Shown here: one piece after another, positions 1-64,000 of the stretch
Layout: each line of letters opens with the position of its first letter
How positions within the stretch are numbered: position 1 is the first letter of the stretch
The notes under the pieces: generated by a model
Databases searched by the model: none
Told to the model about the DNA's origin: nothing
The model's input: the letters and a program-made list of their open reading frames with translations, nothing else
Translations under genes and position numbers: made by a program
NCBI GenBank assembly: GCA_028718635.1
Contig: JAQULK010000001.1
Location: 24,626-88,625, forward strand
Length of the DNA: 64,000 bases
Source: Minisyncoccota bacterium
GTDB taxonomy: Bacteria; Patescibacteriota; Minisyncoccia; Phycocordibacterales; UBA9973
Direction of reading: 5' to 3'

Positions 1-679
1 CAATGGTGAACAAGCGCTCGAAATAGTAGAGAGCTTGGTACGCACAGGAAAGATCGATGTCATCGTGGTAGACTCTGTCGCCGCACTTACTCCCAAAGAT
101 GAAATCGAAGGAGATATGGGGGCATATCATGTAGGCAAGCAAGCGCGCCTGATGTCGCAAGCGCTTCGTAAATTGACCGCTATTGTTTCTAGGTCCAAGA
201 CCGTTGTCATCTTTATAAATCAAATCCGCATGCAAATCGGAGTGATGTTCGGCAACCCAGAAACTACTCCCGGAGGAAAAGCATTGAAATTTTATACTTC
301 CATCCGGCTTGATATTCGAAAAATCGCCCAAATAAAAAAAGGAGAAGAAGTCGTAGGTTCCCGTACTCGAGTCAAAGTGGTTAAAAATAAAGTGGCCGCT
401 CCTTTCAAACAAACTGAATTTGACATCATTTACAATGAAGGAATTTCTAAAGAAGGTGAAATAATGGCGCTCGGAGAGAAATTTAAAATTATAGAAAAAA
501 GTGGAAATTCATATTTCTATTTACCCTCACCCCAACCCTCTCCCGAAGGGAGAGGGAGTCATGAGAAAATAAAGCTTGGCGTGGGTTATGATTCCACTCG
601 AAAATTCTTAAAAGAGGAAAAGAAAATTTCCGAACAAATTTTAAAAGAAATTAAGAAGAAGTTTACTGAAGAGGCGTAA
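1..679 (+). CDS. recA: Recombinase RecA, C-terminal part (5' end lies upstream of window); carries an in-frame 14-aa insert [14 protein letters not shown] encoded by a GC-rich palindrome
   Basis: Reading from pos 2 gives [32 protein letters not shown]...[28 protein letters not shown], the canonical RecA core; stop TAA at 677-679. Confidence 0.95.
524..558. repeat. GC-rich nested palindrome (family P), in-frame inside recA
   Basis: CCTCACCCCAACCCTCTCCCGAAGGGAGAGGG; about 70% GC in a 33% GC gene; encodes [12 protein letters not shown]. Confidence 0.8.
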
Positions 680-771
680 AGATATCTTTTGAAGGGGTTT
701 CGAGCGCGACGGCGCGAGAACTTCAGGATTTTTTATGCTTCAAAAAATCCGTACCGGAAAAAGATATCTTT
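678..771. repeat. Structured intergenic element, copy 1 (recA-efp spacer); 60-nt conserved core shared with 1404-1505
   Basis: AAGGGGUUUCGAGCGCGACGGCGCGAGAACUUCAGGAUUUUUUAUGCUUCAAAAAAUCCGUACCGG core flanked by the self-palindrome AAAGATATCTTT on both sides. Confidence 0.6.
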
Positions 772-817
772 ACGCCTGTAATTTGATTTTATCAATTAAT
801 CTGATAGTATATTACCT

Positions 818-1396
818 ATGGCTAAATTAGAATATAGCGACATTCGCGAGAAGAAAATAATTATACACGATGATGAGCCTTGTGAAGTGATAGAATCCCA
901 CGTCGCCCGCACCCAACAACGCAAACCGCAAAATCAGGTCAAATTGAGAAGCTTGATATCCGGCAAGGTCTTCCCTGCTACTTTTCATGCAGCCGAAACT
1001 GCCGATGAGGCGGACATCATCAAAAGAGACATTACTTTTCTTTATCATAACAAAGGAGAGTATTGGTTCTGTGAGCTAAATGATAAAAGTAAAAGATTCA
1101 AACTGGATGAAAACCTTATCGGAACTGCTGCTAAATTCTTCAAACAAAACGGAAACGTCACTGCGCTTGTCTGGGACAATGACGAAGAAGAAATAATCAT
1201 AAAAATAACTTTACCTATCAAGATGGAATTCAAGGTTAAAGAAGCTCCGCCTGCCGTCAGGGGTGACACCTCAAAAGGAGGCAATAAAGTCATCACTCTC
1301 GAAAACGGCACGACTCTAAACGCTCCAATGTTTATCAACGAAGGAGACACTGTCAGAATAAATACCGAAACAGGAGAATATGTAGAAAGAGTCTAG
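818..1396 (+). CDS. efp: Translation elongation factor P
   Basis: 192 aa; KOW-like N-term and OB-fold C-term organisation, conserved loop region (VARTQQRKPQNQVKLRSLISGKV) corresponds to the EF-P lysine loop, which is divergent here. Confidence 0.75.
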   Translation: MAKLEYSDIREKKIIIHDDEPCEVIESHVARTQQRKPQNQVKLRSLISGKVFPATFHAAETADEADIIKRDITFLYHNKGEYWFCELNDKSKRFKLDENLIGTAAKFFKQNGNVTALVWDNDEEEIIIKITLPIKMEFKVKEAPPAVRGDTSKGGNKVITLENGTTLNAPMFINEGDTVRINTETGEYVERV

Positions 1397-1403
1397 GTAA
1401 AAT

Positions 1404-1505
1404 AAAAAACAAAGTTTTTAAGGGGTTTTGCGAGCGACGGCGAGCAAATTTCAGGAATTTTTAAGCTTCAAAAATTCCGTACCGACAAAAATTTTGTTTT
1501 TTTAT
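1404..1505. repeat. Structured intergenic element, copy 2 (efp-rpsR convergent spacer; candidate bidirectional terminator / small RNA)
   Basis: Same core with compensatory change in the 9-bp hairpin (GGAUUUUUU...AAAAAAUCC vs GGAAUUUUU...AAAAAUUCC); outer inverted repeat AAAACAAAGTTTTT / AAAAATTTTGTTTT; overlaps rpsR stop. Confidence 0.6.
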
Positions 1506-1702
1506 TTTACCACAAACGGAAGCAAGCCCATAAATCTAGCGCGCTTGATGGCTGTTGAAAGTTCTCGTTGATTTTTAGCGGTAACTCCAGTGCGTTTATG
1601 GCTCATGATTTTACCATTGGGATTCAAAAATTTCTTTAGAATTTCAATATCCTTGTAATCTATGTATTTTATATTGTTAGTTGAAAAATAATCTTGTTTC
1701 AT
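1502..1702 (-). CDS. rpsR: 30S ribosomal protein S18
   Basis: 66 aa; motif [27 protein letters not shown] typical of S18; last gene of rpsF-ssb-rpsR arrangement. Confidence 0.9.
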
Positions 1703-1820
1703 CCCGTTAGAAGTAGGTCGTGGTCTTAATTTTTGTAAAACTCTTACCTACTATTTTTATGTTTGATAATAATTTATTTTATTTCCCGTTATTTACTACG
1801 ACCGCGACTTCTAACGGGAT
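1701..1820. repeat. Intergenic palindromic element (ATCCCGTTAGAAG ... CTTCTAACGGGAT termini, AT-rich centre), copy 1: ssb-rpsR spacer
   Basis: Left arm ATCCCGTTAGAAGTAGGTCGTGGTC abuts rpsR ATG (1700-1702); right arm GACCGCGACTTCTAACGGGAT ends 5 nt after ssb stop. Confidence 0.8.
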
Positions 1821-1827
1821 TTCATTT

Positions 1828-2286
1828 TTAAAACGGTATGTCTTCTGGGTTAATGTCTTCTTCTGGGTATTCTATAGAATCAACTTCTCCTCCTCCTTCG
1901 CTCGCTGGAGCTTTTGAGCCTGTGCTTGTGGTACTCATACTTCCGCCCCCATTTCCTCCTTTGGGTCCGAACTGAGTGCGATCAGCGACTACTTCCGTAC
2001 GATATTTTTTCTCTCCGGTTGTTTTATCTTCCCAACTCCTTGTCTGCATTCTTCCCTCGATCAATATCGAGCTTCCTTTTTTCATATATTGAGAGACCGT
2101 CTCTGCTTGGCGGCCAAAAACCACAATGTTGTGATAATCAGCTGACTCTTGGCGTGTGCCATTTTTATCTTTCCAAACACGGTTAGTGGCAATAGAAAAT
2201 GTACAAACTTTTATGCCGGAAGGCAATGAACGAAGTTCTGGATCGCGTGTAAGATTTCCTATTAATATTGCTTTATTTAAATACAT
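1828..2286 (-). CDS. ssb: Single-stranded DNA-binding protein
   Basis: 152 aa; OB-fold N-term (AILIGNLTRDPELR...YHNIVVFGRQAE), Gly-rich tail ending in acidic DIPF motif typical of SSB. Confidence 0.85.
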   Translation of the reverse strand: MYLNKAILIGNLTRDPELRSLPSGIKVCTFSIATNRVWKDKNGTRQESADYHNIVVFGRQAETVSQYMKKGSSILIEGRMQTRSWEDKTTGEKKYRTEVVADRTQFGPKGGNGGGSMSTTSTGSKAPASEGGGEVDSIEYPEEDINPEDIPF

Positions 2287-2403
2287 CCCGTACGAAATAG
2301 GACGCGTACGCTTACACTACGTAGATCCTTTTTGTTATTAGTAATAATTTTTATCTTTTTCATAATATTTTTTACTTTCTGCGTCCGCGATTTCGTTCGG
2401 GAT
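2285..2403. repeat. Intergenic palindromic element, divergent copy 2: rpsF-ssb spacer
   Basis: ATCCCGTACGAAATAGGACGCG ... CGCGTCC..GATTTCGTTCGGGAT; left arm abuts ssb ATG (2284-2286). Confidence 0.6.
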
Positions 2404-2417
2404 ACATATTTTTTTAA

Positions 2418-2927
2418 TTAAGCTGCAACCAGTGCATCTATTTCTTTATCTATTTCTTCTTTGTTTATAGGAACAACCACTTCGTCACTTTTACTCTTGT
2501 CTATCTTGGCTCTTCGGTTTATAAATTCTCCGCGGGTAAATCTTTTCGTGTTGAAGGTATTTTCTTTAACCGTTTTTATTATTAAAAATCGGACGAGATT
2601 TGGATCGAGGTCGAGCTTCTTTTTCAATTTTAGAACTTCACCCGAATCCATCGTAAACTTAATCCAACCAAAATATCCTGTTTTGAATTTATTACGCACG
2701 TTGGCTATGACTTTAGTCATCGGATAAGCAAGCGTCATCATTTTTGGCATTTCATCAGAAATGGAAACACCGCCAAACGACAAAACAAGTTCCTTCAGGT
2801 TACCAAAAGTAGCTGGAATTTCTTCTTCAGAAAGTGTAGGCACTAAAAGATAGCCAAGTTCATAAACTCTAGAATTTGCTTCTGTTGATATATCATTTTC
2901 CACTTCTTGCATCCCGTTAGAAGTCAT
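2418..2927 (-). CDS. rpsF: 30S ribosomal protein S6 with C-terminal extension (true start may be the second ATG at 2910-2912)
   Basis: YELGYLLVP motif, position upstream of ssb-rpsR; 169 aa is long for S6. Confidence 0.7.
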   Translation of the reverse strand: MTSNGMQEVENDISTEANSRVYELGYLLVPTLSEEEIPATFGNLKELVLSFGGVSISDEMPKMMTLAYPMTKVIANVRNKFKTGYFGWIKFTMDSGEVLKLKKKLDLDPNLVRFLIIKTVKENTFNTKRFTRGEFINRRAKIDKSKSDEVVVPINKEEIDKEIDALVAA

Positions 2928-3011
2928 ACCAATTTTATTAAACCTTAAATATAATTAGAAAACTTTAAGTTAATTTATAATATAATCCCGAAAGGTGACT
3001 TCTAACGGGAT
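2911..3011. repeat. Intergenic palindromic element, copy 3: upstream of rpsF
   Basis: ATCCCGTTAGAAGTCA ... TGACTTCTAACGGGAT; left arm overlaps rpsF start codons. Confidence 0.75.
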
Positions 3012-3040
3012 TGCATAGGTTTCATACTATCAAAAACTCT

Positions 3041-3080
3041 TTAAAAAGTAAACCCCCACACTTATATATAAGTGTGGGGG
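3041..3080 (-). terminator. Rho-independent terminator downstream of tatD-like gene
   Basis: Perfect 14-bp stem CCCCCACACUUAUA/UAUAAGUGUGGGGG followed on minus strand by UUUACUUUUUAA. Confidence 0.7.
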
Positions 3081-3089
3081 TGAAGACTC

Positions 3090-3926
3090 TTAAATCCCAA
3101 AGACTCGCTTGGCATTTGCGACAATAGCCTTCGCCACTTCCGGTTCTGGTAGATTTTTTATTTCAGCAATTTTTTTCACGATTTCTTTCACATAGACAGG
3201 CTCATTGCGTTTACCTCTGTGCGGTACCGGCGCTACATAAGGAGAATCAGTCTCCGACATAATCATATCAAGTGGTATGTTTCTAATAACTTCATCATAA
3301 TCATGAGTAAAAGTAATAACTCCAGTAAAAGACAGAGTAAAACCAAAATCCAGAAATGCATTGGCCTCTTTTAGAGTTCCAGCAAAAAAGTGCACATTGC
3401 CTTTTACTCCAGGAAATTCTTTCAAAATCTCTAAAACATCTTGGTACGCATTTACACTAGGATCTTTTGGATTATTCCTAATGTGTAACATAAGTGGCTT
3501 CCGAGATTCTTGCGATAAGGAAACATGTTCTCTAAAAGTTTTTTTCTGTTTTTCTATTATCTCCAAACTGCAATGAAAATAATCTAAACCACATTCTCCT
3601 ATCGCTACCACCTTTGGATCTTTTAAAAATTCTTTGTAAGCATCTCTATCAAATTTTTCGACTTTGGTTTTGAAGCCGAGACCGCCAACCTCTTCATCAT
3701 CGTGATAGGATTCTTCAAGGTGAATAGGATGCAAACCAACTATTGCAAAAACTCCTTCTTGATATTCATTAGCAATTTCAACAGCCCTTTTTGAAGTGCT
3801 AAATTGGCTTCCCACATTTATCACCCATGTGTCATTTTCTAAAGCACGTTTTATAACCTCGTCCTTATCAGACTCAAAAGCCTTAAAATTTATATGTGAA
3901 TGAATGTCGATGTATTTAGGGGTCAT
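3090..3926 (-). CDS. TatD-family metal-dependent hydrolase/DNase
   Basis: 278 aa; N-term IDIHSHINF (HxH), later conserved His/Glu/Asp positions of the TatD amidohydrolase fold. Confidence 0.8.
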   Translation of the reverse strand: MTPKYIDIHSHINFKAFESDKDEVIKRALENDTWVINVGSQFSTSKRAVEIANEYQEGVFAIVGLHPIHLEESYHDDEEVGGLGFKTKVEKFDRDAYKEFLKDPKVVAIGECGLDYFHCSLEIIEKQKKTFREHVSLSQESRKPLMLHIRNNPKDPSVNAYQDVLEILKEFPGVKGNVHFFAGTLKEANAFLDFGFTLSFTGVITFTHDYDEVIRNIPLDMIMSETDSPYVAPVPHRGKRNEPVYVKEIVKKIAEIKNLPEPEVAKAIVANAKRVFGI

Positions 3927-3949
3927 AAAATATAATTGATAAATTCAAG

Positions 3950-3983
3950 AACCTCACCCTGCCCTCTCCTTATTAAGGAGAGG
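3950..3983. repeat. Family P palindrome, left TIR of DUF559 unit
   Basis: CCTCACCCTGCCCTCTCCTTATTAAGGAGAGGG, reverse complement of the 4359-4395 copy. Confidence 0.8.
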
Positions 3984-4335
3984 GTTTAGAATCAAGTTCA
4001 GTAATAATTTTTAAAATTACTCCATCAATGTTAACATTTATTTCATTATTCCAAAAACGAATTACTTTTATACCAAACACAGACAAATAATCTGACCTCT
4101 CTGCATCATATTCTTTATTTTCAATATGTTGTGATCCATCTATCTCAATCGCCAATTTTTTAAAAGGACAATAAAAATCCAAAACATATGGGCCAACAGA
4201 ATATTGTCTTTTTACTTTAAAACCTAGTTGATTATTTCTTACTTTATTCCAAAGAATCACTTCTTGGGGAGTTTGGGAACGTCTTAATAAGATGCGCTTA
4301 GTTAAATTCTTTGATTTATTATAGAAAACCGTCAT
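3973..4335 (-). CDS. DUF559 (Vsr-like / PD-(D/E)XK endonuclease fold) protein; C-terminus SKPSP is encoded inside the flanking GC-rich palindrome
   Basis: 120 aa; ...IEIDGSQH...GIKVIRFWNNEI pattern typical of DUF559; flanked by perfect 33-bp terminal inverted repeats (3950-3983 and 4359-4395). Confidence 0.65.
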   Translation of the reverse strand: MTVFYNKSKNLTKRILLRRSQTPQEVILWNKVRNNQLGFKVKRQYSVGPYVLDFYCPFKKLAIEIDGSQHIENKEYDAERSDYLSVFGIKVIRFWNNEINVNIDGVILKIITELDSKPSP

Positions 4336-4358
4336 AAAATATATTGTGGTATTTGTAT

Positions 4359-4395
4359 CCCCCTCTCCTTAATAAGGAGAGGGCTGGGGTGAGGT
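4359..4395. repeat. Family P palindrome, right TIR of DUF559 unit
   Basis: CCCTCTCCTTAATAAGGAGAGGGCTGGGGTGAGG. Confidence 0.8.
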
Positions 4396-4397
4396 TC

Positions 4398-5855
4398 TTA
4401 ATCCCTGCGTAGGAATAATGGTTCTTCTGGCATTTTATTTTCTATAATACATTTTTGTATTTTCTTAGATGTCTCAGGTATAAAAGGTTCAAGTAAAAGA
4501 GAAATTCTGTATAATTCCTTTATTAAATTTTCACGAATCATATTTTTCCCTTCTTCTGGATTTGATTTAACTAATTTGAATGGTTGTTCTTTTTGTATAT
4601 ATTTATCAAGACCTGAGATTTTCTCCCAGATTAAATCCATTGCTTCTTTAATATTGAAAACTTCTAGGGCAGTAATAATACTTGGATAGATAGTATCATC
4701 CTCAATTTTAATATTATTTAAAAAAACAGGAGAACTTTCAAAATTTGTTTCAGCCATTTTCATTATTCTACTCACTAAATTCCCCAATCCATTCGCCAGC
4801 CCTGCATTATAAGCTTCTTTGAATCTTTCTATTGTAAAAGGACTATCTTCAAAAGAAGAAATCTCGCGTAAAAGAAAATAACGCAAAGCATCAATGCCAT
4901 ATTCTTTTACAATATCATTCGGATTAATCACATTGCCTAAAGATTTAGACATTTTAATTCCGCCTTCGCCGGTAATAAAGCCATGATAAACAATAGTATC
5001 TGTATTAGGCAGTCCTGCCGACATGAGCATCCCTTGCCACATTACTGATTGAAATTTTACCATGTCTTTGCCAGCCATTTGAATATTTATGCCATCGCGC
5101 CAAAATCTTTCGAATTTTTCTTTATCATTAGGCCATCCTAGTGTAGAAATATAATTTACTAAAGCATCAAACCACACATACATGACTTGCGTATCGTCTC
5201 CTGGTATTTCAATCCCCCAAGAAAAACGCTCTTTATTGCGAGAAATAGAAAAATCCTCCATGCCATTTTTAACAAAATCAATAGCTTCAGCCCTCCGCCA
5301 CTCTGGAATTATTGATTTTTCATTCGATAAATATTCCAAAAGCTGTTTTTTATAATTCCCCAATCTAAAAAAATAATTTTCTTCTTCAACTATCTCGGGT
5401 TCCAAGTTTGGATGAAGTTGACACCTGCCATTTACTAAATCTTTTTCAGTAATAAATTTCTCGCACCCAACACAATAAAGTCCTTTATATTTCTTTTTAT
5501 AAATATCGCCCTTTGCTTCACAAAGACGCCACATCTCTTGTGCCGCCTTGATGTGTTTTTCGCTCGTGGTTCGAATAAAATTATCGTAGGAAAGATTTAG
5601 CACGCCCTTTAAATCTAGGAACTTCTGCGCATAAAAATCAACGTAATCTTGTACATCTTTACCCTGCTTTTGGCTTGCTTCTAAAATTTTTTGACCATGT
5701 TCATCCGTGCCAGTACTAAAAAAAACGTCTCTGCCTGCTAGCCGTTGATATCGGGCAAGAGCATCCGCCTGCACGAGCTCAAGTGCAAAACCGATATGCG
5801 GATCGGCATTTACGTAAGGTATTGTCGTCGTGATGTAAAAACTATTTTTGCTCAT
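4398..5855 (-). CDS. metG: Methionyl-tRNA synthetase (short form, no C-terminal tRNA-binding domain)
   Basis: 485 aa; class I HIGH-type motif PYVNADPHIGFA and KMSKSLGNVI. Confidence 0.9.
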   Translation of the reverse strand: MSKNSFYITTTIPYVNADPHIGFALELVQADALARYQRLAGRDVFFSTGTDEHGQKILEASQKQGKDVQDYVDFYAQKFLDLKGVLNLSYDNFIRTTSEKHIKAAQEMWRLCEAKGDIYKKKYKGLYCVGCEKFITEKDLVNGRCQLHPNLEPEIVEEENYFFRLGNYKKQLLEYLSNEKSIIPEWRRAEAIDFVKNGMEDFSISRNKERFSWGIEIPGDDTQVMYVWFDALVNYISTLGWPNDKEKFERFWRDGINIQMAGKDMVKFQSVMWQGMLMSAGLPNTDTIVYHGFITGEGGIKMSKSLGNVINPNDIVKEYGIDALRYFLLREISSFEDSPFTIERFKEAYNAGLANGLGNLVSRIMKMAETNFESSPVFLNNIKIEDDTIYPSIITALEVFNIKEAMDLIWEKISGLDKYIQKEQPFKLVKSNPEEGKNMIRENLIKELYRISLLLEPFIPETSKKIQKCIIENKMPEEPLFLRRD

Positions 5856-5972
5856 CCCGTTAGAAGCAGGTCGCGGTCACTACATCACCGCTATGCTTAA
5901 TTATGCTAATAAATTTTTTATATTTCATTTTATATTTTTATTTTAAACTGCGACCGCGGCTTCTAACGGGAC
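5854..5972. repeat. Intergenic palindromic element, copy 4: between membrane transporter gene and metG
   Basis: ATCCCGTTAGAAGCAGGTCGCGGTC ... GCGACCGCGGCTTCTAACGGGA; abuts metG ATG (5853-5855) and contains the upstream gene's stop (CTA at 5963-5965 = TAG on minus). Confidence 0.8.
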
Positions 5973-7045
5973 TCATTATTTGTTTTTGCTAAGATTTTAT
6001 CTTTTTCAACGTCATTTAAAAATTCCATCAAAATCACTGCAAGTGGAATAGCCAGAATCGCTCCCCAAATTCCTCCTAATTCAAAACCAACAACCACAGC
6101 TAGGATAATAACGATCGGCGAAAGTCCGACGATCTTTTTTATTATAAGCGGAGTAAAGAGAAACACATCAAATTCATGCACAATTACATAAGCTCCTGCC
6201 ACCATAAAGGCACTGCCTAAGCCGTTTGAAAGATAAGAAAAGGCAAAGACTGGAATCATCGCTACTAGAATACCATAAGGAACCATTTCCATTATTCCAG
6301 TAATGATAGCCAAAAGTAAAGCATATTCTATGCCCAAAAGAGAAAGTATCAAATAAACGAGAACCCCGACGACGAAACCTAAAAGCATTTGTCCTCTGAC
6401 CCAAAGACCTATTTTACGGCTGGAACGTGTCCATAAATCTACAATATATTTGTCGTATTTAGCAGGAACGATAATATAGAGAAAATTTTCTATCCCTTTT
6501 TCTTGGACTGAAAGATAAAAAGAAAGAAGAACAATCAATACAAAATTGAAAAGGCCTCCAAAAGCAATGAAAAGAACTTGAACAAACCCTCCGGAGAGAT
6601 TTAGAACAAAAGCTTTTGATATAGACAAAAGCGTTGTGATCGAAAAATGCCCCGAGAGAGATCCGACAATGTCTTTAGCGCCAGAAAATGCTTCATTCCT
6701 GAAGAAATCAAAAAAAGAAACATTGGGCATATAGGTAGAAATAAAAGTGGAGAAATTGTAAATTTCTGTTATCAAAAGCGGAGCAAAAAGGTAAAACAAT
6801 CCAGCTAAAATTAGAATGGAAATAGTGTAAAAAATAACAATCCCGAAAACTCTGTTTTTAATTCCGATTTTTTTCAAATGCGGAACAGAAGAATCGATAA
6901 AAGAAGCAATCACAATTGCTGTCAAAACCACCAAAACCAGATCCCTCAAGATATATAATAAAAATATAAAAAGAGGCACTAAAAAAAATTTCACGATAGT
7001 GCTGGTAGATATAGAAATACGCGTAAAATCACCTTTTTCTTGCAT
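5963..7045 (-). CDS. Polytopic membrane protein, AI-2E (PerM/UPF0118)-like transporter family
   Basis: 360 aa, about 8 predicted TM helices, length and hydropathy pattern match AI-2E family; stop codon TAG lies inside the arm of the 5854-5972 element. Confidence 0.45.
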   Translation of the reverse strand: MQEKGDFTRISISTSTIVKFFLVPLFIFLLYILRDLVLVVLTAIVIASFIDSSVPHLKKIGIKNRVFGIVIFYTISILILAGLFYLFAPLLITEIYNFSTFISTYMPNVSFFDFFRNEAFSGAKDIVGSLSGHFSITTLLSISKAFVLNLSGGFVQVLFIAFGGLFNFVLIVLLSFYLSVQEKGIENFLYIIVPAKYDKYIVDLWTRSSRKIGLWVRGQMLLGFVVGVLVYLILSLLGIEYALLLAIITGIMEMVPYGILVAMIPVFAFSYLSNGLGSAFMVAGAYVIVHEFDVFLFTPLIIKKIVGLSPIVIILAVVVGFELGGIWGAILAIPLAVILMEFLNDVEKDKILAKTNNESR

Positions 7046-7082
7046 AAAAATATAATAACACAGAAAACGCTAAACCAAAAAG

Positions 7083-8351
7083 TTAGAATTTCAACACTTT
7101 AGAAAATTTTGCTTTATCTTTAAAAGGGCCAATGAGCGCTAGGTTGAGTTTATTGTTTTGGAAAATATCCTTGGCTAAGGATTGGATTTGGTCGGCAGTG
7201 ACTTTGCGGATTTCTTTGGCTCGTTCTTCTGCTGAAATTATTTCACGTTTTAAAAGTTCTTGTCCGCCATGAAAATTCGCAATATCATCGCTCGATTCTA
7301 GGGAAAGCTTCATATTCCCTATCAGGCACTCTTTCACTTTATTTAATTCTTCTTCGCTTACTTTTTCTTCTTTGAGTTTCTTGCATTCATCCAAAACTGC
7401 CTTGATCACTTCTTCTATTCTTTTATTGTCTACCCCGGCGGAAATTTGGAAAAATCCATGGTCCGTGTAAGAGTCGTTAAAAGCTCGGACATAATAACCC
7501 ACGCCCATCTCCTCGCGAAGTTTCTGAAAAAGTCTGGAGCTCATTCCCCCGCCGAGCACCCCGCCGAGCACTGAAATAACAGGATTTTTCTTGTTAAATA
7601 AATTTAAGCTCCGCACCCCTAAAACAAAATGCGTCTGATCCGTCTTTTTAAAAGAGACCAGCACCTTCGGTTTTGCTTGTTTTTCTTTTACTTTTATTTT
7701 ATTTATTTTCTTGCCTCGTGGCATCCCTGCAAAAACTTTTTTAACTTCACCCATTACCTGCTTCTCTGTCACTGCTCCGGACACGACTAAAACTGTGGCC
7801 TCTGGAAGATAATGCTCTTTTTTGTATTTTACAAAATTATCCCTTTTCATTTCCAAAATATTTTTTTTCTCGCCAGCGATATTCCAACCCGCTGGCTGAT
7901 CGCCGTAAAGCAATTGCATCACTAGATCTTGCACATGCTTTTGGGGTATATCTTCATACATATTTATTTCTTCTATGATCACGCCCTTCTCCCTCTCCAT
8001 TTCAACTTCTGGAAAAGTGGAATTTAAGTATATATCCGACACGATATCAAAAATCTGGCTAAAATGTTTCGCATCCGATTTTGCATAATACCCCGTGTAT
8101 TCCTGCGCGGTAAAAGCATTATACTGGCTGCCGAGGCTGTCGAGTTCTTTGGATATGTCTATGGCTTTAGGTCTTTTGCTTGTGCCTTTAAAACACATAT
8201 GTTCCAAAAAGTGTGAAATTCCATTCACCTTTTTTGTCTCATACTTGCTTCCTGCCTCCACAAGCACGAGCACGGTCGCCGTCGGGTTGTCTTTCATTGG
8301 TACTGTAATAACCCGCAGACCATTCTTTAAAACTTTTTTGGAGAATTGCAT
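7083..8351 (-). CDS. M16-family (pitrilysin/insulinase-like) zinc peptidase
   Basis: 422 aa; inverted zinc motif HFLEHMCFKGT (HxxEH) near N-terminus. Confidence 0.8.
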   Translation of the reverse strand: MQFSKKVLKNGLRVITVPMKDNPTATVLVLVEAGSKYETKKVNGISHFLEHMCFKGTSKRPKAIDISKELDSLGSQYNAFTAQEYTGYYAKSDAKHFSQIFDIVSDIYLNSTFPEVEMEREKGVIIEEINMYEDIPQKHVQDLVMQLLYGDQPAGWNIAGEKKNILEMKRDNFVKYKKEHYLPEATVLVVSGAVTEKQVMGEVKKVFAGMPRGKKINKIKVKEKQAKPKVLVSFKKTDQTHFVLGVRSLNLFNKKNPVISVLGGVLGGGMSSRLFQKLREEMGVGYYVRAFNDSYTDHGFFQISAGVDNKRIEEVIKAVLDECKKLKEEKVSEEELNKVKECLIGNMKLSLESSDDIANFHGGQELLKREIISAEERAKEIRKVTADQIQSLAKDIFQNNKLNLALIGPFKDKAKFSKVLKF

Positions 8352-8358
8352 TATTAGA

Positions 8359-9726
8359 TTAATTAATTTTCTCTTTAATATAATTTTTTAAATCTACCAC
8401 TTTTATTCTCTCTTGTTTTGCTGTATCTCGATCGCGGACAGTCACAGTGTCGTCTTCCAAAGTATCAAAATCAACCACAATACAAAATGGCGTGCCGATT
8501 TCGTCTTGTCTTCTGTATCGCTTCCCGATGTTGCCATTGTCATCCCAAGCTACTCTTCCAAATTCTTCTTTAAGTAATGCATAAACTTTTGTATTCGCAT
8601 ATTCCACAAGCTCTGGCTTATTTTTTAATAATGGCGAAACAGCACAAATAACTGGCGCAATACTTGGTTTAAGCTTCAAAAATACTCTGACGTCTTTCTC
8701 ACTTGCCCCGTCGGAAGCTTCTTGCTTTCCTTCGGGGTCTTCTGTGTAAGCCGAGACGAGCAATGCCAAGAGCGCGCGCCCCACTCCGAAAGTCGGCTCT
8801 ATGACATGAGGAATAATTTTGGCGCCTTTTTCTTCATCCAAATAATCAAGCTTGTGGTTTTTTAAATCAAAATCTGTCCTATATGCAAGCCCGAAAAGCT
8901 CGCTTCTCCCGAAAGGAAAATCAAATTCAAAATCAATCGTCCGGCTGGAGTAATGCGCTCTGTCTTTTTTGGACACTTCCAATTCGTGGACTTTGTTCAT
9001 ATCGATCCCCACCTCTTCCATCCAATCAAGCATTTCATCTTTCCAATATTCAAAATATTTTTCCCAATCTTCACTCCTAATAAAATATTCTATCTCCATT
9101 TGTTCAAATTCACGGACTCGGAAGATAAAATCGCGGGGATTAATTTCATTTCTGAATGCTTTGCCTATTTGCGCCGTACCAAAAGGAAGTTTGGGATGGA
9201 AAGCATCCACGGTATTTTTGAAATTTACAAACATTCCTTGCGCTGTCTCCGGTCGAAGATAGGAAATTGAGGAAGAATCATCAGCCGCGCCGACTTTCGT
9301 CTGAAACATCATATTGAATTTTTTTTCTTCTCCTAATTTTCCCTTACATTCGGCACATTTTATTTTGTCTTCAATTTGATCGGCTCGGAATTTTTTTCGG
9401 CATTTCTCGCACTCCACCATCGGGTCCGCAAAACCCGCCACGTGGCCAGAGGCTTGCCAGACTTCTTGACGCATCAAGATGGATGCATCAATGCCGTACA
9501 TATCACGGCGAGAATCCACAAATTTTTTCCACCAATTTTGGGTAATATTATTTTTCAAAGCCACTCCAAAATGCCCGAAGTCCCAAGTGCCTCCTAGACC
9601 GCCATAAATTTCTGAACCCTGAAAAATAAACCCTCGTCTTTTACAGAGCGAGACTATTTTTTCCATCAGATTATTCTTTTCTTCCTGCCTGCCGGCAGGC
9701 AGGTCTTTTTTGTTTTCTTCTTTCAT
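8359..9726 (-). CDS. glyQS: Glycyl-tRNA synthetase (alpha2 dimer type)
   Basis: 455 aa; class II aaRS motifs, N-term FQGSEIYGGLGGTWDFGHFG, C-terminal anticodon-binding region. Confidence 0.85.
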   Translation of the reverse strand: MKEENKKDLPAGRQEEKNNLMEKIVSLCKRRGFIFQGSEIYGGLGGTWDFGHFGVALKNNITQNWWKKFVDSRRDMYGIDASILMRQEVWQASGHVAGFADPMVECEKCRKKFRADQIEDKIKCAECKGKLGEEKKFNMMFQTKVGAADDSSSISYLRPETAQGMFVNFKNTVDAFHPKLPFGTAQIGKAFRNEINPRDFIFRVREFEQMEIEYFIRSEDWEKYFEYWKDEMLDWMEEVGIDMNKVHELEVSKKDRAHYSSRTIDFEFDFPFGRSELFGLAYRTDFDLKNHKLDYLDEEKGAKIIPHVIEPTFGVGRALLALLVSAYTEDPEGKQEASDGASEKDVRVFLKLKPSIAPVICAVSPLLKNKPELVEYANTKVYALLKEEFGRVAWDDNGNIGKRYRRQDEIGTPFCIVVDFDTLEDDTVTVRDRDTAKQERIKVVDLKNYIKEKIN

Positions 9727-9738
9727 ATATTCGATTTA

Positions 9739-11670
9739 TTACTTTACGACGACCCCCCCGCCTGCGGGAAAGGCCACATCATTATCGAGTCGGGTGTTAA
9801 GGCCGGCTTTGCTTACTTTAATATCTACATTAGCAAAATCATCATGACCCGTCAAAACTGCTTCATTTATAATGAGTGGAATTGTATCGACTTGAGAAAG
9901 CGAGGGTTTAAAAGAAACTTGGAAAGAGACGCTGCGGGCAGGTTCTGTAATTCCAGAACCTTTAGGTATTCTATCTACGTTCCAAGTAATTTCTCTTGTA
10001 GAATCATTGTATGTCAGATCCTCTCCAGTTGGAGAAATTGGTCCAACAAAAGTCGTCCATGAAGGCAGGGTGGCTTTTACCTGCGCTTTTGAAATACTAT
10101 TAGCGGTATTGGAAAGCGTCCAAACGACAGTGTAAGTAGTAGACTGTTCGGCTTTCGGAGGTATCGGACCAGTGTTGGTAAAAGGTCCCGAATAATAAAG
10201 CGCTTTTCCGGAAAAACCTACATCCGAAATAATGTGCACAACCGCTCCGCTCGAATTATCAAGTTCATTTACGGCAGAACCTTCGGTGGCTTGATTGCCG
10301 GAGATGCTTATATCTATGTTAATAGTTGGATTTGCTAATATTCCATTAGATGCAGAAAACAAAGAAAGCGGAGAAATAGAAAAGGAGACAGAACCAGAAT
10401 CTCCCGGGTTCAATTCCTTTAATTGACTTTGAGAATTTTTATCCCAAGTAATAGTATCTTTAGATGAATCATAAAAACCTCGCTGCGTATTTACAGTGCT
10501 GCGATTAAAAGCATTTCCAGAAATCTTTGCTTTTATTTGCAAGTCATTCACTTTTGTATCTAAATTATTTAAATAACGAATTTCTGCCTTGATTGGCGTC
10601 TTTGTATCTACCGCATATTCTGTCTGGGATACGCCATTAATAAAAATATTCGCTTCAATAAAGGGTTTCTTAATCATCACAATATTCTTTATAGAATTTA
10701 AAACAACATCAATGACAGATTTGTCTGTACTGGATTGCGAACCGCTTGAAATATTAAAAGTTTTCTCTTCCCCGTCGAAAACGCCGACCATTTTCCCAGT
10801 GATAGTAATATCGTGCTCTGCTCCGGGCGCAAGATCACCCAAGTCCCAAACATTGTTGCCAAAAGAGGGTGCGGGCGTAGAATTTCCAAAAACAAATCCG
10901 AAAGGATAATCAGCTTTAACGAGTATATTAGAAATTGTTTTAGTAGCGTTTAGCGTAGCTTTGACATTCAGTGTAATGTCTTGATTGGGGCTGATCGAAA
11001 GAGGAGCATCTACTCCCAGATTTATCGGAGTGGAAGTTATATTCACTTTGAAATCTTTTTCTTTTACAAAAATGGCATTGGAGCCCGCTACTCTATACTC
11101 AAGACTTATTTTTATCGGGCGAATGCTTCCCTGTTCTCCAAAAAGAACTAATTTTACATTTTCATTGCGAGCCGCTCCAGCTGGAATCTCTCCGAGCGAA
11201 GTGCGAAAATGCTCGGCATCAGAAGACAGATCAATGTCTCCTCCTTTGGGATATTCCATAACAAGATCTGCTAATTCTAGTGCAGTAGTGTTTCTGTTTA
11301 CAATTCCTACAACTAGAGAAAGTTCTTCACCCCCGGCTGTAAAATTATTTCCTAGAATGGAAATATCTATATTGTTGTTGGAAACGGTGTTCCCCCCAAC
11401 AAAAAATACATAACCGGCATAACCCAAGGTTAAAACAAAAAAAACTATTGAAAAAATAAAAAATTTCTTAAATCTGGATGTTTTCATAAAAAACTTATTT
11501 TCGTCTTCAGATTCAATTTCTTCTTTTGTTTCCCAAGAATCTGACGCTTCATTTTTATATAAGTTGGAAAACACATCTCGATGCTCTATTTTAGTCTGAT
11601 AATTCTTGCTAAAAAGCTTGCTTTTTAAGTCTTCAATCTTATTGAGCTTTTTCATGTCATCTAATGGCAT
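9739..11670 (-). CDS. Hypothetical membrane-anchored protein with large Ser/Thr/Asn-rich extracytoplasmic domain
   Basis: 643 aa; single N-terminal TM helix (FFIFSIVFFVLTLGYAGYVFFV) after an acidic cytoplasmic segment; no recognisable catalytic motif. Confidence 0.4.
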   Translation of the reverse strand: MPLDDMKKLNKIEDLKSKLFSKNYQTKIEHRDVFSNLYKNEASDSWETKEEIESEDENKFFMKTSRFKKFFIFSIVFFVLTLGYAGYVFFVGGNTVSNNNIDISILGNNFTAGGEELSLVVGIVNRNTTALELADLVMEYPKGGDIDLSSDAEHFRTSLGEIPAGAARNENVKLVLFGEQGSIRPIKISLEYRVAGSNAIFVKEKDFKVNITSTPINLGVDAPLSISPNQDITLNVKATLNATKTISNILVKADYPFGFVFGNSTPAPSFGNNVWDLGDLAPGAEHDITITGKMVGVFDGEEKTFNISSGSQSSTDKSVIDVVLNSIKNIVMIKKPFIEANIFINGVSQTEYAVDTKTPIKAEIRYLNNLDTKVNDLQIKAKISGNAFNRSTVNTQRGFYDSSKDTITWDKNSQSQLKELNPGDSGSVSFSISPLSLFSASNGILANPTINIDISISGNQATEGSAVNELDNSSGAVVHIISDVGFSGKALYYSGPFTNTGPIPPKAEQSTTYTVVWTLSNTANSISKAQVKATLPSWTTFVGPISPTGEDLTYNDSTREITWNVDRIPKGSGITEPARSVSFQVSFKPSLSQVDTIPLIINEAVLTGHDDFANVDIKVSKAGLNTRLDNDVAFPAGGGVVVK

Positions 11671-11691
11671 ATATTGGATTGTAACATTTTT

Positions 11692-12270
11692 TTACAAATG
11701 AGTCTCCTTGAGAGCTTTGTTTATTTGATGCAATACCTCAGGTCTTGATTTGGAAATTTCAAACACTAAATTTTCTTCAAATGGAGATTTGATAAGGTTT
11801 TGCAACACTTCATTTTCTCCGATGTATCCCAAATTGTTGAGGATGCGCAAAACAATAATAGCTTCGAGGTTTCTTAGGTCATTAGTTCCTGCTTTTTCTA
11901 AAACAGAAAGTCCATTTATCAAATCGGCAAACAAAGCTTCATTGGGCTCGATGCCGGCAAGCAATCTTCTTAATAAGGAAGCAATATTGGAAAAAACTTC
12001 AAAAGTTTTAGGATTTTTGGTAAGGTGTTCTAAGGCATTTGTTTTTGAAGCGCTGGTGACTCTCCAGAAATTCAACCCTTGCACAAGGTCAATTTTTACA
12101 TAAGCAAAATCTTGCAAAACGAAACGTAGTTTGGAAGATATTTTCCTCACGCCTTGAGCCGTGGCATATATCATGCCTAGATCGCGAGTAAAAATATAAT
12201 AATACCTCCCCGCTTCGCCAGAATTTTTGCTACCTAATATTATCCCCTCCGTGTGATAAATGTGATGCAT
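11692..12270 (-). CDS. recO: DNA repair protein RecO (short)
   Basis: 192 aa; N-terminal OB-fold region TEGIILGSKNSGEAGRYYYIFTRDLGMIYATAQGVRK resembles RecO N-domain. Confidence 0.5.
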   Translation of the reverse strand: MHHIYHTEGIILGSKNSGEAGRYYYIFTRDLGMIYATAQGVRKISSKLRFVLQDFAYVKIDLVQGLNFWRVTSASKTNALEHLTKNPKTFEVFSNIASLLRRLLAGIEPNEALFADLINGLSVLEKAGTNDLRNLEAIIVLRILNNLGYIGENEVLQNLIKSPFEENLVFEISKSRPEVLHQINKALKETHL

Positions 12271-12911
12271 TAAAATTCCTCTTCGTTATTTTTTTCAAAA
12301 TTTTTGAATGCTATATTGGCTACGCTTATTAAATATATTTCTGGAACTCTGTGTGAACTGCCAAAATGGTTTAGCATCCCGTCGTGCACAGGAAAACATA
12401 CTTTTGGATTTATGCTTAAAGCATAATTAACGGCATTCTTGATATTAGCCCAAGGGCCCGCCACAGGCAATGCCAAAATCTCAACCGGTTTGCCAGGATT
12501 GCAAAAAGAATCTCCGGGATAAAAGAATCTTTTATCAATAAAATATCCCGTATTTAATACCTGCCCAAAATCCTGATAAATCTCTTCGTGTTTGCAATCG
12601 CAAGCTTCTATTTCTACCCCGGAAAAATCTTTTAAGGTTTTATCTTTCAAGACTTCATATTTAATTCCCGCTTTTTTCAATAATTTTCCAACTCCGTCAT
12701 TTGTAATAATAATAACATTTGGATTATTTTTTATAATTTCTTTCAATGATTCAACATGGATGTGATCTCCATGTTCGTGAGTTATTAAAATTAAATCTAC
12801 ATTTTTCTCTTGCATGTGCTCTTTTTCGGTATAAAAACCCGGATCAGTCATTATCTTTTTGCCATTCGTCTCTACCACCAAGCAACAATGCCCAAGTTTT
12901 TTGATTTTCAT
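12270..12911 (-). CDS. MBL-fold metallo-hydrolase
   Basis: 213 aa; HEHGDHI (HxHxDH) metal-binding motif; overlaps recO start and ileS stop by 1-4 nt (operon). Confidence 0.6.
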   Translation of the reverse strand: MKIKKLGHCCLVVETNGKKIMTDPGFYTEKEHMQEKNVDLILITHEHGDHIHVESLKEIIKNNPNVIIITNDGVGKLLKKAGIKYEVLKDKTLKDFSGVEIEACDCKHEEIYQDFGQVLNTGYFIDKRFFYPGDSFCNPGKPVEILALPVAGPWANIKNAVNYALSINPKVCFPVHDGMLNHFGSSHRVPEIYLISVANIAFKNFEKNNEEEF

Positions 12912-15900
12912 TTATTTATTTTATCAATTCTTACCTTAAAATACAATTCATCGATTTTTACCTCTTCCCCGTCATTTTCTTTTAACTGAATTTCCTTTGC
13001 AATTACAGCTTTTTTCAACTTTTCCTCAAAATTTTGGATGAATTTTTTACCAATATCTGAAGTTTGAACAATAAGCCTGATAAATTCACTAGGAGTTAAT
13101 CCTTTCTTCTTTCTAAAATCTTGAATTGCTCGCACAAGCTCTCGATAATCCCCCTCTTGTTTCAACTCTGAAGTGATGTTTATATCAAGCTCTACTTCGT
13201 TCTCTATATTTTTATTTTCTATAACTTCTTTTACATTTAATTCATCCTTTATAAGTTCAACATATTCTTGGTCTAAATTAAAATCTTTAATTTCTAATTT
13301 GCTAAGCGGTTGACGAACTTTTATCCCTGCTTTTTGTCTCGCCTCCAGACCTTGAGTTACAATTCTTCTTGTAATTTGCATATTTTTTACAACTTCGGGT
13401 TGAAAACTAAGTTCAGAAACAACAGGCCACTCTGCCAAATGCACGCTTCCTCCATCGCCTTCTGTTTTTAATTTCAACCAAATATCTTCGGCTGTGAATG
13501 GCGCAAAAGGTGCTAAAATTTTAACAAGAGTTTCTAATATATAATACAAAGTTTGCCTTGCCTCTTTGTCTCCATTCTTAATTCTTTCTCGTGAACGACG
13601 CAAGTACCAAGTAGAAAGATCTCCGATAAAATCTTTAATTGCTCTCACTGGTTCGAGCAATTTGTAATCGTCCATCTTTTTTGTAGATTCACTAATCAAT
13701 TCATCCAACCGCGCCAAAATCCAAATATCAAGAACGTTAGACCTCACCCCCTCGCCCCTCTCCTTATTAAGGAGAGGGGTTGGGGAGAGGTGAATTGTCT
13801 CTAAGTCTTTATCTCTATACAGTTCATAAAACGCCAGCACATTGTAAAGCAACCCAAAAACCTGGCTGTAAAGCAGGGCAACTGTCTTCTCATCAAAGTT
13901 TTTTGATTCCCCTGGCTGGTTTACTGAATACATCCAAAGACGCAAGGTGTCCACTCCGTATTTTTCTATCATTTCCCAAGGATCAACAATATTACCGAGG
14001 GATTTAGACATTTTTTTACCAACAGCATCCATCAAATGTCCGAGACAAATTACATTTTTGTATGCCTTTCCTCTCCCCATAAGGATACCAACAGCGTGTA
14101 AAGTATAAAACCATCCGCGAGTCTGGTCTATCGCTTCTGAAATAAAATCTGCGGGGTATAAAATCTTGGTCTCCTTAAATGGGTAATTATCTTGCGCAAA
14201 TGGCATACATCCGGAATCAAACCAGACATCCATCACCTCGCGAGTGCGTATCAGTTTGCCACCACATGCTTGCCCTGAGCCCACCCGATGGGCACAAATT
14301 AAATTTACTTCATCAATATATGGCTTGTGTAAATCAAGTTCAAAGTCTGCATTGTGAGGAAATGGAACAAATGGCAGCTCGCGAACTTCGGCATTATTAA
14401 ATTGCCTAAATTCTTTCACAAATGCTTCTGTGTTTGGAAAATGATAAGGCTTGTCATCAGGAGTAAACAATCCGGCGTTTACAAATAAAAGCCATGCGGG
14501 TCCACCATGTGTCACAATTATGATATTTTTATTTTTGTATTTATTTTCAAGCTCGCATAATACTGCTCCAGTACGACACGCTACCTCCGCAAAAGATTCC
14601 CCATTTGGAATTTTATGATGGAACCATCCATTGCTAATCGAAAGAACATATTTATGATATTCACTCCATAACTTTCCATCAAAATCCCCAGGGTTAAATT
14701 CCTGCAATCTATCATCAAAAATTATTTGTTCATCCTTGAGATGAAGTTTTTCGTTCAAAATATTTACTGTTTGTCTTGTGCGAGTAAAAGGAGACGAAAT
14801 AATTAAATCAATTTTTTCACTAAGAATTTTTTTAGCAACCTCTGTTACTTGTTTCTGACCTTCTGGACTCAAACTGTCATCAATTTGGTTCTTGAAACTT
14901 ACGAGACCAGCCAAGTTAGCTTCAGTTCCACCATGCCGCATCACAAAATATTTATTCCCAGACTTTTTGGTTTTATTTTTTAAGTCTTCAATGCTTCCGA
15001 TGACATCCACTCTTTTACAGGATTCGCAAATCCAAACTGGCAGGGGTGTTCCCCAATACCGCTCGCGAGAGATCGCCCAATCTTTAATTTCACGAAGCCA
15101 TTCTCCAAAACGACCATCCCGAATATGCGCCGGTTCCCAGTTTATTTCTTTATTCTCAGCTATCATTTTTTCTTTTATTTTTGGATCAGAGACTTTTATA
15201 TACCAAGAATCCCGGGCATAATAAATAAGCGCCGTATGGCAGCGCCAACAATGCGGATAGGAATGTTCATATTTTTCTTTTTTTAATAAAAGCCCACGAT
15301 GCGCTAAATCTTTTATCACATCCACAGCCACATCTTCGTCGCGTACAAATCTGCCTTCAAATATTCCTGTACCCGGTAAAAATTTTCCGTCTAGACCGAC
15401 GAGATGGTGCTTCGGCAAACCAACCTTCGTGCCAAGTTCAAAATCATCCTGCCCATACATCACTGCCGTATGCACTACTCCAGTACCGTCTGCGGTCGTC
15501 ACAAAATCCGCTCCGTAAACCTTAAAGGCTTTTTCTAATTTAGGTTTTTCATTTTCAGAAATTGTGTCCTTTAAATATGGATATAATGACTCATATTCAA
15601 GACCAATTAAATCTTTACCTTTTATCTCCTTGAGTATCTTGTATTCTCCATCTATTACGGAAAGTCTTTCTTTGGCCAAAATTAAAAATTCTTTTTCTAT
15701 TTCTATTTTTACATAATCAATATCTTCCCCCACAGCCAAAGCCACATTCCCCGGCAAAGTCCATGGAGTAGTGGTCCAAGCGAGAATGTAGGTGTTGGCG
15801 GAAATGTTACTTTTGCGGGGTGTCTCGCAGGCTGACGAGCCGAGAGGCAGCGCTCCGTCAGCAGACGGAGACAGCGACCCTGCAGAAGTAATGTTTCCGC

Positions 15901-16546
15901 TTAACACTCTAAACTTCACATACACCGATAAATCTTTTACATCTTCATATCCCTGCGCCAGCTCGTGCGAAGACAAAGCTGTTCCACAACGCGGACACCA
16001 AGGCACAACTTTATAATCTTTATAAAGTAAATTCTGTTTATTTATTTCTTTAACAACATTCCAAACAGATTCGATATATTCATTGTGATACGTCACATAT
16101 GGATGCTCTTGATCCACCCAATATCCGATGCGATGAGTAAATTTATTCCAAACATCCAAATATTCCCAAACGCTTTCTTTGCATTCTTGATTGAATTTGG
16201 CAACTCCATATTCTTCAATCGCTTTCTTAGAATTCAACCCAAGTTTTTTTTCTACTTGAAGTTCTACTGGCAACCCGTGGGTGTCCCATCCGCCTTTTCT
16301 CCGCACATGAAAACCTTGCATAGTTTTGTATCTGGGAATTGCGTCCTTGAATGCTCTAGCTTCCAGATGATGAATGCCTGGCTTGCCATTGGCCGTCGGC
16401 GGACCTTCAAAAAAAACAAATTCTCCTTGAGGCGACTTTTTTGCCAGAGATTTCTCAAAAGTTTTATTTTCTTTCCAAAACTCCAAAATCTTCTCTTCGC
16501 GCAAAGCTGATTCGCTTTTTTTATTTTGTATATTTTTTTCTTCCAT
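12908..16546 (-). CDS. ileS: Isoleucyl-tRNA synthetase (eukaryote-like type 2) with an inserted histidine-phosphatase (PGAM-like, RHG) domain and two GC-rich in-frame insertions; likely start at ATG 16544-16546 (MEEKNIQNKK)
   Basis: GPPTANGKPGIHH (HIGH-type), editing-domain WTTTPWTLPGN, DWAISRERYWGTPLP, KMSKSLGN; between the zinc knuckle ICESC and HKPYIDE lies VMRHGGTEANLAG...IIIVTHGGPAWLL, the RHG...HG signature of histidine phosphatases. Confidence 0.9.
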   Translation of the reverse strand: MEEKNIQNKKSESALREEKILEFWKENKTFEKSLAKKSPQGEFVFFEGPPTANGKPGIHHLEARAFKDAIPRYKTMQGFHVRRKGGWDTHGLPVELQVEKKLGLNSKKAIEEYGVAKFNQECKESVWEYLDVWNKFTHRIGYWVDQEHPYVTYHNEYIESVWNVVKEINKQNLLYKDYKVVPWCPRCGTALSSHELAQGYEDVKDLSVYVKFRVLSGNITSAGSLSPSADGALPLGSSACETPRKSNISANTYILAWTTTPWTLPGNVALAVGEDIDYVKIEIEKEFLILAKERLSVIDGEYKILKEIKGKDLIGLEYESLYPYLKDTISENEKPKLEKAFKVYGADFVTTADGTGVVHTAVMYGQDDFELGTKVGLPKHHLVGLDGKFLPGTGIFEGRFVRDEDVAVDVIKDLAHRGLLLKKEKYEHSYPHCWRCHTALIYYARDSWYIKVSDPKIKEKMIAENKEINWEPAHIRDGRFGEWLREIKDWAISRERYWGTPLPVWICESCKRVDVIGSIEDLKNKTKKSGNKYFVMRHGGTEANLAGLVSFKNQIDDSLSPEGQKQVTEVAKKILSEKIDLIISSPFTRTRQTVNILNEKLHLKDEQIIFDDRLQEFNPGDFDGKLWSEYHKYVLSISNGWFHHKIPNGESFAEVACRTGAVLCELENKYKNKNIIIVTHGGPAWLLFVNAGLFTPDDKPYHFPNTEAFVKEFRQFNNAEVRELPFVPFPHNADFELDLHKPYIDEVNLICAHRVGSGQACGGKLIRTREVMDVWFDSGCMPFAQDNYPFKETKILYPADFISEAIDQTRGWFYTLHAVGILMGRGKAYKNVICLGHLMDAVGKKMSKSLGNIVDPWEMIEKYGVDTLRLWMYSVNQPGESKNFDEKTVALLYSQVFGLLYNVLAFYELYRDKDLETIHLSPTPLLNKERGEGVRSNVLDIWILARLDELISESTKKMDDYKLLEPVRAIKDFIGDLSTWYLRRSRERIKNGDKEARQTLYYILETLVKILAPFAPFTAEDIWLKLKTEGDGGSVHLAEWPVVSELSFQPEVVKNMQITRRIVTQGLEARQKAGIKVRQPLSKLEIKDFNLDQEYVELIKDELNVKEVIENKNIENEVELDINITSELKQEGDYRELVRAIQDFRKKKGLTPSEFIRLIVQTSDIGKKFIQNFEEKLKKAVIAKEIQLKENDGEEVKIDELYFKVRIDKINK
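13742..13797. repeat. Family P full-length nested palindrome, in-frame inside ileS
   Basis: CCTCACCCCCTCGCCCCTCTCCTTATTAAGGAGAGGGGTTGGGGAGAGGTGAATT; encodes ...LTSPQPLSLIRRGARG... segment of IleRS. Confidence 0.75.
15817..15888. other. Second GC-rich hairpin-containing in-frame insertion in ileS editing domain
   Basis: GCTGACGAGCCGAGAGGCAGCGCTCCGTCAGC nested in GCAGG...CCTGC; encodes SGNITSAGSLSPSADGALPLGSSACETPRKSN absent from canonical IleRS. Confidence 0.5.
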
Positions 16547-16760
16547 AATTTTGTATTTTAAAAAATAAAACCCGTCCTCATGCAAATAAAAATAATTGCA
16601 CAAGGACGGGCTTCGCCGTGGTACCACCTTGCTTTTTACCCGCCTTTGGCGGGGCTTCTCATTTAAAGGGTTCTACTTTATTGCTAGGTCTTGCCTAGCA
16701 ATATTTCTTCCCAAAGCTCCGAGGCGATACCCTCTTCAACGCTTACTATTACAATATAAC
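16547..16760 (-). promoter_or_regulatory. T-box-like riboswitch leader of ileS (T-box sequence + intrinsic terminator/antiterminator)
   Basis: Minus-strand RNA reads ...GCAAGGUGGUACCACGGCGAAG (T-box consensus AGGGUGGNACCGCGG) immediately followed by hairpin CCCGUCCUUGUGCAAUUAUUUUUAUUUGCAUGAGGACGGG + UUUUAUUUUUU, then ATG of ileS about 25 nt downstream. Confidence 0.55.
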
Positions 16761-16775
16761 ATAAAATACAAAAAT

Positions 16776-17375
16776 TTAAAGCAATTCTTCATTTATTTCA
16801 AGAAATTCTTTTTTATCTTTTTTTCTTAGAAGTTCCAATCGCTCCGGATTTATTTTCCCTTCCAAAAACCCTAGCTTATGACTTAATTCCTCTGTTTCAA
16901 AGGTTATGTTTTTACTTAAAAGATCGATATATCTACACAAAAAATTAAACTCGGTTTTAATAATTTCTTTATCTGAATCCGTCAGTTCCTTTCTCCTCTT
17001 CACCCTCTCTACCCGACCTAAAATTGTCACGTCTTGACTAAACAAAATATCTTTTACGCTACTATTTGGTATTATTTTTTTACTTCCTAATTTTTCTGTA
17101 TACGCCCATATTTTATTAGCAAGACTAACACTAGCTCCATCTTCGCCGACAGCTTCATCTATTATTTTATAATTTTCTGGAAGACTTAATTTTCCAACCA
17201 TTTCATCTAAAAATCCCATCATTTTAGATTTTTCTGTGCTATTCTCGAGCATTTCTTTATGTAATGATTTTTCAGGAGAACGATCAAGATTTCTTTGTCC
17301 GCCAAGATTAAACTCTGGATTTTTTGATTTTCCAATATGTCCGCTACTTTCTATGTTTTGTCCGAAATTTTTCAT
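16776..17375 (-). CDS. Hypothetical protein
   Basis: 199 aa ORF, no recognisable motif. Confidence 0.35.
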   Translation of the reverse strand: MKNFGQNIESSGHIGKSKNPEFNLGGQRNLDRSPEKSLHKEMLENSTEKSKMMGFLDEMVGKLSLPENYKIIDEAVGEDGASVSLANKIWAYTEKLGSKKIIPNSSVKDILFSQDVTILGRVERVKRRKELTDSDKEIIKTEFNFLCRYIDLLSKNITFETEELSHKLGFLEGKINPERLELLRKKDKKEFLEINEELL

Positions 17376-17591
17376 AAATTTTTACCACGATTTTTATTAA
17401 AAAACTTATAAAAAGTGTAGCATAAACCACCTCAACGGCTCAAGTTGCGGGAATTGAGCCGTTCCTGTTTAAATTGCCTTTATCAAAGCCTTGCTTTGGC
17501 GAAAACCTAATTACCATAGCAAAGACTTTTTTGGTAAGAATTAGAAATAAGTTTACACCAGCTCGTATCACCTTTATTTGCACCCATATTT

Positions 17592-17855
17592 CTATTTTTT
17601 AAATAAATAACTCCAAGCAATGAAACTGATAATGGCAACAAGGACTATGGGTGTTATGGCTAAGAACAACAAACCGAAGTTGACATTGAAAAAGAATCCA
17701 CTAGAGTCATCCCAAGTTAGTAACATTAAAAAAATTCCGATGGAAGCAATTATTATTAAGATTTTAATATAAAGATGACGCTTTGCTTTGTCTCTAAATA
17801 GTAAAAAAACAGATAAAAGAAATGAAATACTTGAAAAAAATATCGTTAAAACCAA
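17592..17855 (-). CDS. Small hypothetical membrane protein
   Basis: 87 aa, two hydrophobic helices. Confidence 0.3.
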   Translation of the reverse strand: MVLTIFFSSISFLLSVFLLFRDKAKRHLYIKILIIIASIGIFLMLLTWDDSSGFFFNVNFGLLFLAITPIVLVAIISFIAWSYLFKK

Positions 17856-18053
17856 GCCCCATTTTTGGTAAGGGGCAATACAACTACTAAAAGTTGAAAA
17901 GAAAAGTTTTTCGCTACATATATACCTATAAAAAAAAAGAATGTTCTAAAAAATATGTAAACAACCCAAGAATTGCAGAAATAATAGAAACTAAAGCTAT
18001 ATTCCTTGGTTTAAAACTTAGAAACTTTTCTTTTATATAAAAAAGAATGTTCA

Positions 18054-18476
18054 TCATTTACTTTCTTTACTAAGAGATTTATAAATAATTAGAATAAGAG
18101 AAAATACAAAATATGCAATAGAAATTCCAAAAGCTATAATATCTTTTTCAAAATTAAAAAATTCATCTCCCCAATACCAAGGCATAAATATTATATTTAA
18201 CAAATAAACAAATAAATAAACAAATAAAGTTTTTTTCCAAGTTTCAAACATATGCTGTCTTTTGACAAAAGACATTATTATGATAGGAATTAAAATTGTA
18301 ACTCCAACTAAAAATAACAATACAGCATATTGAGCAATATCAATACATAAAAAACAACGAGAGTCATATATGGCATAAAAAACTTTTCTTGGTACTAAAA
18401 TTGAAAATCCAATAGTTCCAACTAAACTAAAAACCAATAATTTCTTTAATGTAAACCACTCTAAAAATTTATTCAT
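18054..18476 (-). CDS. Hypothetical membrane protein
   Basis: 140 aa, 4 predicted TM segments. Confidence 0.35.
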   Translation of the reverse strand: MNKFLEWFTLKKLLVFSLVGTIGFSILVPRKVFYAIYDSRCFLCIDIAQYAVLLFLVGVTILIPIIIMSFVKRQHMFETWKKTLFVYLFVYLLNIIFMPWYWGDEFFNFEKDIIAFGISIAYFVFSLILIIYKSLSKESK

Positions 18477-18531
18477 AATTTATTTAAAAATATATTAAAA
18501 ACCTTAATACGACACATTAAGGTCATCCTCG

Positions 18532-19167
18532 CTAGTTTTTAATATTACTGCCATTTGCAGTAAATTTTCCACCGCCTGTGATGTTTTTTGCAGTTACATA
18601 AATACTGCCGCCGCTACTTGATACATTTCCATTTGCCGTGACAATTCCATTATTGGTAAAATTATCAGAAATTATTAATCTGACAGCTCCTCCGCCATTA
18701 GTCGTACCACCACTGCCAAGATCAATGGGTTTGGTAGCCGAACCATAAGTTGAATCAGAATTACCAGAGCTAATTCCGCCGTAACTCGCGCCAGGGTTTG
18801 AATAACCATTCACATCTTTTCCAGCTCCAGGCCCTTGATTGGCGCCGTAACCTTTCCCGTCAGCAGAAATAGATGAACCAGCATCAATAGTTATGTTTAC
18901 AGCATTAATTTTTACTCCTTTGAAATCATTTGATGAAAGAGGATCACCTTCGAGGGTCAATACTGCATTATTAGTGATGGTCAGATTATTAAAAACATAT
19001 TCGCCGGCAGGCAATGACACATTTGAATTCACAATAACTTCAGCTTCATCCACATCTTGAATTCCATTGCTATTTAAATCAGAAGCAAAAACCCTTGGAG
19101 TAAAAATAAAAAAAGCGCTAAGAAAAAATAAAAACGAAAATAAAATAATCGATTTTCGTAAGCGCAT
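18532..19167 (-). CDS. Secreted hypothetical protein, Gly/Ser/Asn-rich (beta-helix-like)
   Basis: 211 aa; signal peptide MRLRKSIILFSFLFFLSAFFIFTPRVFA; repetitive G/S/N/T composition. Confidence 0.45.
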   Translation of the reverse strand: MRLRKSIILFSFLFFLSAFFIFTPRVFASDLNSNGIQDVDEAEVIVNSNVSLPAGEYVFNNLTITNNAVLTLEGDPLSSNDFKGVKINAVNITIDAGSSISADGKGYGANQGPGAGKDVNGYSNPGASYGGISSGNSDSTYGSATKPIDLGSGGTTNGGGAVRLIISDNFTNNGIVTANGNVSSSGGSIYVTAKNITGGGKFTANGSNIKN

Positions 19168-19239
19168 TTAATTTAAAATTATTTATATAAATTCATTATC
19201 TCACAAGATTAAAAGATATAGTAAAGAAAGTGTGCATAA

Positions 19240-20646
19240 CTATTTTTTCTTCTCTTTCAATTTTCCACCACAAGCAACCACAAAATCATTATGCATCTTT
19301 TTTAGATCATTTTCTTTGAGTTTCCCGAAAACTTTGACCGCCTCTCTCGACTTTTTCTTAAAAGAAATATCTTTTTCTAAAACCTCCGGATGCACTTTAA
19401 ACGCATGCTCATTGATGCCAAGCAGAAAAAGACCTGAGAGCCTGCGCACTCGAGAAAGCGCCACATAGCCTTGCCCAAATTCAAACACTTGCGACAAATC
19501 CATCACTGCGGCATCCATGCTCATCCCCTGGCTCTTGTGCACTGTAATAGCCCAAGCCAGCCGAAGCGGAATCTGAGTTATTTGCGCGCGAACTTTTCCA
19601 TTTTCTTCCACTATCCAATCCGAGGGCGGAATGGTTATTTTCCTTCCATTTTTAGTTTTAATAATCGGGTACCCGCTGAATTCTTCGAAACCTCTCACCA
19701 CGCCAAGCGTGCCATTTACAAATTTTTCTTTTTGATTATTTTTTGTGCACATTACCACTGCGCCGATTTTAAGCTCCAAATTTTCCGGCGACAGGCACCC
19801 TTTCTTAAGAGCCTCTACCACTTTGTCGTTTCCGCTCCCGGACATTTTAAATAATTTTACATCCTCCTCTAATTTTGCAAGCTCTATATTGTTTACCCGA
19901 TCCACATCTATATTGTGTGAAAAAAGTTTGGTAATATTCAGGGCTTCTTTGGGCATATCATCATGATCAATCTGCCGAGCAGTTATAAATTTTCTACGCA
20001 TTTGTGAAAAATCATTAGCGCGGATGCCGGAGAGCACCGAAAGAAAGTCTTTATCGTCTTGGCGATGCTGTTCTGTCAAATAACACACGACCAATCCTGC
20101 CCTCTCCCAAGCACTAGATTCATAAGCAAAAATCCCCAGCGGTTGAACCGCTGAAATAAGTGAGCTCTGCTTGTTTTTATTCAGATTATTTTCTTTGTCA
20201 TCTTTTCTTATAATCGGAGGCAATTGAAAAAAATCGCCCACGAAAATTATTTGGATGCCACCGAACGGTTCATCATTTTGTTTTATTTCTCGGCAAACCA
20301 TATCCACCATATCAAGCATATTGGAGGAGAGCATAGAAACCTCATCAATGATCAAAATCCGCGTTCGCCTTACGCGCTTGCAGACATATTCACTGCTCGC
20401 AATTTTATCCAAATCATATTTGTCTAATTTTGTCCTGATGCCGATACCGCTCCAAGAATGAATCGTCATCCCGCCGATATGCGTCGCGGCGATCCCCGTG
20501 GAAGCGGTGATCGCAGGAGTTATATCGCGAGTGCGCAAATAATTCACAAAATTATTTATAGTGTGCGTCTTTCCCGCCCCCGGCTCGCCCGTCAAAAAAA
20601 CATTTACACCGGTTTTTAAAATATTCAAAGCTTCATTTTGAGTCAC
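19240..20646 (-). CDS. PIF1/RecD-family SF1B DNA helicase
   Basis: 468 aa; Walker A GEPGAGKTH, Walker B IIDEVSM, FVGDFFQLPPI, Pif1 signature LTEQHRQ, AITVHKSQGMSMD. Confidence 0.8.
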   Translation of the reverse strand: MTQNEALNILKTGVNVFLTGEPGAGKTHTINNFVNYLRTRDITPAITASTGIAATHIGGMTIHSWSGIGIRTKLDKYDLDKIASSEYVCKRVRRTRILIIDEVSMLSSNMLDMVDMVCREIKQNDEPFGGIQIIFVGDFFQLPPIIRKDDKENNLNKNKQSSLISAVQPLGIFAYESSAWERAGLVVCYLTEQHRQDDKDFLSVLSGIRANDFSQMRRKFITARQIDHDDMPKEALNITKLFSHNIDVDRVNNIELAKLEEDVKLFKMSGSGNDKVVEALKKGCLSPENLELKIGAVVMCTKNNQKEKFVNGTLGVVRGFEEFSGYPIIKTKNGRKITIPPSDWIVEENGKVRAQITQIPLRLAWAITVHKSQGMSMDAAVMDLSQVFEFGQGYVALSRVRRLSGLFLLGINEHAFKVHPEVLEKDISFKKKSREAVKVFGKLKENDLKKMHNDFVVACGGKLKEKKK

Positions 20647-20657
20647 GCTCTATTCTA

Positions 20658-22331
20658 CTACATTTTCTTCGGAGCCGTAATGCCGAGGAGGTACAGACCG
20701 TTTTTCATCACAAAAGAAAACGCGTACGTCAGAGAAATTTTATATCCAGAACTAGAATCTTCTTTATTTACTATTACCGTATTTCCATAAAAGCTATTAA
20801 AGGCACGGGCGACTTCTATTAAATAATTCGCAATATAGTGCGGTTCGTATTCTTTCGCGGAACGGAAAACAATTTCCGGAAATTTATATAATAATTTTTC
20901 TACTTCAAAAATTTCCTCTCCGAAAGCATGCGGGTCCGGCAAGATATTTTCTTTTTGGGCTTTTTCTAAAATTGAATTTGCCCGGGCATAAGCATATTGC
21001 AGATACGGCCCAGAATCCCCTTCAAAAGAAATTGATTTTTCGAAATCGTAAATGATATCCCCGCCGATTCCTTGCTTAAGGATGGAATATTTCAAGGCAG
21101 AAACGCTCACATCATTTGCCACTTTTTCTTCTTCCTGCGGAGAAAAATCCCTATTTGTCATTTTTTCCAAAATAGCGTCGCGAGCATCGTTCAAAAGCGA
21201 TTCGCCAGTTATCACATTCCCCTTCCTAGACCCCATCTTGCCGGTAGGAAGGCGCATCATGCCGTGAGTAATATGTTTCATCTTTTCCGCATGTTCTTTG
21301 TTGATCAAGGAAATAGCTTTCATAACAACGCGCATATAATCCTTCTGCTCGTTGGCAGTAACCATAATAGACAAATCCATATCTGGAAAAGTTTTGAATT
21401 TTTCTTCCGCCAACCCGAGATCTTTGGTTTCATAAGTGGGCAATCCAGCAGAAGTAATGAAAACTCTGGTGTGCAACTTAGAGTCGTATTTCTCTGCTTT
21501 GAAGACAATCGCTCCATCAGATTCTTCAAAAATTCCCATATTTGCATTCACAATTTCTCGCCCAATATCCGCCATCACGCTTTCTAGAAAATAAAAATCG
21601 AACTTCGTGCCTAGCATTTTATATAGATCTTCGAAGGTTTCCATCGTCACCCTGAAACCCCATTCATATATTTCCGTTATTTTTTTGTCTTTTTTGTCGT
21701 CCTCTTTTATATAAAGTTTTTTATTTATTTCATCTATCTCTTTCTTTATTTCCTCATCAATTTCATAAAGTTCCGCGCCTCTGGCGTAAGCTTTCCCTAT
21801 GTTTGACGCCTGCAGAGCATTTGACCCCGCTTTGCTTTGCAATTTTTCGTTATCCATAAGCCCATAAATAGCTTTAGCTACATGCAGGCCGAGGTCTCCT
21901 TGGAAATTAGCCCGTGCAATCTTGGCTCCGGAGAATTCAACTAAACGCGAGATTGATTCCCCGATAGCATTGCTCATCAAATGTCCAATGTGAAAAGGCT
22001 TGAAAGGATTCGGGTCCGTATATTCAACCATTATTTTTTTTCCTTCCAATGAATTATTTTTCCCAAAATCTTCCGGATTATTTAAAATTTCTTCGACTCT
22101 ATTTGCGAAAAACTTCCTCGATAAATGGAAATTTATAAATCTGCCAACCATTTCTATCTTTTCTATTTCTGGCAATTTATTTTTTTCTAATTTTTCCAAA
22201 GATTCTTTTGCATTTTCTAAAGATGAAATAAAAGTGTAATCTCCATTTTTGAGATCTTTGGGATGCGTCAAGACAAAATCGCCTTCAATCTTTAAAATTT
22301 CCTTTATCCAGTTTTTTATTTTTTGTTCCAT
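20658..22331 (-). CDS. argS: Arginyl-tRNA synthetase
   Basis: 557 aa; PNPFKPFHIGHLMSNAIGE (HIGH), C-terminal DALS-type anticodon-binding domain. Confidence 0.85.
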   Translation of the reverse strand: MEQKIKNWIKEILKIEGDFVLTHPKDLKNGDYTFISSLENAKESLEKLEKNKLPEIEKIEMVGRFINFHLSRKFFANRVEEILNNPEDFGKNNSLEGKKIMVEYTDPNPFKPFHIGHLMSNAIGESISRLVEFSGAKIARANFQGDLGLHVAKAIYGLMDNEKLQSKAGSNALQASNIGKAYARGAELYEIDEEIKKEIDEINKKLYIKEDDKKDKKITEIYEWGFRVTMETFEDLYKMLGTKFDFYFLESVMADIGREIVNANMGIFEESDGAIVFKAEKYDSKLHTRVFITSAGLPTYETKDLGLAEEKFKTFPDMDLSIMVTANEQKDYMRVVMKAISLINKEHAEKMKHITHGMMRLPTGKMGSRKGNVITGESLLNDARDAILEKMTNRDFSPQEEEKVANDVSVSALKYSILKQGIGGDIIYDFEKSISFEGDSGPYLQYAYARANSILEKAQKENILPDPHAFGEEIFEVEKLLYKFPEIVFRSAKEYEPHYIANYLIEVARAFNSFYGNTVIVNKEDSSSGYKISLTYAFSFVMKNGLYLLGITAPKKM

Positions 22332-22371
22332 AATGTTTTGTATAAATGTTCTAATAAAAATTTTAAGAAAC

Positions 22372-22407
22372 GTGTGGGTCCCCTGTCCTTATGACTCCGA
22401 GGGCGCA
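22372..22407. repeat. GTGGGTCCCCTGTCCTTATGACTCCGAGGGCG motif (family G), argS-dut spacer
   Basis: Shared 30-nt motif with 31708-31745. Confidence 0.55.
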
Positions 22408-22438
22408 GTTTCAAAAATTTTTGATTAGAACATTTTGT

Positions 22439-22864
22439 TTATTTACGTCCTGTACTCCCTTCCCTCCCTTCGCCTCGCACAGTTTCTGAAAGCTCTTCAG
22501 TCTCTACAATATCACAATATTCGAATTTTTGAATTAGCATCTGGGCGATCTTGTGATCTTTTGTCATTAAAACTTCTTTATTTGAAACATTCAAAAAATT
22601 CATGGTAATTTCGCCTCTAAAACCAGCATCTATCACTCCGCCCATGACTTTTAACCCTAAGTTAAAAGAGATGCTCGATTTGTCCCAAATAAGACCCACA
22701 TGACCTTCTGGAATTTCAATAGCCACGCCAGTGCGAACTGTCTCTTGTTTGCCGGGCAGAAAACGGACATCTTCTACGCAATAAAAATCAATCCCCGCAT
22801 CCCCGGGATGTCCATGGGTCGGCAACTTCGCATCTTCCCTAAGTTTTTTAACTTTAATTTGCAT
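22439..22864 (-). CDS. dut: dUTP diphosphatase
   Basis: 141 aa; GDAGIDFY, GVIDAGFRGEI, C-terminal RGEGREGSTG motifs of dUTPase. Confidence 0.8.
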   Translation of the reverse strand: MQIKVKKLREDAKLPTHGHPGDAGIDFYCVEDVRFLPGKQETVRTGVAIEIPEGHVGLIWDKSSISFNLGLKVMGGVIDAGFRGEITMNFLNVSNKEVLMTKDHKIAQMLIQKFEYCDIVETEELSETVRGEGREGSTGRK

Positions 22865-22869
22865 AAAAA

Positions 22870-23562
22870 TTAACGTAAAACTTTTTTAATTTTTTCATAA
22901 ATTTTTTCATGGATTATTTCACGGCTTTCCAAAATTCCATTTTCTGCGCATTCAATTTTAATCCAACCCTTTTGAGTTTTAGAGAGCCATAAAGCCGTTT
23001 TATTAGAATTGGTTAGATATGGGATATTCCCTTCCACGATATCTTTCCTCTTGCCAGTATATTTGCGTGAAGTTTTTTTATTGCGTTCTTTTATTAATTT
23101 CAAAATGATGCTCATCGGAACATTCAAATAAAACACCGCATCGGGTTTGGGAATTTTAAAAACTTTGTATTCCATCTCATCGAGCCATTTTATAAAATTA
23201 TTCCGCCTTTTGGTGTCTTTAATTTTCCCGCCTTGATGAATTTGATTGGCGCTGACATATCTATTTGATAAAACAATATATCCTTTTTTGAGCCAATCCC
23301 GTATTTTCTCGGATGATTCCCATCTGTCCGCCGCATAAGCGATGGAAGCAATTTTGGGATGAATATTTATCCAATTATAATACTGCTCAGACAAACAATG
23401 CCCGATGAATTTTCCAAAGAAATTTTTATAGTATTCTGGAAAATCTAGAAGTTTCACGGTGTACCCTTCTCTCACCAATCGCGCGCGCAAGAGCTTCACT
23501 TGCGTAGCTTTTCCGCTTCCATCCGTGCCGTCCACTACAATGAGTTTGCCTTTTTTTGCCAT
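22870..23562 (-). CDS. tmk: Thymidylate (dTMP) kinase-like P-loop kinase
   Basis: 230 aa; P-loop IVVDGTDGSGKAT, DRY-like SNRYVSANQIHQGG. Confidence 0.6.
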   Translation of the reverse strand: MAKKGKLIVVDGTDGSGKATQVKLLRARLVREGYTVKLLDFPEYYKNFFGKFIGHCLSEQYYNWINIHPKIASIAYAADRWESSEKIRDWLKKGYIVLSNRYVSANQIHQGGKIKDTKRRNNFIKWLDEMEYKVFKIPKPDAVFYLNVPMSIILKLIKERNKKTSRKYTGKRKDIVEGNIPYLTNSNKTALWLSKTQKGWIKIECAENGILESREIIHEKIYEKIKKVLR

Positions 23563-23563
23563 A

Positions 23564-24262
23564 TTATTTAGCTTCTCTCAATGATTCCATCTCAAATGAG
23601 TTTATCAATAAATCATCATCGACATCCACTAAATACGCTAAAGCCTTGGCTGGTTTTTCAACTGGCATCGCCATTCCAAAATTTTTATGAATCCCCACTT
23701 TTTCAAAAAGACCAGTATGAATAAATCCAGGATAAAATCCCACCACGCTAATGTTAAAAGGAGCGAGTTCCAGCTGAAGAGATTTCGTAAAGCCGGTCAC
23801 CGCCCATTTTGAAGCATTATAAACAGAACGTTCTGCTTTTGGATTCAGACCCGCCCTAGAACTAATATTTATAATTCTCCCGTACTTTTGTTTTTTAAGC
23901 TGAGGCACTAAAGCATTTACCACGAGCATGGTTCCGACAGTATTTATCAAAACCGCATTTTTTATTTCTTCAGGATTATTTTCTTCAATCGGACCTTCTA
24001 TCCAAACTCCCGCGCAATTTATCAAGCAGTCAATTTTTTTATATTTTTTTACAACTTGCGAAAATGCATCTTTAATTTGTTCCGCGTTTGTGACATCGCA
24101 AATAATGCCGTCGCATTCCAGCTCCTTGGAAGTTTCCTTCACTTCTTTCGCATTTTTCCCTAGAATCACGACCTCATTTTCACGAACTAAAATTTTAGCG
24201 GTAGCTTTTCCTAACCCGCTGTTTCCGCCTGTTATCACAATTACTTTTTTACCTGACTTCAT
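23564..24262 (-). CDS. SDR-family short-chain dehydrogenase/reductase
   Basis: 232 aa; TGGNSGLGKATA Rossmann motif, YNASKWAV (YxxxK). Confidence 0.8.
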   Translation of the reverse strand: MKSGKKVIVITGGNSGLGKATAKILVRENEVVILGKNAKEVKETSKELECDGIICDVTNAEQIKDAFSQVVKKYKKIDCLINCAGVWIEGPIEENNPEEIKNAVLINTVGTMLVVNALVPQLKKQKYGRIINISSRAGLNPKAERSVYNASKWAVTGFTKSLQLELAPFNISVVGFYPGFIHTGLFEKVGIHKNFGMAMPVEKPAKALAYLVDVDDDLLINSFEMESLREAK

Positions 24263-24267
24263 AAACT

Positions 24268-25458
24268 TTATTTCTTCCCCTTTAAAACCTTGTCTATTTT
24301 TCTAGCGATAGCAATCATGTCTTTTTCTTTCTTGCCCAAAGTAGTCTCCGCCGGTGTACCGATGCGGATTCCAGAAGGATCAAATGGTGAACGAGTTTCA
24401 CCCGGAATAGTATTTTTATTGCAAATGATTCCTGCTTTTTCGAGTTTCGCTTCAGCCTCCTTTCCAGAGATACCTTTTCCATTCATCCAAACATCCACCA
24501 AAATAAGATGCGATTCTGTACCACCAGAAACTACTCTCCAACCTAAGCGGACGAGTTCATTGGCTAATACTTTTGCATTCTTGATGACTTGTTTCGCATA
24601 TTTTTTAAAAGCTGGCGAATCGTCTTCCTTTAAAGCAACAGCAATGCCGGCAATCTGACCCATGTGCGGACCTCCTTGTAAACCTGGAAAGATCGCTTTA
24701 TCAATCAAAGATGATATATCTTTGTCGCCAAGTTTTTTATCTTTTCTAGAGAAAATAATTGCTCCTCTTGGACCACGTAAAGTCTTGTGAGTGGTGGTCG
24801 TAACCACATCTGCATATTTAAAAGGTGTTGGATAAGCTTCTCCTGCTACTAGTCCGGCAAAGTGTGACATATCAACCATGAGATATGCACCGCAAGCATC
24901 AGCTACTTCGCGACACTTTTTAAAATCAACAATTCTAGGGTAAGCCGTAAATCCTACAATGATTAGATTCGGCTTTTCTCTTATTGCATCCTCTTTCATT
25001 TTTTTATAATCAATGAGTTCGGTTTTTAAATCTATGCCGATGGGCACTTGTTCCCACACCTTGCCAGTGATGGAAACTTTCTGACCATGAGTCAAATGCC
25101 CGCCGGAAGAAAGAGGCAACCCCATCACCTTCCCGCCTTTTGGCACCAGCGCTAGATACACAGCCAAGTTCGCAGGAGACCCTGAAAGCGGCTGGACATT
25201 TACATGCCATAAATCTTTTTTTAATTTAAAAAGTTTTCGAGCTCGGTCTTGGCAAAGAATCTCAAGCTCATCTGTATACCTCTGCCCCCCATAATATCGA
25301 GCATGAGGATACCCCTCTGCATATTTATTGTCAAAAATAGAACCAAGCGCCGTCAAAACATCTTTGGAAACATAGTTCTCCGAGGGGATAAGATTGATTA
25401 CGCTCTTCTGCCTCCTTGTTTCATTCTTAATAAGACTCTCAATTTTTTTATCTTTCAT
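24268..25458 (-). CDS. glyA: Serine hydroxymethyltransferase
   Basis: 396 aa; LIPSENYVS, YYGG, TTTTHKTLRGPRG (PLP-lysine) motifs. Confidence 0.9.
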   Translation of the reverse strand: MKDKKIESLIKNETRRQKSVINLIPSENYVSKDVLTALGSIFDNKYAEGYPHARYYGGQRYTDELEILCQDRARKLFKLKKDLWHVNVQPLSGSPANLAVYLALVPKGGKVMGLPLSSGGHLTHGQKVSITGKVWEQVPIGIDLKTELIDYKKMKEDAIREKPNLIIVGFTAYPRIVDFKKCREVADACGAYLMVDMSHFAGLVAGEAYPTPFKYADVVTTTTHKTLRGPRGAIIFSRKDKKLGDKDISSLIDKAIFPGLQGGPHMGQIAGIAVALKEDDSPAFKKYAKQVIKNAKVLANELVRLGWRVVSGGTESHLILVDVWMNGKGISGKEAEAKLEKAGIICNKNTIPGETRSPFDPSGIRIGTPAETTLGKKEKDMIAIARKIDKVLKGKK

Positions 25459-25486
25459 AAAACGATTATATCACATTAATTTTTAT

Positions 25487-26356
25487 CTACCTGTGGAATG
25501 AAAAAATCTCATTTTGACCGTCGGATTTCACGATTATCGTACCCAACAAATCAGTCCGGAAAATTTTTGCTCCAAATTTAGTGAGTGTTTCCAAGGTCTC
25601 TGGATGAGGATGACCGTAATTATTATCTTTGCCGTCTGAGATGAGCGCATATTCCGGAGAGACGGCTTTTACATAACTTGGAGACGAAGAAGTCCGCGAG
25701 CCATGATGCCCAACCTTTAAAATAGTGCTTTTTAACCGCATTTGGGAATTTTCTGAGAGAATTATTTGTTCTGTTTTTGTTCCTGCATCACCAGTTAGCA
25801 TTATAGAAGTATTTCCATAAGAAAGCCGTGCTACTACTGAGCCATCATTCGTCGCCCACTCGGAAACATCTCTATCGGGAAATAAAATATCGATTACTGC
25901 TCCGCTTCCCATGTCTAACTTCATTCCTCTTTTAGCTAAAATATCCGGTACGTTTTGTTTTTTCATTTCTTCTCTCAAGTTTTGATAAGTTTTAGAATCT
26001 GTTAAGACGCCAGATTCGAGAACCATACCCACTTTGTAATTCTTTAAAATATCCAAAAGTCCGCCGATGTGATCTGCGTCCGGGTTGGTAATTATTAGGG
26101 CATCAATAGTTTTATCAAATGGAGAAATTACTCTTTGAAGTGGACCCAAAACTTTACGCGGTGGACCACCATCAAACATGACTTGGGTACCTGTCGGAGA
26201 TTCTATAAAAAGAGCGTCTCCCTGCCCGACATCTAGCATTGCAAAAGTAAGACCCTGGTTGGAATTTTGCCAATCTAAATAAAATAGAAAAAATGTTGTA
26301 AATAAAAGGAGAAGTACAAGAATCAACATCCAGCACTGTTTGATATTTTTATACAT
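25487..26356 (-). CDS. Stand-alone ComEC-type metallo-beta-lactamase domain protein (N-terminal TM anchor)
   Basis: 289 aa; MLDVGQGDA...ITNPDADHIGG and later HHGS motifs as in the C-terminal MBL domain of ComEC. Confidence 0.65.
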   Translation of the reverse strand: MYKNIKQCWMLILVLLLLFTTFFLFYLDWQNSNQGLTFAMLDVGQGDALFIESPTGTQVMFDGGPPRKVLGPLQRVISPFDKTIDALIITNPDADHIGGLLDILKNYKVGMVLESGVLTDSKTYQNLREEMKKQNVPDILAKRGMKLDMGSGAVIDILFPDRDVSEWATNDGSVVARLSYGNTSIMLTGDAGTKTEQIILSENSQMRLKSTILKVGHHGSRTSSSPSYVKAVSPEYALISDGKDNNYGHPHPETLETLTKFGAKIFRTDLLGTIIVKSDGQNEIFSFHR

Positions 26357-26372
26357 GTTACAATACTAACAT

Positions 26373-26981
26373 ATGAAATTTGAGGAAATAAAATTTAACC
26401 TAGGAAGTTTTAAAGGCATCTCTAGTAAAAATATTGAGGAACATTTGAAGCTTTATGCTGGGTATGTAAAAAACACAAATTTAATTATTGAAAAACTTGA
26501 AGAATACGAAAAAATATCTGAAACCAGAGAGCTAGCCCCGGAAGTTGTTTATTTAGTGGGAGAACTACATAGAAGATTCGGCTTTGAATTCAATGGAATG
26601 AGAAACCACGAATATTATTTCAAGTCTCTAGAAGGCGAAGCCAAACCCCTACCTGAAAATTTTCAATTAAAAATTACGATTGAAAAACAAGGACAATCGT
26701 TTGATCTATGGCTCAGGGATTTTAAAAATCTGGCGATGACCCGCGGAGTCGGCTGGGCAGTGCTTTACTACGACAAACAAACAAAAAATCTCATATCTGC
26801 TTGGGTAGACGAGCACCACTTGGGACAATTAAATGGACTTCAGTGGATTCTTGGTATTGATATGTGGGAACATGCTTTCGTTTATGATTATCCGACCTCC
26901 GAAAAGAAAAAATACGTGGAAGCATTCTTTGAAAATTTAAATTGGGAGGTCATAGAAGAAAATTTCAAAAAGGCTCAGTAA
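26373..26981 (+). CDS. sod: Fe/Mn superoxide dismutase family protein
   Basis: 202 aa; FNGMRNHEYYF and DMWEHAFVYDY metal-ligand motifs. Confidence 0.7.
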   Translation: MKFEEIKFNLGSFKGISSKNIEEHLKLYAGYVKNTNLIIEKLEEYEKISETRELAPEVVYLVGELHRRFGFEFNGMRNHEYYFKSLEGEAKPLPENFQLKITIEKQGQSFDLWLRDFKNLAMTRGVGWAVLYYDKQTKNLISAWVDEHHLGQLNGLQWILGIDMWEHAFVYDYPTSEKKKYVEAFFENLNWEVIEENFKKAQ

Positions 26982-28551
26982 AGAATTTATTTATATTTCT
27001 GCCAAAAAGTTTATAAATAAAATAGGCATAAATAATCAGCGTAAGTAAAAATGGAAAATCTGGAAAAGTAAAAGCTGAAAATGGCAGGTTTGAAAAAAAA
27101 TTTATTACTCCAAGCTCGTAATGCAGAAATAAATACGAAAGAAAACCTGCCGGTATTGCCAGCACATAATAAATAAGCCCAAGAAAACCAGTGATGAAAC
27201 CGAGCATCATTGTAAAAGGAATAAAAGGTAAAATTAAAACATTGGCTGGCAGAGCCACCAGAGAAAAATTGCCCATTTTATAAAGAATAAAAGGAAAAAC
27301 AAAAACATAAGCAGCACAGGTGACGGACACAATGTCTCGCAATTCGAAAGTTTTTGGTACCCATAAAAAATATTTTTCAATTCTCGGAGCGAGAAAAATC
27401 ACCGCGACCGTCGCCAAAAATGAAAGCTGAAAAGAAACATCAAAAACTAGAAGAAAAGGATTGAGTAGAATCATCAACACTCCAGCCAACAATAACGCCC
27501 GCGCGACATCATAATTGCGGCCGGTCGCGCGGGCTACCAATGCCAGAGTCGCCATTATCCCCGCTCGGACTGCAGTCGAACTCCCGCCAGTCATTATGAT
27601 AAATAGAATTACTGTTAATATTCCCATTCCAATACCAAAATTTTTGGGAGCATAAGGTACTTTCGCCAAAAATTTCATAATCCATTCAGCCACAATCGTC
27701 ACATTGTATCCTGACAGCGCCACGATATGGATCGTACCGGTATTCACAAAACTCTGTCTTAAATCTTGACTAAAAGAAGATTTTTCACCCAAAATAAGCC
27801 CACCCAAAAGCAGATTCTCAGGAGCATTAATAGCAAAATTTATTTTTTCTAAAAATTTATCTTTAATTTGGAAAAGAGCACTTTGAATTACATTGCCATT
27901 TCCGCGGGCCTCGCCCGTCTGGCTACGGCCAAGGGAGACAATTTCAATTCTGGGATAACCCATCACATACAAAATCCCGTCTTTGCGCAAATAATTTACA
28001 TAGTCAAAAACTTTACCTTGGTCGGTAATAAAATTCTCCGGCTTTTCTAATTTCCCAAAAAAATTTATTTTGTCTCCATATTTATAATCTGTATCTAGAC
28101 TGGTAGACAATAAAATTTTAGTGGTGGGAAGAGGTTGGACATCAGGGGGACCCGATGTCCAACCTCTAGAAGTTACAAGCACCGTCAATTGCTGGTTATT
28201 TTCTTTTATACTAGGTTCATCAGTTATAACTCCATCGAGAGTTACTTTTTGCCCTACTTGCGACTCAAAAATATTTGGTGCTAAAACATCTACCATGTTA
28301 AATCTAAAAATTCCAAAACAAAAAGTCAGAAGAAAAATCGAAGCTAATATACCCCACTTGTTTTTTGCCTCGCCCGTAGGGCTATGGCCGAGGGAAATTA
28401 AAGTAAAAAACAAAAACAAAGCGAGAGCAATTAAGCCGAATAAAATTACCAAATAAAAATCTACCAAAAAGAAAGAGCGCAACAGCACTCCAAATAAAAA
28501 CCCAAAACAAGTTGTATAAAAAACTCTATCCCGCATAAAATAATTGGCCAA
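26965..28551 (-). CDS. comEC: ComEC/Rec2-family competence membrane channel (lacks MBL domain, which is encoded separately at 25487-26356); probable ATG start at about 28534-28536
   Basis: 528 aa; DUF4131-like N-terminal TM region followed by the competence channel domain; carries 3 in-frame palindrome insertions. Confidence 0.65.
   Translation of the reverse strand: MANYFMRDRVFYTTCFGFLFGVLLRSFFLVDFYLVILFGLIALALFLFFTLISLGHSPTGEAKNKWGILASIFLLTFCFGIFRFNMVDVLAPNIFESQVGQKVTLDGVITDEPSIKENNQQLTVLVTSRGWTSGPPDVQPLPTTKILLSTSLDTDYKYGDKINFFGKLEKPENFITDQGKVFDYVNYLRKDGILYVMGYPRIEIVSLGRSQTGEARGNGNVIQSALFQIKDKFLEKINFAINAPENLLLGGLILGEKSSFSQDLRQSFVNTGTIHIVALSGYNVTIVAEWIMKFLAKVPYAPKNFGIGMGILTVILFIIMTGGSSTAVRAGIMATLALVARATGRNYDVARALLLAGVLMILLNPFLLVFDVSFQLSFLATVAVIFLAPRIEKYFLWVPKTFELRDIVSVTCAAYVFVFPFILYKMGNFSLVALPANVLILPFIPFTMMLGFITGFLGLIYYVLAIPAGFLSYLFLHYELGVINFFSNLPFSAFTFPDFPFLLTLIIYAYFIYKLFGRNINKFFTEPF
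27908..27942. repeat. GCCTCGCCCGT..GGCTAYGGCCRAGGGA repeat (family S), in-frame in comEC
   Basis: Encodes SLGRSQTGEARG; GC-rich island. Confidence 0.65.
28131..28168. repeat. 13-bp-stem GC hairpin in-frame in comEC
   Basis: GAGGTTGGACATC AGGGGGACCC GATGTCCAACCTC; encodes RGWTSGPPDVQPL. Confidence 0.55.
28366..28397. repeat. Family S repeat, in-frame in comEC N-terminal region
   Basis: GCCTCGCCCGTAGGGCTATGGCCGAGGGAAA; encodes ISLGHSPTGEAK. Confidence 0.65.
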
Positions 28552-28571
28552 CCTGCCAGGTCAGCCATTGT
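28545..28571. repeat. REP-like palindrome, degenerate copy (comEC-GNAT spacer)
   Basis: TTGGCCAACCTGCCAGGTCAGCCATTG. Confidence 0.65.
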
Positions 28572-29142
28572 GTTCTTTGTTAATTAAATCCAATTCCATT
28601 ATTTGGTATTCAGAAAGATACTTCGGGTCATTTCCAATAATTGGCAACGCCCTCTCTTCATCAAGTTTTTCAAAACCGAATTTTTCATAAAGTTTAATCG
28701 CTGCTCCTCTGCTAACTAACACCCAAAGTCTAACTTTTTCAGCGCCTTTCCTTTTTTCCTCGTCTAATATTGTTTTGAGCATTCTTTCTGCAATGTTTTC
28801 CCCAATAACACTTTTCCTAAAATTTGGTTTAAGGAAAACAGAATTTATTCTCCATACCCGAAGCTCATCTGAATTCGGACTTTTTACTCCTTTTATAATT
28901 CCTATTACCTCTGACCCATTTCTTGCCAAAACTATAATAGATTTTCCTAAATCTTCTTTCCATTCATTATCAGTTTGATTTCTTTCCACCCGAGCTTCAT
29001 CTTTAAAATATTTACCAGAGCCTTCGGGGTCTGTATCAATAGCTTCACATCTAATTTTTTTATATTCCTCCCAATCTTTTTCTGTAGCTATTTCTATTTT
29101 TAAAGCTAATTTTTCTTTATTCTTTAAAGGATTTTCTTCCAT
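28561..29142 (-). CDS. GNAT-family N-acetyltransferase
   Basis: 193 aa; acetyl-CoA-binding-like segment LWVLVSRGAAIKLYEKFGFE; sandwiched between two REP-like palindromes. Confidence 0.6.
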   Translation of the reverse strand: MEENPLKNKEKLALKIEIATEKDWEEYKKIRCEAIDTDPEGSGKYFKDEARVERNQTDNEWKEDLGKSIIVLARNGSEVIGIIKGVKSPNSDELRVWRINSVFLKPNFRKSVIGENIAERMLKTILDEEKRKGAEKVRLWVLVSRGAAIKLYEKFGFEKLDEERALPIIGNDPKYLSEYQIMELDLINKEHNG

Positions 29143-29186
29143 AAGTTTATGATATCAAAAAGTATCCGTTAAACATACACCCACTA

Positions 29187-29852
29187 TCAAATTGACCAAC
29201 CTGCCACGTCAGCCAATGGATTTTCAAGAAAATCTTCTAATTCTTTCATGTACTCTCTCGCGTTAGTATCAAATAAATCATAGAAAAGATCCACATTAGA
29301 AACATTTTCAAATTCACTTTTTGTAAAACAATCTCTAAAACTTGACCAACGATATGATTTCAAAAAATTTAGAATTTTCTTTGAATCATTTTTGGGGGTA
29401 TTTTTCCAATTTGGACATATAAGATCGGAACAATTAAGGTCAATATAAATTGGCATATATAAAAAATGATTATTTTTCAAAATAGGAATTATTTTTGCGC
29501 TATTCTGAAAAAGATACCCTCTTCTCCCTTTATTTTTAGTATTAAAATATTTTGTATATGCATTACCTAAACGTTTCGTAAATTCAAGAATTCCTCCTTC
29601 TGAAACTTCGTAAAGTAAAAGATGATAATGATTTGGCAACAAACTCCATTTTAAAATCTCCACTAACTTTTTTCTTCCAAACAAAATTTCTTTAATATCA
29701 TAAAGCGGATCCTTTCTGCGTATTCTAATTTTCCCATCTTGGTTATTTAAAAAAAGTAAGTTTTGCACAAATCTAAGATAATCAGATTCATCAATAAAAA
29801 TTTTTCTTTTTTCAACTCCCCTATTGCATATATGTGCTAAGTCACCAATCAT
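29187..29852 (-). CDS. IS200/IS605-like HUH (Y1) transposase, REP-associated tyrosine transposase (RAYT)-like
   Basis: 221 aa; HUH motif LLPNHYHLLLYE, downstream Tyr-containing helix (GNAYTKYFN); flanked by 27-bp palindromic REP-like repeats. Confidence 0.55.
   Translation of the reverse strand: MIGDLAHICNRGVEKRKIFIDESDYLRFVQNLLFLNNQDGKIRIRRKDPLYDIKEILFGRKKLVEILKWSLLPNHYHLLLYEVSEGGILEFTKRLGNAYTKYFNTKNKGRRGYLFQNSAKIIPILKNNHFLYMPIYIDLNCSDLICPNWKNTPKNDSKKILNFLKSYRWSSFRDCFTKSEFENVSNVDLFYDLFDTNAREYMKELEDFLENPLADVAGWSI
29191..29218. repeat. REP-like palindrome, degenerate copy (GNAT-RAYT spacer)
   Basis: TTGACCAACCTGCCACGTCAGCCAATGG. Confidence 0.65.
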
Positions 29853-29876
29853 GTTTAAAGTATAAACCTTTTCCCA

Positions 29877-29905
29877 GATTGGTCAACCTGCCAGGTTGAC
29901 CAATC
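29877..29905. repeat. REP-like palindrome, perfect 13-bp arms (RAYT-rnhA spacer)
   Basis: ATTGGTCAACCTG C CAGGTTGACCAAT. Confidence 0.75.
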
Positions 29906-30436
29906 TTATTTTTTCAATTTTATCGGCGCCTCTTCCGCAAAACTAGTCGCTATTTCGTCCGCTCTTTCGTTATGCTTGTCTCCATTGTGTCCTTTCACAT
30001 AAGTCCATTTTATTTTCTCCCTGTTTGGCAATTTTGCAAACTCTTCAGTAAGTTTATGTAGTTCTTCCCAAAGAGCGCGATTTAAAACTGGCTCTTTTTT
30101 GGCATTACGCCATCCATTCTTTTGCCAATTAAAAATCCATTCCGTAATTCCCAAAATCACATATTTAGAATCAGAAACAATTTCCACATCATCCCCAACC
30201 AAGCCTTGCTTAAATAAAAACTTCAACGCTTCAATTGGCGCAGTCAATTCCATTTGATTGTTTGTCGCGTGTTCCACTCCTCCCCCGATTTCAAAGACCC
30301 CCTCCTCACTCCTCCCCCTTAACAAGGGGGAGGTTGGGTAGGGGTGAATTATAAAAACAGCCCCCCAGCCAGCTTTCCCCGGGTTCCCTTTCGCCGCTCC
30401 ATCCGTATAAATTTTCATACTATATTCTTTTTGCAT
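29906..30436 (-). CDS. rnhA: Ribonuclease HI with in-frame palindrome-encoded insert
   Basis: 176 aa; IYTDGAAKGNPGKAGWGAV...TNNQMELTAPIEAL...HNGDKHNERAD matches the RNase H fold; about 20 extra residues (HPYPTSPLLRGRSEEGVFE) between beta-strands. Confidence 0.8.
   Translation of the reverse strand: MQKEYSMKIYTDGAAKGNPGKAGWGAVFIIHPYPTSPLLRGRSEEGVFEIGGGVEHATNNQMELTAPIEALKFLFKQGLVGDDVEIVSDSKYVILGITEWIFNWQKNGWRNAKKEPVLNRALWEELHKLTEEFAKLPNREKIKWTYVKGHNGDKHNERADEIATSFAEEAPIKLKK
30296..30350. repeat. Family P palindrome, in-frame inside rnhA
   Basis: CCTCACTCCTCCCCCTTAACAAGGGGGAGGTTGGGTAGGGGTGAATT. Confidence 0.75.
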
Positions 30437-30438
30437 TT

Positions 30439-32232
30439 TTATAATATATTCTCTACCCTTAATCTTAACTCAACTCTCCCTCTAAATCTAGATAAATCAA
30501 AAGTGGCTAGAAGATTGACTGTTTTGTTCTCCGCAATAGGTATATCAAAAGAATCATAATCAGAGAAAAATGAAATAGCCGTGGCTTTGCCGGATAAGTC
30601 AGAAAAAACAATTTCCAAATGTTCTCCAGATCCATTTTTACCAAATTTTTTTATTTTTTCTATCTTGATGTCAGGAAAAAGGAAAACGGGTTTAGGATTT
30701 CCTATTCCAAAAGGTGCGAGCTTTTCCAGTTCTTTCCAATTTTTCATGTTGACGTCAGAAAGAGATAATTTCATATCTTTGATGTTTTTCCCCTCCTTAA
30801 TTAAGGAGGGGTGCTCCGATTCAGATCGGAGCGGGGTGGTAATTTTTTTAAAAGAAACAGACAGCGCTTCCTCTAAAAAATGAATTTTATCATCACAAAC
30901 GGTAAATCCTCCTGCGAGTTCGTGTCCGCCAAAGTCCACAAATGATTCGCTGTTCTCGCTCATAAGCTCCACAACAGAGACCGACCCATCGCTCCGACAA
31001 GAACCTTTAATGCAATTATTTTCATCTTTCGCCCACACAAAAACAGATTTTTTATATTTATCTGATATTTTCCCTGCCACTAATCCTAAAACTCCCACTT
31101 TCCACTCTGGGTTACCTATCACTATCACGTCCGTTTCTATTCCATTCTCGAATTTTTTATCAATATGCTTATTTACATCACGCATAATATTTTTTACTAT
31201 GTTTTTCCTTTCATCATTTATCTTCGACAAATGATCTGAGAGCAGACCTGCTTTCGCCTCATCTCTTGTGGAAAGAATTTCATAAGCTCGCATAGGGTCA
31301 TCCATTCTCGAGGCTGCGTTTAATCTGGGCGTTACCATAAAACCAATATCGTCCACTGATAAATATCCTTGCTCGATTTTCATTTTCGCTAAAAGTTTCT
31401 GCAAACCCGGTCGGGCAGATTTCTTCAGAACTTTCATTCCGAAATAAGCGATAGCTCTGTTTTCACCGGTAAGGGGAACCATGTCAGAAAGGGTCGCCAA
31501 ACCTGCCATATCCAACATCCATTTTTCCTGACCATTTTTTATCCCAAAATTCTCATTCTCTTTGCCGTATTTATGAATAAAACCTTGCATAAATTTAAAA
31601 ACAACGCCTGCTCCGCAAAGCATTTTTTCCGGATACTCATCCACTTTTGGATTCAAAATTGCATAGGCGCGAGGCAGTAAAAATTCAGACTGTAAAAAAT
31701 TAAGGAGTCGTGGGTCCCCTGTCTTTTCGACTCCGAGGGCGAAGGCGGGAGAATTTTTTATGGGCTGAATTTTTTGTTTTGGCAAGTGGTGATCAATGAT
31801 TATTACATCGATGCCGTCTGCTTCCGCCTGAGCCACTTCAGCCACCGCAGTGATTCCAAGATCGACCGTAATCAACAATTTCACTCCGTTTTCTGAAAAT
31901 TGTTTTATGGCAACGAGGTTGAGCCCATACCCTTCAGAATTTCTCAGGGGTATATAAATTTCATAATTTTCATATCCAACCAGTTTAAATAAGTCGTTAA
32001 AAATTACCGCCCCTGGAATTCCATCACAATCATAATCTGCATAAATGATTATTTTTTCCTTATTCTCTATGGCCTCATATAGCCTTACGCAAGCCTTCTC
32101 CATATCCCGCATTAAAAAAGGATCATAAAAATCGCGCTCATAACTTGGATTTAGAAAAATTTCTGCTTGCTCCGCATCGGCAACTCCTCTTTTTTCCAGA
32201 AGCGTCCTCAATAATTCGCTATACTTTTGCAT
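30439..32232 (-). CDS. recJ: Single-stranded-DNA-specific exonuclease RecJ
   Basis: 597 aa; DHH motifs (DYDCDG, ITVDLGITA, IIDHH), DHHA1 domain; two in-frame repeat insertions. Confidence 0.8.
   Translation of the reverse strand: MQKYSELLRTLLEKRGVADAEQAEIFLNPSYERDFYDPFLMRDMEKACVRLYEAIENKEKIIIYADYDCDGIPGAVIFNDLFKLVGYENYEIYIPLRNSEGYGLNLVAIKQFSENGVKLLITVDLGITAVAEVAQAEADGIDVIIIDHHLPKQKIQPIKNSPAFALGVEKTGDPRLLNFLQSEFLLPRAYAILNPKVDEYPEKMLCGAGVVFKFMQGFIHKYGKENENFGIKNGQEKWMLDMAGLATLSDMVPLTGENRAIAYFGMKVLKKSARPGLQKLLAKMKIEQGYLSVDDIGFMVTPRLNAASRMDDPMRAYEILSTRDEAKAGLLSDHLSKINDERKNIVKNIMRDVNKHIDKKFENGIETDVIVIGNPEWKVGVLGLVAGKISDKYKKSVFVWAKDENNCIKGSCRSDGSVSVVELMSENSESFVDFGGHELAGGFTVCDDKIHFLEEALSVSFKKITTPLRSESEHPSLIKEGKNIKDMKLSLSDVNMKNWKELEKLAPFGIGNPKPVFLFPDIKIEKIKKFGKNGSGEHLEIVFSDLSGKATAISFFSDYDSFDIPIAENKTVNLLATFDLSRFRGRVELRLRVENIL
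30790..30839. repeat. Family P-like double hairpin, in-frame inside recJ
   Basis: CCCCTCCTTAATTAAGGAGGGG + GCTCCGATTCAGATCGGAGC; encodes TTPLRSESEHPSLIKEG. Confidence 0.7.
31708..31745. repeat. Family G motif copy, in-frame inside recJ (encodes ALGVEKTGDPR)
   Basis: GAGTCGTGGGTCCCCTGTCTTTTCGACTCCGAGGGCG with GAGTCG/CGACTC stem. Confidence 0.55.
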
Positions 32233-32271
32233 GAATTGAATTTTAACACAGATGGTATAGAATATATAAAT

Positions 32272-32664
32272 ATGGAGAACTGCATTTTTGATAAAATAAT
32301 TAAGGGAGAAATTCCTTGCACAAAAGTTTATGAAGATGAAAACTTCTTAGCATTTTTAGATATTCAGCCGGTCGCGGATGGGCATCTTTTATTAATTCCC
32401 AAAAAGCACATGGTCTGGATGCAAGACGCAGATGATGAAACAATCTGCGGAATTTTTAAATTAGCTAAAAAATTAATGCTCGCTATCAAAAAAGGAATCG
32501 GGTGCGATTATGTGCAGCTTTCCATAGTCGGTAAAGATGTCCCCCATTTTCATATACATTTAATCCCTAGATTTCTTAATGACAATTTGCCAATGTTTCG
32601 AACAAAAATCTACAAAGACAAAGAATCAGCCGAAGCTGCTGAAAAAATTATCGCAGCGCTTTGA
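32272..32664 (+). CDS. HIT-family (histidine triad) nucleotide hydrolase
   Basis: MENCIFDKIIKGEIP N-term, histidine triad HFHIHLIP; ORF track extends to 32227 but the internal ATG fits HIT N-terminus. Confidence 0.75.
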   Translation: MENCIFDKIIKGEIPCTKVYEDENFLAFLDIQPVADGHLLLIPKKHMVWMQDADDETICGIFKLAKKLMLAIKKGIGCDYVQLSIVGKDVPHFHIHLIPRFLNDNLPMFRTKIYKDKESAEAAEKIIAAL

Positions 32665-33718
32665 TTCCCGGCAAGGTTCCATTTGCTAAAAAATCAAGCA
32701 TGGCACCGCCACCGGTAGATACAAAAGAAAATTTATTTTCCATATTCAGTTCTCTTATTAGGGCTACCGTGTCTCCTCCGCCAATGACACTTTCGGCTTT
32801 AGAGCTTGCAACTAATTTAAATACTTTTTTAGTAGCTTCTGCTCCGCCGTCTTCATATCTACCAAGCGGACCATTCCAAAGTATAAGCTTTGATTTCTTT
32901 ATCAGTGGCGCTAAATTTTTTATTGTTTCTTCTCCTATGTCTACAATAATTCCATCCTTCATGACAAAATCGACGGGTAAAATTAATTTTTTATTTTTTA
33001 GCAATTTTTCAATTCCATAATTGTTGTTATCAATTAGAGATCTACCGACTTCACAGCCTTTTGCCTTTAAAAAATTATGAGCCAACGCCCCACCAACGAA
33101 TACATAATCTGCCAATTTTAAGTATTTTTTAATAAGAGGCATTTTGGTAGAAAACTTAGCCCCGCCTAAAATAAACAAAAATGGATGCTTGGGATTTTTG
33201 AAAGCATGAGCTAAGTTTTTTATTTCAGCTTCTAATTGGAAACCGGCATAAGCAGGCAATAGCTTGGGCAATAGAACAATCGAAGAAACTTTTCGATGAG
33301 ATTCAGGGAATGCCTCATTTACATAAATATCTGAAAATTTTGCCAAGTTTTCGGCGAAATTTTTATTACATAGCTGTTCGCCTTTGTTGTTTCTTAAGTT
33401 TTCTAATAAAATAATTTCCCCATTTTTCATTTCGAAACATGCCTTAGAAACTTTTGAGCCAATAATTTCAGGAATAAATTTCACTTTAATAAATTTATTT
33501 AAAGCTTTAGCAATAGGCACAAGCGTCTCTCCCCCTTCTCCGAGATGAGTAATTAAAATTATTTTTGCTCCTTTTTTAATTAAAAACTTAATAGTTGGTA
33601 AAGCTTTTTTTATGCGAAAATCATCTTCGACTTTGCCATTTTTAATGGGCACATTAAAATCTACTCGCACGAGCGCTGTTTTCCCTTTTAAATTTTTTTT
33701 TTCTCTAATGCTTCGCAT
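32648..33718 (-). CDS. pgk: Phosphoglycerate kinase
   Basis: 356 aa; RVDFNVP N-term motif, conserved C-terminal nucleotide-binding region. Confidence 0.85.
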   Translation of the reverse strand: MRSIREKKNLKGKTALVRVDFNVPIKNGKVEDDFRIKKALPTIKFLIKKGAKIILITHLGEGGETLVPIAKALNKFIKVKFIPEIIGSKVSKACFEMKNGEIILLENLRNNKGEQLCNKNFAENLAKFSDIYVNEAFPESHRKVSSIVLLPKLLPAYAGFQLEAEIKNLAHAFKNPKHPFLFILGGAKFSTKMPLIKKYLKLADYVFVGGALAHNFLKAKGCEVGRSLIDNNNYGIEKLLKNKKLILPVDFVMKDGIIVDIGEETIKNLAPLIKKSKLILWNGPLGRYEDGGAEATKKVFKLVASSKAESVIGGGDTVALIRELNMENKFSFVSTGGGAMLDFLANGTLPGIKALR

Positions 33719-34476
33719 ATTTTTACAATCTCTGAAAACTTTTTTGCATTCAAACTAGCACGGCCGGGAAGCAATCCGTCCACTCCTCCGTTTTTAAGAA
33801 AATCTTCTGCATCTTTTTCATTAGCAGAACCGCCATAAATAATCCTGGCACCAGATGCATCTTTACCGAATTTATCAGAAAGTATTTTACGTATAAAAAT
33901 AGCCATTTCTCTGGAGTCATCTGCTGTCGCATCTCGACGATTAAGCGTGCTAGAGAGTGCCCAGACTGGTTCATAAGCTATAATTATTTTTGAAATTGAA
34001 TTTTTAGAAACTCCCGCCAGACATTCTTCGATTTGTGTTTTGACTAAATTAAAATAACTATGGCTTTCATCGCGAACATTTTCACCCACGCAAAGTATCG
34101 GTACTAGACCAGCCGAAAGGGATGATTTTATTTTTTTATTTATTTCACTATTGTTTTCTCCGAGAGCTCGTCTTTCAGAATGTCCCAAAATTGCATACTT
34201 CACGCCGATATTGGAAAACATTTCTCCGGACACTTCTCCCGTAAAAGCTCCGAGGTCGCCATAAAAAGCATTTTGCGCTCCAAGTTTTATTTTATTGGTT
34301 CTAATTTTTTTTAATCTTTCTAAATAAATGCTAGGCGGGCAGATCACGATTTCCGTCTTCTTGGCTTCAGAAACTTCTTTTACCACATCAGAAAATAATT
34401 TCTCCGCTTCTTTCAGAGTGCGCGGATTCATTTTCCAATTACCGCATATTATTTTCTTTGTGATCTTTTTCAGCAT
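33688..34476 (-). CDS. tpiA: Triosephosphate isomerase
   Basis: 262 aa; ICGNWKMN, AYEPVWA, GHSERR motifs; overlaps pgk by 31 nt. Confidence 0.85.
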   Translation of the reverse strand: MLKKITKKIICGNWKMNPRTLKEAEKLFSDVVKEVSEAKKTEIVICPPSIYLERLKKIRTNKIKLGAQNAFYGDLGAFTGEVSGEMFSNIGVKYAILGHSERRALGENNSEINKKIKSSLSAGLVPILCVGENVRDESHSYFNLVKTQIEECLAGVSKNSISKIIIAYEPVWALSSTLNRRDATADDSREMAIFIRKILSDKFGKDASGARIIYGGSANEKDAEDFLKNGGVDGLLPGRASLNAKKFSEIVKICEALEKKKI

Positions 34477-34504
34477 AGAGAAATTGTATCATATTTAAAA
34501 AAAA

Positions 34505-35773
34505 TTATTGAACTTCTTTCCAATTTTTAATGTCCCAACCGCCGGTCGGTCCGGAAGTAAAATTTTGATTTGCCAAACCTGAAAGGTACCAAATCTCCGC
34601 GCTGTTGTCTATGTCAATAGTTTTTCCTACCACCTCATTCAGCTCTACGCCATTATTAAGATGTACTGTGCCATTTTGAGCATTCACAAGTATCGCCCCC
34701 ACATTATTTAAAATTTCAATGGCATTCAATCCAGAACATCCTAAAGGACAAGCACTGGTTGTGACTAACAAAACATATGTGTTGGGGCCTCCTGATCCAA
34801 AAAACTTTACATTATTTGACAACGTAACTCGACCGTCAGTAACAATAATTCCCCCGGTGGAACCATAAGAGCTGCTCAAGGTAATGTGAGCGCCATTATT
34901 AGTAGTTATATTACCCATAACATAAATAGTCCCAGTAACAGTAATATCAGCATTAATCGCCAAATTTCCGGTAATTTTTACCGGTCCCAAATTTTGAGAG
35001 GATGTAATAGTTAAATCACCGATAATAATATTATTTTCTGCCTCAGCATCTTGTTTCCATTTACTTATCATCACTTCTGTTATCGGCATATCCACAGCTA
35101 CTGGATCCGGCTCGGAGATATTGCAAGATTTATTATTATGCGATCCGCTTTGGCAATAGAGATTGCCCAAAACAGTGGAATTGTTCACAGTATGCGCCCT
35201 AGCATCTCCCTCACCATTTTCCCCAACATCAATATTATCGATAACCCCAGATGCCCCTGCAGCAAATGCTGAACCAGTAATCCTAGCACCATTTGCTCCG
35301 GTTATATTTCCATTTGAATAAACATTTCCATGCACGATTGCATTTCCAATAACAAATCCACCTACTCCGGATTGAATACCATAACTGAAAGAGACTCCAT
35401 CACCTGCCAATAAAACCATTTCACTGTTTCTTTGCCTAGAAGAAACATCTCCGAGAGAAATAATAGTTTTTTCATTATAACCTGAGTCAGTTATTGTCGT
35501 TACCGAAGTATTTCCACCTAAATTTATAGAAATTGGAGAATTAATTGTTGTTGAATTTTTTAATCTAAAATAAGCGTCCTCTATTCCTGACTCAGATAAA
35601 AATAAACTTTGCTTAGATTTAACTAGATCACTAGATATTTTAAATTCCTGTACAGTTGGACCCACAAGCCCAGCAATTATCGCCAAAGAAATAAAAAGAA
35701 AAAAGATAACCGATATCAGCATCGCTGCTCCGGATTGTGAATTTCTTTTTGTATTTTTTCGCAGTCTTCGCAT
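34505..35773 (-). CDS. Hypothetical pilus-associated protein (N-terminal TM anchor, beta-rich Gly/Asn repeats)
   Basis: 422 aa; N-term MRRLRKNTKRN...AMLISVIFFLF similar to the leader of adjacent pilin-like gene; position in pilus locus. Confidence 0.35.
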   Translation of the reverse strand: MRRLRKNTKRNSQSGAAMLISVIFFLFISLAIIAGLVGPTVQEFKISSDLVKSKQSLFLSESGIEDAYFRLKNSTTINSPISINLGGNTSVTTITDSGYNEKTIISLGDVSSRQRNSEMVLLAGDGVSFSYGIQSGVGGFVIGNAIVHGNVYSNGNITGANGARITGSAFAAGASGVIDNIDVGENGEGDARAHTVNNSTVLGNLYCQSGSHNNKSCNISEPDPVAVDMPITEVMISKWKQDAEAENNIIIGDLTITSSQNLGPVKITGNLAINADITVTGTIYVMGNITTNNGAHITLSSSYGSTGGIIVTDGRVTLSNNVKFFGSGGPNTYVLLVTTSACPLGCSGLNAIEILNNVGAILVNAQNGTVHLNNGVELNEVVGKTIDIDNSAEIWYLSGLANQNFTSGPTGGWDIKNWKEVQ

Positions 35774-35784
35774 AATTTTTGTAT

Positions 35785-36324
35785 TTAATAACTCCCTCTT
35801 AAAACAATCGTATCATAAAAATCTTGAGTATTGCCTGATGTATCATTGGCAGACTTAAGAGTTAAAACTATTTTAACTGCTTTTCCTTTGGTCGTATTTA
35901 TTTGAGTAAAAGCGAGAGCGGTCACTGTAGTATTGGGTGAATTTAGGTTTCCAATATTACTACCGGTATCCCAAAGTTGAATATTCGGACTAATAAATTT
36001 AAATTCAGTGGTTTTGCCACTTCCAGCATCAAGCACTAAATCATTTGTGCCGATGGAGATGATTCCGTTCGCTTGCCTGATTTCTCTCGACATCCTTTCC
36101 ATGATACTTCCACTTTGTACTAGTTCTGCCTGTATAGTAGTTTCCTTAAACGATCTTGCCATTGTTATCATGGCATTGATCACCAATGAAGAAAGAACCG
36201 AAAAAAAGGCAATATAAAAGAGAAGTTCTAAAACACCATATCCACCAGACAGCGCCTTAGGCGCTGTCTGAGCGCCTAAGGCGCTGTCTGGTTTTGTTTT
36301 CGCAGTTTTTCGCAGTGTTCGCAT
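35785..36324 (-). CDS. Type IV pilin-like (prepilin-type) protein; N-terminal region extended by two palindromic repeat copies
   Basis: 179 aa; class III signal SGG|YGVLELLFYIAFF with Glu at +5. Confidence 0.5.
   Translation of the reverse strand: MRTLRKTAKTKPDSALGAQTAPKALSGGYGVLELLFYIAFFSVLSSLVINAMITMARSFKETTIQAELVQSGSIMERMSREIRQANGIISIGTNDLVLDAGSGKTTEFKFISPNIQLWDTGSNIGNLNSPNTTVTALAFTQINTTKGKAVKIVLTLKSANDTSGNTQDFYDTIVLRGSY
36244..36290. repeat. CCAGACAGCGCCTAAGGCGCTGTCTGG palindrome, tandem 1.5 copies, inside the 5' coding region of pilin-like gene
   Basis: Encodes KPDSALGAQTAPKALSGG just before the prepilin cleavage motif. Confidence 0.6.
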
Positions 36325-36338
36325 AATTTTTGTATGTT

Positions 36339-36764
36339 TTATGAAAAAATATCTGTTATATAAAATTGCAATGTCTTAGTAAGAGTGGCGCCTCCCTCCG
36401 GCCAAGAAACTGTGACTGTAATTAATTTTGTTCCAGGATCAAGAGTGCCTCCGGAACCGACTATGTTTTTAGTGTCGTTGTCTCGGTTCACATCCGAAGC
36501 GACGACTGTTCTGTTGAAAATACCTACTTGCTCCGAAGTACTGAGGGTGGACACATTGCTCCAAGCATTATCTCGGGCGATTCGCGCATTTTCCGCTCCT
36601 TCCTCCAACAAGAATGACGCTTGAGTCATATGAAAAGCTTGGCGAGAAACATATATTGATTTTTGAGCGACCGTCATCGCAGCTAAAATAGAAACAGTAA
36701 TAATGGAAACGGCTACAAGTACTTCAACCACCATGAACCCTCTATTTTGAAATATTTTAGTCAT
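36339..36764 (-). CDS. Type IV pilin-like / pseudopilin
   Basis: 141 aa; prepilin signal NRG|FMVVEVLVAVSII (Glu +5). Confidence 0.6.
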   Translation of the reverse strand: MTKIFQNRGFMVVEVLVAVSIITVSILAAMTVAQKSIYVSRQAFHMTQASFLLEEGAENARIARDNAWSNVSTLSTSEQVGIFNRTVVASDVNRDNDTKNIVGSGGTLDPGTKLITVTVSWPEGGATLTKTLQFYITDIFS

Positions 36765-36767
36765 TTT

Positions 36768-37226
36768 TTAATCCACACTAGCCACTCCCGTAGCAGAAAT
36801 TGTAATAATTTTTGAATAGACAGGAGTGGAAATAGTTATTGTGCCAGTCTTACTCGGACTTCCAGAAAGACGATTAAAATAAATATCCACGGGTAGGGTA
36901 AGTGTACCACTAGATATAATAGCAGGTGTTGCAATACTTATTGTTTCATCTTTTGTTGTATCCCGAGTGGAAAAATCTGTGCCTTTAAAAATTATAACTT
37001 TGTCAGATTGGAAATGCACTCCATAAGAAGAAGAATTCAAAGATGCAAGCGTTTCCCCGCGCGCTTTATCTATAGACGATAACGTATCGGAAACTCCGCT
37101 TTTCAACACTTGATTCTCTCTCATTTTAGAAAATTGCGGAATAACAACTGAAAAAATAATACCGAGCACTGCTAATACTACCAATAACTCTATAATTGTT
37201 ATTCCTTTTTTGTATAAATTTTTCAT
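36768..37226 (-). CDS. Type IV pilin-like / pseudopilin
   Basis: 152 aa; prepilin signal KKG|ITIIELLVVLAVLGI (Glu +5). Confidence 0.6.
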   Translation of the reverse strand: MKNLYKKGITIIELLVVLAVLGIIFSVVIPQFSKMRENQVLKSGVSDTLSSIDKARGETLASLNSSSYGVHFQSDKVIIFKGTDFSTRDTTKDETISIATPAIISSGTLTLPVDIYFNRLSGSPSKTGTITISTPVYSKIITISATGVASVD

Positions 37227-37236
37227 TATTATTCTT

Positions 37237-37638
37237 TTAGGTTAACCTTCTTGTCTCTTTGTCTGATTGTTTTAAAGCAATAATTAGAATACTGATTACA
37301 ACATACATAATACTTACCCATTTGAATATCTGTTCAGGGTATGGAGAAAAATAATCACCGGAACTAGGGTTTGGGTAAAAAATAAAAAGCAGGGTGGCAA
37401 GAGGAATAAACCAAATGGCAAACTTTTTCCAGGCGGAAAAGGCTTGCTGTGCAAAAATTAGTATAAAGAATACAAGTGCTAGTGCAGACATGCCATAGAA
37501 AAGCGCCTTGGATGTATTTATTAAGTTGTAGCAGAAAATACTATACCCGCATTCATAAAACTTCAATAAAAAAAAACCTATCCCCAAACCAAACAAAGAA
37601 AGTAATAGTAAACCAAAAGTAATTTTTTTTGTATTCAT
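37237..37638 (-). CDS. Small hypothetical membrane protein
   Basis: 133 aa, 4 hydrophobic helices. Confidence 0.35.
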   Translation of the reverse strand: MNTKKITFGLLLLSLFGLGIGFFLLKFYECGYSIFCYNLINTSKALFYGMSALALVFFILIFAQQAFSAWKKFAIWFIPLATLLFIFYPNPSSGDYFSPYPEQIFKWVSIMYVVISILIIALKQSDKETRRLT

Positions 37639-37644
37639 ATTTTT

Positions 37645-40548
37645 TTATTTTATAAGATTTTCAATCTGACTCAAAAGATTAATAAGTGTCTGCGCATCAG
37701 TATCAGATATTTTATCTTTCCCAGCTTCTCTCAATATACTGCTTGCTAAATTAGATGGGACTCTAACTAACGTTCTCTTTTTTTCAAGATTGGATATTTT
37801 TCTCAAGAGACTTTGTTTGAACTTGTCGCTAATAACTATCATAGATATTTCTTCTTTAAGAAGCGCAATAAGTCCATTAAGAGAAAGACCTTCGTCTGGG
37901 GGAATTATTTTAATTACTCCTTCTCCATTCACATCAAGTTTTATGGTCGTATTTTCTGGTGTAGCACTTTGCACAGTGAAAGTCGCAGCAGTCGAACTTG
38001 TTGTTGGAATATCTGTATATGAAACTATTGGCGTTGCCACATCGGCAGTAAAATTTTCAATCGCAACAGTGGTTGGTCCATTGCCATCTCCTTTGTAGAT
38101 GAAGTTGTAATTACCCACCTTGGGTAGAAATATATTTTGACTTCCACTCGTGTAAAGAAACGTGCTTCCTGGAATATTTTCTTTAATAGAGAGTACATTA
38201 GCAGAAAGGTCTTGATTTGGATCAATACCAGTAAAATTTCCAAGTTGATCATATACACCAAGAATGACGGGAGAGTGAGTACTGACAATAAGTTGGTCAC
38301 TAAGGTTTGCTACTAGTGGTTTCGTGGTTGATAGAAAATCTATATTTGTAATATCTTCTTTTTTAGTTACTGATTGTATTAAGTTCTGTAATGTATTTGT
38401 GCTGAGTAAGTCTCGATGTTGAGCATTAGAATTAAACGCTTTGTTGTAATCTATAATGTTGAAAAAATATGTTTCATCAGCAACCAACGAAACTGCACTT
38501 GGAAAAACAACCGTTCCATCACCCTCGATAGTAAATTTTGTATCATAGTTTGGATATCCATGATCCATTTTATATTCAATAGATTTTGTTGTCGGACTAC
38601 CCCAACCTGCAACCTGAACAACGCGAATATGATCTGGAAATTGATAATTGTCGTATGTACTATGAAAATTGGCAGCATTTGTCATAAACTCAGGTCGCAG
38701 TACTTCCGGGTCCTGTAGGTTTTGTTCTATTGGTTTGGTGCGTATTATTCCTGTCCCAGTCACAAATGATAGAAAACCAGAGTAGGTATTGATAGCTGTT
38801 CCCCAGAAATCTCTCCATACTTGAGTAAATGGAGCATCTGTATTGAATGTGATAACTGGATTCGATATCTTAGTAAAATATTGAGGAGAAGGAAGTAAAT
38901 TATAGGCACTAGGCATATTTTGAGCTATTCTACGTATACCTATAGGGTTAGTTATTAACCCAGCCACAATTCCTTCATCGTCTCCATGAAGTATCGAAGC
39001 TACCGCTTGCGGTGTTCCAAGCTGGGGTGTACCTACCATCACAAAAGAATCAATTATATTATCTTTCCCTTCGTCTTGAAGTTTTTTTATTATTGTCTTT
39101 CCTAGAAAACCCCCCATAGAATGAGCAATGATTGTAACTTTTCCTGTTTTTGATTGCGATGCAAGGGTTTCTATTTCTTGCATGACATCAACTGTTCCAT
39201 TGGCTGTTTTTACACCATTTTGAAGTATTGTTTCCGGCGAGAATCTCCAATCATACGCAAATGGTATCCATTCCTTCATTGTTCCATTGGCAACCAAACC
39301 ATTCATGAAATTTGAAAAGGGAGCATATATTGGAGTGCCGTAAAATGTATTCAAAACACCATCAGTATGAACATCATTCACACTTTCACCGCTAGTTGTA
39401 AGCGCTAGTTGGGATACATCGTTAAAACTAAATATTGTCGGTGGCCAAAGTGTATCTGAACCAGTTTTCAAAACACTTCCTTTAATTCCTGGTAGAAAAA
39501 GAACACTTGAACAACACGGATGCTGCACAGGTTCACCAATTGAAATTTTACTGATAATATTAGAATTAGGATTAGTTACCCACACAGAATTTGTGACACC
39601 CTCAAAGGCGATATCATATGGTTTTGTCGCAACCGCATAATCAATTTTTGCGCCAGTGTAAATATCTACTTTGCTAATAGTATTAGAACTATAATTTGTT
39701 ACCCATATTGAATTGGTTGTGTTGTCAAAAGTAGCATTAAATGAATCCGCCCCCACCGCATAATCGGCCATAGCACCAGTAAAGATATTTACTTTAATGA
39801 TGGTGTCAGCAAGGTAACTTACCGCCCAGACAGAGTTGGTGATATTATCAAATGCAAGGCCATATAATTGCTCATTGCCCAATCCTGTTGAATAATCAGT
39901 TCTTACTCCCGTATAAATGTTTACTTTACTAATGAAGGGAGAATAATTTCCTATCCATATAGAGTTTGTAACATTATCGAAAACAATACCTCGAGGATAA
40001 TACCAGTCAAAATAATCTGTTCTAGCACCAGTAAAGATATTTACTTTGCTAAGTATACCGGTAGTCTCGTCAGTGGTTACCCACACAGAATTTGTGACAC
40101 CCTCAAAGGCGATATCATATGGTTTTGTCGCAACCGCATAATCAATTTTTGCGCCAGTGTAAATATCTACTTTGCTAATAGTATTAGAACTATAATTTGT
40201 TACCCACACAGAATTGGTCACATTGTCGAACGCTACCGCCCGAGGGTTTATTCCAACCGCATAATCAATTTTTGCGCCAGTGTAAATATCTACCTTACTG
40301 ACAGTGTTAGAATGATAATTTGCAACCCACATTGAATTGGTTATTTTATCAAAAGCAACTCCAATGGGATAATCCCCTACTGGATAATCAACCTTAGTGT
40401 CTGTTGGAAGAGTCACGATTTGTGCGGAAGTGACACTAACCAAAGAAAAAAACGAAAAAATAACAAGCGAGACTAGTACAAAATTACACCAGTGTTTTAT
40501 TTTAATCATTAAGGTAATTATATAACTTTGCTTAAGATACACAAACAA
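37645..40548 (-). CDS. Large surface protein: N-terminal YVTN-type beta-propeller repeats + C-terminal alpha/beta-hydrolase (lipase/PGAP1-like, GHSMGG) domain
   Basis: 967 aa; signal/TM at N-term; about 7 repeats of VDIYTGAKIDYAVATKPYDIAFEGVTNSVWVTNYSSNTISK; lipase nucleophile elbow IIAHSMGGFLG. Confidence 0.55.
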   Translation of the reverse strand: MFVYLKQSYIITLMIKIKHWCNFVLVSLVIFSFFSLVSVTSAQIVTLPTDTKVDYPVGDYPIGVAFDKITNSMWVANYHSNTVSKVDIYTGAKIDYAVGINPRAVAFDNVTNSVWVTNYSSNTISKVDIYTGAKIDYAVATKPYDIAFEGVTNSVWVTTDETTGILSKVNIFTGARTDYFDWYYPRGIVFDNVTNSIWIGNYSPFISKVNIYTGVRTDYSTGLGNEQLYGLAFDNITNSVWAVSYLADTIIKVNIFTGAMADYAVGADSFNATFDNTTNSIWVTNYSSNTISKVDIYTGAKIDYAVATKPYDIAFEGVTNSVWVTNPNSNIISKISIGEPVQHPCCSSVLFLPGIKGSVLKTGSDTLWPPTIFSFNDVSQLALTTSGESVNDVHTDGVLNTFYGTPIYAPFSNFMNGLVANGTMKEWIPFAYDWRFSPETILQNGVKTANGTVDVMQEIETLASQSKTGKVTIIAHSMGGFLGKTIIKKLQDEGKDNIIDSFVMVGTPQLGTPQAVASILHGDDEGIVAGLITNPIGIRRIAQNMPSAYNLLPSPQYFTKISNPVITFNTDAPFTQVWRDFWGTAINTYSGFLSFVTGTGIIRTKPIEQNLQDPEVLRPEFMTNAANFHSTYDNYQFPDHIRVVQVAGWGSPTTKSIEYKMDHGYPNYDTKFTIEGDGTVVFPSAVSLVADETYFFNIIDYNKAFNSNAQHRDLLSTNTLQNLIQSVTKKEDITNIDFLSTTKPLVANLSDQLIVSTHSPVILGVYDQLGNFTGIDPNQDLSANVLSIKENIPGSTFLYTSGSQNIFLPKVGNYNFIYKGDGNGPTTVAIENFTADVATPIVSYTDIPTTSSTAATFTVQSATPENTTIKLDVNGEGVIKIIPPDEGLSLNGLIALLKEEISMIVISDKFKQSLLRKISNLEKKRTLVRVPSNLASSILREAGKDKISDTDAQTLINLLSQIENLIK
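39579..39715. repeat. About 137-bp exact intragenic duplication (copy A) in beta-propeller gene
   Basis: Identical to 40075-40212; a third partial copy near 40258-40300. Confidence 0.75.
40075..40212. repeat. About 137-bp exact intragenic duplication (copy B)
   Basis: CCCACACAGAATTTGTGACACCCTCAAAGGCGATATCATATGG... Confidence 0.75.
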
Positions 40549-40567
40549 ACTGATGTGAATAAGTAAC

Positions 40568-41785
40568 TTAATTTATGCTTCCTAAAATTGAATAAAGCGG
40601 GGAAATCATCGAGATTGCAAAAAAACCGACTCCAGCCCCGATAACGATCATTAGTAATGGCTCAATAATTGTGGAGAGATTTTTGGTTTTATTTTCAACC
40701 TCTTCTTCATAAAACAAAGCAATCTCGAGCAGCATATCAGATAATTTTCCTGTCTCTTCTCCGACTTGAATCATTTCTGACATCATTACAGGATATAAAT
40801 TCTGGTGAGCCTCAAAGGCTTTAGAAAAAGGTTCTCCCTTTTCTATCGCTAATTTTGCTTCATTTAAAACTTTTTTATAATAAATATTTTGCACCACGTC
40901 TTGCGTGATTTCAATTGCTCTTGTGATAGAAACACCAGAAGACAAAAGAGAAGAAACAGTACGTGCAGTACGCGCAGTGTTTAATTCTCTTGTTAAATTA
41001 TTAACAATTGGGATCTTTAAAACAATAAAATCAATATATGGAGCCATAAATTTGGCTCGAAAAAGAGAAAAAATGCCAAAAGCTGCCCCAAAAATAATTA
41101 CAAAGGTCAATATCAAATTATTGGAAAAAAAATTACCAACAAAAACAAGTATTTGAGTGGAAAGAGGCAATTTCACTCCGAGTTCTTTAAAGGTGCCTGC
41201 TAAAGTGGGAACCACGAAAGCAAACATTAAAACACCGATAATAACCATCGCCGACATAATAACGCTAGGATAAATGAGCGCACCTTTTATTTTTTTAGTC
41301 AAGGAACTTGATTTTTCAAGATTTAATCCAATATCAGAGAGCGCTCCGGCAAGATTCCCAGATTCTTCCCCGGCGCGAACCATTGAAACGAAAAGTTTTG
41401 AAAAAACATCAGGAAATTTTGCAAGAGCGGAAGAAAAAGTTTCTCCGGAATCTATATCATTTACCAAAGATGTTAAAATTCTACTAAGTTTAGGATTTTT
41501 TGTTTGCTTTTTTAAAACCGATAAAGCTCTGGAAAGCGAAAGGCCCGCTTTTATCATTCCGCTTAAATTTTTAGTAAAGATAATCTGTTCTCCGATTTTT
41601 ATTTTTGTAAAAACACCGGATAATGCCAAGAATTTATTAACAAAATTTTCTTTTTTTTCTGTAATTGATAACGGAATGTATCCGCGCGAACGCAATTCAC
41701 GAGCAAGAGCATAGCGATCAGTGGCGTCTAAAATACTTTCCAAAATTTCCCCTGTTTTTGATTTTGCGCTGTAAGAAAAAAGCAT
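40568..41785 (-). CDS. pilC: Type II secretion / type IV pilus platform protein (GspF/PilC family)
   Basis: 405 aa; two T2SSF repeats, 3 TM segments, characteristic length. Confidence 0.75.
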   Translation of the reverse strand: MLFSYSAKSKTGEILESILDATDRYALARELRSRGYIPLSITEKKENFVNKFLALSGVFTKIKIGEQIIFTKNLSGMIKAGLSLSRALSVLKKQTKNPKLSRILTSLVNDIDSGETFSSALAKFPDVFSKLFVSMVRAGEESGNLAGALSDIGLNLEKSSSLTKKIKGALIYPSVIMSAMVIIGVLMFAFVVPTLAGTFKELGVKLPLSTQILVFVGNFFSNNLILTFVIIFGAAFGIFSLFRAKFMAPYIDFIVLKIPIVNNLTRELNTARTARTVSSLLSSGVSITRAIEITQDVVQNIYYKKVLNEAKLAIEKGEPFSKAFEAHQNLYPVMMSEMIQVGEETGKLSDMLLEIALFYEEEVENKTKNLSTIIEPLLMIVIGAGVGFFAISMISPLYSILGSIN

Positions 41786-41905
41786 CCCGTTAGAAGCAGA
41801 TCGCGATCAATTCACGCGTCTGACTTTTTTTGTTACAAATATTTCTAATATTTAATTTCATATTTTTATTTAGTTTTAAATTGCGATCGCGGCTTCTAAC
41901 GGGAT
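41784..41905. repeat. Intergenic palindromic element, copy 5: pilB-pilC spacer
   Basis: ATCCCGTTAGAAGCAGATCGCGATC ... GCGATCGCGGCTTCTAACGGGAT; inner stem co-varies with copy 4 (GGTC/GACC -> GATC/GATC); abuts pilC ATG; partial arm duplication GGGATTACTCTGGGATTACTCC before pilB stop. Confidence 0.8.
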
Positions 41906-41915
41906 TACTCTGGGA

Positions 41916-43718
41916 TTACTCCGAAACCACTCGAAACACTTCTTCTAGAGAAGTAATACCCAAGACCGCCTGAAAGACTCCATCCTCGATCATGGTCATC
42001 ATTCCCTCTTTTTTGGCTTGCGCTTCAATGTCATCCTGAGAACCTCCCTTGAGGATCATTTCCCTGATGGTAGGAGTTACTTTTAGCACTTCATGCATTC
42101 CGATACGATCTGAATATCCATCTTCAAATTCAGCGCTCTTTACTGCTTTATAAAAAGGAATTTCATCCCAAGTATCTTTTTCCTTTATAATATTTTCATT
42201 TTTTAAAAAATCTAGCACCCTATCTAAATCAACTATCTTTCCCAGATTTTTTATCTCATCAGGAGACAAAAAATATTTTTCTTTATTCGACGTAAGCCTG
42301 CGCACTAGTCTTTGAGCAATGATTGTCTTTACGGTGGCAGTTATTAAAAAAGGCTCCACTCCCATATCTATAAGTCTTGGAATCGCGCCAGAGGCAGAAT
42401 TGGTATGAATCGTAGAAAGAACCAAGTGTCCAGTAAGGGAAGCATTGACGGCCAATCCTGCCGTCTCTCCATCGCGAATTTCTCCCACCATCACAATGTC
42501 CGGATCTTGACGCAACAGCGAACGAAGCCCATTTGCAAAAGTTAAGCCGATCTCCGGTTTGACTTGTGTTTGATTTACTCTCGGCATTTGATATTCGATA
42601 GGATCTTCCACTGTAGAAATATTAACTTCCGGTCTATTTAAAAGATCAAGCATGGTATACAGAGTAGTAGTCTTTCCGCTTCCAGTCGGGCCAGTGGCGA
42701 GCACCATCCCGGTTTTTTGTTTCAATGAATTATGGATTCGTTCCAATCCCTCGCCGTGGAAACCTAGCACCTCCAAAGAAAAACCGTGCGCATTTTCTTT
42801 TAAAATTCTAATCACCGTCTTTTCTCCAAAGAAAGTCGGTAAAGTGGAAACACGGAAAGAAATTTTTTCTCCATTTTGCTCTATTTTAAATCTGCCGTCT
42901 TGAGGTAATCTTTTTTCATCCAATTTTAAATTGGACAATACTTTGATGCGCGCAGTTATCCCGGAGCCGGCGTTTTTTTCCAAGACCATCGCGTCATGCA
43001 GGATGCCGTCTATTCGATAACGCACGGTAAGCTCGCTCTCTCCGGGCTCAATATGAATATCAGAAGCATTTTGCAAGATTGCGTGAAAAATCAGGGAATC
43101 CACTATCTTAACCACTGGTAAGTCCTCCGCCATTTCTTTCAATTCCAATTCAGACTTTTCGCCGGTTTTTTCTGTAAAATTTTCACTATCCTCTCCTACT
43201 GAAGCATTCAAGTTAGCAGTTTCTTTTTGGATGATATCTTGAAACTCGGATTTCAAACTCTGCCGATATTGAACCAAGACAGATTTTATAGAAGTCGTGT
43301 CAGTGAGTCTAGGCAAGATTTTTAACCCCGAACGTTTTTTAATAAAATCAATAACCGGAAGGTCATCCACATCAAGCATTGCCACCTCCAAGCCATTCTC
43401 GCTTTTTTTATAGGCAACAATATTATAATTGCGCGCAATCGGTTCAGGAACAAAAGAAAGTACCGAGAAATCTATTTTTTGATCATTTAAATTAACGAAT
43501 GGTATTCCTAAAACAAAAGCTTCTATTCGTTTTAAATCTGTTTCGGATATTTTTCCTTCAGAAAGTAAAATGTCGCCTACTTTTTGTTTTTTAGTTTCGG
43601 CTTTTTTAAACGCATCGTCAAGATCTGCTTTAGACACCAGTCCCTCATCTAAAATAAATTTCTTCAACTGTTCTTCGTCGATTTGCATGTAGATATAGTA
43701 TAGCAAAAATTTATACAA
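41916..43718 (-). CDS. pilB: Type IV pilus assembly ATPase (GspE/PilB family) with N-terminal GSPII_E_N domain
   Basis: 600 aa; Walker A GPTGSGKTTTLY, Asp box, His box, N-terminal MshEN-like domain. Confidence 0.8.
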   Translation of the reverse strand: MYKFLLYYIYMQIDEEQLKKFILDEGLVSKADLDDAFKKAETKKQKVGDILLSEGKISETDLKRIEAFVLGIPFVNLNDQKIDFSVLSFVPEPIARNYNIVAYKKSENGLEVAMLDVDDLPVIDFIKKRSGLKILPRLTDTTSIKSVLVQYRQSLKSEFQDIIQKETANLNASVGEDSENFTEKTGEKSELELKEMAEDLPVVKIVDSLIFHAILQNASDIHIEPGESELTVRYRIDGILHDAMVLEKNAGSGITARIKVLSNLKLDEKRLPQDGRFKIEQNGEKISFRVSTLPTFFGEKTVIRILKENAHGFSLEVLGFHGEGLERIHNSLKQKTGMVLATGPTGSGKTTTLYTMLDLLNRPEVNISTVEDPIEYQMPRVNQTQVKPEIGLTFANGLRSLLRQDPDIVMVGEIRDGETAGLAVNASLTGHLVLSTIHTNSASGAIPRLIDMGVEPFLITATVKTIIAQRLVRRLTSNKEKYFLSPDEIKNLGKIVDLDRVLDFLKNENIIKEKDTWDEIPFYKAVKSAEFEDGYSDRIGMHEVLKVTPTIREMILKGGSQDDIEAQAKKEGMMTMIEDGVFQAVLGITSLEEVFRVVSE

Positions 43719-43866
43719 CCCCCTAAATCCCCCTTGTCAGGGGGACTACCTCACCCCTTGCTTTCCCCCTCTCCTTAATAAGGAGAGGGGCTGGGGAGAG
43801 GTGAATTCCTCCCCTGACAAGGGGAGGGCAGGAGGGGTTGGGAGGGGGTCAGGAGGGGTTGAATTT
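43719..43866. repeat. Composite of three tandem family-P palindromes in the pilB upstream intergenic region
   Basis: CCCCCTTGTCAGGGGG ... CCCCTCTCCTTAATAAGGAGAGGGGCTGGGGAGAGGTGAATT ... CCTCCCCTGACAAGGGGAGG ... GGGAGGGGGTCAGGAGGGG. Confidence 0.8.
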
Positions 43867-43867
43867 G

Positions 43868-45349
43868 TTATTCTTCTATATACCCTGGAATTTTCTTTTG
43901 TGAACAAGAATCAGATCCACAAGTCCAAGTCCACTTAGTGGGACTACTTATTCTATTTGTACCAGAATCACAAGTATGATCAGCCGAACCAAGAGGACAA
44001 ACAGCAGGATCACCGTCACATTTGTAATGTTTCATTGGAAGAATATTACAGCCACCAGAAATACAAGATCCACCAGTACATGATTGAGAAGAATTTCCCA
44101 AACAATTAGCTCCGCCATTTGCTGGGCTTGGATTTGTACAAGAACGAGATTGGTTACAAGAAGCATCACAAGTACTCCAATCGCTCCACCCACCATCAAC
44201 AGGAGTAAGTATCACTGCACATTTCGCCCCATCCCAACCGGTTCCTCCTGCGCAAGTTGCAGTAGCTGTAGTAGTGGCAAGTAATTTTGAATTATTATAA
44301 AGATAAAAATTTCTGGTGCCTTTTGGAGAGCCACCGGTTACAGAATAAGTTGCTGAACCTGACAATCCAGTTGCCACAATGATATTTGTAGGAGTTGTGA
44401 CTGAAGAAGAAGTCCACTCAGGATTAGTTGTAGTCCAAGCTAGGTTTGTAATGCAACTACTTGCTCCGGATGCAATAGTACAATTAGAAGCAGTTAAGGT
44501 GCCATACATGCCTGTGCTTGCTACTGTGAAGGTAGCAGAGGCAGTCAGACCACTGTATGTAGCTCGAATAGAAGTAGAACCACCACTTACTGCAGTGGCT
44601 AAACCAGAAGAGTTAACAGTGGCAATAGCAGTATTGAGTGAAGACCAGGTAGCTGAGCTAGTCACAGTCTGACTAGCTTGAGGACCGGAACCGTCTGGAT
44701 CGTAAGTAGCTACGAACTGCTGAGTTTCTCCGACATTCTTGGTAGCAGAAGAAGGGGTGACGACAAGGGTAGGGGTAGGAGCCGCTGAAACAGCAACACC
44801 ACTAAAATCAATCCAACCCACGACTTCACTCCCCCAACCACATTCAGTCGAAGGACAGCTAGATGGTGTAGAACTAGTACTATCCAAAGTTACCCCATAT
44901 CCTGTACCAGAAAGAGCAATCCAACCATCCCAACCACTACTGCCATCTCCTCCAGAAACTGCTTTTGCCCAACCAGTTAAATTACTACCTGTAATTTTCG
45001 CGTTATCAGCGGTGGTTCCACTACCAGTCGGCCAACCAGAAAGTCCGCCGAACTTTATCCATCCGATATTGGGTGACCAAGCGTAACCTGTAAGATAACC
45101 GCTCGCATCTTTATTGACGCCATAGCTCGAAGTCGCGCAATTATTACCAGTGTTCGTGCAGTTGAAACTAATCCAACCGATATTTGATGACCAAGCATAA
45201 CCGGAAATATTGTCCGTAGTGCTTGCTGAGGCTAAAAAAGGTAAAAAACAAAAAACTCCAAACACTAAAACAAAAATAACTTTTAAGAAAGATTCCGAAA
45301 AAAAATTCGGAAAAAACTTCGAGGGAAACTTTGGGAAATAAATTTTCAT
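43868..45349 (-). CDS. Secreted repeat protein with G(Y)AWSxNIGWIxF repeats, Big_2-like Ig domain and Cys-rich C-terminus
   Basis: 493 aa; TM/signal near N-term; repeated GYAWSSNIGWISF / GYAWSPNIGWIKF / VVGWIDFSG motifs; Ig-like segment ATKNVGETQQFVATY...SIRATYSGL. Confidence 0.45.
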   Translation of the reverse strand: MKIYFPKFPSKFFPNFFSESFLKVIFVLVFGVFCFLPFLASASTTDNISGYAWSSNIGWISFNCTNTGNNCATSSYGVNKDASGYLTGYAWSPNIGWIKFGGLSGWPTGSGTTADNAKITGSNLTGWAKAVSGGDGSSGWDGWIALSGTGYGVTLDSTSSTPSSCPSTECGWGSEVVGWIDFSGVAVSAAPTPTLVVTPSSATKNVGETQQFVATYDPDGSGPQASQTVTSSATWSSLNTAIATVNSSGLATAVSGGSTSIRATYSGLTASATFTVASTGMYGTLTASNCTIASGASSCITNLAWTTTNPEWTSSSVTTPTNIIVATGLSGSATYSVTGGSPKGTRNFYLYNNSKLLATTTATATCAGGTGWDGAKCAVILTPVDGGWSDWSTCDASCNQSRSCTNPSPANGGANCLGNSSQSCTGGSCISGGCNILPMKHYKCDGDPAVCPLGSADHTCDSGTNRISSPTKWTWTCGSDSCSQKKIPGYIEE

Positions 45350-45429
45350 AATTTTATTATTATACTCCCTACGCTATAAAAAATACACAATGAGTTATCC
45401 ACAGAAACACAGAAATACAACCTTACATC

Positions 45430-45452
45430 CTAGCAAGAACTGTTCTTGCTAG
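45430..45452. repeat. Hairpin CTAGCAAGAAC TG TTCTTGCTAG downstream of DUF4143 ATPase gene
   Basis: Perfect 10-bp stem; partner copy at 46632-46654. Confidence 0.6.
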
Positions 45453-46585
45453 AAATAGTCTATAATATTCTCAGTATTTACAGACATAAAAATCGATTTT
45501 GGATATGTTTCCAACCAGGCCTTTGGCGCGCTTGCTTTTTCTTTCCATTTACATTCAAAAGCTTCAACTTGACCATCTGAAATTTCTATAAAATCCACTT
45601 CCGCCCCATTTCTGTTTTTCCAAAAATGAATTTCACTTGTTCTCCCTGAATATTCTCGTTGTTTTATCTTTTCCGCAATAAAAAAATTTTCAAAGATTGC
45701 TCCTTTGTCCAATCGAAATTCTATGGGATCGTTGTTGTTGATAATAGCGTTTCTAATACCTATATCATAAAAATAAATTTTGTGGCTTTTGTTTATTTCC
45801 TTATTTTTATTTGTATAAAAGGGAGTAAGTCGAAAGACAATAAACGCTTGTTCAAGCAAATTCACATAGTTTAAGACCGTGCTCCTAGTTATGCCGGCTT
45901 CCTTGGCCAGTTCTGAATAAGATATCTCGCTTCCAATGCGCAAAGCTAAAAGCTTTATTAGCTTTTCAAAAGCAAAAGAATTTCTAATATCTCCAAACAT
46001 AAATAAATCCTTGAACAAATAATCTCCAGCCAATTCTTTTACCAGAAGCGCCTTTTCTTCTCTTGATTCGACGGAAACTATCTTTGGGTACATGCCGAAT
46101 GTCATATACGTCTCAAGTTCTTTTTGTATTTTTATTTTCCCGTGCGCTGAAACCAATTCTTTTATTGATAAAGGATAAAGATAAAATTTTCTATTCCTGC
46201 CGGTCAGAGGTTCATTCAGTTTGTTGGCTAACTCGAAAGAGGAAGAACCAGAGGCTATCACTTTTGCGCCTTCAACATTGTCGGCAATCAATTTGAGTGA
46301 TATACCGATGTCTTTTATTCTCTGGGCTTCATCAATGACCACAAGATCATACCCTGACACTAACTGAGAAAGCTCGTCTGATGACCTATGTTCCAAGAGG
46401 AGAGCATCTTTTGGATCATCTCCCTGCAAGTAAAGTGTTTTTGTAAAATTCTTCAATATTACCTTGATAAGAGTGGTTTTCCCAACCTGCCTTGCTCCGT
46501 AGAGTATTATTATAGGCTTTTTGCCTAAGTTTTTTATCAAAGTATCATATATTGTTCTAACATAATTCATAGATATAGTATACAA
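45449..46585 (-). CDS. AAA+ superfamily ATPase with DUF4143-type C-terminal domain
   Basis: 378 aa; P-loop GARQVGKTT, Walker B VVIDEAQ; flanked on both sides by the same 23-bp hairpin. Confidence 0.65.
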   Translation of the reverse strand: MYTISMNYVRTIYDTLIKNLGKKPIIILYGARQVGKTTLIKVILKNFTKTLYLQGDDPKDALLLEHRSSDELSQLVSGYDLVVIDEAQRIKDIGISLKLIADNVEGAKVIASGSSSFELANKLNEPLTGRNRKFYLYPLSIKELVSAHGKIKIQKELETYMTFGMYPKIVSVESREEKALLVKELAGDYLFKDLFMFGDIRNSFAFEKLIKLLALRIGSEISYSELAKEAGITRSTVLNYVNLLEQAFIVFRLTPFYTNKNKEINKSHKIYFYDIGIRNAIINNNDPIEFRLDKGAIFENFFIAEKIKQREYSGRTSEIHFWKNRNGAEVDFIEISDGQVEAFECKWKEKASAPKAWLETYPKSIFMSVNTENIIDYF

Positions 46586-46631
46586 TATACATACCTAAAA
46601 TAGCAAGTATGAAACTATTTTAAGTAATCCC

Positions 46632-46654
46632 CTAGTAAGAACTGTTCTTACTAG
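46632..46654. repeat. Hairpin CTAGTAAGAAC TG TTCTTACTAG upstream of DUF4143 ATPase gene
   Basis: Same hairpin with a compensated C/T-G/A change. Confidence 0.6.
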
Positions 46655-46656
46655 TT

Positions 46657-47418
46657 CTATGATTTATAACAATAATAAGCAGTTGCCTTGGATCCATCTC
46701 CACCAGTACAATCGCCATTAACTGAACATTGAGTCACAACAATTCTTTGTGATGTATATCCATTCGGACAAGAACAAGCACCTGTAGCGGGATTCGTCAG
46801 TGCGCAAGCAGCACTACTACTTGGTCCTGTCATTGTATAAATTCCGCCAAAAGACAATGCACCACCATTTAGCTGACTCGCCCATTTGCCAACGCTGTTT
46901 ATCCAATAGTCATTGGCAGTAATATTACCAGTAGTGCCAAGATCAAGTTTTTGAGTAGGGTTAGGTGTGCCAATACCGACGTTGCCGTTACTGATATATA
47001 CAGTTTCTTTTCCATTTGCTTTTAATACTAATGATCCACCAACGGCACCTCCAGCGCCCACAACAGCATTATTTCCGTTATATCCTAAAAATCCTTTACC
47101 ACTCACATCTCCCCAATAAGTAACTCCTAATATATCTAATTTCTGTGTTGGACTTGTTGTTCCGATGCCGACGTTGCCATTTTCAACTATAAGACCATAA
47201 GCAGCAGCACCCCCGGAAGTAGTAAGACCCTTTATCCATAAATTACCTTGTTTGATTTGACCGATATTTCCAACGTTGATTGGTGTATCAGTGTTATTAT
47301 TAGGAGCAGTAGCTGTAGGACCAACCCACGTACTAGAAGCAAAAACATAACTACCCCCAATCACCAATATTAGTGCTAAGACGATGGATTTTATATTTTG
47401 TATTATTTTAGTTTTCAT
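46657..47418 (-). CDS. Secreted hypothetical protein with GNVGIGTxxPTQKLD repeats and Cys-rich C-terminus
   Basis: 253 aa; N-terminal signal/TM; two copies of NGNVGIGT(T/P)(S/N)PTQKLD. Confidence 0.4.
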   Translation of the reverse strand: MKTKIIQNIKSIVLALILVIGGSYVFASSTWVGPTATAPNNNTDTPINVGNIGQIKQGNLWIKGLTTSGGAAAYGLIVENGNVGIGTTSPTQKLDILGVTYWGDVSGKGFLGYNGNNAVVGAGGAVGGSLVLKANGKETVYISNGNVGIGTPNPTQKLDLGTTGNITANDYWINSVGKWASQLNGGALSFGGIYTMTGPSSSAACALTNPATGACSCPNGYTSQRIVVTQCSVNGDCTGGDGSKATAYYCYKS

Positions 47419-47740
47419 TGAATTTAATATTTTTTATTTTTGTAATGGGAGATGCTTCGGATGGTTGACTCAGAATTTTGAGTCGCTCTTCATCAGTCAT
47501 GTTTGGATTTGCTGGAGGAATATTTGATGGTTTTTGTAATATTTCTAGCCGCTGTTCATCTGTAAGAGACGGGGGAGATTTCGGCCGAGAAATAAAGTAA
47601 AAAATAAGAAGACCAAAAAGAATAATAATTAAAATAGCAATCGCTATTTTTTGATATCTAATTAAATGACTTTTAATCATGGATTCAATTATAAAGCAAA
47701 AGAAAGATGATGTGAAATAGGGGGTGTGGATAACCCCCAC
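47408..47740 (-). CDS. Small hypothetical membrane-anchored protein
   Basis: 110 aa; one TM helix; repeated TDE(Q/E)RL(E/K)IL motif; overlaps downstream gene by 11 nt. Confidence 0.35.
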   Translation of the reverse strand: MGVIHTPYFTSSFFCFIIESMIKSHLIRYQKIAIAILIIILFGLLIFYFISRPKSPPSLTDEQRLEILQKPSNIPPANPNMTDEERLKILSQPSEASPITKIKNIKFNEN

Positions 47741-48235
47741 ACCTTTCTTGGTATCGCTTTTTTTCTGCTAATAAAAATAGTTAATAATAATATTTATTTT
47801 AATATAAATTGTAATCGTAGTGGTACTTCTAATGAAAAAGCAGAATAATACCAAGAAAGGTGTGGGGGATAACCCTTTCACTATACTTTTGCTCAAAAGG
47901 TGTGGAGGTCATATAATAATTATTATGTATTATGTTTATATTCTTAAGAGTTTAAAAGATGGAAAACTATATGTTGGATCAACCAATGATCTGAAGCGAA
48001 GACTTTCGGAACACAATAACGGACTTAATCGTTCAACAAAAGCTAGACGTCCTTTTGAGCTTCGATATTATGAAGCTTGTGCTAGTGAAAGTGATGCCCG
48101 AACTAGAGAATATAATCTAAAGAAAGATGGAAAAGCACTTGGGCAACTTAAAAGAAGAATTTCCGAAAGTCTTAAATAAATCCCCACAACCTATTTGGAT
48201 AGGTGTGGGGATAAAATGAAAGGTGTGGATAACTA
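47715..48235. repeat. Cluster of GAAAGGTGTGG(G)GATAAC repeats (two contain perfect DnaA-box 9-mers TGTGGATAA) flanking the GIY-YIG gene
   Basis: Copies at about 47716-47745 (inverted pair), 47857-47875, 48185-48200 (inverted), 48204-48214, 48221-48235; AT-rich stretch 47760-47830. Confidence 0.5.
47925..48179 (+). CDS. Stand-alone GIY-YIG nuclease-domain protein (YhbQ-like)
   Basis: YYVYILKSLKDGKLYVGSTNDLKRRLSEHN = GIY-YIG signature; ORF track starts at 47820 but the internal ATG gives the typical 85-aa protein. Confidence 0.7.
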   Translation: MYYVYILKSLKDGKLYVGSTNDLKRRLSEHNNGLNRSTKARRPFELRYYEACASESDARTREYNLKKDGKALGQLKRRISESLK

Positions 48236-48416
48236 TGCGACTCAGCTTGCTATTTCTGTAGAAATGTGGTATGGTACCTAAAGAAAACAATGTCAGTTCT
48301 CTGACAACTAAAAAAGTCAACCTGACCTTTTGGGTTGGGTTTAAAATAAAAGTGAAAAAATGCACGCGGACGGCCAGTTAGCGCGTCGGTGCAAAGAAAG
48401 AAAGGTAGGTAGAAAG

Positions 48417-49988
48417 ATGAAAAAAGCAATTTCTATTCTCGTAGTACTGTTGTCGTTTATTTTTACGACAACAGTTTATGCGGGAAATGTTCCCGCCGTT
48501 TCAGTGCAGGCAATCGACGTACCGTCGATTGCCAAAACGGGAAGTAATTTCACGATCGTTGTTACGATCGTGGGTAGTGGAACAAAGACAAAGATAGTAA
48601 AAGCCACCGTCAAATTTTATTTGACGAGTGGCAAGAAAAAGATATCTATTGGGAGCAAGAAAGTGACCATGGACGAAAGTACATGGTCGGGGGGTATTGT
48701 TCGCAAGATCCCAAAGAAAACAAAAGAGGGTACATATTACCTCTTGGTATGCGTAGGGAAAGTCTGTGTCGCTTCTACGACACAGATTCAGGTGGTAAAG
48801 GTATTACCGCCTCCACCGCCTCCACCACTGTCACCGCCTGTTCAGATGTGCACAGATTACACGTACACCGAATGGTCTGCTTGTGACCCAAGCGGACACC
48901 AAAACCGTACGACGATTGGCTACTTGCCAGCTGGTTGTACAGGTGCGCCGTCAACGGCGCCGGTATTAACACAGTCATGCACGCCACCTTCGCCACCATC
49001 GCCACTTTTCAAAATGGATGGAGAGACTAAGAGAACTGCTGTTGACGAGACAGGCAACCTGTTCACTATCATCACCACAACGTCAGGCCTAGATTCTTTG
49101 GTAAAGTCTGACAAAAATGGAGAAACATTTTGGGAAACGTCAATGGGGTGCAATCGTAGTAACATTGCACTCCTAGGAACGAATGCTTACGTTATCTGTA
49201 AAAAGGGAACAGGGGTATTCGTTGAGGTCGTTGACCAAAGTACTGGTCAACCAAAAACTGAACTGGAAACAAAAATCGCCAGCAACGGCGAACCGTTTAC
49301 AATCATTGCTGATCCATCCGCATCAAGTCTGTATTTAATGTGGGTTGATTATAACAGTGGTTCGACGATGCCCTGGATGGCCAGAGCAAATTCAGACGTC
49401 AACCAAACGTCAGGTTTTGTAAACGGTCCCTTTGACGGAAACATCGCCGTCGGGGCAACCGGTGTTTACATATCAAGATACACCGGTGAATGGGATGTCG
49501 TGGTAGACAGGCATGCGAAAGACCTGTCTGCAAAAACCAACATTGTGAGTTTGATCAATGTTGGTGAGCTAAGCGGTATAACACTTAGCGGTGATGAAAA
49601 AGAACTTTTTATCACCGACAGGGGAAATTTTATGGCAAGAGCTGTAGGAGACCCCCCTACTAGGAACGCGTTGTTTGTGGTTGACATCACTAGTGGTGGT
49701 ATCAACACGATAGACGCTGGCCTAGCTTATGGCAACGGGCCAAGCGACTTGTCATATGATCCCTTTGGATTATACAGTATAGTCCAGACGGCAGATGGGT
49801 ATTCTATTATCAAAATAGACCCAGCTACTGGCAAAATTACCCCAATTGTAACTAATATCAGCGGAGGTGGTGGTGACCACCGCCCTTTATTAACAACAGA
49901 CACTGCCAGCGGGAGATTCTATGTCTCCCATCTGGCAAATCAACCAGACACTGTTTGTGTCTGGGACCTGGGTGGCAATCCACTCTAA
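48417..49988 (+). CDS. Secreted hypothetical protein (signal peptide, Ig-like N-domain, poly-Pro linker, beta-rich C-domain); locally elevated GC
   Basis: Start at MKKAISILVVLLSFIFTTTVYAG; PPPPPPLSPP linker; followed by a strong rho-independent terminator. Confidence 0.5.
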   Translation: MKKAISILVVLLSFIFTTTVYAGNVPAVSVQAIDVPSIAKTGSNFTIVVTIVGSGTKTKIVKATVKFYLTSGKKKISIGSKKVTMDESTWSGGIVRKIPKKTKEGTYYLLVCVGKVCVASTTQIQVVKVLPPPPPPPLSPPVQMCTDYTYTEWSACDPSGHQNRTTIGYLPAGCTGAPSTAPVLTQSCTPPSPPSPLFKMDGETKRTAVDETGNLFTIITTTSGLDSLVKSDKNGETFWETSMGCNRSNIALLGTNAYVICKKGTGVFVEVVDQSTGQPKTELETKIASNGEPFTIIADPSASSLYLMWVDYNSGSTMPWMARANSDVNQTSGFVNGPFDGNIAVGATGVYISRYTGEWDVVVDRHAKDLSAKTNIVSLINVGELSGITLSGDEKELFITDRGNFMARAVGDPPTRNALFVVDITSGGINTIDAGLAYGNGPSDLSYDPFGLYSIVQTADGYSIIKIDPATGKITPIVTNISGGGGDHRPLLTTDTASGRFYVSHLANQPDTVCVWDLGGNPL

Positions 49989-49998
49989 GGTCGATCTC

Positions 49999-50045
49999 AA
50001 ATGGGCTCCCTTCAGCATGAAGGGAGCCCATTATTACTTTAATTT
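49999..50045 (+). terminator. Rho-independent terminator after secreted-protein gene
   Basis: 15-bp stem AAUGGGCUCCCUUCA / UGAAGGGAGCCCAUU, loop GCA, U-rich tail. Confidence 0.7.
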
Positions 50046-50131
50046 GAAATAAAAAGGAGTGTTGACTAACTTTTTATAATAAAATACAATGAAACTGTGA
50101 GTAATTATCAGTTCGGTCAAACATTATCAAT

Positions 50132-50716
50132 ATGGACAGTTTAATAGCAAAATTATATCAATCACCAAAAACAATCCTATCTAACAAGGATTTGGCTTTG
50201 ATTTGGCAGGAAAATAACGAAGAAAGTTTATACGCCAAAACTGCCTACTATGTAAAACAAAAAGCTCTAATCAGATTGACTCGGGGAGTTTTTGCTAAAA
50301 AAAAAGATTACAATCCAAAAGAATTGGCAACCAGTATTTACACTCCGTCTTATATCAGCTTCGAAACAGTTTTGAGAGAGGCCGGTGTCATTTTCCAACA
50401 CTACGATACAATATTTGTAGCTTCTAAATGGCCTAAAACAATGACTATAGATAAAAATACTTTTACCTTCAGAAAATTGAAAGATGCTATCCTGTTTAAT
50501 TCCACTGGTGTTGTCAATAAAGATAACTACAGCGTGGCCACCGCAGAAAGGGCATTCTTGGATATGATTTATTTATTTCCGAATTATTACTTTGATAATT
50601 TGAAATCGATCGACTGGGGTAAATGCAATGAATTAGTAAAAATTTACAACAACAAAGAATTAATAAAACGATTGAATAAATATCGCAAAAATTATCAAGA
50701 AAAAAATGTTGAATAG
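50132..50716 (+). CDS. abiEi: AbiEi-like antitoxin/transcriptional regulator (type IV TA, abortive-infection system)
   Basis: 194 aa; N-terminal wHTH-like segment with LIRLTRGVF resembling the AbiEi_4 RGxY motif; immediately upstream of and overlapping the AbiEii-like gene. Confidence 0.5.
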   Translation: MDSLIAKLYQSPKTILSNKDLALIWQENNEESLYAKTAYYVKQKALIRLTRGVFAKKKDYNPKELATSIYTPSYISFETVLREAGVIFQHYDTIFVASKWPKTMTIDKNTFTFRKLKDAILFNSTGVVNKDNYSVATAERAFLDMIYLFPNYYFDNLKSIDWGKCNELVKIYNNKELIKRLNKYRKNYQEKNVE

Positions 50717-51419
50717 GCAAAAACATCAATTAATAATGAGTCGGATTTTGAAGGACATCTATACCGATATTACGATCAGTCCGCTCTTGGGATTCAAGGG
50801 TGGCACTTGCGCCTATTTTTTCTATAATCTGCCAAGGTTCTCGGTGGACTTGGATTTTGATTTGTTGGTGGTGAATGACGAAAATCAAAAAATAGTATTT
50901 GAAAAAATTGTTGCTATCTTAAAAAGATACGGAGAAGTCAAAGATCAATACATCAAGAGATTTACTGTCTTTGCTCTGCTCTCCTACGGTGATGACGACC
51001 ATAATATCAAGGTTGAAATTAATGTTAGAAAATTGATAGAAAACATTCAAGACCACTATGAGATGAAGGAATATCTTGGCATCTCCATGTTTGTCGCCAA
51101 AAAAGATTATTTGTTTGCGAGCAAACTCTCGGCTTTGACCTTGAGAAGCGAAACCGCAATGAGAGACATTTATGATATTCACTTTTTTGCCAAAAATAGT
51201 TGGGATATTAATGCTGAAGTTATCAAAGAAAGAACCGGCAAAACCACCAAGGAATACTTGGCTGCTTGCATAGCATTTATAGAAAAAGTAAAGGGCAATC
51301 AAATTTTGCAGGGATTGGGGGAACTTGTTGATAGTGAAAAAGAAAAAGCGTGGATTAGAAATCATTTGAAATCCGACTCTATCTTCATGCTGAAAAATTA
51401 TATGTCGGTAATAAAATAA
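50706..51419 (+). CDS. abiEii: AbiEii/AbiGii-family nucleotidyltransferase toxin (DUF1814)
   Basis: 237 aa; LLGFKGGTCAYFFYNLPRFSVDLDFDL matches the GGTAL...RFSEDLDF nucleotidyltransferase motif of DUF1814. Confidence 0.65.
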   Translation: MLNRQKHQLIMSRILKDIYTDITISPLLGFKGGTCAYFFYNLPRFSVDLDFDLLVVNDENQKIVFEKIVAILKRYGEVKDQYIKRFTVFALLSYGDDDHNIKVEINVRKLIENIQDHYEMKEYLGISMFVAKKDYLFASKLSALTLRSETAMRDIYDIHFFAKNSWDINAEVIKERTGKTTKEYLAACIAFIEKVKGNQILQGLGELVDSEKEKAWIRNHLKSDSIFMLKNYMSVIK

Positions 51420-51465
51420 TTTTTAGGTTGCAAAAAAATACCATCTATGATATTATTCTAGTGTG

Positions 51466-51500
51466 TAAGTCCTGTCGCAACAGGGCTTTTATTTTTAAAA
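51466..51500 (+). terminator. Rho-independent terminator after abiEii-like gene
   Basis: 9-bp stem AAGUCCUGU/ACAGGGCUU with CGCA loop then UUUAUUUUUAAAA. Confidence 0.55.
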
Positions 51501-51509
51501 ACTTAATAG

Positions 51510-51536
51510 CCAGACAGCGCCTAAGGTGCTGTCTGG
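51510..51536. repeat. Second copy of CCAGACAGCGCCTAAGGTGCTGTCTGG palindrome, immediately upstream of nusA start
   Basis: Near-identical to 36244-36290. Confidence 0.6.
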
Positions 51537-52743
51537 TGCAAAAAAATTTATGTTAGACATAAAAACATTCAGGTCAGCGTTGGAACAATTGGAGGAAGAG
51601 AGGAAAATCCCAAAAGAAAAAATACTGGAAGCTATAGAGCAAGCGATGGCCGCTGCTTATAAAAAAGATTATGGCAAGAAAGGACAAATCATCCGAGCAA
51701 AGTTCGATATGGAAACTGGTAAAACAGATTTTTTCCAAGTAAAAATCGTGGTAGACGAAAGTATCGCCATTATGGATGACGAAAGACCCCTACCCAACCT
51801 CCCCCTTAATAAGGGGGAGGAGCAAGGAGGGGGTGCAGACGAGCGCGTGCATTTTAATTCCGAACATCACATTCTTCTCGAAGACGCAAAAAAAATTACA
51901 AAGGGAGCCGAGCTAAATGACGAAATAATTTTTCCACTAGAACAAAAAGACAATTATGGACGCATCGCCGCACAGACCGCCAAGCAAGTCATCATCCAGA
52001 AGATCCGCGAGGCAGAACGCACTTCTATTATAGATGAATATGGCACCAAAGAGGGCGAGGTTATTTCCGGCATAGTGCAAAAAGTAGAAAGAGGAAACGT
52101 CTATGTCGATTTCAACAGAGCTACCGGAATATTGCCTACCGAAGAACAAATCCCAGGAGAATATTGGACTCGCGGACAAAGAATCCGAGCTTATCTTTAT
52201 AGCGTGGAAGACACTCATCGAGGCATCAACTTGCGCCTTTCTCGAACTCATCCCAAATTTGTAGAAAAACTTTTTGCCATAGAAGCGCCAGAGATAGAAA
52301 ACGGCATAGTAGAGATTAAATCTATTGCGCGTGAAGCAGGCGCTCGTTCAAAAATTGCGGTTTATTCAAACGACGAGCACATCGATCCAGTCGGCTCTTG
52401 CGTCGGCCAAAAAGGAACCAGAGTAAACACTATCACCACCGAACTTTCCGGAGAAAAAATCGACATCATTCCTTGGTCCTCTGATCCTTCTCAATTCATT
52501 TCTAATTCTCTTTCTCCAGCCAAAGTTATTTCGATTGTTATAGACGAGAAAGAACACAAGGCCATCGTGGAAGTGGCCAACGATCAGCTGTCGCTCGCCA
52601 TCGGCAAAGGCGGACAAAATGTGCGCCTCGCCGCCAAACTGACCGGCTGGAGGATAGACATAAAAGGCGATGATTTGTCTGCGCAAACAGAAAAAGAAGT
52701 TGTTAAAAATGAAGAAGACGTTAAGGAAGATGAATCCCGTTAG
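51526..52743 (+). CDS. nusA: Transcription termination/antitermination factor NusA (probable true start ATG about 51551); contains in-frame palindrome-encoded insert RPLPNLPLNKGEEQGGG
   Basis: NusA N-domain, S1 domain (GEVISGIVQKVERGNVYVDF), two KH domains (GSCVGQKGTRV, LAIGKGGQNVRLAAKLTGW); stop TAG inside repeat arm. Confidence 0.85.
   Translation: MLSGAKKFMLDIKTFRSALEQLEEERKIPKEKILEAIEQAMAAAYKKDYGKKGQIIRAKFDMETGKTDFFQVKIVVDESIAIMDDERPLPNLPLNKGEEQGGGADERVHFNSEHHILLEDAKKITKGAELNDEIIFPLEQKDNYGRIAAQTAKQVIIQKIREAERTSIIDEYGTKEGEVISGIVQKVERGNVYVDFNRATGILPTEEQIPGEYWTRGQRIRAYLYSVEDTHRGINLRLSRTHPKFVEKLFAIEAPEIENGIVEIKSIAREAGARSKIAVYSNDEHIDPVGSCVGQKGTRVNTITTELSGEKIDIIPWSSDPSQFISNSLSPAKVISIVIDEKEHKAIVEVANDQLSLAIGKGGQNVRLAAKLTGWRIDIKGDDLSAQTEKEVVKNEEDVKEDESR
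51787..51836. repeat. Family P palindrome, in-frame inside nusA
   Basis: CCCCTACCCAACCTCCCCCTTAATAAGGGGGAGGAGCAAGGAGGGGGTG. Confidence 0.75.
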
Positions 52744-52887
52744 AAGTCATTTTATTGGGATGAATCCCGTTAGAGATCAGTTGGTTAATATAAAAATTAA
52801 AAATGTTTTGTTATAATAAATTTAGTCGACATTAATAAGTTAATTTATGGTACGGGAATGCAAAGCATTCCCTATCTCTAACGGGAT
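52734..52887. repeat. Intergenic palindromic element, copy 6: nusA-hppA spacer, with duplicated left arm
   Basis: nusA stop TAG lies in ATCCCGTTAGAAG; second arm ATCCCGTTAGAGATCAG pairs with CTATCTCTAACGGGAT whose last G starts hppA ATG; tandem in-frame stops. Confidence 0.8.
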
Positions 52888-54910
52888 GAATCAATTTTTA
52901 TCGTTTGCGATCATTAGTTCGTTTGTCGCTATTGTTTACGGTTTGTTTTTGGCTAAATCAATATTAAAAAAGAGTCCTGGAAATACTCGCATGCAGGAAA
53001 TTGCGAAAGCAATTCAAGAAGGGGCTAGCGCATATTTAAATAAACAATATAAAACTATCAGCATTATTGCGGTGATCCTTTTCTTTATCATCGGTTTGGT
53101 GCCAAAACTCGGATGGACTATGGCTTTTGGATTTTTAGTCGGAGCTATTTTTTCTGGTCTTGCAGGCTATATAGGTATGAACGTATCTGTCAGAGCAAAT
53201 GTCCGCACGACCGAAGCTGCTAAGAGTGGCATAAATGAAGCGCTTTCCCTGGCCTTTAAGGGCGGTACAGTTACCGGACTTTTAGTAGTCGGCTTGGCTC
53301 TCTTGGGCGTAACAGCTTTTTATGCAATTACAAAAGATGTCCCTGCGCTTGTAGGGCTTGGTTTCGGCGCTTCCCTTATTTCAATCTTTGCAAGATTGGG
53401 CGGAGGAATTTTTACAAAAGCAGCCGATGTCGGCGCTGACCTTGTAGGCAAGCTTGAAGCAGGCATTCCAGAAGACGATCCAAGAAACCCCGGAGTTATC
53501 GCAGACAATGTCGGGGACAATGTCGGGGATTGCGCTGGCATGGCAGCTGATTTATTTGAAACTTATGCTGTCACCTCAGTCGCTACGATGTTGCTCGGCT
53601 CGCTTCTTTTTGTCGGTTTTGAAAATGCAGTCATCTACCCTCTCGTAATAGGCGGTATGGCAATATTCGCATCTATTATCGGTACTTGGTTTGTGCGCTT
53701 AGGCAAAAGCAAGGAGGGTCAAGAAAATATAATGGGCGCCTTATACAAAGGCCTCATCGCCTCTGGTGTCATCGCAGCTGTTTTATTTTATCCTGTTACC
53801 AATATTCTTATGGCAGGAAATGGAAAATATGCAGTAATAGATTTATTCATTTGCTCTTTGGTTGGTCTCTTTGTTACTGGAGCGCTTGTCGTCATTACAG
53901 AATATTTCACTTCTACAAAATACTATCCCGTAAAATCTATCGCGGAAGCATCGGCTTCCGGTCATGGCACAAATGTTATTCAAGGTTTGGCTATTTCCAT
54001 GAAAGCTACTGCCTTGCCTTTGATCACAATCGTTTTAGGAATATTGATTAGTTATAGTTTTGGCGGACTTTATGGAATCGCCGTAGCTGCGATGTCTATG
54101 CTTTCAATGACAGGGATAATTGTGGCGATAGATGCCTATGGTCCTATCACCGACAACGCGGGAGGTATTGCAGAAATGGCAGAACTTCCAGAATCAGTTC
54201 GAAACATCACTGATCCTTTAGATGCAGTTGGAAACACTACCAAGGCTGTTACAAAAGGTTATGCTATCGGTTCTGCTGGACTTGCCGCACTGGTTCTTTT
54301 TGCCTCTTATACAGAAGAAATTATAAAAGCTGGAAAAAGTATCAATTTTGATCTAAGTAATCCATTTGTAATTATGGGACTCTTTTTAGGAGGACTTCTT
54401 CCCTACTATTTCGGAGCGCTTTGCATGGAAGCAGTGGGAAAAACTGCCGGAAAAGTGGTAGAAGAAATCCGAAGACAATTCAGAGAAATAAAAGGAATTA
54501 TGGAAGGCACTGCAAAACCGGATTACGCAAAAGCTGTTTCAATCATTACGGGTGCCGCTATCAAGCAAATGATCTTGCCCGCCCTTATACCAGTCCTTGC
54601 TCCAATTTTAGTGATTGTTCTTTTTGGAAAAGAAAAAGGGTTTGTTGTTTTAGGCGGTCTTCTTGTCGGCTCCATCGTTACAGGACTTTTCGTTGCCATT
54701 TCGATGACCTCAGGCGGAGGCGCATGGGACAATGCTAAAAAACACATAGAACAAGGCAATCACGGAGGCAAAGGAAGTGAGGCTCATAAAGCTGCAGTTA
54801 CTGGTGATACTGTCGGAGATCCTTACAAAGACACAGCCGGCCCTGCCATCAACCCTATGATAAAAATCCTAAACATAGTTGCCTTGCTTTTAGTTATTTT
54901 ATTGATGTAA
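52886..54910 (+). CDS. hppA: Membrane-bound proton/sodium-translocating pyrophosphatase
   Basis: About 675 aa, 15-16 TM; [35 protein letters not shown] signature; start placed at ATG directly after TCTAACGGG (MNQFLSF). Confidence 0.9.
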
Positions 54911-55020
54911 TCCCGTTAGAGGCCGCGGTCGCATATGGGAAGAAGAATTAGAAAATTATTATTAATTTAATTTAGGCAGTATGTAAGTTCAATGCGAACG
55001 CGACCTGCCTCTAACGGGAT
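54910..55020. repeat. Intergenic palindromic element, copy 7: hppA-tig spacer
   Basis: hppA TAA overlaps ATCCCGTTAGAGGCCGCGGTCGC ... GCGACCTGCCTCTAACGGGAT directly followed by tig ATG; arm change AGAAG->AGAGG compensated by CTTCT->CCTCT. Confidence 0.8.
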
Positions 55021-56131
55021 GAAAATTACTGTAAACAAATTACCAAAAAGCGAAGTAGAAATCGAAGGTGAAATAGACGCTGAGATTTTTGAATCTTATT
55101 ACGAGAAAGCGCTCAAGAAAATCGGCGAGAATTTTGAGACGGACGGATTCCGCAAGGGCAAAGTGCCGGAAAATATTTTACTTTCCAAAATTCCAGAAAT
55201 CAGCATCTTGGAAGAAATGGCAGAGATGGCTTTGAGCGAACATTATCCTAAAATAATTGAGAGTGAAAAAATAGATGCCATAAGTCGCCCAGAAATTTCA
55301 ATTATAAAATTAGCGCGCAAGAATCCTTTAGGATTTAAAATAAAAACCGCCATCTTGCCGGAGATGAAACTTCCTGACTATAAAAATATCTCTAAGAAAA
55401 TAACTTCTGAAATTACTGATGCTGAAAAAAATATCGTCGTCTCTGATGAAGATTTAGAAGCCACCATTATGGACATCCGTAAATCTCGCGCACCCAAGGT
55501 GCATATGGCAACCCCTCCCCAACCCCTCCCCGAAGGGGAGGGGGGAATTTCTTCCTCCCCTTCGGGGAGGACTGAGGAGGGGTCGGAGAAGGCGGGGGAT
55601 GAGGTGGAACCCGAACTCCCTGCATTTGATGATGAATTTGTAAAAGGTCTTGGTCCTTTCAAAGATGTGGAGGATTTCAAAACAAAACTAAAAGAAAATA
55701 TAAAACTAGAAAAAGAAAACCAACAAAAAGAAAAGACCAGATTGAAAATTATAGAAAAAATAGTCGAGGATAGCGTTATGGATTTGCCTGAGATTTTGGT
55801 TGAAGTTGAACTAGATAAAATTCTATACCGCATGGAATCCGACATTACTCAAATGGGATTGAAATTTGAAGACTATTTGAAACATTTAAATAAAACCAAA
55901 GAGGATTTGAGAAAAGAATTCAGAACGGATGCCGAGAAGAAAGCCAAGCTTGCTCTTATCTTAAATGAGATAGCTAAAGTTGAAAAAATAGTCGCCGACC
56001 CCGAGCAAGTCGCCAACGAAGTCGCAGCTATTTTGGAACACTATAAAGACGCCGACCCCGAGCGCGCTCGCATGCACGCCGAAAACGTCCTCACCAACGA
56101 AAAAATATTTCAGTTTCTAGAAAACCAGTAA
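55019..56131 (+). CDS. tig: Trigger factor (ribosome-associated chaperone); contains about 30-aa in-frame GC-rich insert
   Basis: MKITVNKLPKSEVEIEGEI... trigger-factor N-domain; start at ATG directly after TCTAACGGG; insert TPPQPLPEGEGGISSSPSGRTEEGSEKAGDE. Confidence 0.8.
   Translation: MKITVNKLPKSEVEIEGEIDAEIFESYYEKALKKIGENFETDGFRKGKVPENILLSKIPEISILEEMAEMALSEHYPKIIESEKIDAISRPEISIIKLARKNPLGFKIKTAILPEMKLPDYKNISKKITSEITDAEKNIVVSDEDLEATIMDIRKSRAPKVHMATPPQPLPEGEGGISSSPSGRTEEGSEKAGDEVEPELPAFDDEFVKGLGPFKDVEDFKTKLKENIKLEKENQQKEKTRLKIIEKIVEDSVMDLPEILVEVELDKILYRMESDITQMGLKFEDYLKHLNKTKEDLRKEFRTDAEKKAKLALILNEIAKVEKIVADPEQVANEVAAILEHYKDADPERARMHAENVLTNEKIFQFLENQ
55511..55600. repeat. Two tandem family-P palindromes, in-frame inside tig
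   Basis: CCCCTCCCCAACCCCTCCCCGAAGGGGAGGGG and CCTCCCCTTCGGGGAGG ... GGAGGGGTCGGAG. Confidence 0.75.
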
Positions 56132-56178
56132 AAACTATGCAACAAAAGATATTGTAAAATAATTAATTTTATAAATTT

Positions 56179-56412
56179 ATGGAATCTAGTAATAATTTTA
56201 AAAAATCATCGCCAGAAGATCTAAGTATAAAACCTGAGAAGAAAGACCGTAAAGAAATTGAAATGGAAATAAAAAAATTGGAAAAACAATTATCAGAATG
56301 TTCATATTTGGAACAACAAAAAATTAAAGAGAAGATAGAAAAATTGATTCAGGAATTAGGAGATGACGATAGACTTAAAAGATTGTTTCAAAATGGATTG
56401 GTGGATAATTAA
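56179..56412 (+). CDS. Small hypothetical coiled-coil protein
   Basis: 77 aa, Lys/Glu-rich heptad pattern. Confidence 0.3.
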   Translation: MESSNNFKKSSPEDLSIKPEKKDRKEIEMEIKKLEKQLSECSYLEQQKIKEKIEKLIQELGDDDRLKRLFQNGLVDN

Positions 56413-56487
56413 TCCGATAATCTGTCTTCAGACTACAAGAAATTGTAAAAAAAAGTTATACGCTTATTATATTCACACCAAAGAATT

Positions 56488-57450
56488 TCAGTCCTTTCTT
56501 CCCAAAATTTTAAATCCATCCATAATCGCATCACAAAGAAAATCCTCCAGCTGGCTTTGATCTTCTTTGGTTTGAGCTTTATAAAGATAAGTATAATACA
56601 ATCTCTTGTTTTCTTGCTTGATAATAGCAGGCGCAAGATTAGACTTCAGGAGCATGGCAGATATTAAAATCCGTCCGATACGCCCATTTCCATCAGAGAA
56701 AGGGTGAATCTGCTCAAAACGGCTATGCACTTCCGTGATTAAGGCAACTATGTCTTTAGTTTTTTTATTCATTTCTTTAATAATACTTGGAATTAAATCG
56801 GGTATTTTCATGTAATTGGCAACCGGCAAATTAACCCCCAAAATTCTCACTGCGTGGTTGCGATATGTCCCCGCATCAGAAAGAATGCCATTCATTAAAA
56901 TACTGTGCAGCCTCAATATTAATTTTTCATCCAACTTCCCGCCCTTTGAAATATATTCAAAAAGATAAATAAGAGCTGTTTGATGGTTCTTGGCCTCCAA
57001 TTGTTCAGTCAAACTTTTATTTGGCAAAGAAACATTATCAAAAAGGATAGACGCAGTATCTGGTTCGGTTAAGGTGCTCCCTTCTATTTTATTGCTATTG
57101 TATGTAAGTTTTAATAGAAATGTATCTCTAATATCCGGATTGTTTAGTATGGTGGCAATAATGTTTTTATGTTCTTGAGACTTTTTATTTAGGATTTGTT
57201 TTTTAGCCACCAGCTGATCTATCGGAATTATTTTTTCCCCTGTCACTTCTAAAAATAACTCATCAATCAAAATCTGTATTTTAGGTCGAGGAATTGATTT
57301 GCCCGTCCACCAGCTATTAAAGGCCACAAAAGAAACGCCGATCCGTTCAGCTAATTTAGTCTGGGTTAATCCAGTGGCTTGTTTAATAACTTGTAATTTT
57401 TTTACTATATCCATGCAGGATATGATATCAAACTTTATAAAGTTTGTCAA
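56488..57450 (-). CDS. fic: Fic-family protein (AMPylase-like) with N-terminal XRE-type HTH
   Basis: 320 aa; Fic motif HPFSDGNGRIGR; putative inhibitory SNKIEGS (SxxxEG) segment; HTH LTQTKLAERIGVS. Confidence 0.8.
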   Translation of the reverse strand: MTNFIKFDIISCMDIVKKLQVIKQATGLTQTKLAERIGVSFVAFNSWWTGKSIPRPKIQILIDELFLEVTGEKIIPIDQLVAKKQILNKKSQEHKNIIATILNNPDIRDTFLLKLTYNSNKIEGSTLTEPDTASILFDNVSLPNKSLTEQLEAKNHQTALIYLFEYISKGGKLDEKLILRLHSILMNGILSDAGTYRNHAVRILGVNLPVANYMKIPDLIPSIIKEMNKKTKDIVALITEVHSRFEQIHPFSDGNGRIGRILISAMLLKSNLAPAIIKQENKRLYYTYLYKAQTKEDQSQLEDFLCDAIMDGFKILGRKD

Positions 57451-57481
57451 AATTAAGAAAGTTTATAAAGTTACAGTAAAT

Positions 57482-58399
57482 CTACAATCCTAAAGCATAA
57501 CAAAGAAGCGCCATGCGGACATACAGGCCATTTTGGGCTTGGCGAAAATAAACTGCGCGAGAGTCGGCATCAACTTCCGACTCTATTTCATTTACTTTTG
57601 GCAAGGCATGCATAATGATCGCATCATTTTTCATTTTTTTGAGATGGTCTTTTCTTAGAATAAATAGATCTTTTACTTTTTCATAATCGGCGACATTGGC
57701 AAAGCGCTCTTTTTGCACTCGTGTCATATAAAGTATATCTAATTTTGGCAAAGCTTCTTCTAAACTTCGCAGTTCTTCAAAAACCACACCAGCATCTTTT
57801 AATTCTTTAATATATTCTCTCGGCAATTCCAATTCTTTGGGTGAAATAAAATAGAACTTATTTCCGTTATATTGTCGCAAAAACGGTACCAAAGATTTCA
57901 CCGTCCTGCTATTTAATAAATCTCCTCCAAACCCAATAGTAAGATTATCAATTCTTTTATGTTCCTTTTTAATAGTATACACATCAAGCAATCCTTGTGT
58001 TGGATGCAGTATCGCGCCATCCCCAGCATTAATAATTGGCTTAGTGGTAACAAGAGCTGCTTTTTCCAATGTCCCCGCAATAGGATGACGAATAACAATA
58101 ACATCCGCATAAGAACAAAGTACCTTGGTTGTATCTTCAATTTTTTCCCCTTTATACGCAGAAGAATTTTCCATTGCATTTTCCGAGGAAATAACTTTTG
58201 CTCCTAACCTAAGTGCTGCCGTTTCAAAAGACAACCGAGTTCTAGTCGATGGCTCAAAAAAAATACAAGCTACAATTTTGTCTTTTAATATTTGTTCTAC
58301 AGTTCCCTTGCGCAAATCCTCTTCCATCTTTTCTGCGCGAGCTAAAATTTTCTCAACTTCTTCTTTTTTTAACTGATTGGATGAGATTATATTAATCAT
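57482..58399 (-). CDS. pyrB: Aspartate carbamoyltransferase catalytic subunit
   Basis: 305 aa; FFEPSTRTRLSFE carbamoyl-phosphate-binding motif, HALP motif. Confidence 0.9.
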   Translation of the reverse strand: MINIISSNQLKKEEVEKILARAEKMEEDLRKGTVEQILKDKIVACIFFEPSTRTRLSFETAALRLGAKVISSENAMENSSAYKGEKIEDTTKVLCSYADVIVIRHPIAGTLEKAALVTTKPIINAGDGAILHPTQGLLDVYTIKKEHKRIDNLTIGFGGDLLNSRTVKSLVPFLRQYNGNKFYFISPKELELPREYIKELKDAGVVFEELRSLEEALPKLDILYMTRVQKERFANVADYEKVKDLFILRKDHLKKMKNDAIIMHALPKVNEIESEVDADSRAVYFRQAQNGLYVRMALLCYALGL

Positions 58400-58406
58400 A
58401 GGATTT

Positions 58407-61400
58407 TTAATTATTTAAATATTCTTTATAAGATTTTATTTCCAAATCATCAATCGAGTATCGCGCCAAGGCCTTGATAAATGCGCGCGCTAGGTGTAGA
58501 TCGATAAACAAAGGAATTTGATTGTCGACCGTGGCACGACGCACCTGAAAACCATCGGCGAGCATACGTTTTATTTCTTTTTCTTTCATCACTTCGATTT
58601 CCTCAGTCTTGCTTAAATTTACCACAAAAGAAACCTGTTTGTCTTCAATTATGTCGATAATGTTCGGCGACCTCTGATATGCCTTGCGAGCCACAGTGCA
58701 TTCAATATTTTGGTTTTTAAGAAATTTGGCGGTAGTATCTGTCGCAAAAATTTTGTAGCCTAAGGAGATCAATATCCTCGCTGTCTCAAAAAATTTAACC
58801 TTGTTCAAATCTCCACCCAAGGAAAGAAAGACATTTTTATTTTTAAAATCAAATTTATTCGTACTTAAAATCGATTTTAAAAGCGCTTCGTCGTAATCCC
58901 TGCCGAAACAAGCAGCTTCTCCAGTAGAAGACATCTCTACCCGTAACACTGGATCCGCGCCGAGCAGTCTCGCAAAAGAGAACTGCGCGGATTTTACAAC
59001 CACGCTTTTTGGATATACGAAATCATGTATTTTGGCTTTATTGAAAAAACTGTCCACCGCTATTTCTGGGAAATTAGCATCCATCGCTTTAGACAAAAGT
59101 GGAAAAGTCCGGCTAGCGCGCAAATTTATCTCTATCACAAACGGTCTGTTGTTCTTCACTAAAAATTGAATATTGAATGGCCCAGTCACAGAGAGAGAGC
59201 GCGCAATCTTTTTTGAAATCTCGCGAATTTGAAACTCAGTCGAAGCATATACGCGCTGAGTGGGAAAAACAATGGTGGCATCCCCGGAATGCACTCCGGC
59301 ATTTTCTACATGTTCGGATATGCCATAAATCATGAGCTCTCCTTTTTGGGCCACTCCGTCAAATTCTAATTCTCTGGCATTTTCCACATATTTAGAAATA
59401 GTGACCGGATGTTTTGGAGACAACACTGTTGCTTTCGTAACAAAATCCAATAATTGTTTTTCGTTATAACACACCCTCATCGCCGCCCCAGAGAGCACAT
59501 AGGATGGGCGAACAAGCACTGGAAAACTTTCTTCATCGGTGAACTTGAGAGCTTCTTTCATGCTGGTAAAGCTGGTCCATTTGGGCTGTAAAATATCGAG
59601 ACTGTCGAGCAGTTCCGAGAATTTATTGCGATCCTCCGCCCGATCGATGTTTTCCGCGCTCGTACCTAAAATACGAAAATCGGCTTCCTCCAAGCTCTGG
59701 GCCAAATTATTTGGTCTTTGTCCCCCGACTGAGATTATTATTCCGAAAGCATTTTCAAATTCAAAAATATCCGCGACCGTCTCAAAAGATAAGTCTTCAA
59801 AATACAATCTATCCGACATATCATAATCCGTAGAAACAGTTTCTGGATTGCAATTTACAATAATAGATTTTTTATGATATTTTTTCAAAGCCAAAGAAGC
59901 ATTCACACAAGACCAATCAAACTCCACAGAAGATCCGATGTGATAGGGTCCGCTGCCTAGCACCACTACCGCGTTTTTATTAAAAGGAGATACATCATAA
60001 TGGTTTCCGTGATACGTAAGATATAGATAATTTGTTTTTGCAGGCACTTCCCCTGCCAAGGTATCAATGGAAAATATTGCTGGGATAATTTTCATGCTTT
60101 TTCGCAAATTTCGGATATGCAATTCATCTTTCCCGCATAAATCACCGATTTTTTTATCTGAAAAACCATTTTGCTTTAAAAGCAACACGCTTTCTTTATC
60201 GAGTTTTTTATTTTTTAGAAAATTTTTCTCAGTTTCCACTATATTTTTTATTCGGTGCAAAAACCACAAATCAATTCCGGTTATTTTGTGAATTTTTTCT
60301 AAACTAATTCCCTTTTTTATGCCGGCTGCTATAGCAAACATCCGCCTTGGCGTCGAAGTGTTTAAAAATTTTTCCACTTCTTTTCCATTTTTAAAACCAT
60401 TGTCAGTGACGCTTTCCACACAGCCGGAATTCATGCGTACCGCTTTTTGCAACGCTTCTTCAAAACTGCGGCCGATAGCCATCACTTCCCCTACAGACTT
60501 CATAGCACTGCCTATCTGTTCGTGCGCCCCGATAAATTTTTCCAAATCCCAGCGCGGCATTTTTACCACCACATAATCAAGCGCCGGCTCAAAAAAACTT
60601 TGAGTGACTTTTGTAATTTTATTTTCTATTTCAAGCAAATTCTTGCCAAGAGATAATTTAGCTGCCACATATGCCAGAGGATACCCAGTGGCCTTGCTCG
60701 CGAGCGCGCTGGATCTAGAAAGCCGAGCATTTACCTCTATGACAAAATAGTCTAATGTGCCGTTTTTAGGATTTGGGTTGAGAGCGTACTGCACATTGCA
60801 CTCGCCGATTATTCCCAAACTTTGAACAATTTTTATGCTGGCTTCTCGCAACCCGTGATATTCGTCGTTGTTCAAGGTCTGGCTAGGAGCAACTACGACA
60901 GAGTCTCCAGTATGAATTCCAAGCGGATCAAAATTCTCCATATTGCAGACTGTGATAGTATTGCCGAGGTTGTCGCGCACGACTTCGTATTCAATTTCTT
61001 TAAAATGATGCAGATATTTCTCTATTAAAACCTGCGAAGACACTGCCAGCGCCCCTTTTACAATTTCTTCTAGCTCTTCTCCATCATTAGCAATGCCGGA
61101 TTTCTGCCCGCCTAAAGCAAAAGCTGCTCGCACCATTACTGGAAAACCAATTCTTCCCGCAATGTTTTTTGCCTCCTTGAGATTTACGGCAGTACCAGAA
61201 GGCGGAACAGGAATATTCATATTTCTCAAATGTTTCGCGAATTTTTCTCTGTCTTCTGTCAGCTCAATAGATGAAGTCGGCGTACCTAAAACTCTTACTT
61301 TGTATTTTTCAAAAACACCCTTTTTCTCCAAAGCTAATCCGCAGTTGAGTGCTGTCTGTCCGCCGAAGGAAAGCATAATTCCATCAGGCCGTTCTTTTTC

Positions 61401-61640
61401 AATCACTTTCTCCACGAAATAATCATCAACCGGCAAAAAATAAACTTCATCTGCTAAAGTTTTAGAAGTTTGGAAGGTGGCAATATTCGGATTGACTAAA
61501 ATAACCTTGATTTTTTCTTCTTTCAGAGCCTTAATTGCCTGACTACCAGAATAATCAAATTCACCCGCTTCGCCTATTTTTAGCGCGCCGCTTCCGAGCA
61601 CCAATACTTTTTTCATTAATTTTACTTTTTTGTTTTTCAT
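58407..61640 (-). CDS. carB: Carbamoyl-phosphate synthase large subunit
   Basis: 1077 aa; duplicated ATP-grasp modules, N-term VLVLGSGALKIGEAGEFDYSGSQA, MGS-like C-terminal domain. Confidence 0.95.
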   Translation of the reverse strand: MKNKKVKLMKKVLVLGSGALKIGEAGEFDYSGSQAIKALKEEKIKVILVNPNIATFQTSKTLADEVYFLPVDDYFVEKVIEKERPDGIMLSFGGQTALNCGLALEKKGVFEKYKVRVLGTPTSSIELTEDREKFAKHLRNMNIPVPPSGTAVNLKEAKNIAGRIGFPVMVRAAFALGGQKSGIANDGEELEEIVKGALAVSSQVLIEKYLHHFKEIEYEVVRDNLGNTITVCNMENFDPLGIHTGDSVVVAPSQTLNNDEYHGLREASIKIVQSLGIIGECNVQYALNPNPKNGTLDYFVIEVNARLSRSSALASKATGYPLAYVAAKLSLGKNLLEIENKITKVTQSFFEPALDYVVVKMPRWDLEKFIGAHEQIGSAMKSVGEVMAIGRSFEEALQKAVRMNSGCVESVTDNGFKNGKEVEKFLNTSTPRRMFAIAAGIKKGISLEKIHKITGIDLWFLHRIKNIVETEKNFLKNKKLDKESVLLLKQNGFSDKKIGDLCGKDELHIRNLRKSMKIIPAIFSIDTLAGEVPAKTNYLYLTYHGNHYDVSPFNKNAVVVLGSGPYHIGSSVEFDWSCVNASLALKKYHKKSIIVNCNPETVSTDYDMSDRLYFEDLSFETVADIFEFENAFGIIISVGGQRPNNLAQSLEEADFRILGTSAENIDRAEDRNKFSELLDSLDILQPKWTSFTSMKEALKFTDEESFPVLVRPSYVLSGAAMRVCYNEKQLLDFVTKATVLSPKHPVTISKYVENARELEFDGVAQKGELMIYGISEHVENAGVHSGDATIVFPTQRVYASTEFQIREISKKIARSLSVTGPFNIQFLVKNNRPFVIEINLRASRTFPLLSKAMDANFPEIAVDSFFNKAKIHDFVYPKSVVVKSAQFSFARLLGADPVLRVEMSSTGEAACFGRDYDEALLKSILSTNKFDFKNKNVFLSLGGDLNKVKFFETARILISLGYKIFATDTTAKFLKNQNIECTVARKAYQRSPNIIDIIEDKQVSFVVNLSKTEEIEVMKEKEIKRMLADGFQVRRATVDNQIPLFIDLHLARAFIKALARYSIDDLEIKSYKEYLNN

Positions 61641-61653
61641 TAATTTTACTTTG

Positions 61654-62742
61654 CTATTTTTTATGATTTTTTATTTTTGATTTTATGACTCCAGCTTTTT
61701 CTAAAAAGAAATCAAATATCCAATCAGTATCAAGCGGTCCGGGAGAACTCTCTGGATGAAATTGCACAGACATAAAAGGCAAACTCTCGTGAATAATCCC
61801 TTCATTGGTGTTGTCATTAGCATTATAAAACCATTCCTTGAATCCTTTGGGAATTTTTTTAACTGCAAAACCATGATTTTGGGTCGTTAAATAACACTTA
61901 TTTGTTCCCTGTTCCACCACAGGTTGATTTTGACTACGATGGCCGAATTTCATCTTGTAGGTAGTTCCGCCCAAAGCCAGCGTCAAAATCTGATTTCCTA
62001 AACAAATACCAAATGTAGGGATTTTTTGAGCAATAATTTTTTTGACATTGTTTATAGTAGTTTTTACTTTTTTAGGGTCTCCAGGACCGTTAGAAATAAT
62101 TACCGCATCCAAGGGAAATTTCAGTTTCGTAATATCAGTATCCCAAGGAACAACCACCACTTTAAATTTGCGCGCTATCAGTCTTCTAATAATATTTTGT
62201 TTTTGTCCGCAATCTATCAGTACAATAGTTTTTTCTCCGGTGCCAAACGATAAAATTTCTTTTGTACTAACTTCAGAAACTAAATTATTTAAATTGGTAT
62301 CATTAAAAGAAATATCTTTTCCTGCTAGAACTATCTTTCCCAAGGAAACCCCTTCATCTCGTAATTTTTGCGTCAACTTTCTCGTGTCTTTAATTTCAAT
62401 TAACGGAACTCCTTCTTTTTTAAACCATTCTCCTAATGTCATTCGCATTGCGTGATGCGATGGAGTATCTATATAATTACAGACAACCAAACCAGAAACT
62501 TGAATTTTTTCCGATTCCCAAAATCCTTTTTTAGGAACACCATAATTTCCGATAATTGGATATGTCAAAACCAAAATTTGCCCCTTAAACGAGGGGTCGG
62601 TCAGCGCTTCTGGATACCCCACCATACCTGTAGCAAAAACAACCTCTCCAGAAATGGATTCGTCTCCTCCAAAACTTTCACCAATAAATTCGGAGCCGTC
62701 TTTAAATATTAATTTTGCAGTTTTACTGTTTTTATTTGGCAT
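61654..62742 (-). CDS. carA: Carbamoyl-phosphate synthase small (glutaminase) subunit
   Basis: 362 aa; CPSase_sm N-domain, GATase catalytic Cys GICLGNQ and HPE motif. Confidence 0.9.
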   Translation of the reverse strand: MPNKNSKTAKLIFKDGSEFIGESFGGDESISGEVVFATGMVGYPEALTDPSFKGQILVLTYPIIGNYGVPKKGFWESEKIQVSGLVVCNYIDTPSHHAMRMTLGEWFKKEGVPLIEIKDTRKLTQKLRDEGVSLGKIVLAGKDISFNDTNLNNLVSEVSTKEILSFGTGEKTIVLIDCGQKQNIIRRLIARKFKVVVVPWDTDITKLKFPLDAVIISNGPGDPKKVKTTINNVKKIIAQKIPTFGICLGNQILTLALGGTTYKMKFGHRSQNQPVVEQGTNKCYLTTQNHGFAVKKIPKGFKEWFYNANDNTNEGIIHESLPFMSVQFHPESSPGPLDTDWIFDFFLEKAGVIKSKIKNHKK

Positions 62743-63991
62743 AAATTTTACCTTTTATTATTGTCATCGCCACACTGCCTGGAAAAGTAATTCCTTCAAA
62801 AGGCGACCACCCGCATTTTGTTTTCAATTTATCTTTAGTAATGGTAATTTGTTTATTTAAATTGAGAATTGTCAGCGACCCCACATACCCCTTTTCTATT
62901 TTTCCGTATTTATCTGAAATAAAATTATTTATAAAATTCGCAGGATTATAACTGCAAACTCTTTCAATCTCTTTTGCTGTGAAATTATGTTCTTGCATCA
63001 ACCAAGCAGTAAACGGGCCATAAGTATCCAAGTGCGTTAGCCCAGAAATTCCTTTTCCTTTTTCCTCTATAGTATGAGGGGCATGATCAGTCGCCAAATA
63101 ATCTATGTCGCCGTTTTTCAAAAATGCTATGAGCCCTAGGCGATTTTCTTTGCTTTGGCGAATCGGTGGATTAACCTGCAACATATTTGTTTCGTCCCTG
63201 TCCGCCAAAGCTTTAGCGTCGGCGGAAAAATACAAATGATGCGGAGTGACTTCTACTGTCACATTTATTCCACGTTTTTTTGCATCTATAATTTTATTTA
63301 TTCCGAGAACTGTAGAACAGTGGCAAATTTTTCCTACAAGATTATATTTCTCAATGAGTTTTAAAGCAAAATCTACGGCAGAAATCTCAGCTTCAGGCGG
63401 ACGTTTTGCTTCGTGGGTATTTTTATTTGCATTTTCTTCTAGAATTTTTGGGTCTTCGCAATGAAAACTCACACATTGATTTTCGTATTTTTCCAATGCT
63501 TTTTCCAATTCTTCATTTGAAGTAAAAAACAAATCTCCCACTGACGGACCCATAAAAGCTTTGTAAGGAACTTTTTTAGCCTCGCCTGTATGGCTATGGC
63601 CGAGGGAAAGAGGTTTTGTATTAGGACCAATACCGGCATAAAGCACCACAGTGATGGAAGATTTTTTCGCTAAATTATTCTTCTTTTCAAAACTATCGTC
63701 ATCTACTGGTGGCACTGGATTATTTGGCATCTCTCCTATCGCTACTACTCCGCCATTTATGGCGGCCTCTCCCGCAGTAACAAAATCTTCTTTATAATCT
63801 TGTTTATGGCTCGCATCTTCCCGTGCATGCACATGCAGATCTATGAAACCAGGGAAAATAATTTCATCTTTTAAAACAACGTCGGCTATTCCCGAAGGTT
63901 CTGTGATGTTTGAAATTAATCCAGTTTGAGTGTCTATTTCGATACGTTTTTTTTCTCCAATATTTGCGATAATTCCTTCGACGCTAAGCAT
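62732..63991 (-). CDS. pyrC: Dihydroorotase
   Basis: 419 aa; FIDLHVHARE metal-binding motif, carboxylated-Lys region; contains one in-frame SLGHSHTGEAK repeat. Confidence 0.85.
   Translation of the reverse strand: MLSVEGIIANIGEKKRIEIDTQTGLISNITEPSGIADVVLKDEIIFPGFIDLHVHAREDASHKQDYKEDFVTAGEAAINGGVVAIGEMPNNPVPPVDDDSFEKKNNLAKKSSITVVLYAGIGPNTKPLSLGHSHTGEAKKVPYKAFMGPSVGDLFFTSNEELEKALEKYENQCVSFHCEDPKILEENANKNTHEAKRPPEAEISAVDFALKLIEKYNLVGKICHCSTVLGINKIIDAKKRGINVTVEVTPHHLYFSADAKALADRDETNMLQVNPPIRQSKENRLGLIAFLKNGDIDYLATDHAPHTIEEKGKGISGLTHLDTYGPFTAWLMQEHNFTAKEIERVCSYNPANFINNFISDKYGKIEKGYVGSLTILNLNKQITITKDKLKTKCGWSPFEGITFPGSVAMTIIKGKIYAK
63578..63610. repeat. Family S repeat, in-frame in pyrC
   Basis: GCCTCGCCTGTATGGCTATGGCCGAGGGAAA; encodes LSLGHSHTGEAK. 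Confidence 0.65.
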
Positions 63992-64000
63992 AAATTTTGG

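Follow-up and report, generated by a model that had tools for sequence, protein, structure and literature searches.

Few enzymes are as conserved as the aminoacyl-tRNA synthetases, and to our knowledge extra catalytic domains inside the synthetase Rossmann fold are rare, the editing domain aside. A precedent for an isoleucyl-tRNA synthetase (IleRS) with an additional catalytic domain is the NCBI exception model NF040702 ('ileS_w_GNAT'), in which the synthetase carries a GNAT domain. Histidine phosphatases of branch 1 also occur joined to other enzymes. PFKFB is the classic bifunctional protein with a branch-1 histidine phosphatase domain as its second activity, and in the Rv2228c-type RNase H/CobC-like acid phosphatase (NF005567) a phosphatase of the same branch is joined to a nucleic-acid enzyme. 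In the literature on IleRS and other aminoacyl-tRNA synthetases with histidine phosphatase or PGAM domains, and on CPR/Patescibacteria fusions, we found no description of an IleRS with an embedded histidine phosphatase. Here, such a gene was examined within a 64-kb window (the whole stretch of DNA that was analysed). We found that Paceibacteria-type IleRS bears a second, apparently active enzyme, whose kin have also been acquired at further loops, both in IleRS and in valyl-tRNA synthetase (ValRS).

The synthetase gene and the insertion site

The gene, its signature motifs and the landmarks around the insertion are given below, with residues in protein numbering.

12908..16546, minus strand: ileS, type-2 (eukaryote-like) IleRS, 1212 aa plus stop (TIGR00392, NCBI match)
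16367..16378, minus strand: non-canonical class I signature GIHH (GXHH in place of HXGH), from the sequence
15038..15094, minus strand: CP2-CP3 linker REIKDWAISRERYWGTPLP, just upstream of the zinc knuckle (homology to yeast IleRS)
15011-15031, minus strand: ICESCKR
15017..15028, minus strand: first Cys pair of the CP3 zinc knuckle, C507-E-S-C510 (aligns to C461/C464 of Thermus thermophilus IleRS)
14339..14962, minus strand: whole in-frame insertion, phosphatase domain plus linkers, 208 residues (alignment to 1ILE/8C8W)
14309-14329, minus strand: HKPYIDE
14264..14296, minus strand: second Cys pair of the CP3 zinc knuckle, C751...C761 (aligns to T. thermophilus 'LACACGG')
14210-14230, minus strand: DVWFDSG
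14000..14014, minus strand: KMSKS motif, intact, K845-S849 (invariant in the homologue alignment)

The protein scored 864.7 bits against the IleRS equivalog TIGR00392 (cutoff 621.4). Its best solved relatives were P. megaterium IleRS2 (8C8W, 766 bits) and T. thermophilus IleRS (1ILE, 728 bits), and type-1 IleRS structures scored ~313-318 bits, which places it in the type-2 class. The mechanical open reading frame covers 12908..16627 on the minus strand and reaches a GTG at 16627; translation probably begins at the ATG at 16546, so that the product is the 1212-aa protein, and NCBI holds a 100% identical protein of this length on a 672-kb contig. The GXHH form of the class I motif has been documented as functional in IleRS2 and tied to mupirocin hyper-resistance (bioRxiv 10.1101/2023.01.31.526100). 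Identity with MupA or MupB was rejected, as the exception models NF000257/NF000258 gave 775-777 bits against a cutoff of 1900, and the relation holds only at the level of IleRS2. The CP1 editing motifs WTTTPWT and GTGVVHTA were conserved in the homologue alignment, and the CP1 editing, anticodon-binding and C-terminal domains are all present. With GIHH, KMSKS and the editing motifs conserved, the IleRS is intact as judged from its sequence and presumably charges tRNA-Ile as usual. Neither a second ileS nor another His_Phos copy was found within the 64-kb window, and scanning its full length for Rfam families and tRNAs returned no matches.

It was also noted that ileS has a further in-frame insertion, a palindromic repeat element that also occurs between genes at other places of the window, and that its CP1 region holds variable inserted peptides of 25-35 aa.

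The bounds of the phosphatase-containing insertion were measured against T. thermophilus IleRS (1ILE). Query residues 1-96 align to Thermus residues 389-482 and query residues 305-363 to Thermus residues 488-538, and the insert therefore takes the place of ~5 residues. It comprises protein residues 529-736 (residues 556-763 of the open reading frame), and its junctions run from ...KTKK into SGNKYF... and from ...NADFE into LDLHKPY... In the alignments to 1ILE and 8C8W, the insertion was placed between the two Cys pairs of the CP3 zinc knuckle, a motif described for the T. thermophilus enzyme (PMC7191050). The first pair was conserved in ~105 of 120 homologues and the second in ~104-105. The composition profile of the window showed nothing foreign in the ileS insert.

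The CP2-CP3 linker was nearly invariant among homologues and is homologous to yeast IleRS 453-ARDWNVSRNRYWG-465, which lines the pocket of reveromycin A, a compound reported to occupy the tRNA-Ile binding site (PMC7955072). Because the insertion site lies ~25 residues past this pocket-lining linker, a position of the phosphatase near the tRNA 3' end is conceivable.

The original prediction placed an in-frame domain of histidine-phosphatase fold in an IleRS, after the zinc knuckle and ahead of HKPYIDE/DVWFDSG, and this is borne out by the profile, fold and orthologue evidence. Every motif that it quoted (ICESCKR, RTRQT, HKPYIDE, DVWFDSG and the RHG and HG signatures) was located. Its measurements required correction. 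The span of 14000-14650 takes in about half of the real insertion (14339-14962, minus strand) together with the KMSKS region; the ~170 extra residues become 208 when measured against 1ILE; and the canonical linker, put at 60-70 aa, amounts to ~29 residues from CxxC to HRPY(I/V)D in T. thermophilus IleRS.

Identity, conservation and distribution of the embedded domain

The following features mark the phosphatase domain, with the number of homologues that keep each residue in brackets.

14471..14947, minus strand: Pfam His_Phos_1 (PF00300) match, residues 561-719 of the open reading frame (E=1.8e-32)
14927-14944, minus strand: VMRHGG
14930..14938, minus strand: RHG motif, Arg537, nucleophilic His538 and Gly539 in protein numbering (R, H and G each 120/120)
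14768-14782, minus strand: RTRQT
14780..14782, minus strand: Arg589, second phosphate-binding arginine, first R of RTRQT (120/120)
14699..14701, minus strand: Glu616, predicted acid/base residue, in LQE (119/120)
14501-14524, minus strand: IIIVTHGG
14507..14509, minus strand: His680, second catalytic histidine, in THGG (120/120)

The original prediction had proposed a profile search with the insert, a structure prediction of the full protein and a survey of IleRS orthologues. The profile search agreed with the proposed family, with a His_Phos_1 score of 113.1 bits, where the gathering score is 21.7. The structure prediction agreed as well for the insert itself: an AF2 model of residues 527-739 reached a pLDDT of 91.5 and a pTM of 0.90 with the alpha/beta fold of a branch-1 histidine phosphatase, whereas the full-length model (1200 aa; pLDDT 68, pTM 0.42) had a badly modelled Rossmann fold, so that no geometry or active-site distance is readable from it. 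Foldseek comparison of the insert model ranked PspA (4IJ6/4IJ5) first (E~1e-13, TM 0.73), followed by Rv2419c, a riboflavin-pathway HFP, TIGAR, PhoE and CobC, which are small-molecule phosphatases of the same fold, and sequence comparison to solved structures ranked the relatives in the same order. The insert model matched 292 PDB chains at E<=0.001, and the top matches listed were all family members. The profile match and the predicted structure identify the insert as a branch-1 histidine phosphatase domain that is complete and expected to fold on its own.

The insert scored below the cutoffs for cofactor-dependent phosphoglycerate mutase (dPGM; NF038349, 59.3 bits against 225), GpmB (NF002901, 56.4 against 261) and CobC alpha-ribazole phosphatase (TIGR03162, 91.7 against 162.9), and the dPGM model TIGR01258 gave no match to it. 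The score for PspA phosphoserine phosphatase was also below the cutoff (NF045917, 61.4 bits against 350), although PspA is the closest solved structure. Since every curated family cutoff was missed, a substrate is not transferable from the known enzymes. The label 'PGAM-like' in the original prediction is thus good for the fold and not for a true phosphoglycerate mutase, as the dPGM cutoffs failed and the closest solved relatives are phosphatases.

The catalytic residues of a branch-1 histidine phosphatase are all present, and they were conserved well beyond this gene. In addition to the residues listed above, N544 was found in 120/120 homologues. The catalytic set was likewise conserved in 80 further species loci, from which 80 of 81 domain matches kept the R and H of the RHG motif. 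The acid/base role of Glu616 is one that we take from the family alignment and from Glu89 of dPGM. The full set and the accessory residues N544, E650 and R658 were conserved in the complete copies examined, multi-copy proteins included, and the substitutions in the first copy of P0169 and the third copy of P0133 affect accessory positions only. The mean consensus frequency was 0.56 in the insert versus 0.80-0.89 in the IleRS core, and the insert evolves faster than the core. Invariance of the catalytic residues across IleRS at 40-45% core identity indicates purifying selection on the phosphatase chemistry, and phosphatase activity is likely retained.

At least 570 GTDB species-representative genomes, from Paceibacteria-type (Parcubacteria/OD1) CPR bacteria, encode the embedded phosphatase. 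In the survey of orthologues, PF00300 was carried by 120/120 best homologues and IleRS sequence stood on both flanks of the insert in 80/80 loci examined. An insert-less IleRS was not seen among the 120 closest homologues, and no free-standing His_Phos gene was found within +-6 kb of ileS at the 80 loci. IleRS with only 40-45% core identity hold the insertion at the same site, and the divergence of insert and core was correlated (r=0.56). Taken from these comparisons, the IleRS insertion appears to be old and mostly vertically inherited.

Related domains were encountered at other positions and in other hosts. Class I synthetase flanks were found in 91 of the 150 top cluster representatives of the phosphatase subfamily, in which IleRS and ValRS were the only recurrent hosts seen besides a few TsaC fusions. 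Other IleRS copies lie in a loop of the anticodon-binding domain and in the loop after WFDSG, and ValRS copies occupy two insertion sites. Among syntenic ValRS orthologues of ~80% identity, some have the domain and others lack it. As many as four copies stand in tandem in a single ValRS (P0133, the fourth cut off), and in this and the other multi-copy proteins the catalytic residues were kept in every complete copy. The same subfamily also contains tandem two-domain proteins (P0210, P0215 and P0220). In a neighbour-joining tree of the inserts, which was star-like and does not resolve the number of independent captures in IleRS, separate clusters were formed by the ValRS site-A inserts, by the TsaC inserts and by the tandem copies of P0133. 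The ValRS insert had a GC content of 0.457 versus 0.405 in the remainder of the gene, and the DNA at the ValRS insertion junctions showed no obvious target-site duplication. No free-standing His_Phos gene was found within +-10 kb of insert-less valS, and two cofactor-independent PGM genes are located near valS in insert-bearing and insert-less genomes alike. In net charge, the embedded domains are slightly acidic and not basic; taken as a proxy for RNA binding, this lends no support to binding of the RNA backbone.

Possible roles of the embedded phosphatase

We favour, at a probability of roughly 0.5, the reading that one polypeptide holds two enzymes, in which the phosphatase is an autonomous module for a soluble phosphomonoester and the embedding provides co-expression and co-localisation. 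The 208-residue phosphatase is spliced into the CP3 zinc knuckle tip of the Rossmann fold, where it stands in for the ~5-residue loop. By analogy with the family, His538 would attack the phosphomonoester to form a phospho-histidine intermediate, with the phosphate held by Arg537, Arg589 and His680 and with Glu616 as acid/base, and the phosphate would then be released by water. The nearest kin are small-molecule phosphatases of the PspA, PhoE, CobC and Rv2419c type; Ile-AMP inside the synthetic site would not be the substrate. Embedding in IleRS, or in ValRS in other CPR lineages, would impose obligatory co-expression and co-localisation and not fixed-geometry channelling. From the differing insertion sites, the tandem copies, the ValRS with and without the domain and the acidic surface, we infer that the two active sites work independently. 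The near-confinement of the fusions to IleRS and ValRS argues the other way, for a specific link with the synthetase and against mere co-expression. If the module is autonomous, it would be a clean natural case of domain insertion at a zinc-knuckle tip and a marker trait for the lineage.

It is possible, though we consider it rather unlikely, that the phosphatase is functionally coupled to aminoacylation and acts on something that the synthetase binds or makes. One candidate substrate would be a 2'/3'-phosphate on the 3' end of the tRNA, which would be healed ahead of charging. Other candidates would be AMP or a similar nucleotide that arises as a product or by-product, the adenylate of a non-cognate amino acid, or the synthetase itself, phosphorylated at one of its residues, in which case the domain would protect it from kinase toxins. 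Such coupling would fit the host specificity of the subfamily, with nearly all fusions to IleRS and ValRS, the recurrence of insertions at several independent sites, the presence of the domain in all sampled close IleRS homologues from Paceibacteria-type genomes, and an IleRS site directly after the linker lining the tRNA-binding/reveromycin pocket. The best NCBIfam matches also include CobC, a nucleotide-like phosphatase, and the RNase H/acid phosphatase fusion family. However, no single geometry applies to insertion sites that vary and include one within the anticodon-binding domain; ValRS orthologues function without the domain; multi-copy tandem forms occur; and the domain surface is slightly acidic. 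We also know of no histidine phosphatase that acts on RNA ends or acyl-adenylates, which counts against coupling. The TsaC-His_Phos fusion in CPR points towards coupling in that the partners of TsaC are mostly nucleic-acid-related. In CPR, however, TsaC fuses promiscuously and is joined to many unrelated small enzymes, and the fusion therefore weighs little; an 'adenylate-forming enzyme' theme based on it was downgraded for this reason.

More tentative still is the proposal of repeated, independent captures in CPR bacteria, by which an active phosphatase was built into the Ile and Val synthetases for a charging-linked step. This step could possibly be to free the tRNA 3' end of a phosphate that blocks it, to destroy a nucleotide or adenylate by-product, or to reverse an inhibitory phosphorylation of the synthetase. 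Of the options offered by the original prediction, action on aminoacyl-adenylate and action on a nucleotide second messenger would both be speculative. Coupling to charging would add an accessory activity to those of the class Ia synthetases, in the charging-linked case one of quality control or repair that is built into the enzyme and was not known before, and might inform how ultra-small symbiotic bacteria sustain translation. The natural ValRS pairs with and without the domain, such as that of GCA_017991415.1 and the JGI 3300056788 contig, are usable material for comparative genomics.

We regard as improbable an essentially neutral or selfish passenger that landed by illegitimate recombination, in proteins of CPR bacteria that would put up with in-frame insertions in their surface loops, and persists without benefit to IleRS. 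Its appeal lies in the other in-frame insertions that the same ileS bears at permissive loops (the palindromic repeat element and the CP1 peptides), in the polymorphism of the ValRS insert between close relatives and in the faster change of the insert relative to the core. Against this, a passenger would not be expected to keep its catalytic residues invariant across IleRS lineages down to 40-45% core identity, nor to be present, as it is here, in all of the 120 closest IleRS homologues.

Less probable again is a structural pseudo-enzyme, such as a dimerisation or assembly module or a lid on the Rossmann fold. Pseudo-enzymes normally lose catalytic residues, whereas the catalytic set and N544, E650 and R658 are conserved in the complete copies examined, and the near-invariance of the five catalytic residues in 120 homologues and 80 loci disfavours the 'inactive and structural' option that the original prediction had left. 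A structural role would be in keeping with the many homodimers among branch-1 histidine phosphatases and with the two-domain tandem proteins of the subfamily.

We give very little credence to the insert being the cell's own cofactor-dependent phosphoglycerate mutase, a glycolytic enzyme within a housekeeping gene. The PGAM-superfamily fold and the strongly reduced genomes of CPR bacteria would suit it, but the dPGM models do not (NF038349, 59 bits against 225; TIGR01258, no match), the nearest structures are phosphatases and not mutases, and the two cofactor-independent PGM genes accompany valS whether its insert is present or absent.

Chimeric assembly, frameshift artefacts and an intein are all refuted, in agreement with the original prediction where it argued against an intein, by the continuous reading frame, the identical NCBI protein on its 672-kb contig, the at least 570 genomes, the IleRS flanks at 80/80 independent species loci (which speak against both chimera and intein), the residue-by-residue alignment of the flanks with the solved structures 1ILE and 8C8W, and a complete enzyme fold for which no intein, Hint, LAGLIDADG, HNH or other endonuclease family appeared among the Pfam matches at E<=0.01.

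Comparison with known systems

The insert shares its fold with the small branch-1 phosphatases, including PspA/iPSP1 of Hydrogenobacter (4IJ5), the mycobacterial GpgP Rv2419c (4PZ9), PhoE of Bacillus (1H2E) and CobC (6NRU/3HJG), with Foldseek values from E~1e-13 to 1e-10 and TM of 0.66-0.73. The RHG...R...E...H set and the size of ~200 aa are common to all of them, although the identity is just 22-27%. The known small phosphatases are free-standing, whereas the insert is embedded inside the catalytic domain of another enzyme.

Fused systems resemble it in other respects. The Rv2228c-type family is among the best NCBIfam matches to the insert (75 bits), far under its cutoff of 326, and its fusion is end-to-end and with a different partner, whereas the IleRS case is an insertion. 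PFKFB, which is among the fold matches of the insert, is a tandem fusion with opposing activities on one metabolite; the phosphatase studied here has a synthetase as its host, and no shared substrate is evident. The present IleRS is not a member of the ileS_w_GNAT model (322 bits against a cutoff of 1999), and the extra domain differs. With 1ILE and the IleRS2 structure 8C8W, the host has in common its domain order, the CP3 Cys pairs (C461/C464 and C502/C504 in T. thermophilus) and the type-2 C-terminal region. The loop between the Cys pairs sets them apart, as Thermus has ~5 residues there, Priestia has ~3, and the present protein has a 208-residue enzyme domain.

A phosphatase domain inserted in the zinc knuckle of IleRS

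The ileS reading frame and the domain that it carries were mapped in the window as follows.

12908..16627, minus strand: ORF containing ileS, 1239 codons, GTG at 16627
16367-16378, minus strand: class I 'HIGH' motif as GIHH (GXHH variant, positions 1 and 3 swapped)
14339-14962, minus strand: insert, ORF residues 556-763 (protein 529-736), 208 residues in place of a loop of about 5

Translation probably starts at the ATG at 16546, giving a protein of 1212 aa; protein numbering counts from this ATG and equals ORF numbering (from the GTG) minus 27. The ORF was identified as IleRS by TIGR00392 (NCBIfam; 864.7 bits vs a cutoff of 621.4), and the 1212-aa product matches, at 100% identity, an NCBI protein encoded on a 671,958-bp contig of a Candidatus Pacebacteria MAG. 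Its closest solved structures are Priestia megaterium IleRS2 (8C8W) and Thermus thermophilus IleRS (1ILE), not the type-1 enzymes, and on sequence the host enzyme is classed as a type-2 IleRS. The KMSKS and editing motifs are intact. GIHH is also the consensus of the homologues; GXHH was shown in IleRS2 to bring about hyper-resistance to mupirocin (bioRxiv 10.1101/2023.01.31.526100).

Pfam matched His_Phos_1 (PF00300) at ORF residues 561-719 (E=1.8e-32; 113 bits vs a gathering score of 21.7) between two tRNA-synt_1 segments, and no intein-type domain was found among the Pfam matches in the ORF. The original prediction of a histidine-phosphatase domain, not an intein, within IleRS was thus borne out far beyond chance, and the motifs that it quoted (ICESCKR, RTRQT, HKPYIDE and others) are all present in the ORF. 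Its placement at 14000-14650, given without a strand, was shifted by about 300 nt, and its figures of about 170 extra residues and a canonical linker of 60-70 aa were inaccurate. In the alignment to solved IleRS, ORF residues 460-555 correspond to T. thermophilus 389-482 and 764-822 to 488-538; the P. megaterium alignment agrees, its residue 475 joining 479 across the insert.

The two flanks contain cysteine pairs, C507-x-x-C510 and C751...C761, that align to T. thermophilus C461/C464 and the 'LACACGG' pair and are kept in approximately 105 of 120 homologues. In published IleRS structures this region is the CP3 subdomain, the link between CP2 and the Rossmann fold's second half; the Thermus CP3 carries a zinc-binding motif (PMC7191050). 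Just upstream of the knuckle, IKDWAISRERYWGTPLP is nearly invariant and corresponds to the yeast CP2-CP3 linker, which lines the reveromycin A pocket; reveromycin A has been placed in the tRNA-Ile binding site (PMC7955072). Because the flanks are the CP3 cysteine pairs with this linker upstream, the phosphatase projects from the CP3 zinc knuckle at its tip, with a tRNA-binding element about 25 residues upstream.

PF00300 was found in all of the 120 best IleRS homologues (63-72% identical), whose named sources are Paceibacteria, Nomurabacteria, Minisyncoccia or Patescibacteria. When one genome per GTDB species was scanned, at least 570 of them encoded a relative; the best 80 are Parcubacteria/Paceibacteria-type MAGs, including the 693,530-bp RAAC4_OD1_1 contig (AWSN01000001). 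IleRS sequence lies directly on both sides of the insert in 80/80 of these best loci, which excludes the assembly chimera that the original prediction had named as a refutation. The domain occupies the same site in IleRS that are only 40-45% identical to the window's enzyme in the core, and insert and core pairwise divergences correlate (r=0.56; 57 sequences), together fitting an old insertion inherited mainly vertically. The insertion is therefore real and ancient: an intact IleRS2 carries a complete histidine-phosphatase domain, in frame, within its CP3 zinc knuckle.

Identity and conservation of the insert

The AlphaFold2 prediction was confident for the insert (pLDDT 91.5, pTM 0.90; 82-sequence alignment) and poor for the full-length protein (pLDDT 68, pTM 0.42). 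Top Foldseek matches in the PDB were all branch-1 histidine phosphatases, led by PspA phosphoserine phosphatase (4IJ6/4IJ5; E~1e-13, TM 0.73) and including Rv2419c glucosyl-3-phosphoglycerate phosphatase, a riboflavin-pathway histidine-family phosphatase, TIGAR, PhoE, CobC and PFKFB bisphosphatase domains; sequence search ranked the relatives likewise, at 22-27% identity. The insert falls below all curated NCBIfam cutoffs (CobC 91.7 vs 162.9, PspA 61 vs 350, archaeal dPGM 59 vs 225), and its sequence places it in the superfamily outside any characterised orthologous group. The label PGAM-like thus holds for the fold, while a true phosphoglycerate mutase is ruled out by these scores.

In the alignment of the 120 best homologues, R537, H538, G539, N544, R589 and H680 are invariant and E616 is kept in 119, and the catalytic residues are also kept in 80 independent species-representative loci. 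Mean consensus frequency is 0.56 in the insert and 0.80-0.89 in the IleRS core. A working enzyme would be expected to show just this, an invariant catalytic set amid fast-evolving surroundings. Purifying selection acts on the catalytic residues, and the insert is probably catalytically active, with His538 as putative nucleophile and a phosphomonoester as the likely substrate.

Related copies and other elements of ileS

The insert alone was searched against 1.84 billion cluster representatives (E<=1e-10), giving 967 matches; among the best 150, class I synthetase sequence flanks the domain in 91, and the others are stand-alone proteins of about 190-220 aa or fragments. Two IleRS (P0185, P0194) carry a second copy in the anticodon-binding-domain loop (protein residues ~914-937), and another (P0169) in the loop after WFDSG (~802). 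A ValRS fragment (P0133) has four tandem copies, the fourth cut off, and TsaC fusions and tandem two-domain proteins were also seen; the five core catalytic residues are kept in every complete copy of these unusual architectures. Little weight was given to the TsaC fusion (only four clusters), because this tRNA-modification enzyme (TsaC/Sua5) is fused in CPR to many unrelated small enzymes: most often MGMT, and also TruB, 2H cyclic phosphodiesterase/phosphoesterase, DNA (methylpurine) glycosylase, Nudix and GNAT (P0174, P0390-P0506).

Among ValRS homologues from Magasanikbacteria-type CPR (P0270-P0389, searched with the ValRS fusion), about one third of the nearest contain PF00300 (1050-1095 aa) and the rest do not (866-900 aa). 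Two distinct sites are used, one after DTWFSSGLWTFSTLGWP and one in CP3 between CxxC and DTLDTWFSS. Two genomes with perfectly syntenic valS neighbourhoods differ by a clean insertion of 173-181 residues, their ValRS being ~80% identical elsewhere.

L083, 10001-12604: valS without the insert
L085/L086, 10001-13168: valS with the insert

Both genomes have two cofactor-independent PGM genes near valS, so the domain is not needed there as a glycolytic mutase. Two class Ia synthetases thus carry related copies, at several of their loops.

Other elements were noted in and around ileS.

13739-13798 (core palindrome 13755-13779), minus strand: in-frame palindromic repeat element in the anticodon-binding-domain loop of IleRS
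43766-43807, 4360-4383 and 3962-3984: other copies of this element
15800-15901, minus strand: CP1 editing-domain insertion SGNITSAGSLSPSADGALPLGSSACETPRKSNIS, 34 residues, able to form a hairpin
12270-12911: metallo-beta-lactamase-fold gene, 213 aa, start overlapping the ileS stop by 4 nt
20658-22331, minus strand: ArgRS
8359-9726, minus strand: class II synthetase with HGTP anticodon domain

The palindromic element CCCCTCTCCTTAATAAGGAGAGGGG, translated as HLSPTPLLNKERGEGVRS, is reminiscent of the Rickettsia palindromic elements inserted into genes; its other copies lie outside ORFs of at least 150 aa, apparently in intergenic spacers. Related repeat-like peptides (HLTPSPLSLLRRGVGERS, EKALPLGSPRQGLE) occupy the same loop in a few homologues, and this is the loop that holds the second phosphatase copy in P0185 and P0194. 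The CP1 insertion is GC-rich (0.57 vs ~0.38 for the gene), predicted to be disordered (pLDDT<50) and common to ~12 of 120 homologues; ~35 have other peptides of 20-35 residues and 71 have only 3 residues. The metallo-beta-lactamase-fold gene occurs in 11/80 loci, in a position equivalent to a C-terminal HD-domain extension fused in 5/80; recO is downstream in 64/80. The HD subclade (P0015, P0023, P0045, P0097, P0115) encodes proteins of 1317-1365 aa with recO directly after (L001/L002 6001-10068). The two neighbouring synthetase genes are of normal length, and an HMM of the insert matched only ileS among the ORFs of the window.

Function and comparison with known systems

We consider the insert to be an autonomous phosphatase module with a probability of about one half. 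This reading is favoured because the insertion sites do not have a geometry in common, ValRS also functions when it lacks the domain, copies multiply in tandem, the close structural relatives all act on small molecules and the embedded domains are slightly acidic. The main rival, which we hold to be rather unlikely, is a phosphatase genuinely coupled to charging, through removal of a tRNA 3'-end phosphate, clearance of nucleotide or adenylate, or self-dephosphorylation. Coupling draws on a strikingly narrow range of hosts, IleRS and ValRS, on the presence of the domain in every close IleRS homologue sampled from Paceibacteria-type genomes, and the adjacency of the IleRS site to the tRNA-binding/reveromycin-pocket linker. 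The conservation pattern, the curated cutoffs and the survey speak against the lesser rivals: a neutral passenger, a pseudo-enzyme, a glycolytic mutase and an artefact.

IleRS and the histidine phosphatases are both well-known families, and automated annotation has recognised both halves of such proteins: one ValRS at JGI bears the name 'valyl-tRNA synthetase/broad specificity phosphatase PhoE', and the NCBI label for the IleRS-phosphatase proteins is 'class I tRNA ligase family protein'. Our literature search, which covered part of the journals, found no paper that describes or explains a synthetase with an inserted histidine phosphatase. The case matters because a large lineage has kept the domain in an essential enzyme, and because nature provides controls with and without it. 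Bifunctional proteins with this phosphatase fold already exist, as in PFKFB and the Rv2228c-type RNase H/acid phosphatase, and NCBI already has a model for IleRS that carry an additional GNAT domain.

Follow-up and report, generated by a model that had tools for sequence, protein, structure and literature searches.

The TnpA proteins of IS200/IS605 elements (IS200, IS608, and ISDra2) comprise about 150 amino acids, carry a Y---Q motif, and are often encoded together with tnpB. Their genes are bounded by subterminal hairpins, and in IS200 the upstream hairpin lies close to the promoter region. A second kind of system is the REPtron, represented by the E. coli TnpA_REP/RAYT protein YafM (PDB 4ER8), in which a single-copy, housekeeping-like Y1 HUH gene is bordered by cognate palindromes that also occur in tens to hundreds of copies around the genome, some of them within genes. 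The ends of IS200 are perfect palindromes, and REPs that form perfect palindromes have been described before in one group of TnpA_REP proteins (PMC8266576), whereas REPs in general are described as species-specific (PMC6006769). A third kind comprises TnpA_Y1 subclass 2.1 (Bertels group 1) and the TIRYTs. Subclass 2.1 proteins are about 238 amino acids long and have a tail 'SS' motif (PMC6006769), and they have been reported to occur without nearby REP-like structures (Quentin et al. 2018; Di Nocera et al. 2013). TIRYT flanking repeats share the sequence GGGGWSAS, keep a fixed spacing from the gene, are in some cases self-complementary, and belong to families of at most moderate abundance (PMC3733652). 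The module described here bears on what domesticated RAYT-type transposases do for their hosts.

The module is found in a 64-kb stretch of DNA from a Minisyncoccota bacterium, referred to as the window. It is probably a REPtron/TIRtron-like module, in which a domesticated, single-copy Y1 HUH endonuclease gene of the IS200/RAYT superfamily is bounded by two cognate hairpin copies. Judging from sequence, the protein motifs are subclass 2.1-like, and the module would be of a domesticated kind already known from elsewhere, found here in a new lineage and with a hairpin of unusual conservation. The HUH gene (29187..29852, minus strand) encodes a protein of 221 amino acids that is annotated as a Y1 HUH endonuclease or domesticated transposase on the basis of motifs, Pfam, and a structural model. 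In its lineage, this gene is situated between RecJ-RNase H and ComEC.

The protein contains the motifs PNHYHLLL and YMPIYIDLN, in agreement with the HUH motif and catalytic-tyrosine helix named in the original prediction, and residues H75, H77, Y132, Y136, and N140 do not vary among 55 homologues. Both histidines belong to the HUH metal-binding motif (PNH75-Y-H77LLL), which aligns to the DHVH motif of ISDra2 TnpA. The Y motif is Y132/Y136-IDLN140, of which Y136-IDL-N140 is invariant, and Y136 is aligned with Y132 of ISDra2 TnpA in the family profile that also aligns the HUH motifs. Other recognizable elements are F115-Q116 within G-Y-L-F-Q, a C or P after YIDLN, and the tail motif WSS at residues 169-171.

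When the single protein was searched against Pfam, NCBIfam, and PDB sequences, all Y1 or RAYT matches fell below threshold. The score for Pfam Y1_Tnp (PF01797) is 17.9 bits, below the gathering score of 23 (E = 0.0035), and the score for NCBIfam NF047646 (REP_Tyr_transpos) is 14.1 bits, far short of the cut-off of 80. However, 44 of the 55 family members match Y1_Tnp at E <= 0.01, the best at 8.2e-6. The Y1/RAYT assignment required the family profile and structure prediction in addition to the single-protein searches. The AF2 model (pLDDT 89, pTM 0.88) places the Y motif on a helix at residues 127-144 and shows the C-terminal 75 residues as a confident helical bundle. No Bac_DnaA_C, HTH_23, or HTH_28-like C-terminal domain was detected in Pfam at E <= 0.01. 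When the model was compared with the PDB by using Foldseek, the top match was 4er8_A, the E. coli TnpA_REP/RAYT protein in complex with a REP hairpin, and the next were 2a6o_A and 2xo6_A, the TnpA proteins of IS608 and ISDra2. All three have a probability of 1.0 and target-normalized TM-scores of 0.49-0.58, with E-values of only about 1e-3. The protein retains all the catalytic motifs and, as modeled, the RAYT/IS200 fold. The proposed identity as a Y1 transposase is therefore sustained by the invariant motifs, the family-level HMM matches, and a fold nearest to that of RAYT 4ER8, but not by the protein's own HMM score.

Three palindrome copies had been noted in the window, with the third alone perfect and the other two degenerate, and pattern matching and folding agree with this description. 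No strand is assigned to any of them. The perfect copy, h3 (29876..29906), is the 5' hairpin of the HUH gene and has the sequence AGATTGGTCAACCTG-C-CAGGTTGACCAATCT. Its arms (29876-29890 and 29892-29906) are 100% complementary, and at 15+1+15 nucleotides it is longer than the 27 base pairs first proposed. The hairpin directly adjoins the RNase H stop codon, and its center (near 29891) is 39 nucleotides upstream of the HUH ATG. A 3' hairpin remnant, h2 (TTGACCAACCTG-C-CACGTCAGCCAA; 29192..29216, center 29204), lies across the final codons of the HUH ORF (…ADVAGWSI*) and has three core mismatches. The remaining palindrome, h1 (TTGGCCAACCTG-C-CAGGTCAGCCAT; 28544..28568, center 28556; family D12), is a weak hairpin that contains the stop codon of a GNAT gene and shares sequence with the TTG listed as the start codon of the ComEC ORF. 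Read along the minus strand, the hairpin runs on into ATTATTTTAT, a terminator-like arrangement.

Folded as single-stranded DNA, h3 reaches -14.4 kcal/mol (z = -8.3), compared with -5.1 kcal/mol (z = -1.0) for h1 and -0.7 kcal/mol for h2, which is no better than shuffled sequences. Both degenerate copies have the same arm variant, GTCAGCC, and h1 is a duplicate of the 3' hairpin h2 that has decayed. Only the upstream, promoter-bearing h3 is still intact. The sequence CCAACCTGCCANGT, with at most one mismatch, matches only at 28548, 29196, and 29883 in the window (0.02 expected by chance), and the full 25-mer, with up to three mismatches, matches only at 29879-29903 (none expected). No further palindrome copies were found in the 64-kb window outside the module, and Rfam has nothing relevant in 28300-30100.

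The original prediction also stated that the palindromes flank the transposase gene, and the same core is found beside homologues at almost every locus examined. The homologous loci number 61 when only distinct ones are counted, and they are from Patescibacteria wherever a source names the organism. The core GTCAACCTG-S-CAGGTTGAC, with up to three mismatches, is present 25-75 nucleotides before the ATG in 59 of these 61 loci, and where this 5' hairpin is detected, its center is mostly 39-43 nucleotides ahead of the ATG. With the same tolerance, 56 of 58 distinct loci have a 3' hairpin at the stop codon. In random control windows, the best core match has six or seven mismatches. The flanks are self-complementary around an invariant 19-nucleotide core, GTCAACCTGSCAGGTTGAC. 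Each hairpin consists of an invariant, tip-proximal stem of 9 base pairs (GTCAACCTG/CAGGTTGAC), a 3-nucleotide loop, and a covarying outer stem. The outer stems include 65 different 5-mers, yet 78% of their pairs are Watson-Crick, compared with 42% when partners are shuffled (maximum 48% in 1000 shuffles). This covariation suggests that a hairpin is recognized, rather than a plain duplex site. Because the core is invariant across very divergent genomes, the protein-DNA code should be easy to test in vitro. No orientation bias was found for the central base.

The module has several properties of the REPtron. Its Y1 HUH gene, which is single-copy in the window and appears housekeeping-like, is bordered by cognate palindromes, its Y---N motif is of class 2, its model matches a REPtron protein best, and palindrome copies also occur elsewhere in related genomes, both in intergenic DNA and within genes. 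Solo copies are found on other contigs of Parcubacteria C7867-005, GW2011_GWA2_47_21, and Nomurabacteria NC_groundwater_834. Copy numbers per genome come from a pattern scan of genome contigs that matched at least 120 blocks, and they are lower bounds. Related genomes have roughly 4 to 8 hairpin copies or more in all, with about one per 100 kb away from the gene. Because copy number is so low, every gain or loss of a hairpin should be traceable. The same core is amplified in two metagenome-assembled genomes (MAGs) from outside the Patescibacteria, with at least 13 copies in one and at least 8 in the other. In one of these, KLAP35, a distant HUH relative lies between two hairpins, which are about 290 and about 130 nucleotides from the ends of the ORF. 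Probably about half of the single hairpin matches in other phyla are due to chance.

In contrast to the REPtron, the module has a handful of hairpin copies instead of tens to hundreds, and its hairpin core is identical across the lineage and beyond, whereas REPs are described as species-specific. Moreover, the protein, at 221 amino acids, is longer and reaches 14 bits where the NCBIfam RAYT cut-off is 80, the promoter of the gene incorporates the hairpin, and the GT[AG]G foot is missing. Among 167 distinct Patescibacteria hairpins, GT[AG]G was found 0-2 nucleotides 5' of the foot in only 2 of 334 arms, with no conserved guide or tag; a foot tag (TGTAGG plus the core) is present only in three Melioribacteraceae copies. 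A dispersed REP population is not supported: the window lacks one, relatives have few solo copies, and the foot is absent. Because of the missing GTAG foot, the low copy number, and scores below curated HMM cut-offs, the module is not a canonical REP/RAYT.

The motif signature corresponds to TnpA_Y1 subclass 2.1 (TIRYT-like), and not to the classical REP-associated subclasses. By eye, the protein conforms to the pattern NH[YF]H … FQ … Y[IV]xLN[P] plus tail 'SS' in Table 1 of PMC6006769, and its 221 residues agree with a length of about 220-240. As with TIRYTs (PMC3733652), the flanking repeats have a fixed spacing from the gene, are self-complementary, and are at most moderately abundant. However, each flank is a perfect hairpin, and subclass 2.1 was reported not to have REP-like structures nearby. 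In addition, the invariant hairpin core differs from GGGGWSAS, and Pfam detects no DnaA_C or HTH-type C-terminal domain. The module may be a case in which true hairpins flank a TnpA_Y1 of subclass 2.1-like type, and it would extend REPtron/TIRtron-type modules to Patescibacteria. No literature was found that links REP or RAYT with Patescibacteria/CPR or that contains the hairpin sequence.

The 5' hairpin overlaps a promoter-like site of the HUH gene (29859..29886, minus strand) that agrees with 10 of 12 consensus positions, a score equaled but not exceeded in the region. Its -35 box (TTGACC, 29886-29881) is supplied by the right arm of h3 and is separated by a 16-nucleotide spacer from a -10 box (TATACT, 29864-29859). 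Because the ATG is located 6 nucleotides past the -10 box, the mRNA is presumably leaderless or nearly so. In 44 of 57 distinct homologue loci, TANNNT occurs 15-19 nucleotides after the TTGAC of the hairpin, so the -35 box is at a fixed distance from the -10 box and ATG. With the hairpin being part of the promoter, its conservation upstream of the gene may reflect regulation more than DNA processing.

Perhaps, then, the palindromes are only expression signals: a promoter or operator upstream and a terminator or mRNA-stabilizing hairpin downstream, with the HUH protein or another factor acting as a regulator, solo copies being terminators or promoters of similar sequence, and no cleavage or mobilization of DNA. 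The T-rich tail that follows h1 on the coding strand and the low copy number are consistent with this proposal, as are the many solo copies located 5-50 nucleotides past stop codons, some of them between convergent genes. However, TTGAC suffices for a promoter, whereas the invariant 19-nucleotide core, the covarying outer stem, the placement of hairpins at both ends, and the intact catalytic residues point to hairpin recognition by the enzyme. In-frame hairpin copies inside the ArgRS and Tgt genes, whose compared orthologues carry none, can be neither promoters nor terminators. The many copies in the two non-Patescibacteria MAGs, and the flanked HUH relative in KLAP35, also argue against a role limited to expression, which we consider unlikely.

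The module resembles IS200/IS605 elements in its fold, its HUH/tyrosine chemistry, and the hairpins that bound the gene. It could therefore be an active or recently active minimal IS200-type element of about 720 base pairs from hairpin to hairpin that moves itself by a peel-and-paste single-strand mechanism, with the GNAT gene as a passenger in a composite derivative. The perfectly palindromic ends of IS200 (PMC8266576) and the indels bounded by hairpins beside the gene, described later, fit this scenario. However, the protein has Y---N (class 2) instead of Y---Q and about 70 extra C-terminal residues, and the same hairpin is present at both ends. No tnpB is found beside the gene, whose neighbors are RNase H, GNAT, and ComEC. 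The HUH gene has only one copy in the window, and the order RecJ-RNaseH-HUH-…-ComEC-SOD is kept in loci L005/L128, L131, and L134, and partially on the short contigs L130 and L138. Among syntenic relatives, HUH proteins are 75-78% identical, whereas their neighbors have diverged to 56-71%. Co-resident HUH paralogues in one locus are only 55% identical rather than nearly identical, and the local 3' hairpin does not fold. Behavior like that of RAYTs rather than insertion sequences is supported by the single copy in the window, synteny, and slow evolution, and an active element is extremely unlikely. An origin from a phage or plasmid was also considered and rejected: the protein and the hairpin have no matches in phage or IMG/VR collections, and a plasmid search gave only two matches, both weak.

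The GNAT acetyltransferase gene (28561..29142, minus strand; 193 amino acids; Acetyltransf_1, E = 1.1e-10) occupies a slot between the HUH gene and ComEC. In L005 this slot is empty, in L131 it holds an unrelated ORF, and in L134 and L138 it holds GNATs with 31-36% identity. Compared with L005, the window has two independent indels, each consisting of an insert plus one hairpin, one on the GNAT side and the other, with a 1.26-kb insert, on the RNase H side. Such patterns might reflect a cassette platform, analogous to integrons but with HUH chemistry, in which the hairpins are recombination sites and genes such as GNAT are captured or excised as hairpin-bounded single-stranded circles. Integron attC cassettes, by analogy only, also have folded single-strand hairpins that bound variable genes next to a gene for a DNA-processing enzyme. 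Consistent with this possibility, the extra hairpin and the 3' hairpin have private mismatches in common in both the window and L133, L193/L196 have four to five hairpins within 1 kb, and both flanking segments of L067 contain toxin-antitoxin-like ORFs.

However, there is no tyrosine-recombinase integrase, and neither statistics nor gene content supports cassette behavior. Within 3.5 kb of the gene, the density of extra hairpins is only 2.4 times that farther away, and this difference is not significant (p = 0.11). The segments that they bracket near homologues include housekeeping genes, for example those for ProRS and SMC, and in L134 and L131 the slot is filled without a third hairpin. Deletion through ordinary recombination, with the hairpins serving as direct repeats, accounts for the indels just as well. 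The cassette proposal was downgraded because of the non-significant enrichment, the housekeeping contents, and the slots that lack a third hairpin, and it now appears very unlikely. The view of the GNAT gene as a passenger is likewise not upheld, given variable slot contents, the origin of h1 as a decayed copy of the 3' hairpin, and the housekeeping nature of other bracketed genes; in the preferred reading, GNAT just happens to occupy the slot next to the HUH module, which is prone to turnover.

For the preferred reading, a domesticated Y1 HUH gene with cognate hairpins, a mechanism can be proposed by analogy. The enzyme would bind the hairpin when it is folded on single-stranded DNA, and would cut and rejoin DNA beside it, as do E. 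coli TnpA_REP and the IS608 transposase. Cutting and rejoining might occasionally seed new hairpin copies. Binding to the upstream hairpin, with its -35 box, could lead to autoregulation of the leaderless transcript, and the downstream hairpin might lie at the 3' end of the mRNA. Because the 3' hairpin and its duplicate beyond GNAT have decayed, the local module is probably no longer mobilizable.

Patescibacteria are a lineage with extremely reduced genomes, yet the gene is kept under tight constraint. Conceivably, the hairpin-nuclease pair is a lineage-wide host function rather than a transposon relic. The Y1 HUH enzyme, which would be under stronger constraint than its housekeeping neighbors, would recognize one invariant single-stranded DNA hairpin that doubles as part of the promoter of its gene. 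It would act on single-stranded DNA at hairpins during replication or DNA uptake, and neighboring genes, GNAT among them, would be gained and lost in hairpin-bounded form as a result. This broader proposal is distinctly unlikely. A protein identical to that of the window was matched only on one 3.4-kb Logan contig.

The 221-aa HUH gene occupies positions 29187-29852 of the window, which has a G+C content of 37.7%. It is preceded by genes for RecJ (30439-32232) and RNase H (29906-30436) and followed by those for a GNAT acetyltransferase (28561-29142) and ComEC (26965-28551), all on the minus strand. The exact protein is on record as the hypothetical protein PHT16_00280, from a 671,958-bp contig of a "Candidatus Pacebacteria bacterium" MAG. 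The original prediction placed three 27-bp palindromes around the HUH and GNAT genes, of which only the third was perfect. All three exist: with one mismatch allowed, CCAACCTGCCANGT is found in the 64-kb window only at 28548, 29196 and 29883 (0.02 expected by chance), and the 15-nt core, with as many as three substitutions permitted, is again found only in these copies, here called h1, h2 and h3. The predicted lengths and coordinates need small corrections. The perfect copy, h3, upstream of the HUH gene, is a 15+1+15 palindrome at 29876-29906. The degenerate copies, h2 at the 3' end of the HUH ORF (centre 29204) and h1 beyond GNAT (centre 28556), have a private arm variant, GTCAGCC, in common. 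Only one copy of the three still forms a hairpin: folded as single-stranded DNA, h3 has an energy of -14.4 kcal/mol (z = -8.3), h1 of -5.1 kcal/mol (z = -1.0) and h2 of -0.7 kcal/mol, which is not better than shuffled sequences. Since h2 and h1 have decayed, the promoter-linked hairpin may be the only one still functional locally in this genome.

The hairpin is a property of the gene family rather than of this locus. In loci of other species, whose homologues are 47-79% identical, the core CAACCTG-S-CAGGTTG (also written GTCAACCTGSCAGGTTGAC) is mostly centred 39-43 nt 5' of the ATG. A second copy is found at the stop codon, with its centre 8-57 nt inside the ORF end or 13 nt past it, and the STWQVD found at many annotated protein termini is this hairpin in translation. 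When the homologous loci are dereplicated into 63 gene clusters, the core is present with at most three mismatches on the 5' side of 59 of 61 evaluable loci and on the 3' side of 56 of 58, whereas random 130-nt windows from the same loci typically have a best match with six or seven mismatches. The palindromes are thus flanking elements of the HUH gene, as proposed, and they are not confined to this DNA, since the core occurs at the loci of homologues and in other genomes.

Pairing was analysed in 167 distinct hairpins from homologous loci, with the non-Patescibacteria MAGs left out. At offsets 2-9 from the centre, the pairs show essentially no variation (GTCAACCTG…CAGGTTGAC, with a 3-nt loop). 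Offsets 10-14 vary between lineages, comprising 65 different 5-mers, and retain complementarity: 78% of these pairs are Watson-Crick, versus 42% when partners are exchanged at random between sequences (at most 48% in 1000 shuffles) and 19-35% with the partner slid. An invariant tip stem together with a covarying outer stem is characteristic of a nucleic-acid hairpin that folds and has a sequence-specific tip; a simple duplex operator would not show it. No orientation preference of the central base was seen in the hairpin comparison. In two loci, L138 (180-230) and L152 (about 8540-8560), short half-hairpin tandem duplications (CAACCACCCAGGT twice before the hairpin) and nested double hairpins adjoin the 5' hairpin, which suggests slippage or instability at the element.

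The sequence TTGAC(C/A) is found in the right arm of the 5' hairpin. In h3 of the window, it is followed by 16 nt, TATACT, 6 nt and the ATG of the HUH gene, and the resulting promoter-like site ties for the top promoter-like score in the region. TANNNT lies 15-19 nt past the TTGAC of the hairpin in 44 of 57 distinct upstream regions, and most of the remaining regions contain GAGAAAAT-type boxes instead. A hairpin arm that doubles as a promoter element accounts for the fixed -40 spacing of the hairpin. We infer that the HUH mRNA is leaderless or nearly so, and that its promoter would be occluded when the hairpin or palindrome is bound or extruded. On the coding strand, h1 is followed by ATTATTTTAT, and the two together look like a candidate terminator for the HUH-GNAT transcript.

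The protein was predicted to be an HUH transposase, an identity that its motifs, family profile and fold bear out and that database thresholds for the single protein do not. Alone, the 221-aa protein scores below the thresholds of Pfam Y1_Tnp, PF01797 (17.9 bits versus 23) and NCBIfam REP_Tyr_transpos (14 bits versus 80), and it matches ISDra2 TnpA with E = 0.08, but 44 of 55 family members match Y1_Tnp at E ≤ 0.01. A homologue search gave 473 matches. The best 120 of these constitute a tight family (53-79% identity, mostly 210-240 aa), and the organism names given for them are all Patescibacteria/CPR lineages or unclassified bacterium. Clustering at 50% places the family in essentially one cluster inside a large superfamily, which comprises 325 clusters at E ≤ 1e-30 and 3,317 at E ≤ 1e-10. 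Invariant residues among 55 aligned members are H75 and H77 (PNHYHLLL), Y132, Y136, D138 and N140 (Y-I-D-L-N), the N-terminal H7-x2-N10-R11-G12, and four residues of G112-Y113-L-F115-Q116, in which leucine 114 varies. The family profile aligns the HUH motif to that of ISDra2 TnpA and Y136 opposite Y132 of that enzyme. An AlphaFold model (pLDDT 89, pTM 0.88) has as its top PDB match 4er8_A, the E. coli REP-associated tyrosine transposase with bound REP hairpin, followed by the IS608 and ISDra2 transposases; the Foldseek probability is 1.0 for these matches, with E-values of only about 1e-3. We conclude that the protein is a Y1 HUH enzyme of the TnpA_Y1 superfamily, predicted to be catalytically intact. 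Some annotation pipelines already call family members "REP-associated tyrosine transposase" or "putative transposase".

In its motifs (NHYH, FQ in the "W" position, YIDLN[P/C] and WSS in the tail) and its length of about 220 aa, the HUH protein matches the signature that Quentin et al. 2018 (PMC6006769, Table 1) give for TnpA_Y1 subclass 2.1. This subclass equals Bertels group 1 and covers most "TIRYTs" of Di Nocera et al. 2013 (PMC6006769; PMC3733652), and the motif comparison makes the HUH protein a putative member. Subclass 2.1 is reported to be without REP-like structures (PMC6006769), and the flanks of TIRYTs have GGGGWSAS in common (PMC3733652). In contrast, the HUH module has true hairpins rather than GGGGWSAS flanks. 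The foot of a canonical REP hairpin carries the tetranucleotide GT[AG]G (PMC6006769), which the hairpins of the module lack (2 of 334 arms have it), and their copy numbers fall short of those of classical REPs by one to two orders of magnitude. Pfam detects no C-terminal DnaA_C/HTH-type domain in the 221-aa protein. The module can be filed as REPtron/TIRtron-like and working like a RAYT system, and it is not an established member of the classical REP-associated subclasses.

Copy number had been proposed as a means of distinguishing a RAYT from an IS, and the HUH gene is single-copy within the 64-kb window. The order RecJ-RNase H-HUH-[variable]-ComEC-SOD is kept in loci from other genomes (L005/L128, L131 and L134), and partial versions are present on short contigs (L130 and L138). 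The HUH gene evolves more slowly than its housekeeping neighbours, with 75-78% identity in syntenic comparisons versus 56-71% for RecJ, RNase H, ComEC and SOD. One locus (L165) contains two family members that are just 55% identical and have their own hairpins. The family has no match in 50,697 phage records or IMG/VR, and 72,556 plasmids yield only two matches, at 24-25% identity. Single- or few-copy, housekeeping-like behaviour is described for RAYTs/TnpA_REP and not for IS200 (PMC5581495; PMC8266576). The copy number in the window, synteny, slow evolution and absence from the phage records searched suggest that the gene behaves as RAYTs/TnpA_REP do and not as IS200.

Hairpins of relatives are dispersed at low copy number. 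When GTDB representative genomes were scanned for TCAACCTGSCAGGTTGA, at least 120 blocks matched, and about half of those listed are from Patescibacteria (Zambryski-, Nomura-, Kaiser-, Giovannoni- and Saccharibacteria; Paceibacterota). Copies on other contigs, or distant from the HUH gene, are present in several genomes, including Parcubacteria C7867-005 and GW2011_GWA2_47_21 (at least eight each) and Nomurabacteria NC_groundwater_834 (at least six), which encodes a homologue with 74% identity to the window protein. In metagenome loci, about one hairpin per 100 kb is found away from the gene, which agrees with the finding of no dispersed solo copies in the 64-kb window. Solo copies are mostly in short intergenic gaps, and several are in frame within long ORFs. 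In a Zambryskibacterium ArgRS (L060 5168-6751, hairpin 6465-6479), VSTWQVDT replaces an equal-length variable linker that is found in the orthologues of the window and L005. In Tgt (L028 5387-6607, hairpin 6024-6038), the sole orthologue compared (L016) has a different insertion at this site. Both hairpins lie in essential genes and are translated as (V/L)ST(W/C)QVD, and these in-gene copies are gain events, so the element moved or was copied.

The core also makes REP-like families in three non-Patescibacteria MAGs. KLAP35 (Bacteroidota) has at least 13 core copies with a conserved 25-nt left flank (L008, L040, L044, L046, L047, L049, L058, L088, L091, L096, L111 and L124). Its 226-aa HUH relative (L046 2166-2846; NHFH, YIHLNP, YSS) is between two core copies, which are separated from its ORF ends by about 290 nt and about 130 nt. 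Cloacimonadales E21 has at least eight core copies, of which some form tandem clusters with a spacing of about 75 nt (L020, L034, L082, L102 and L126), and a Melioribacteraceae MAG has three (L039, L050 and L105), each preceded by TGTAGG, which represents the canonical GTAG foot.

The GNAT gene was originally viewed as a passenger. The window and L005 differ in two places, each corresponding to one hairpin plus an insert: in the window, GNAT and h1 separate the HUH 3' hairpin from ComEC, and in L005, a 1.26-kb segment with two ORFs plus one hairpin separates RNase H from the 5' hairpin. Because h1 and h2 have private substitutions in common, and the extra hairpin of another locus (L133) carries both mismatches of its 3' hairpin, the extra copies are duplicates of the resident hairpin. 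Several observations argue against a passenger role. A slot gene is present without a third hairpin in L134 and L131, and the slot GNATs of L134 (2067-2546) and L138 (965-1216) are only 31-36% identical to that of the window. Within 3.5 kb of the gene, the density of extra hairpins is only 2.4 times that farther out (p = 0.11, not significant), and hairpin-delimited segments elsewhere contain ProRS, an SMC-like protein, a hydrolase, a P-loop kinase or toxin-antitoxin-like pairs. The HUH-ComEC slot contains an unrelated ORF in L131 (1033-1562) and nothing in L005 (10657-10776), and is hypervariable among syntenic relatives compared with flanking genes, which are 56-78% identical. In a Zambryskiibacteriota contig (L067 64-2008), four hairpins bound the HUH gene and two flanking segments, each with small RelE/ParE-like toxin ORFs as assigned by reading the sequence. 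The simplest interpretation makes the regions beside the HUH gene susceptible to gene turnover, through hairpin-repeat recombination or hairpin-targeted insertion, and GNAT a neighbour whose passenger role is putative.

Established features of the module are its intact catalytic motifs and fold, near-universal hairpin-gene-hairpin architecture, hairpin covariation, promoter overlap and low-copy dispersal that includes intragenic copies; its inheritance is apparently housekeeping-like. A mechanism can be modelled on the biochemistry of TnpA_REP and IS200/IS605 TnpA (4ER8, 2VJV, 2XM3; PMC8266576). By this analogy, the enzyme would recognise the hairpin folded on single-stranded DNA, probably by its invariant stem-tip sequence, and would cleave and rejoin nearby through a 5'-phosphotyrosine intermediate, which might occasionally make new hairpin copies. 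Binding to the upstream copy might autoregulate HUH expression. The type of system is already known (REPtrons, TIRtrons), and in the literature searched, no paper links REP/RAYT to Patescibacteria/CPR or contains the hairpin sequence. As far as we found, the new aspects are a module that is family-wide, with named members all in Patescibacteria lineages; a 19-nt hairpin core that is invariant between lineages and common to other phyla; a hairpin built into a promoter; and a subclass 2.1-like protein with true hairpins.

Several other repeats are present in the window. The G+C-rich palindromic repeat CCCCTCTCCTTAWTAAGGAGAGGGG(YTGGGGAGAGGTGAATT) has at least seven copies (3961, 4360, 13755, 30309, 43766, 51798 and 55519), and is distinct from, and in these 64 kb far commoner than, the HUH-linked hairpin. 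Four copies are in frame within long ORFs, among them RNase H (30309). Inverted pairs of CATCCCGTTAGAAGCAGGTCGCGGTC … GCGACCGCGGCTTCTAACGGGA about 70 nt apart are intergenic (1700/1770, 5853/5922 and 41783/41855), with partial copies at 2284, 2906, 52729 and 52759; they represent a further repeat family and would fold into long stem-loops. More short G+C-rich repeats or palindromes (GCCTCGCCCGTAGGGCTATGGCCGAGGG, GGTTGGACATCAGGGGGACCCGATGTCCAACC, CCAGACAGCGCCTTAGGCGCTGTCTG, GTGGGTCCCCTGTCC…) are found at 27902 and 28361 (both within the ComEC ORF) and 63573; 28130-28165; 36245/36265/51510; and 22374/31710, and several are tolerated within coding sequence. Tandem repeats of about 123 nt (families D1-D3) at 39547-40397, within a 967-aa ORF (37645-40548, minus strand), suggest a repetitive surface-type protein.
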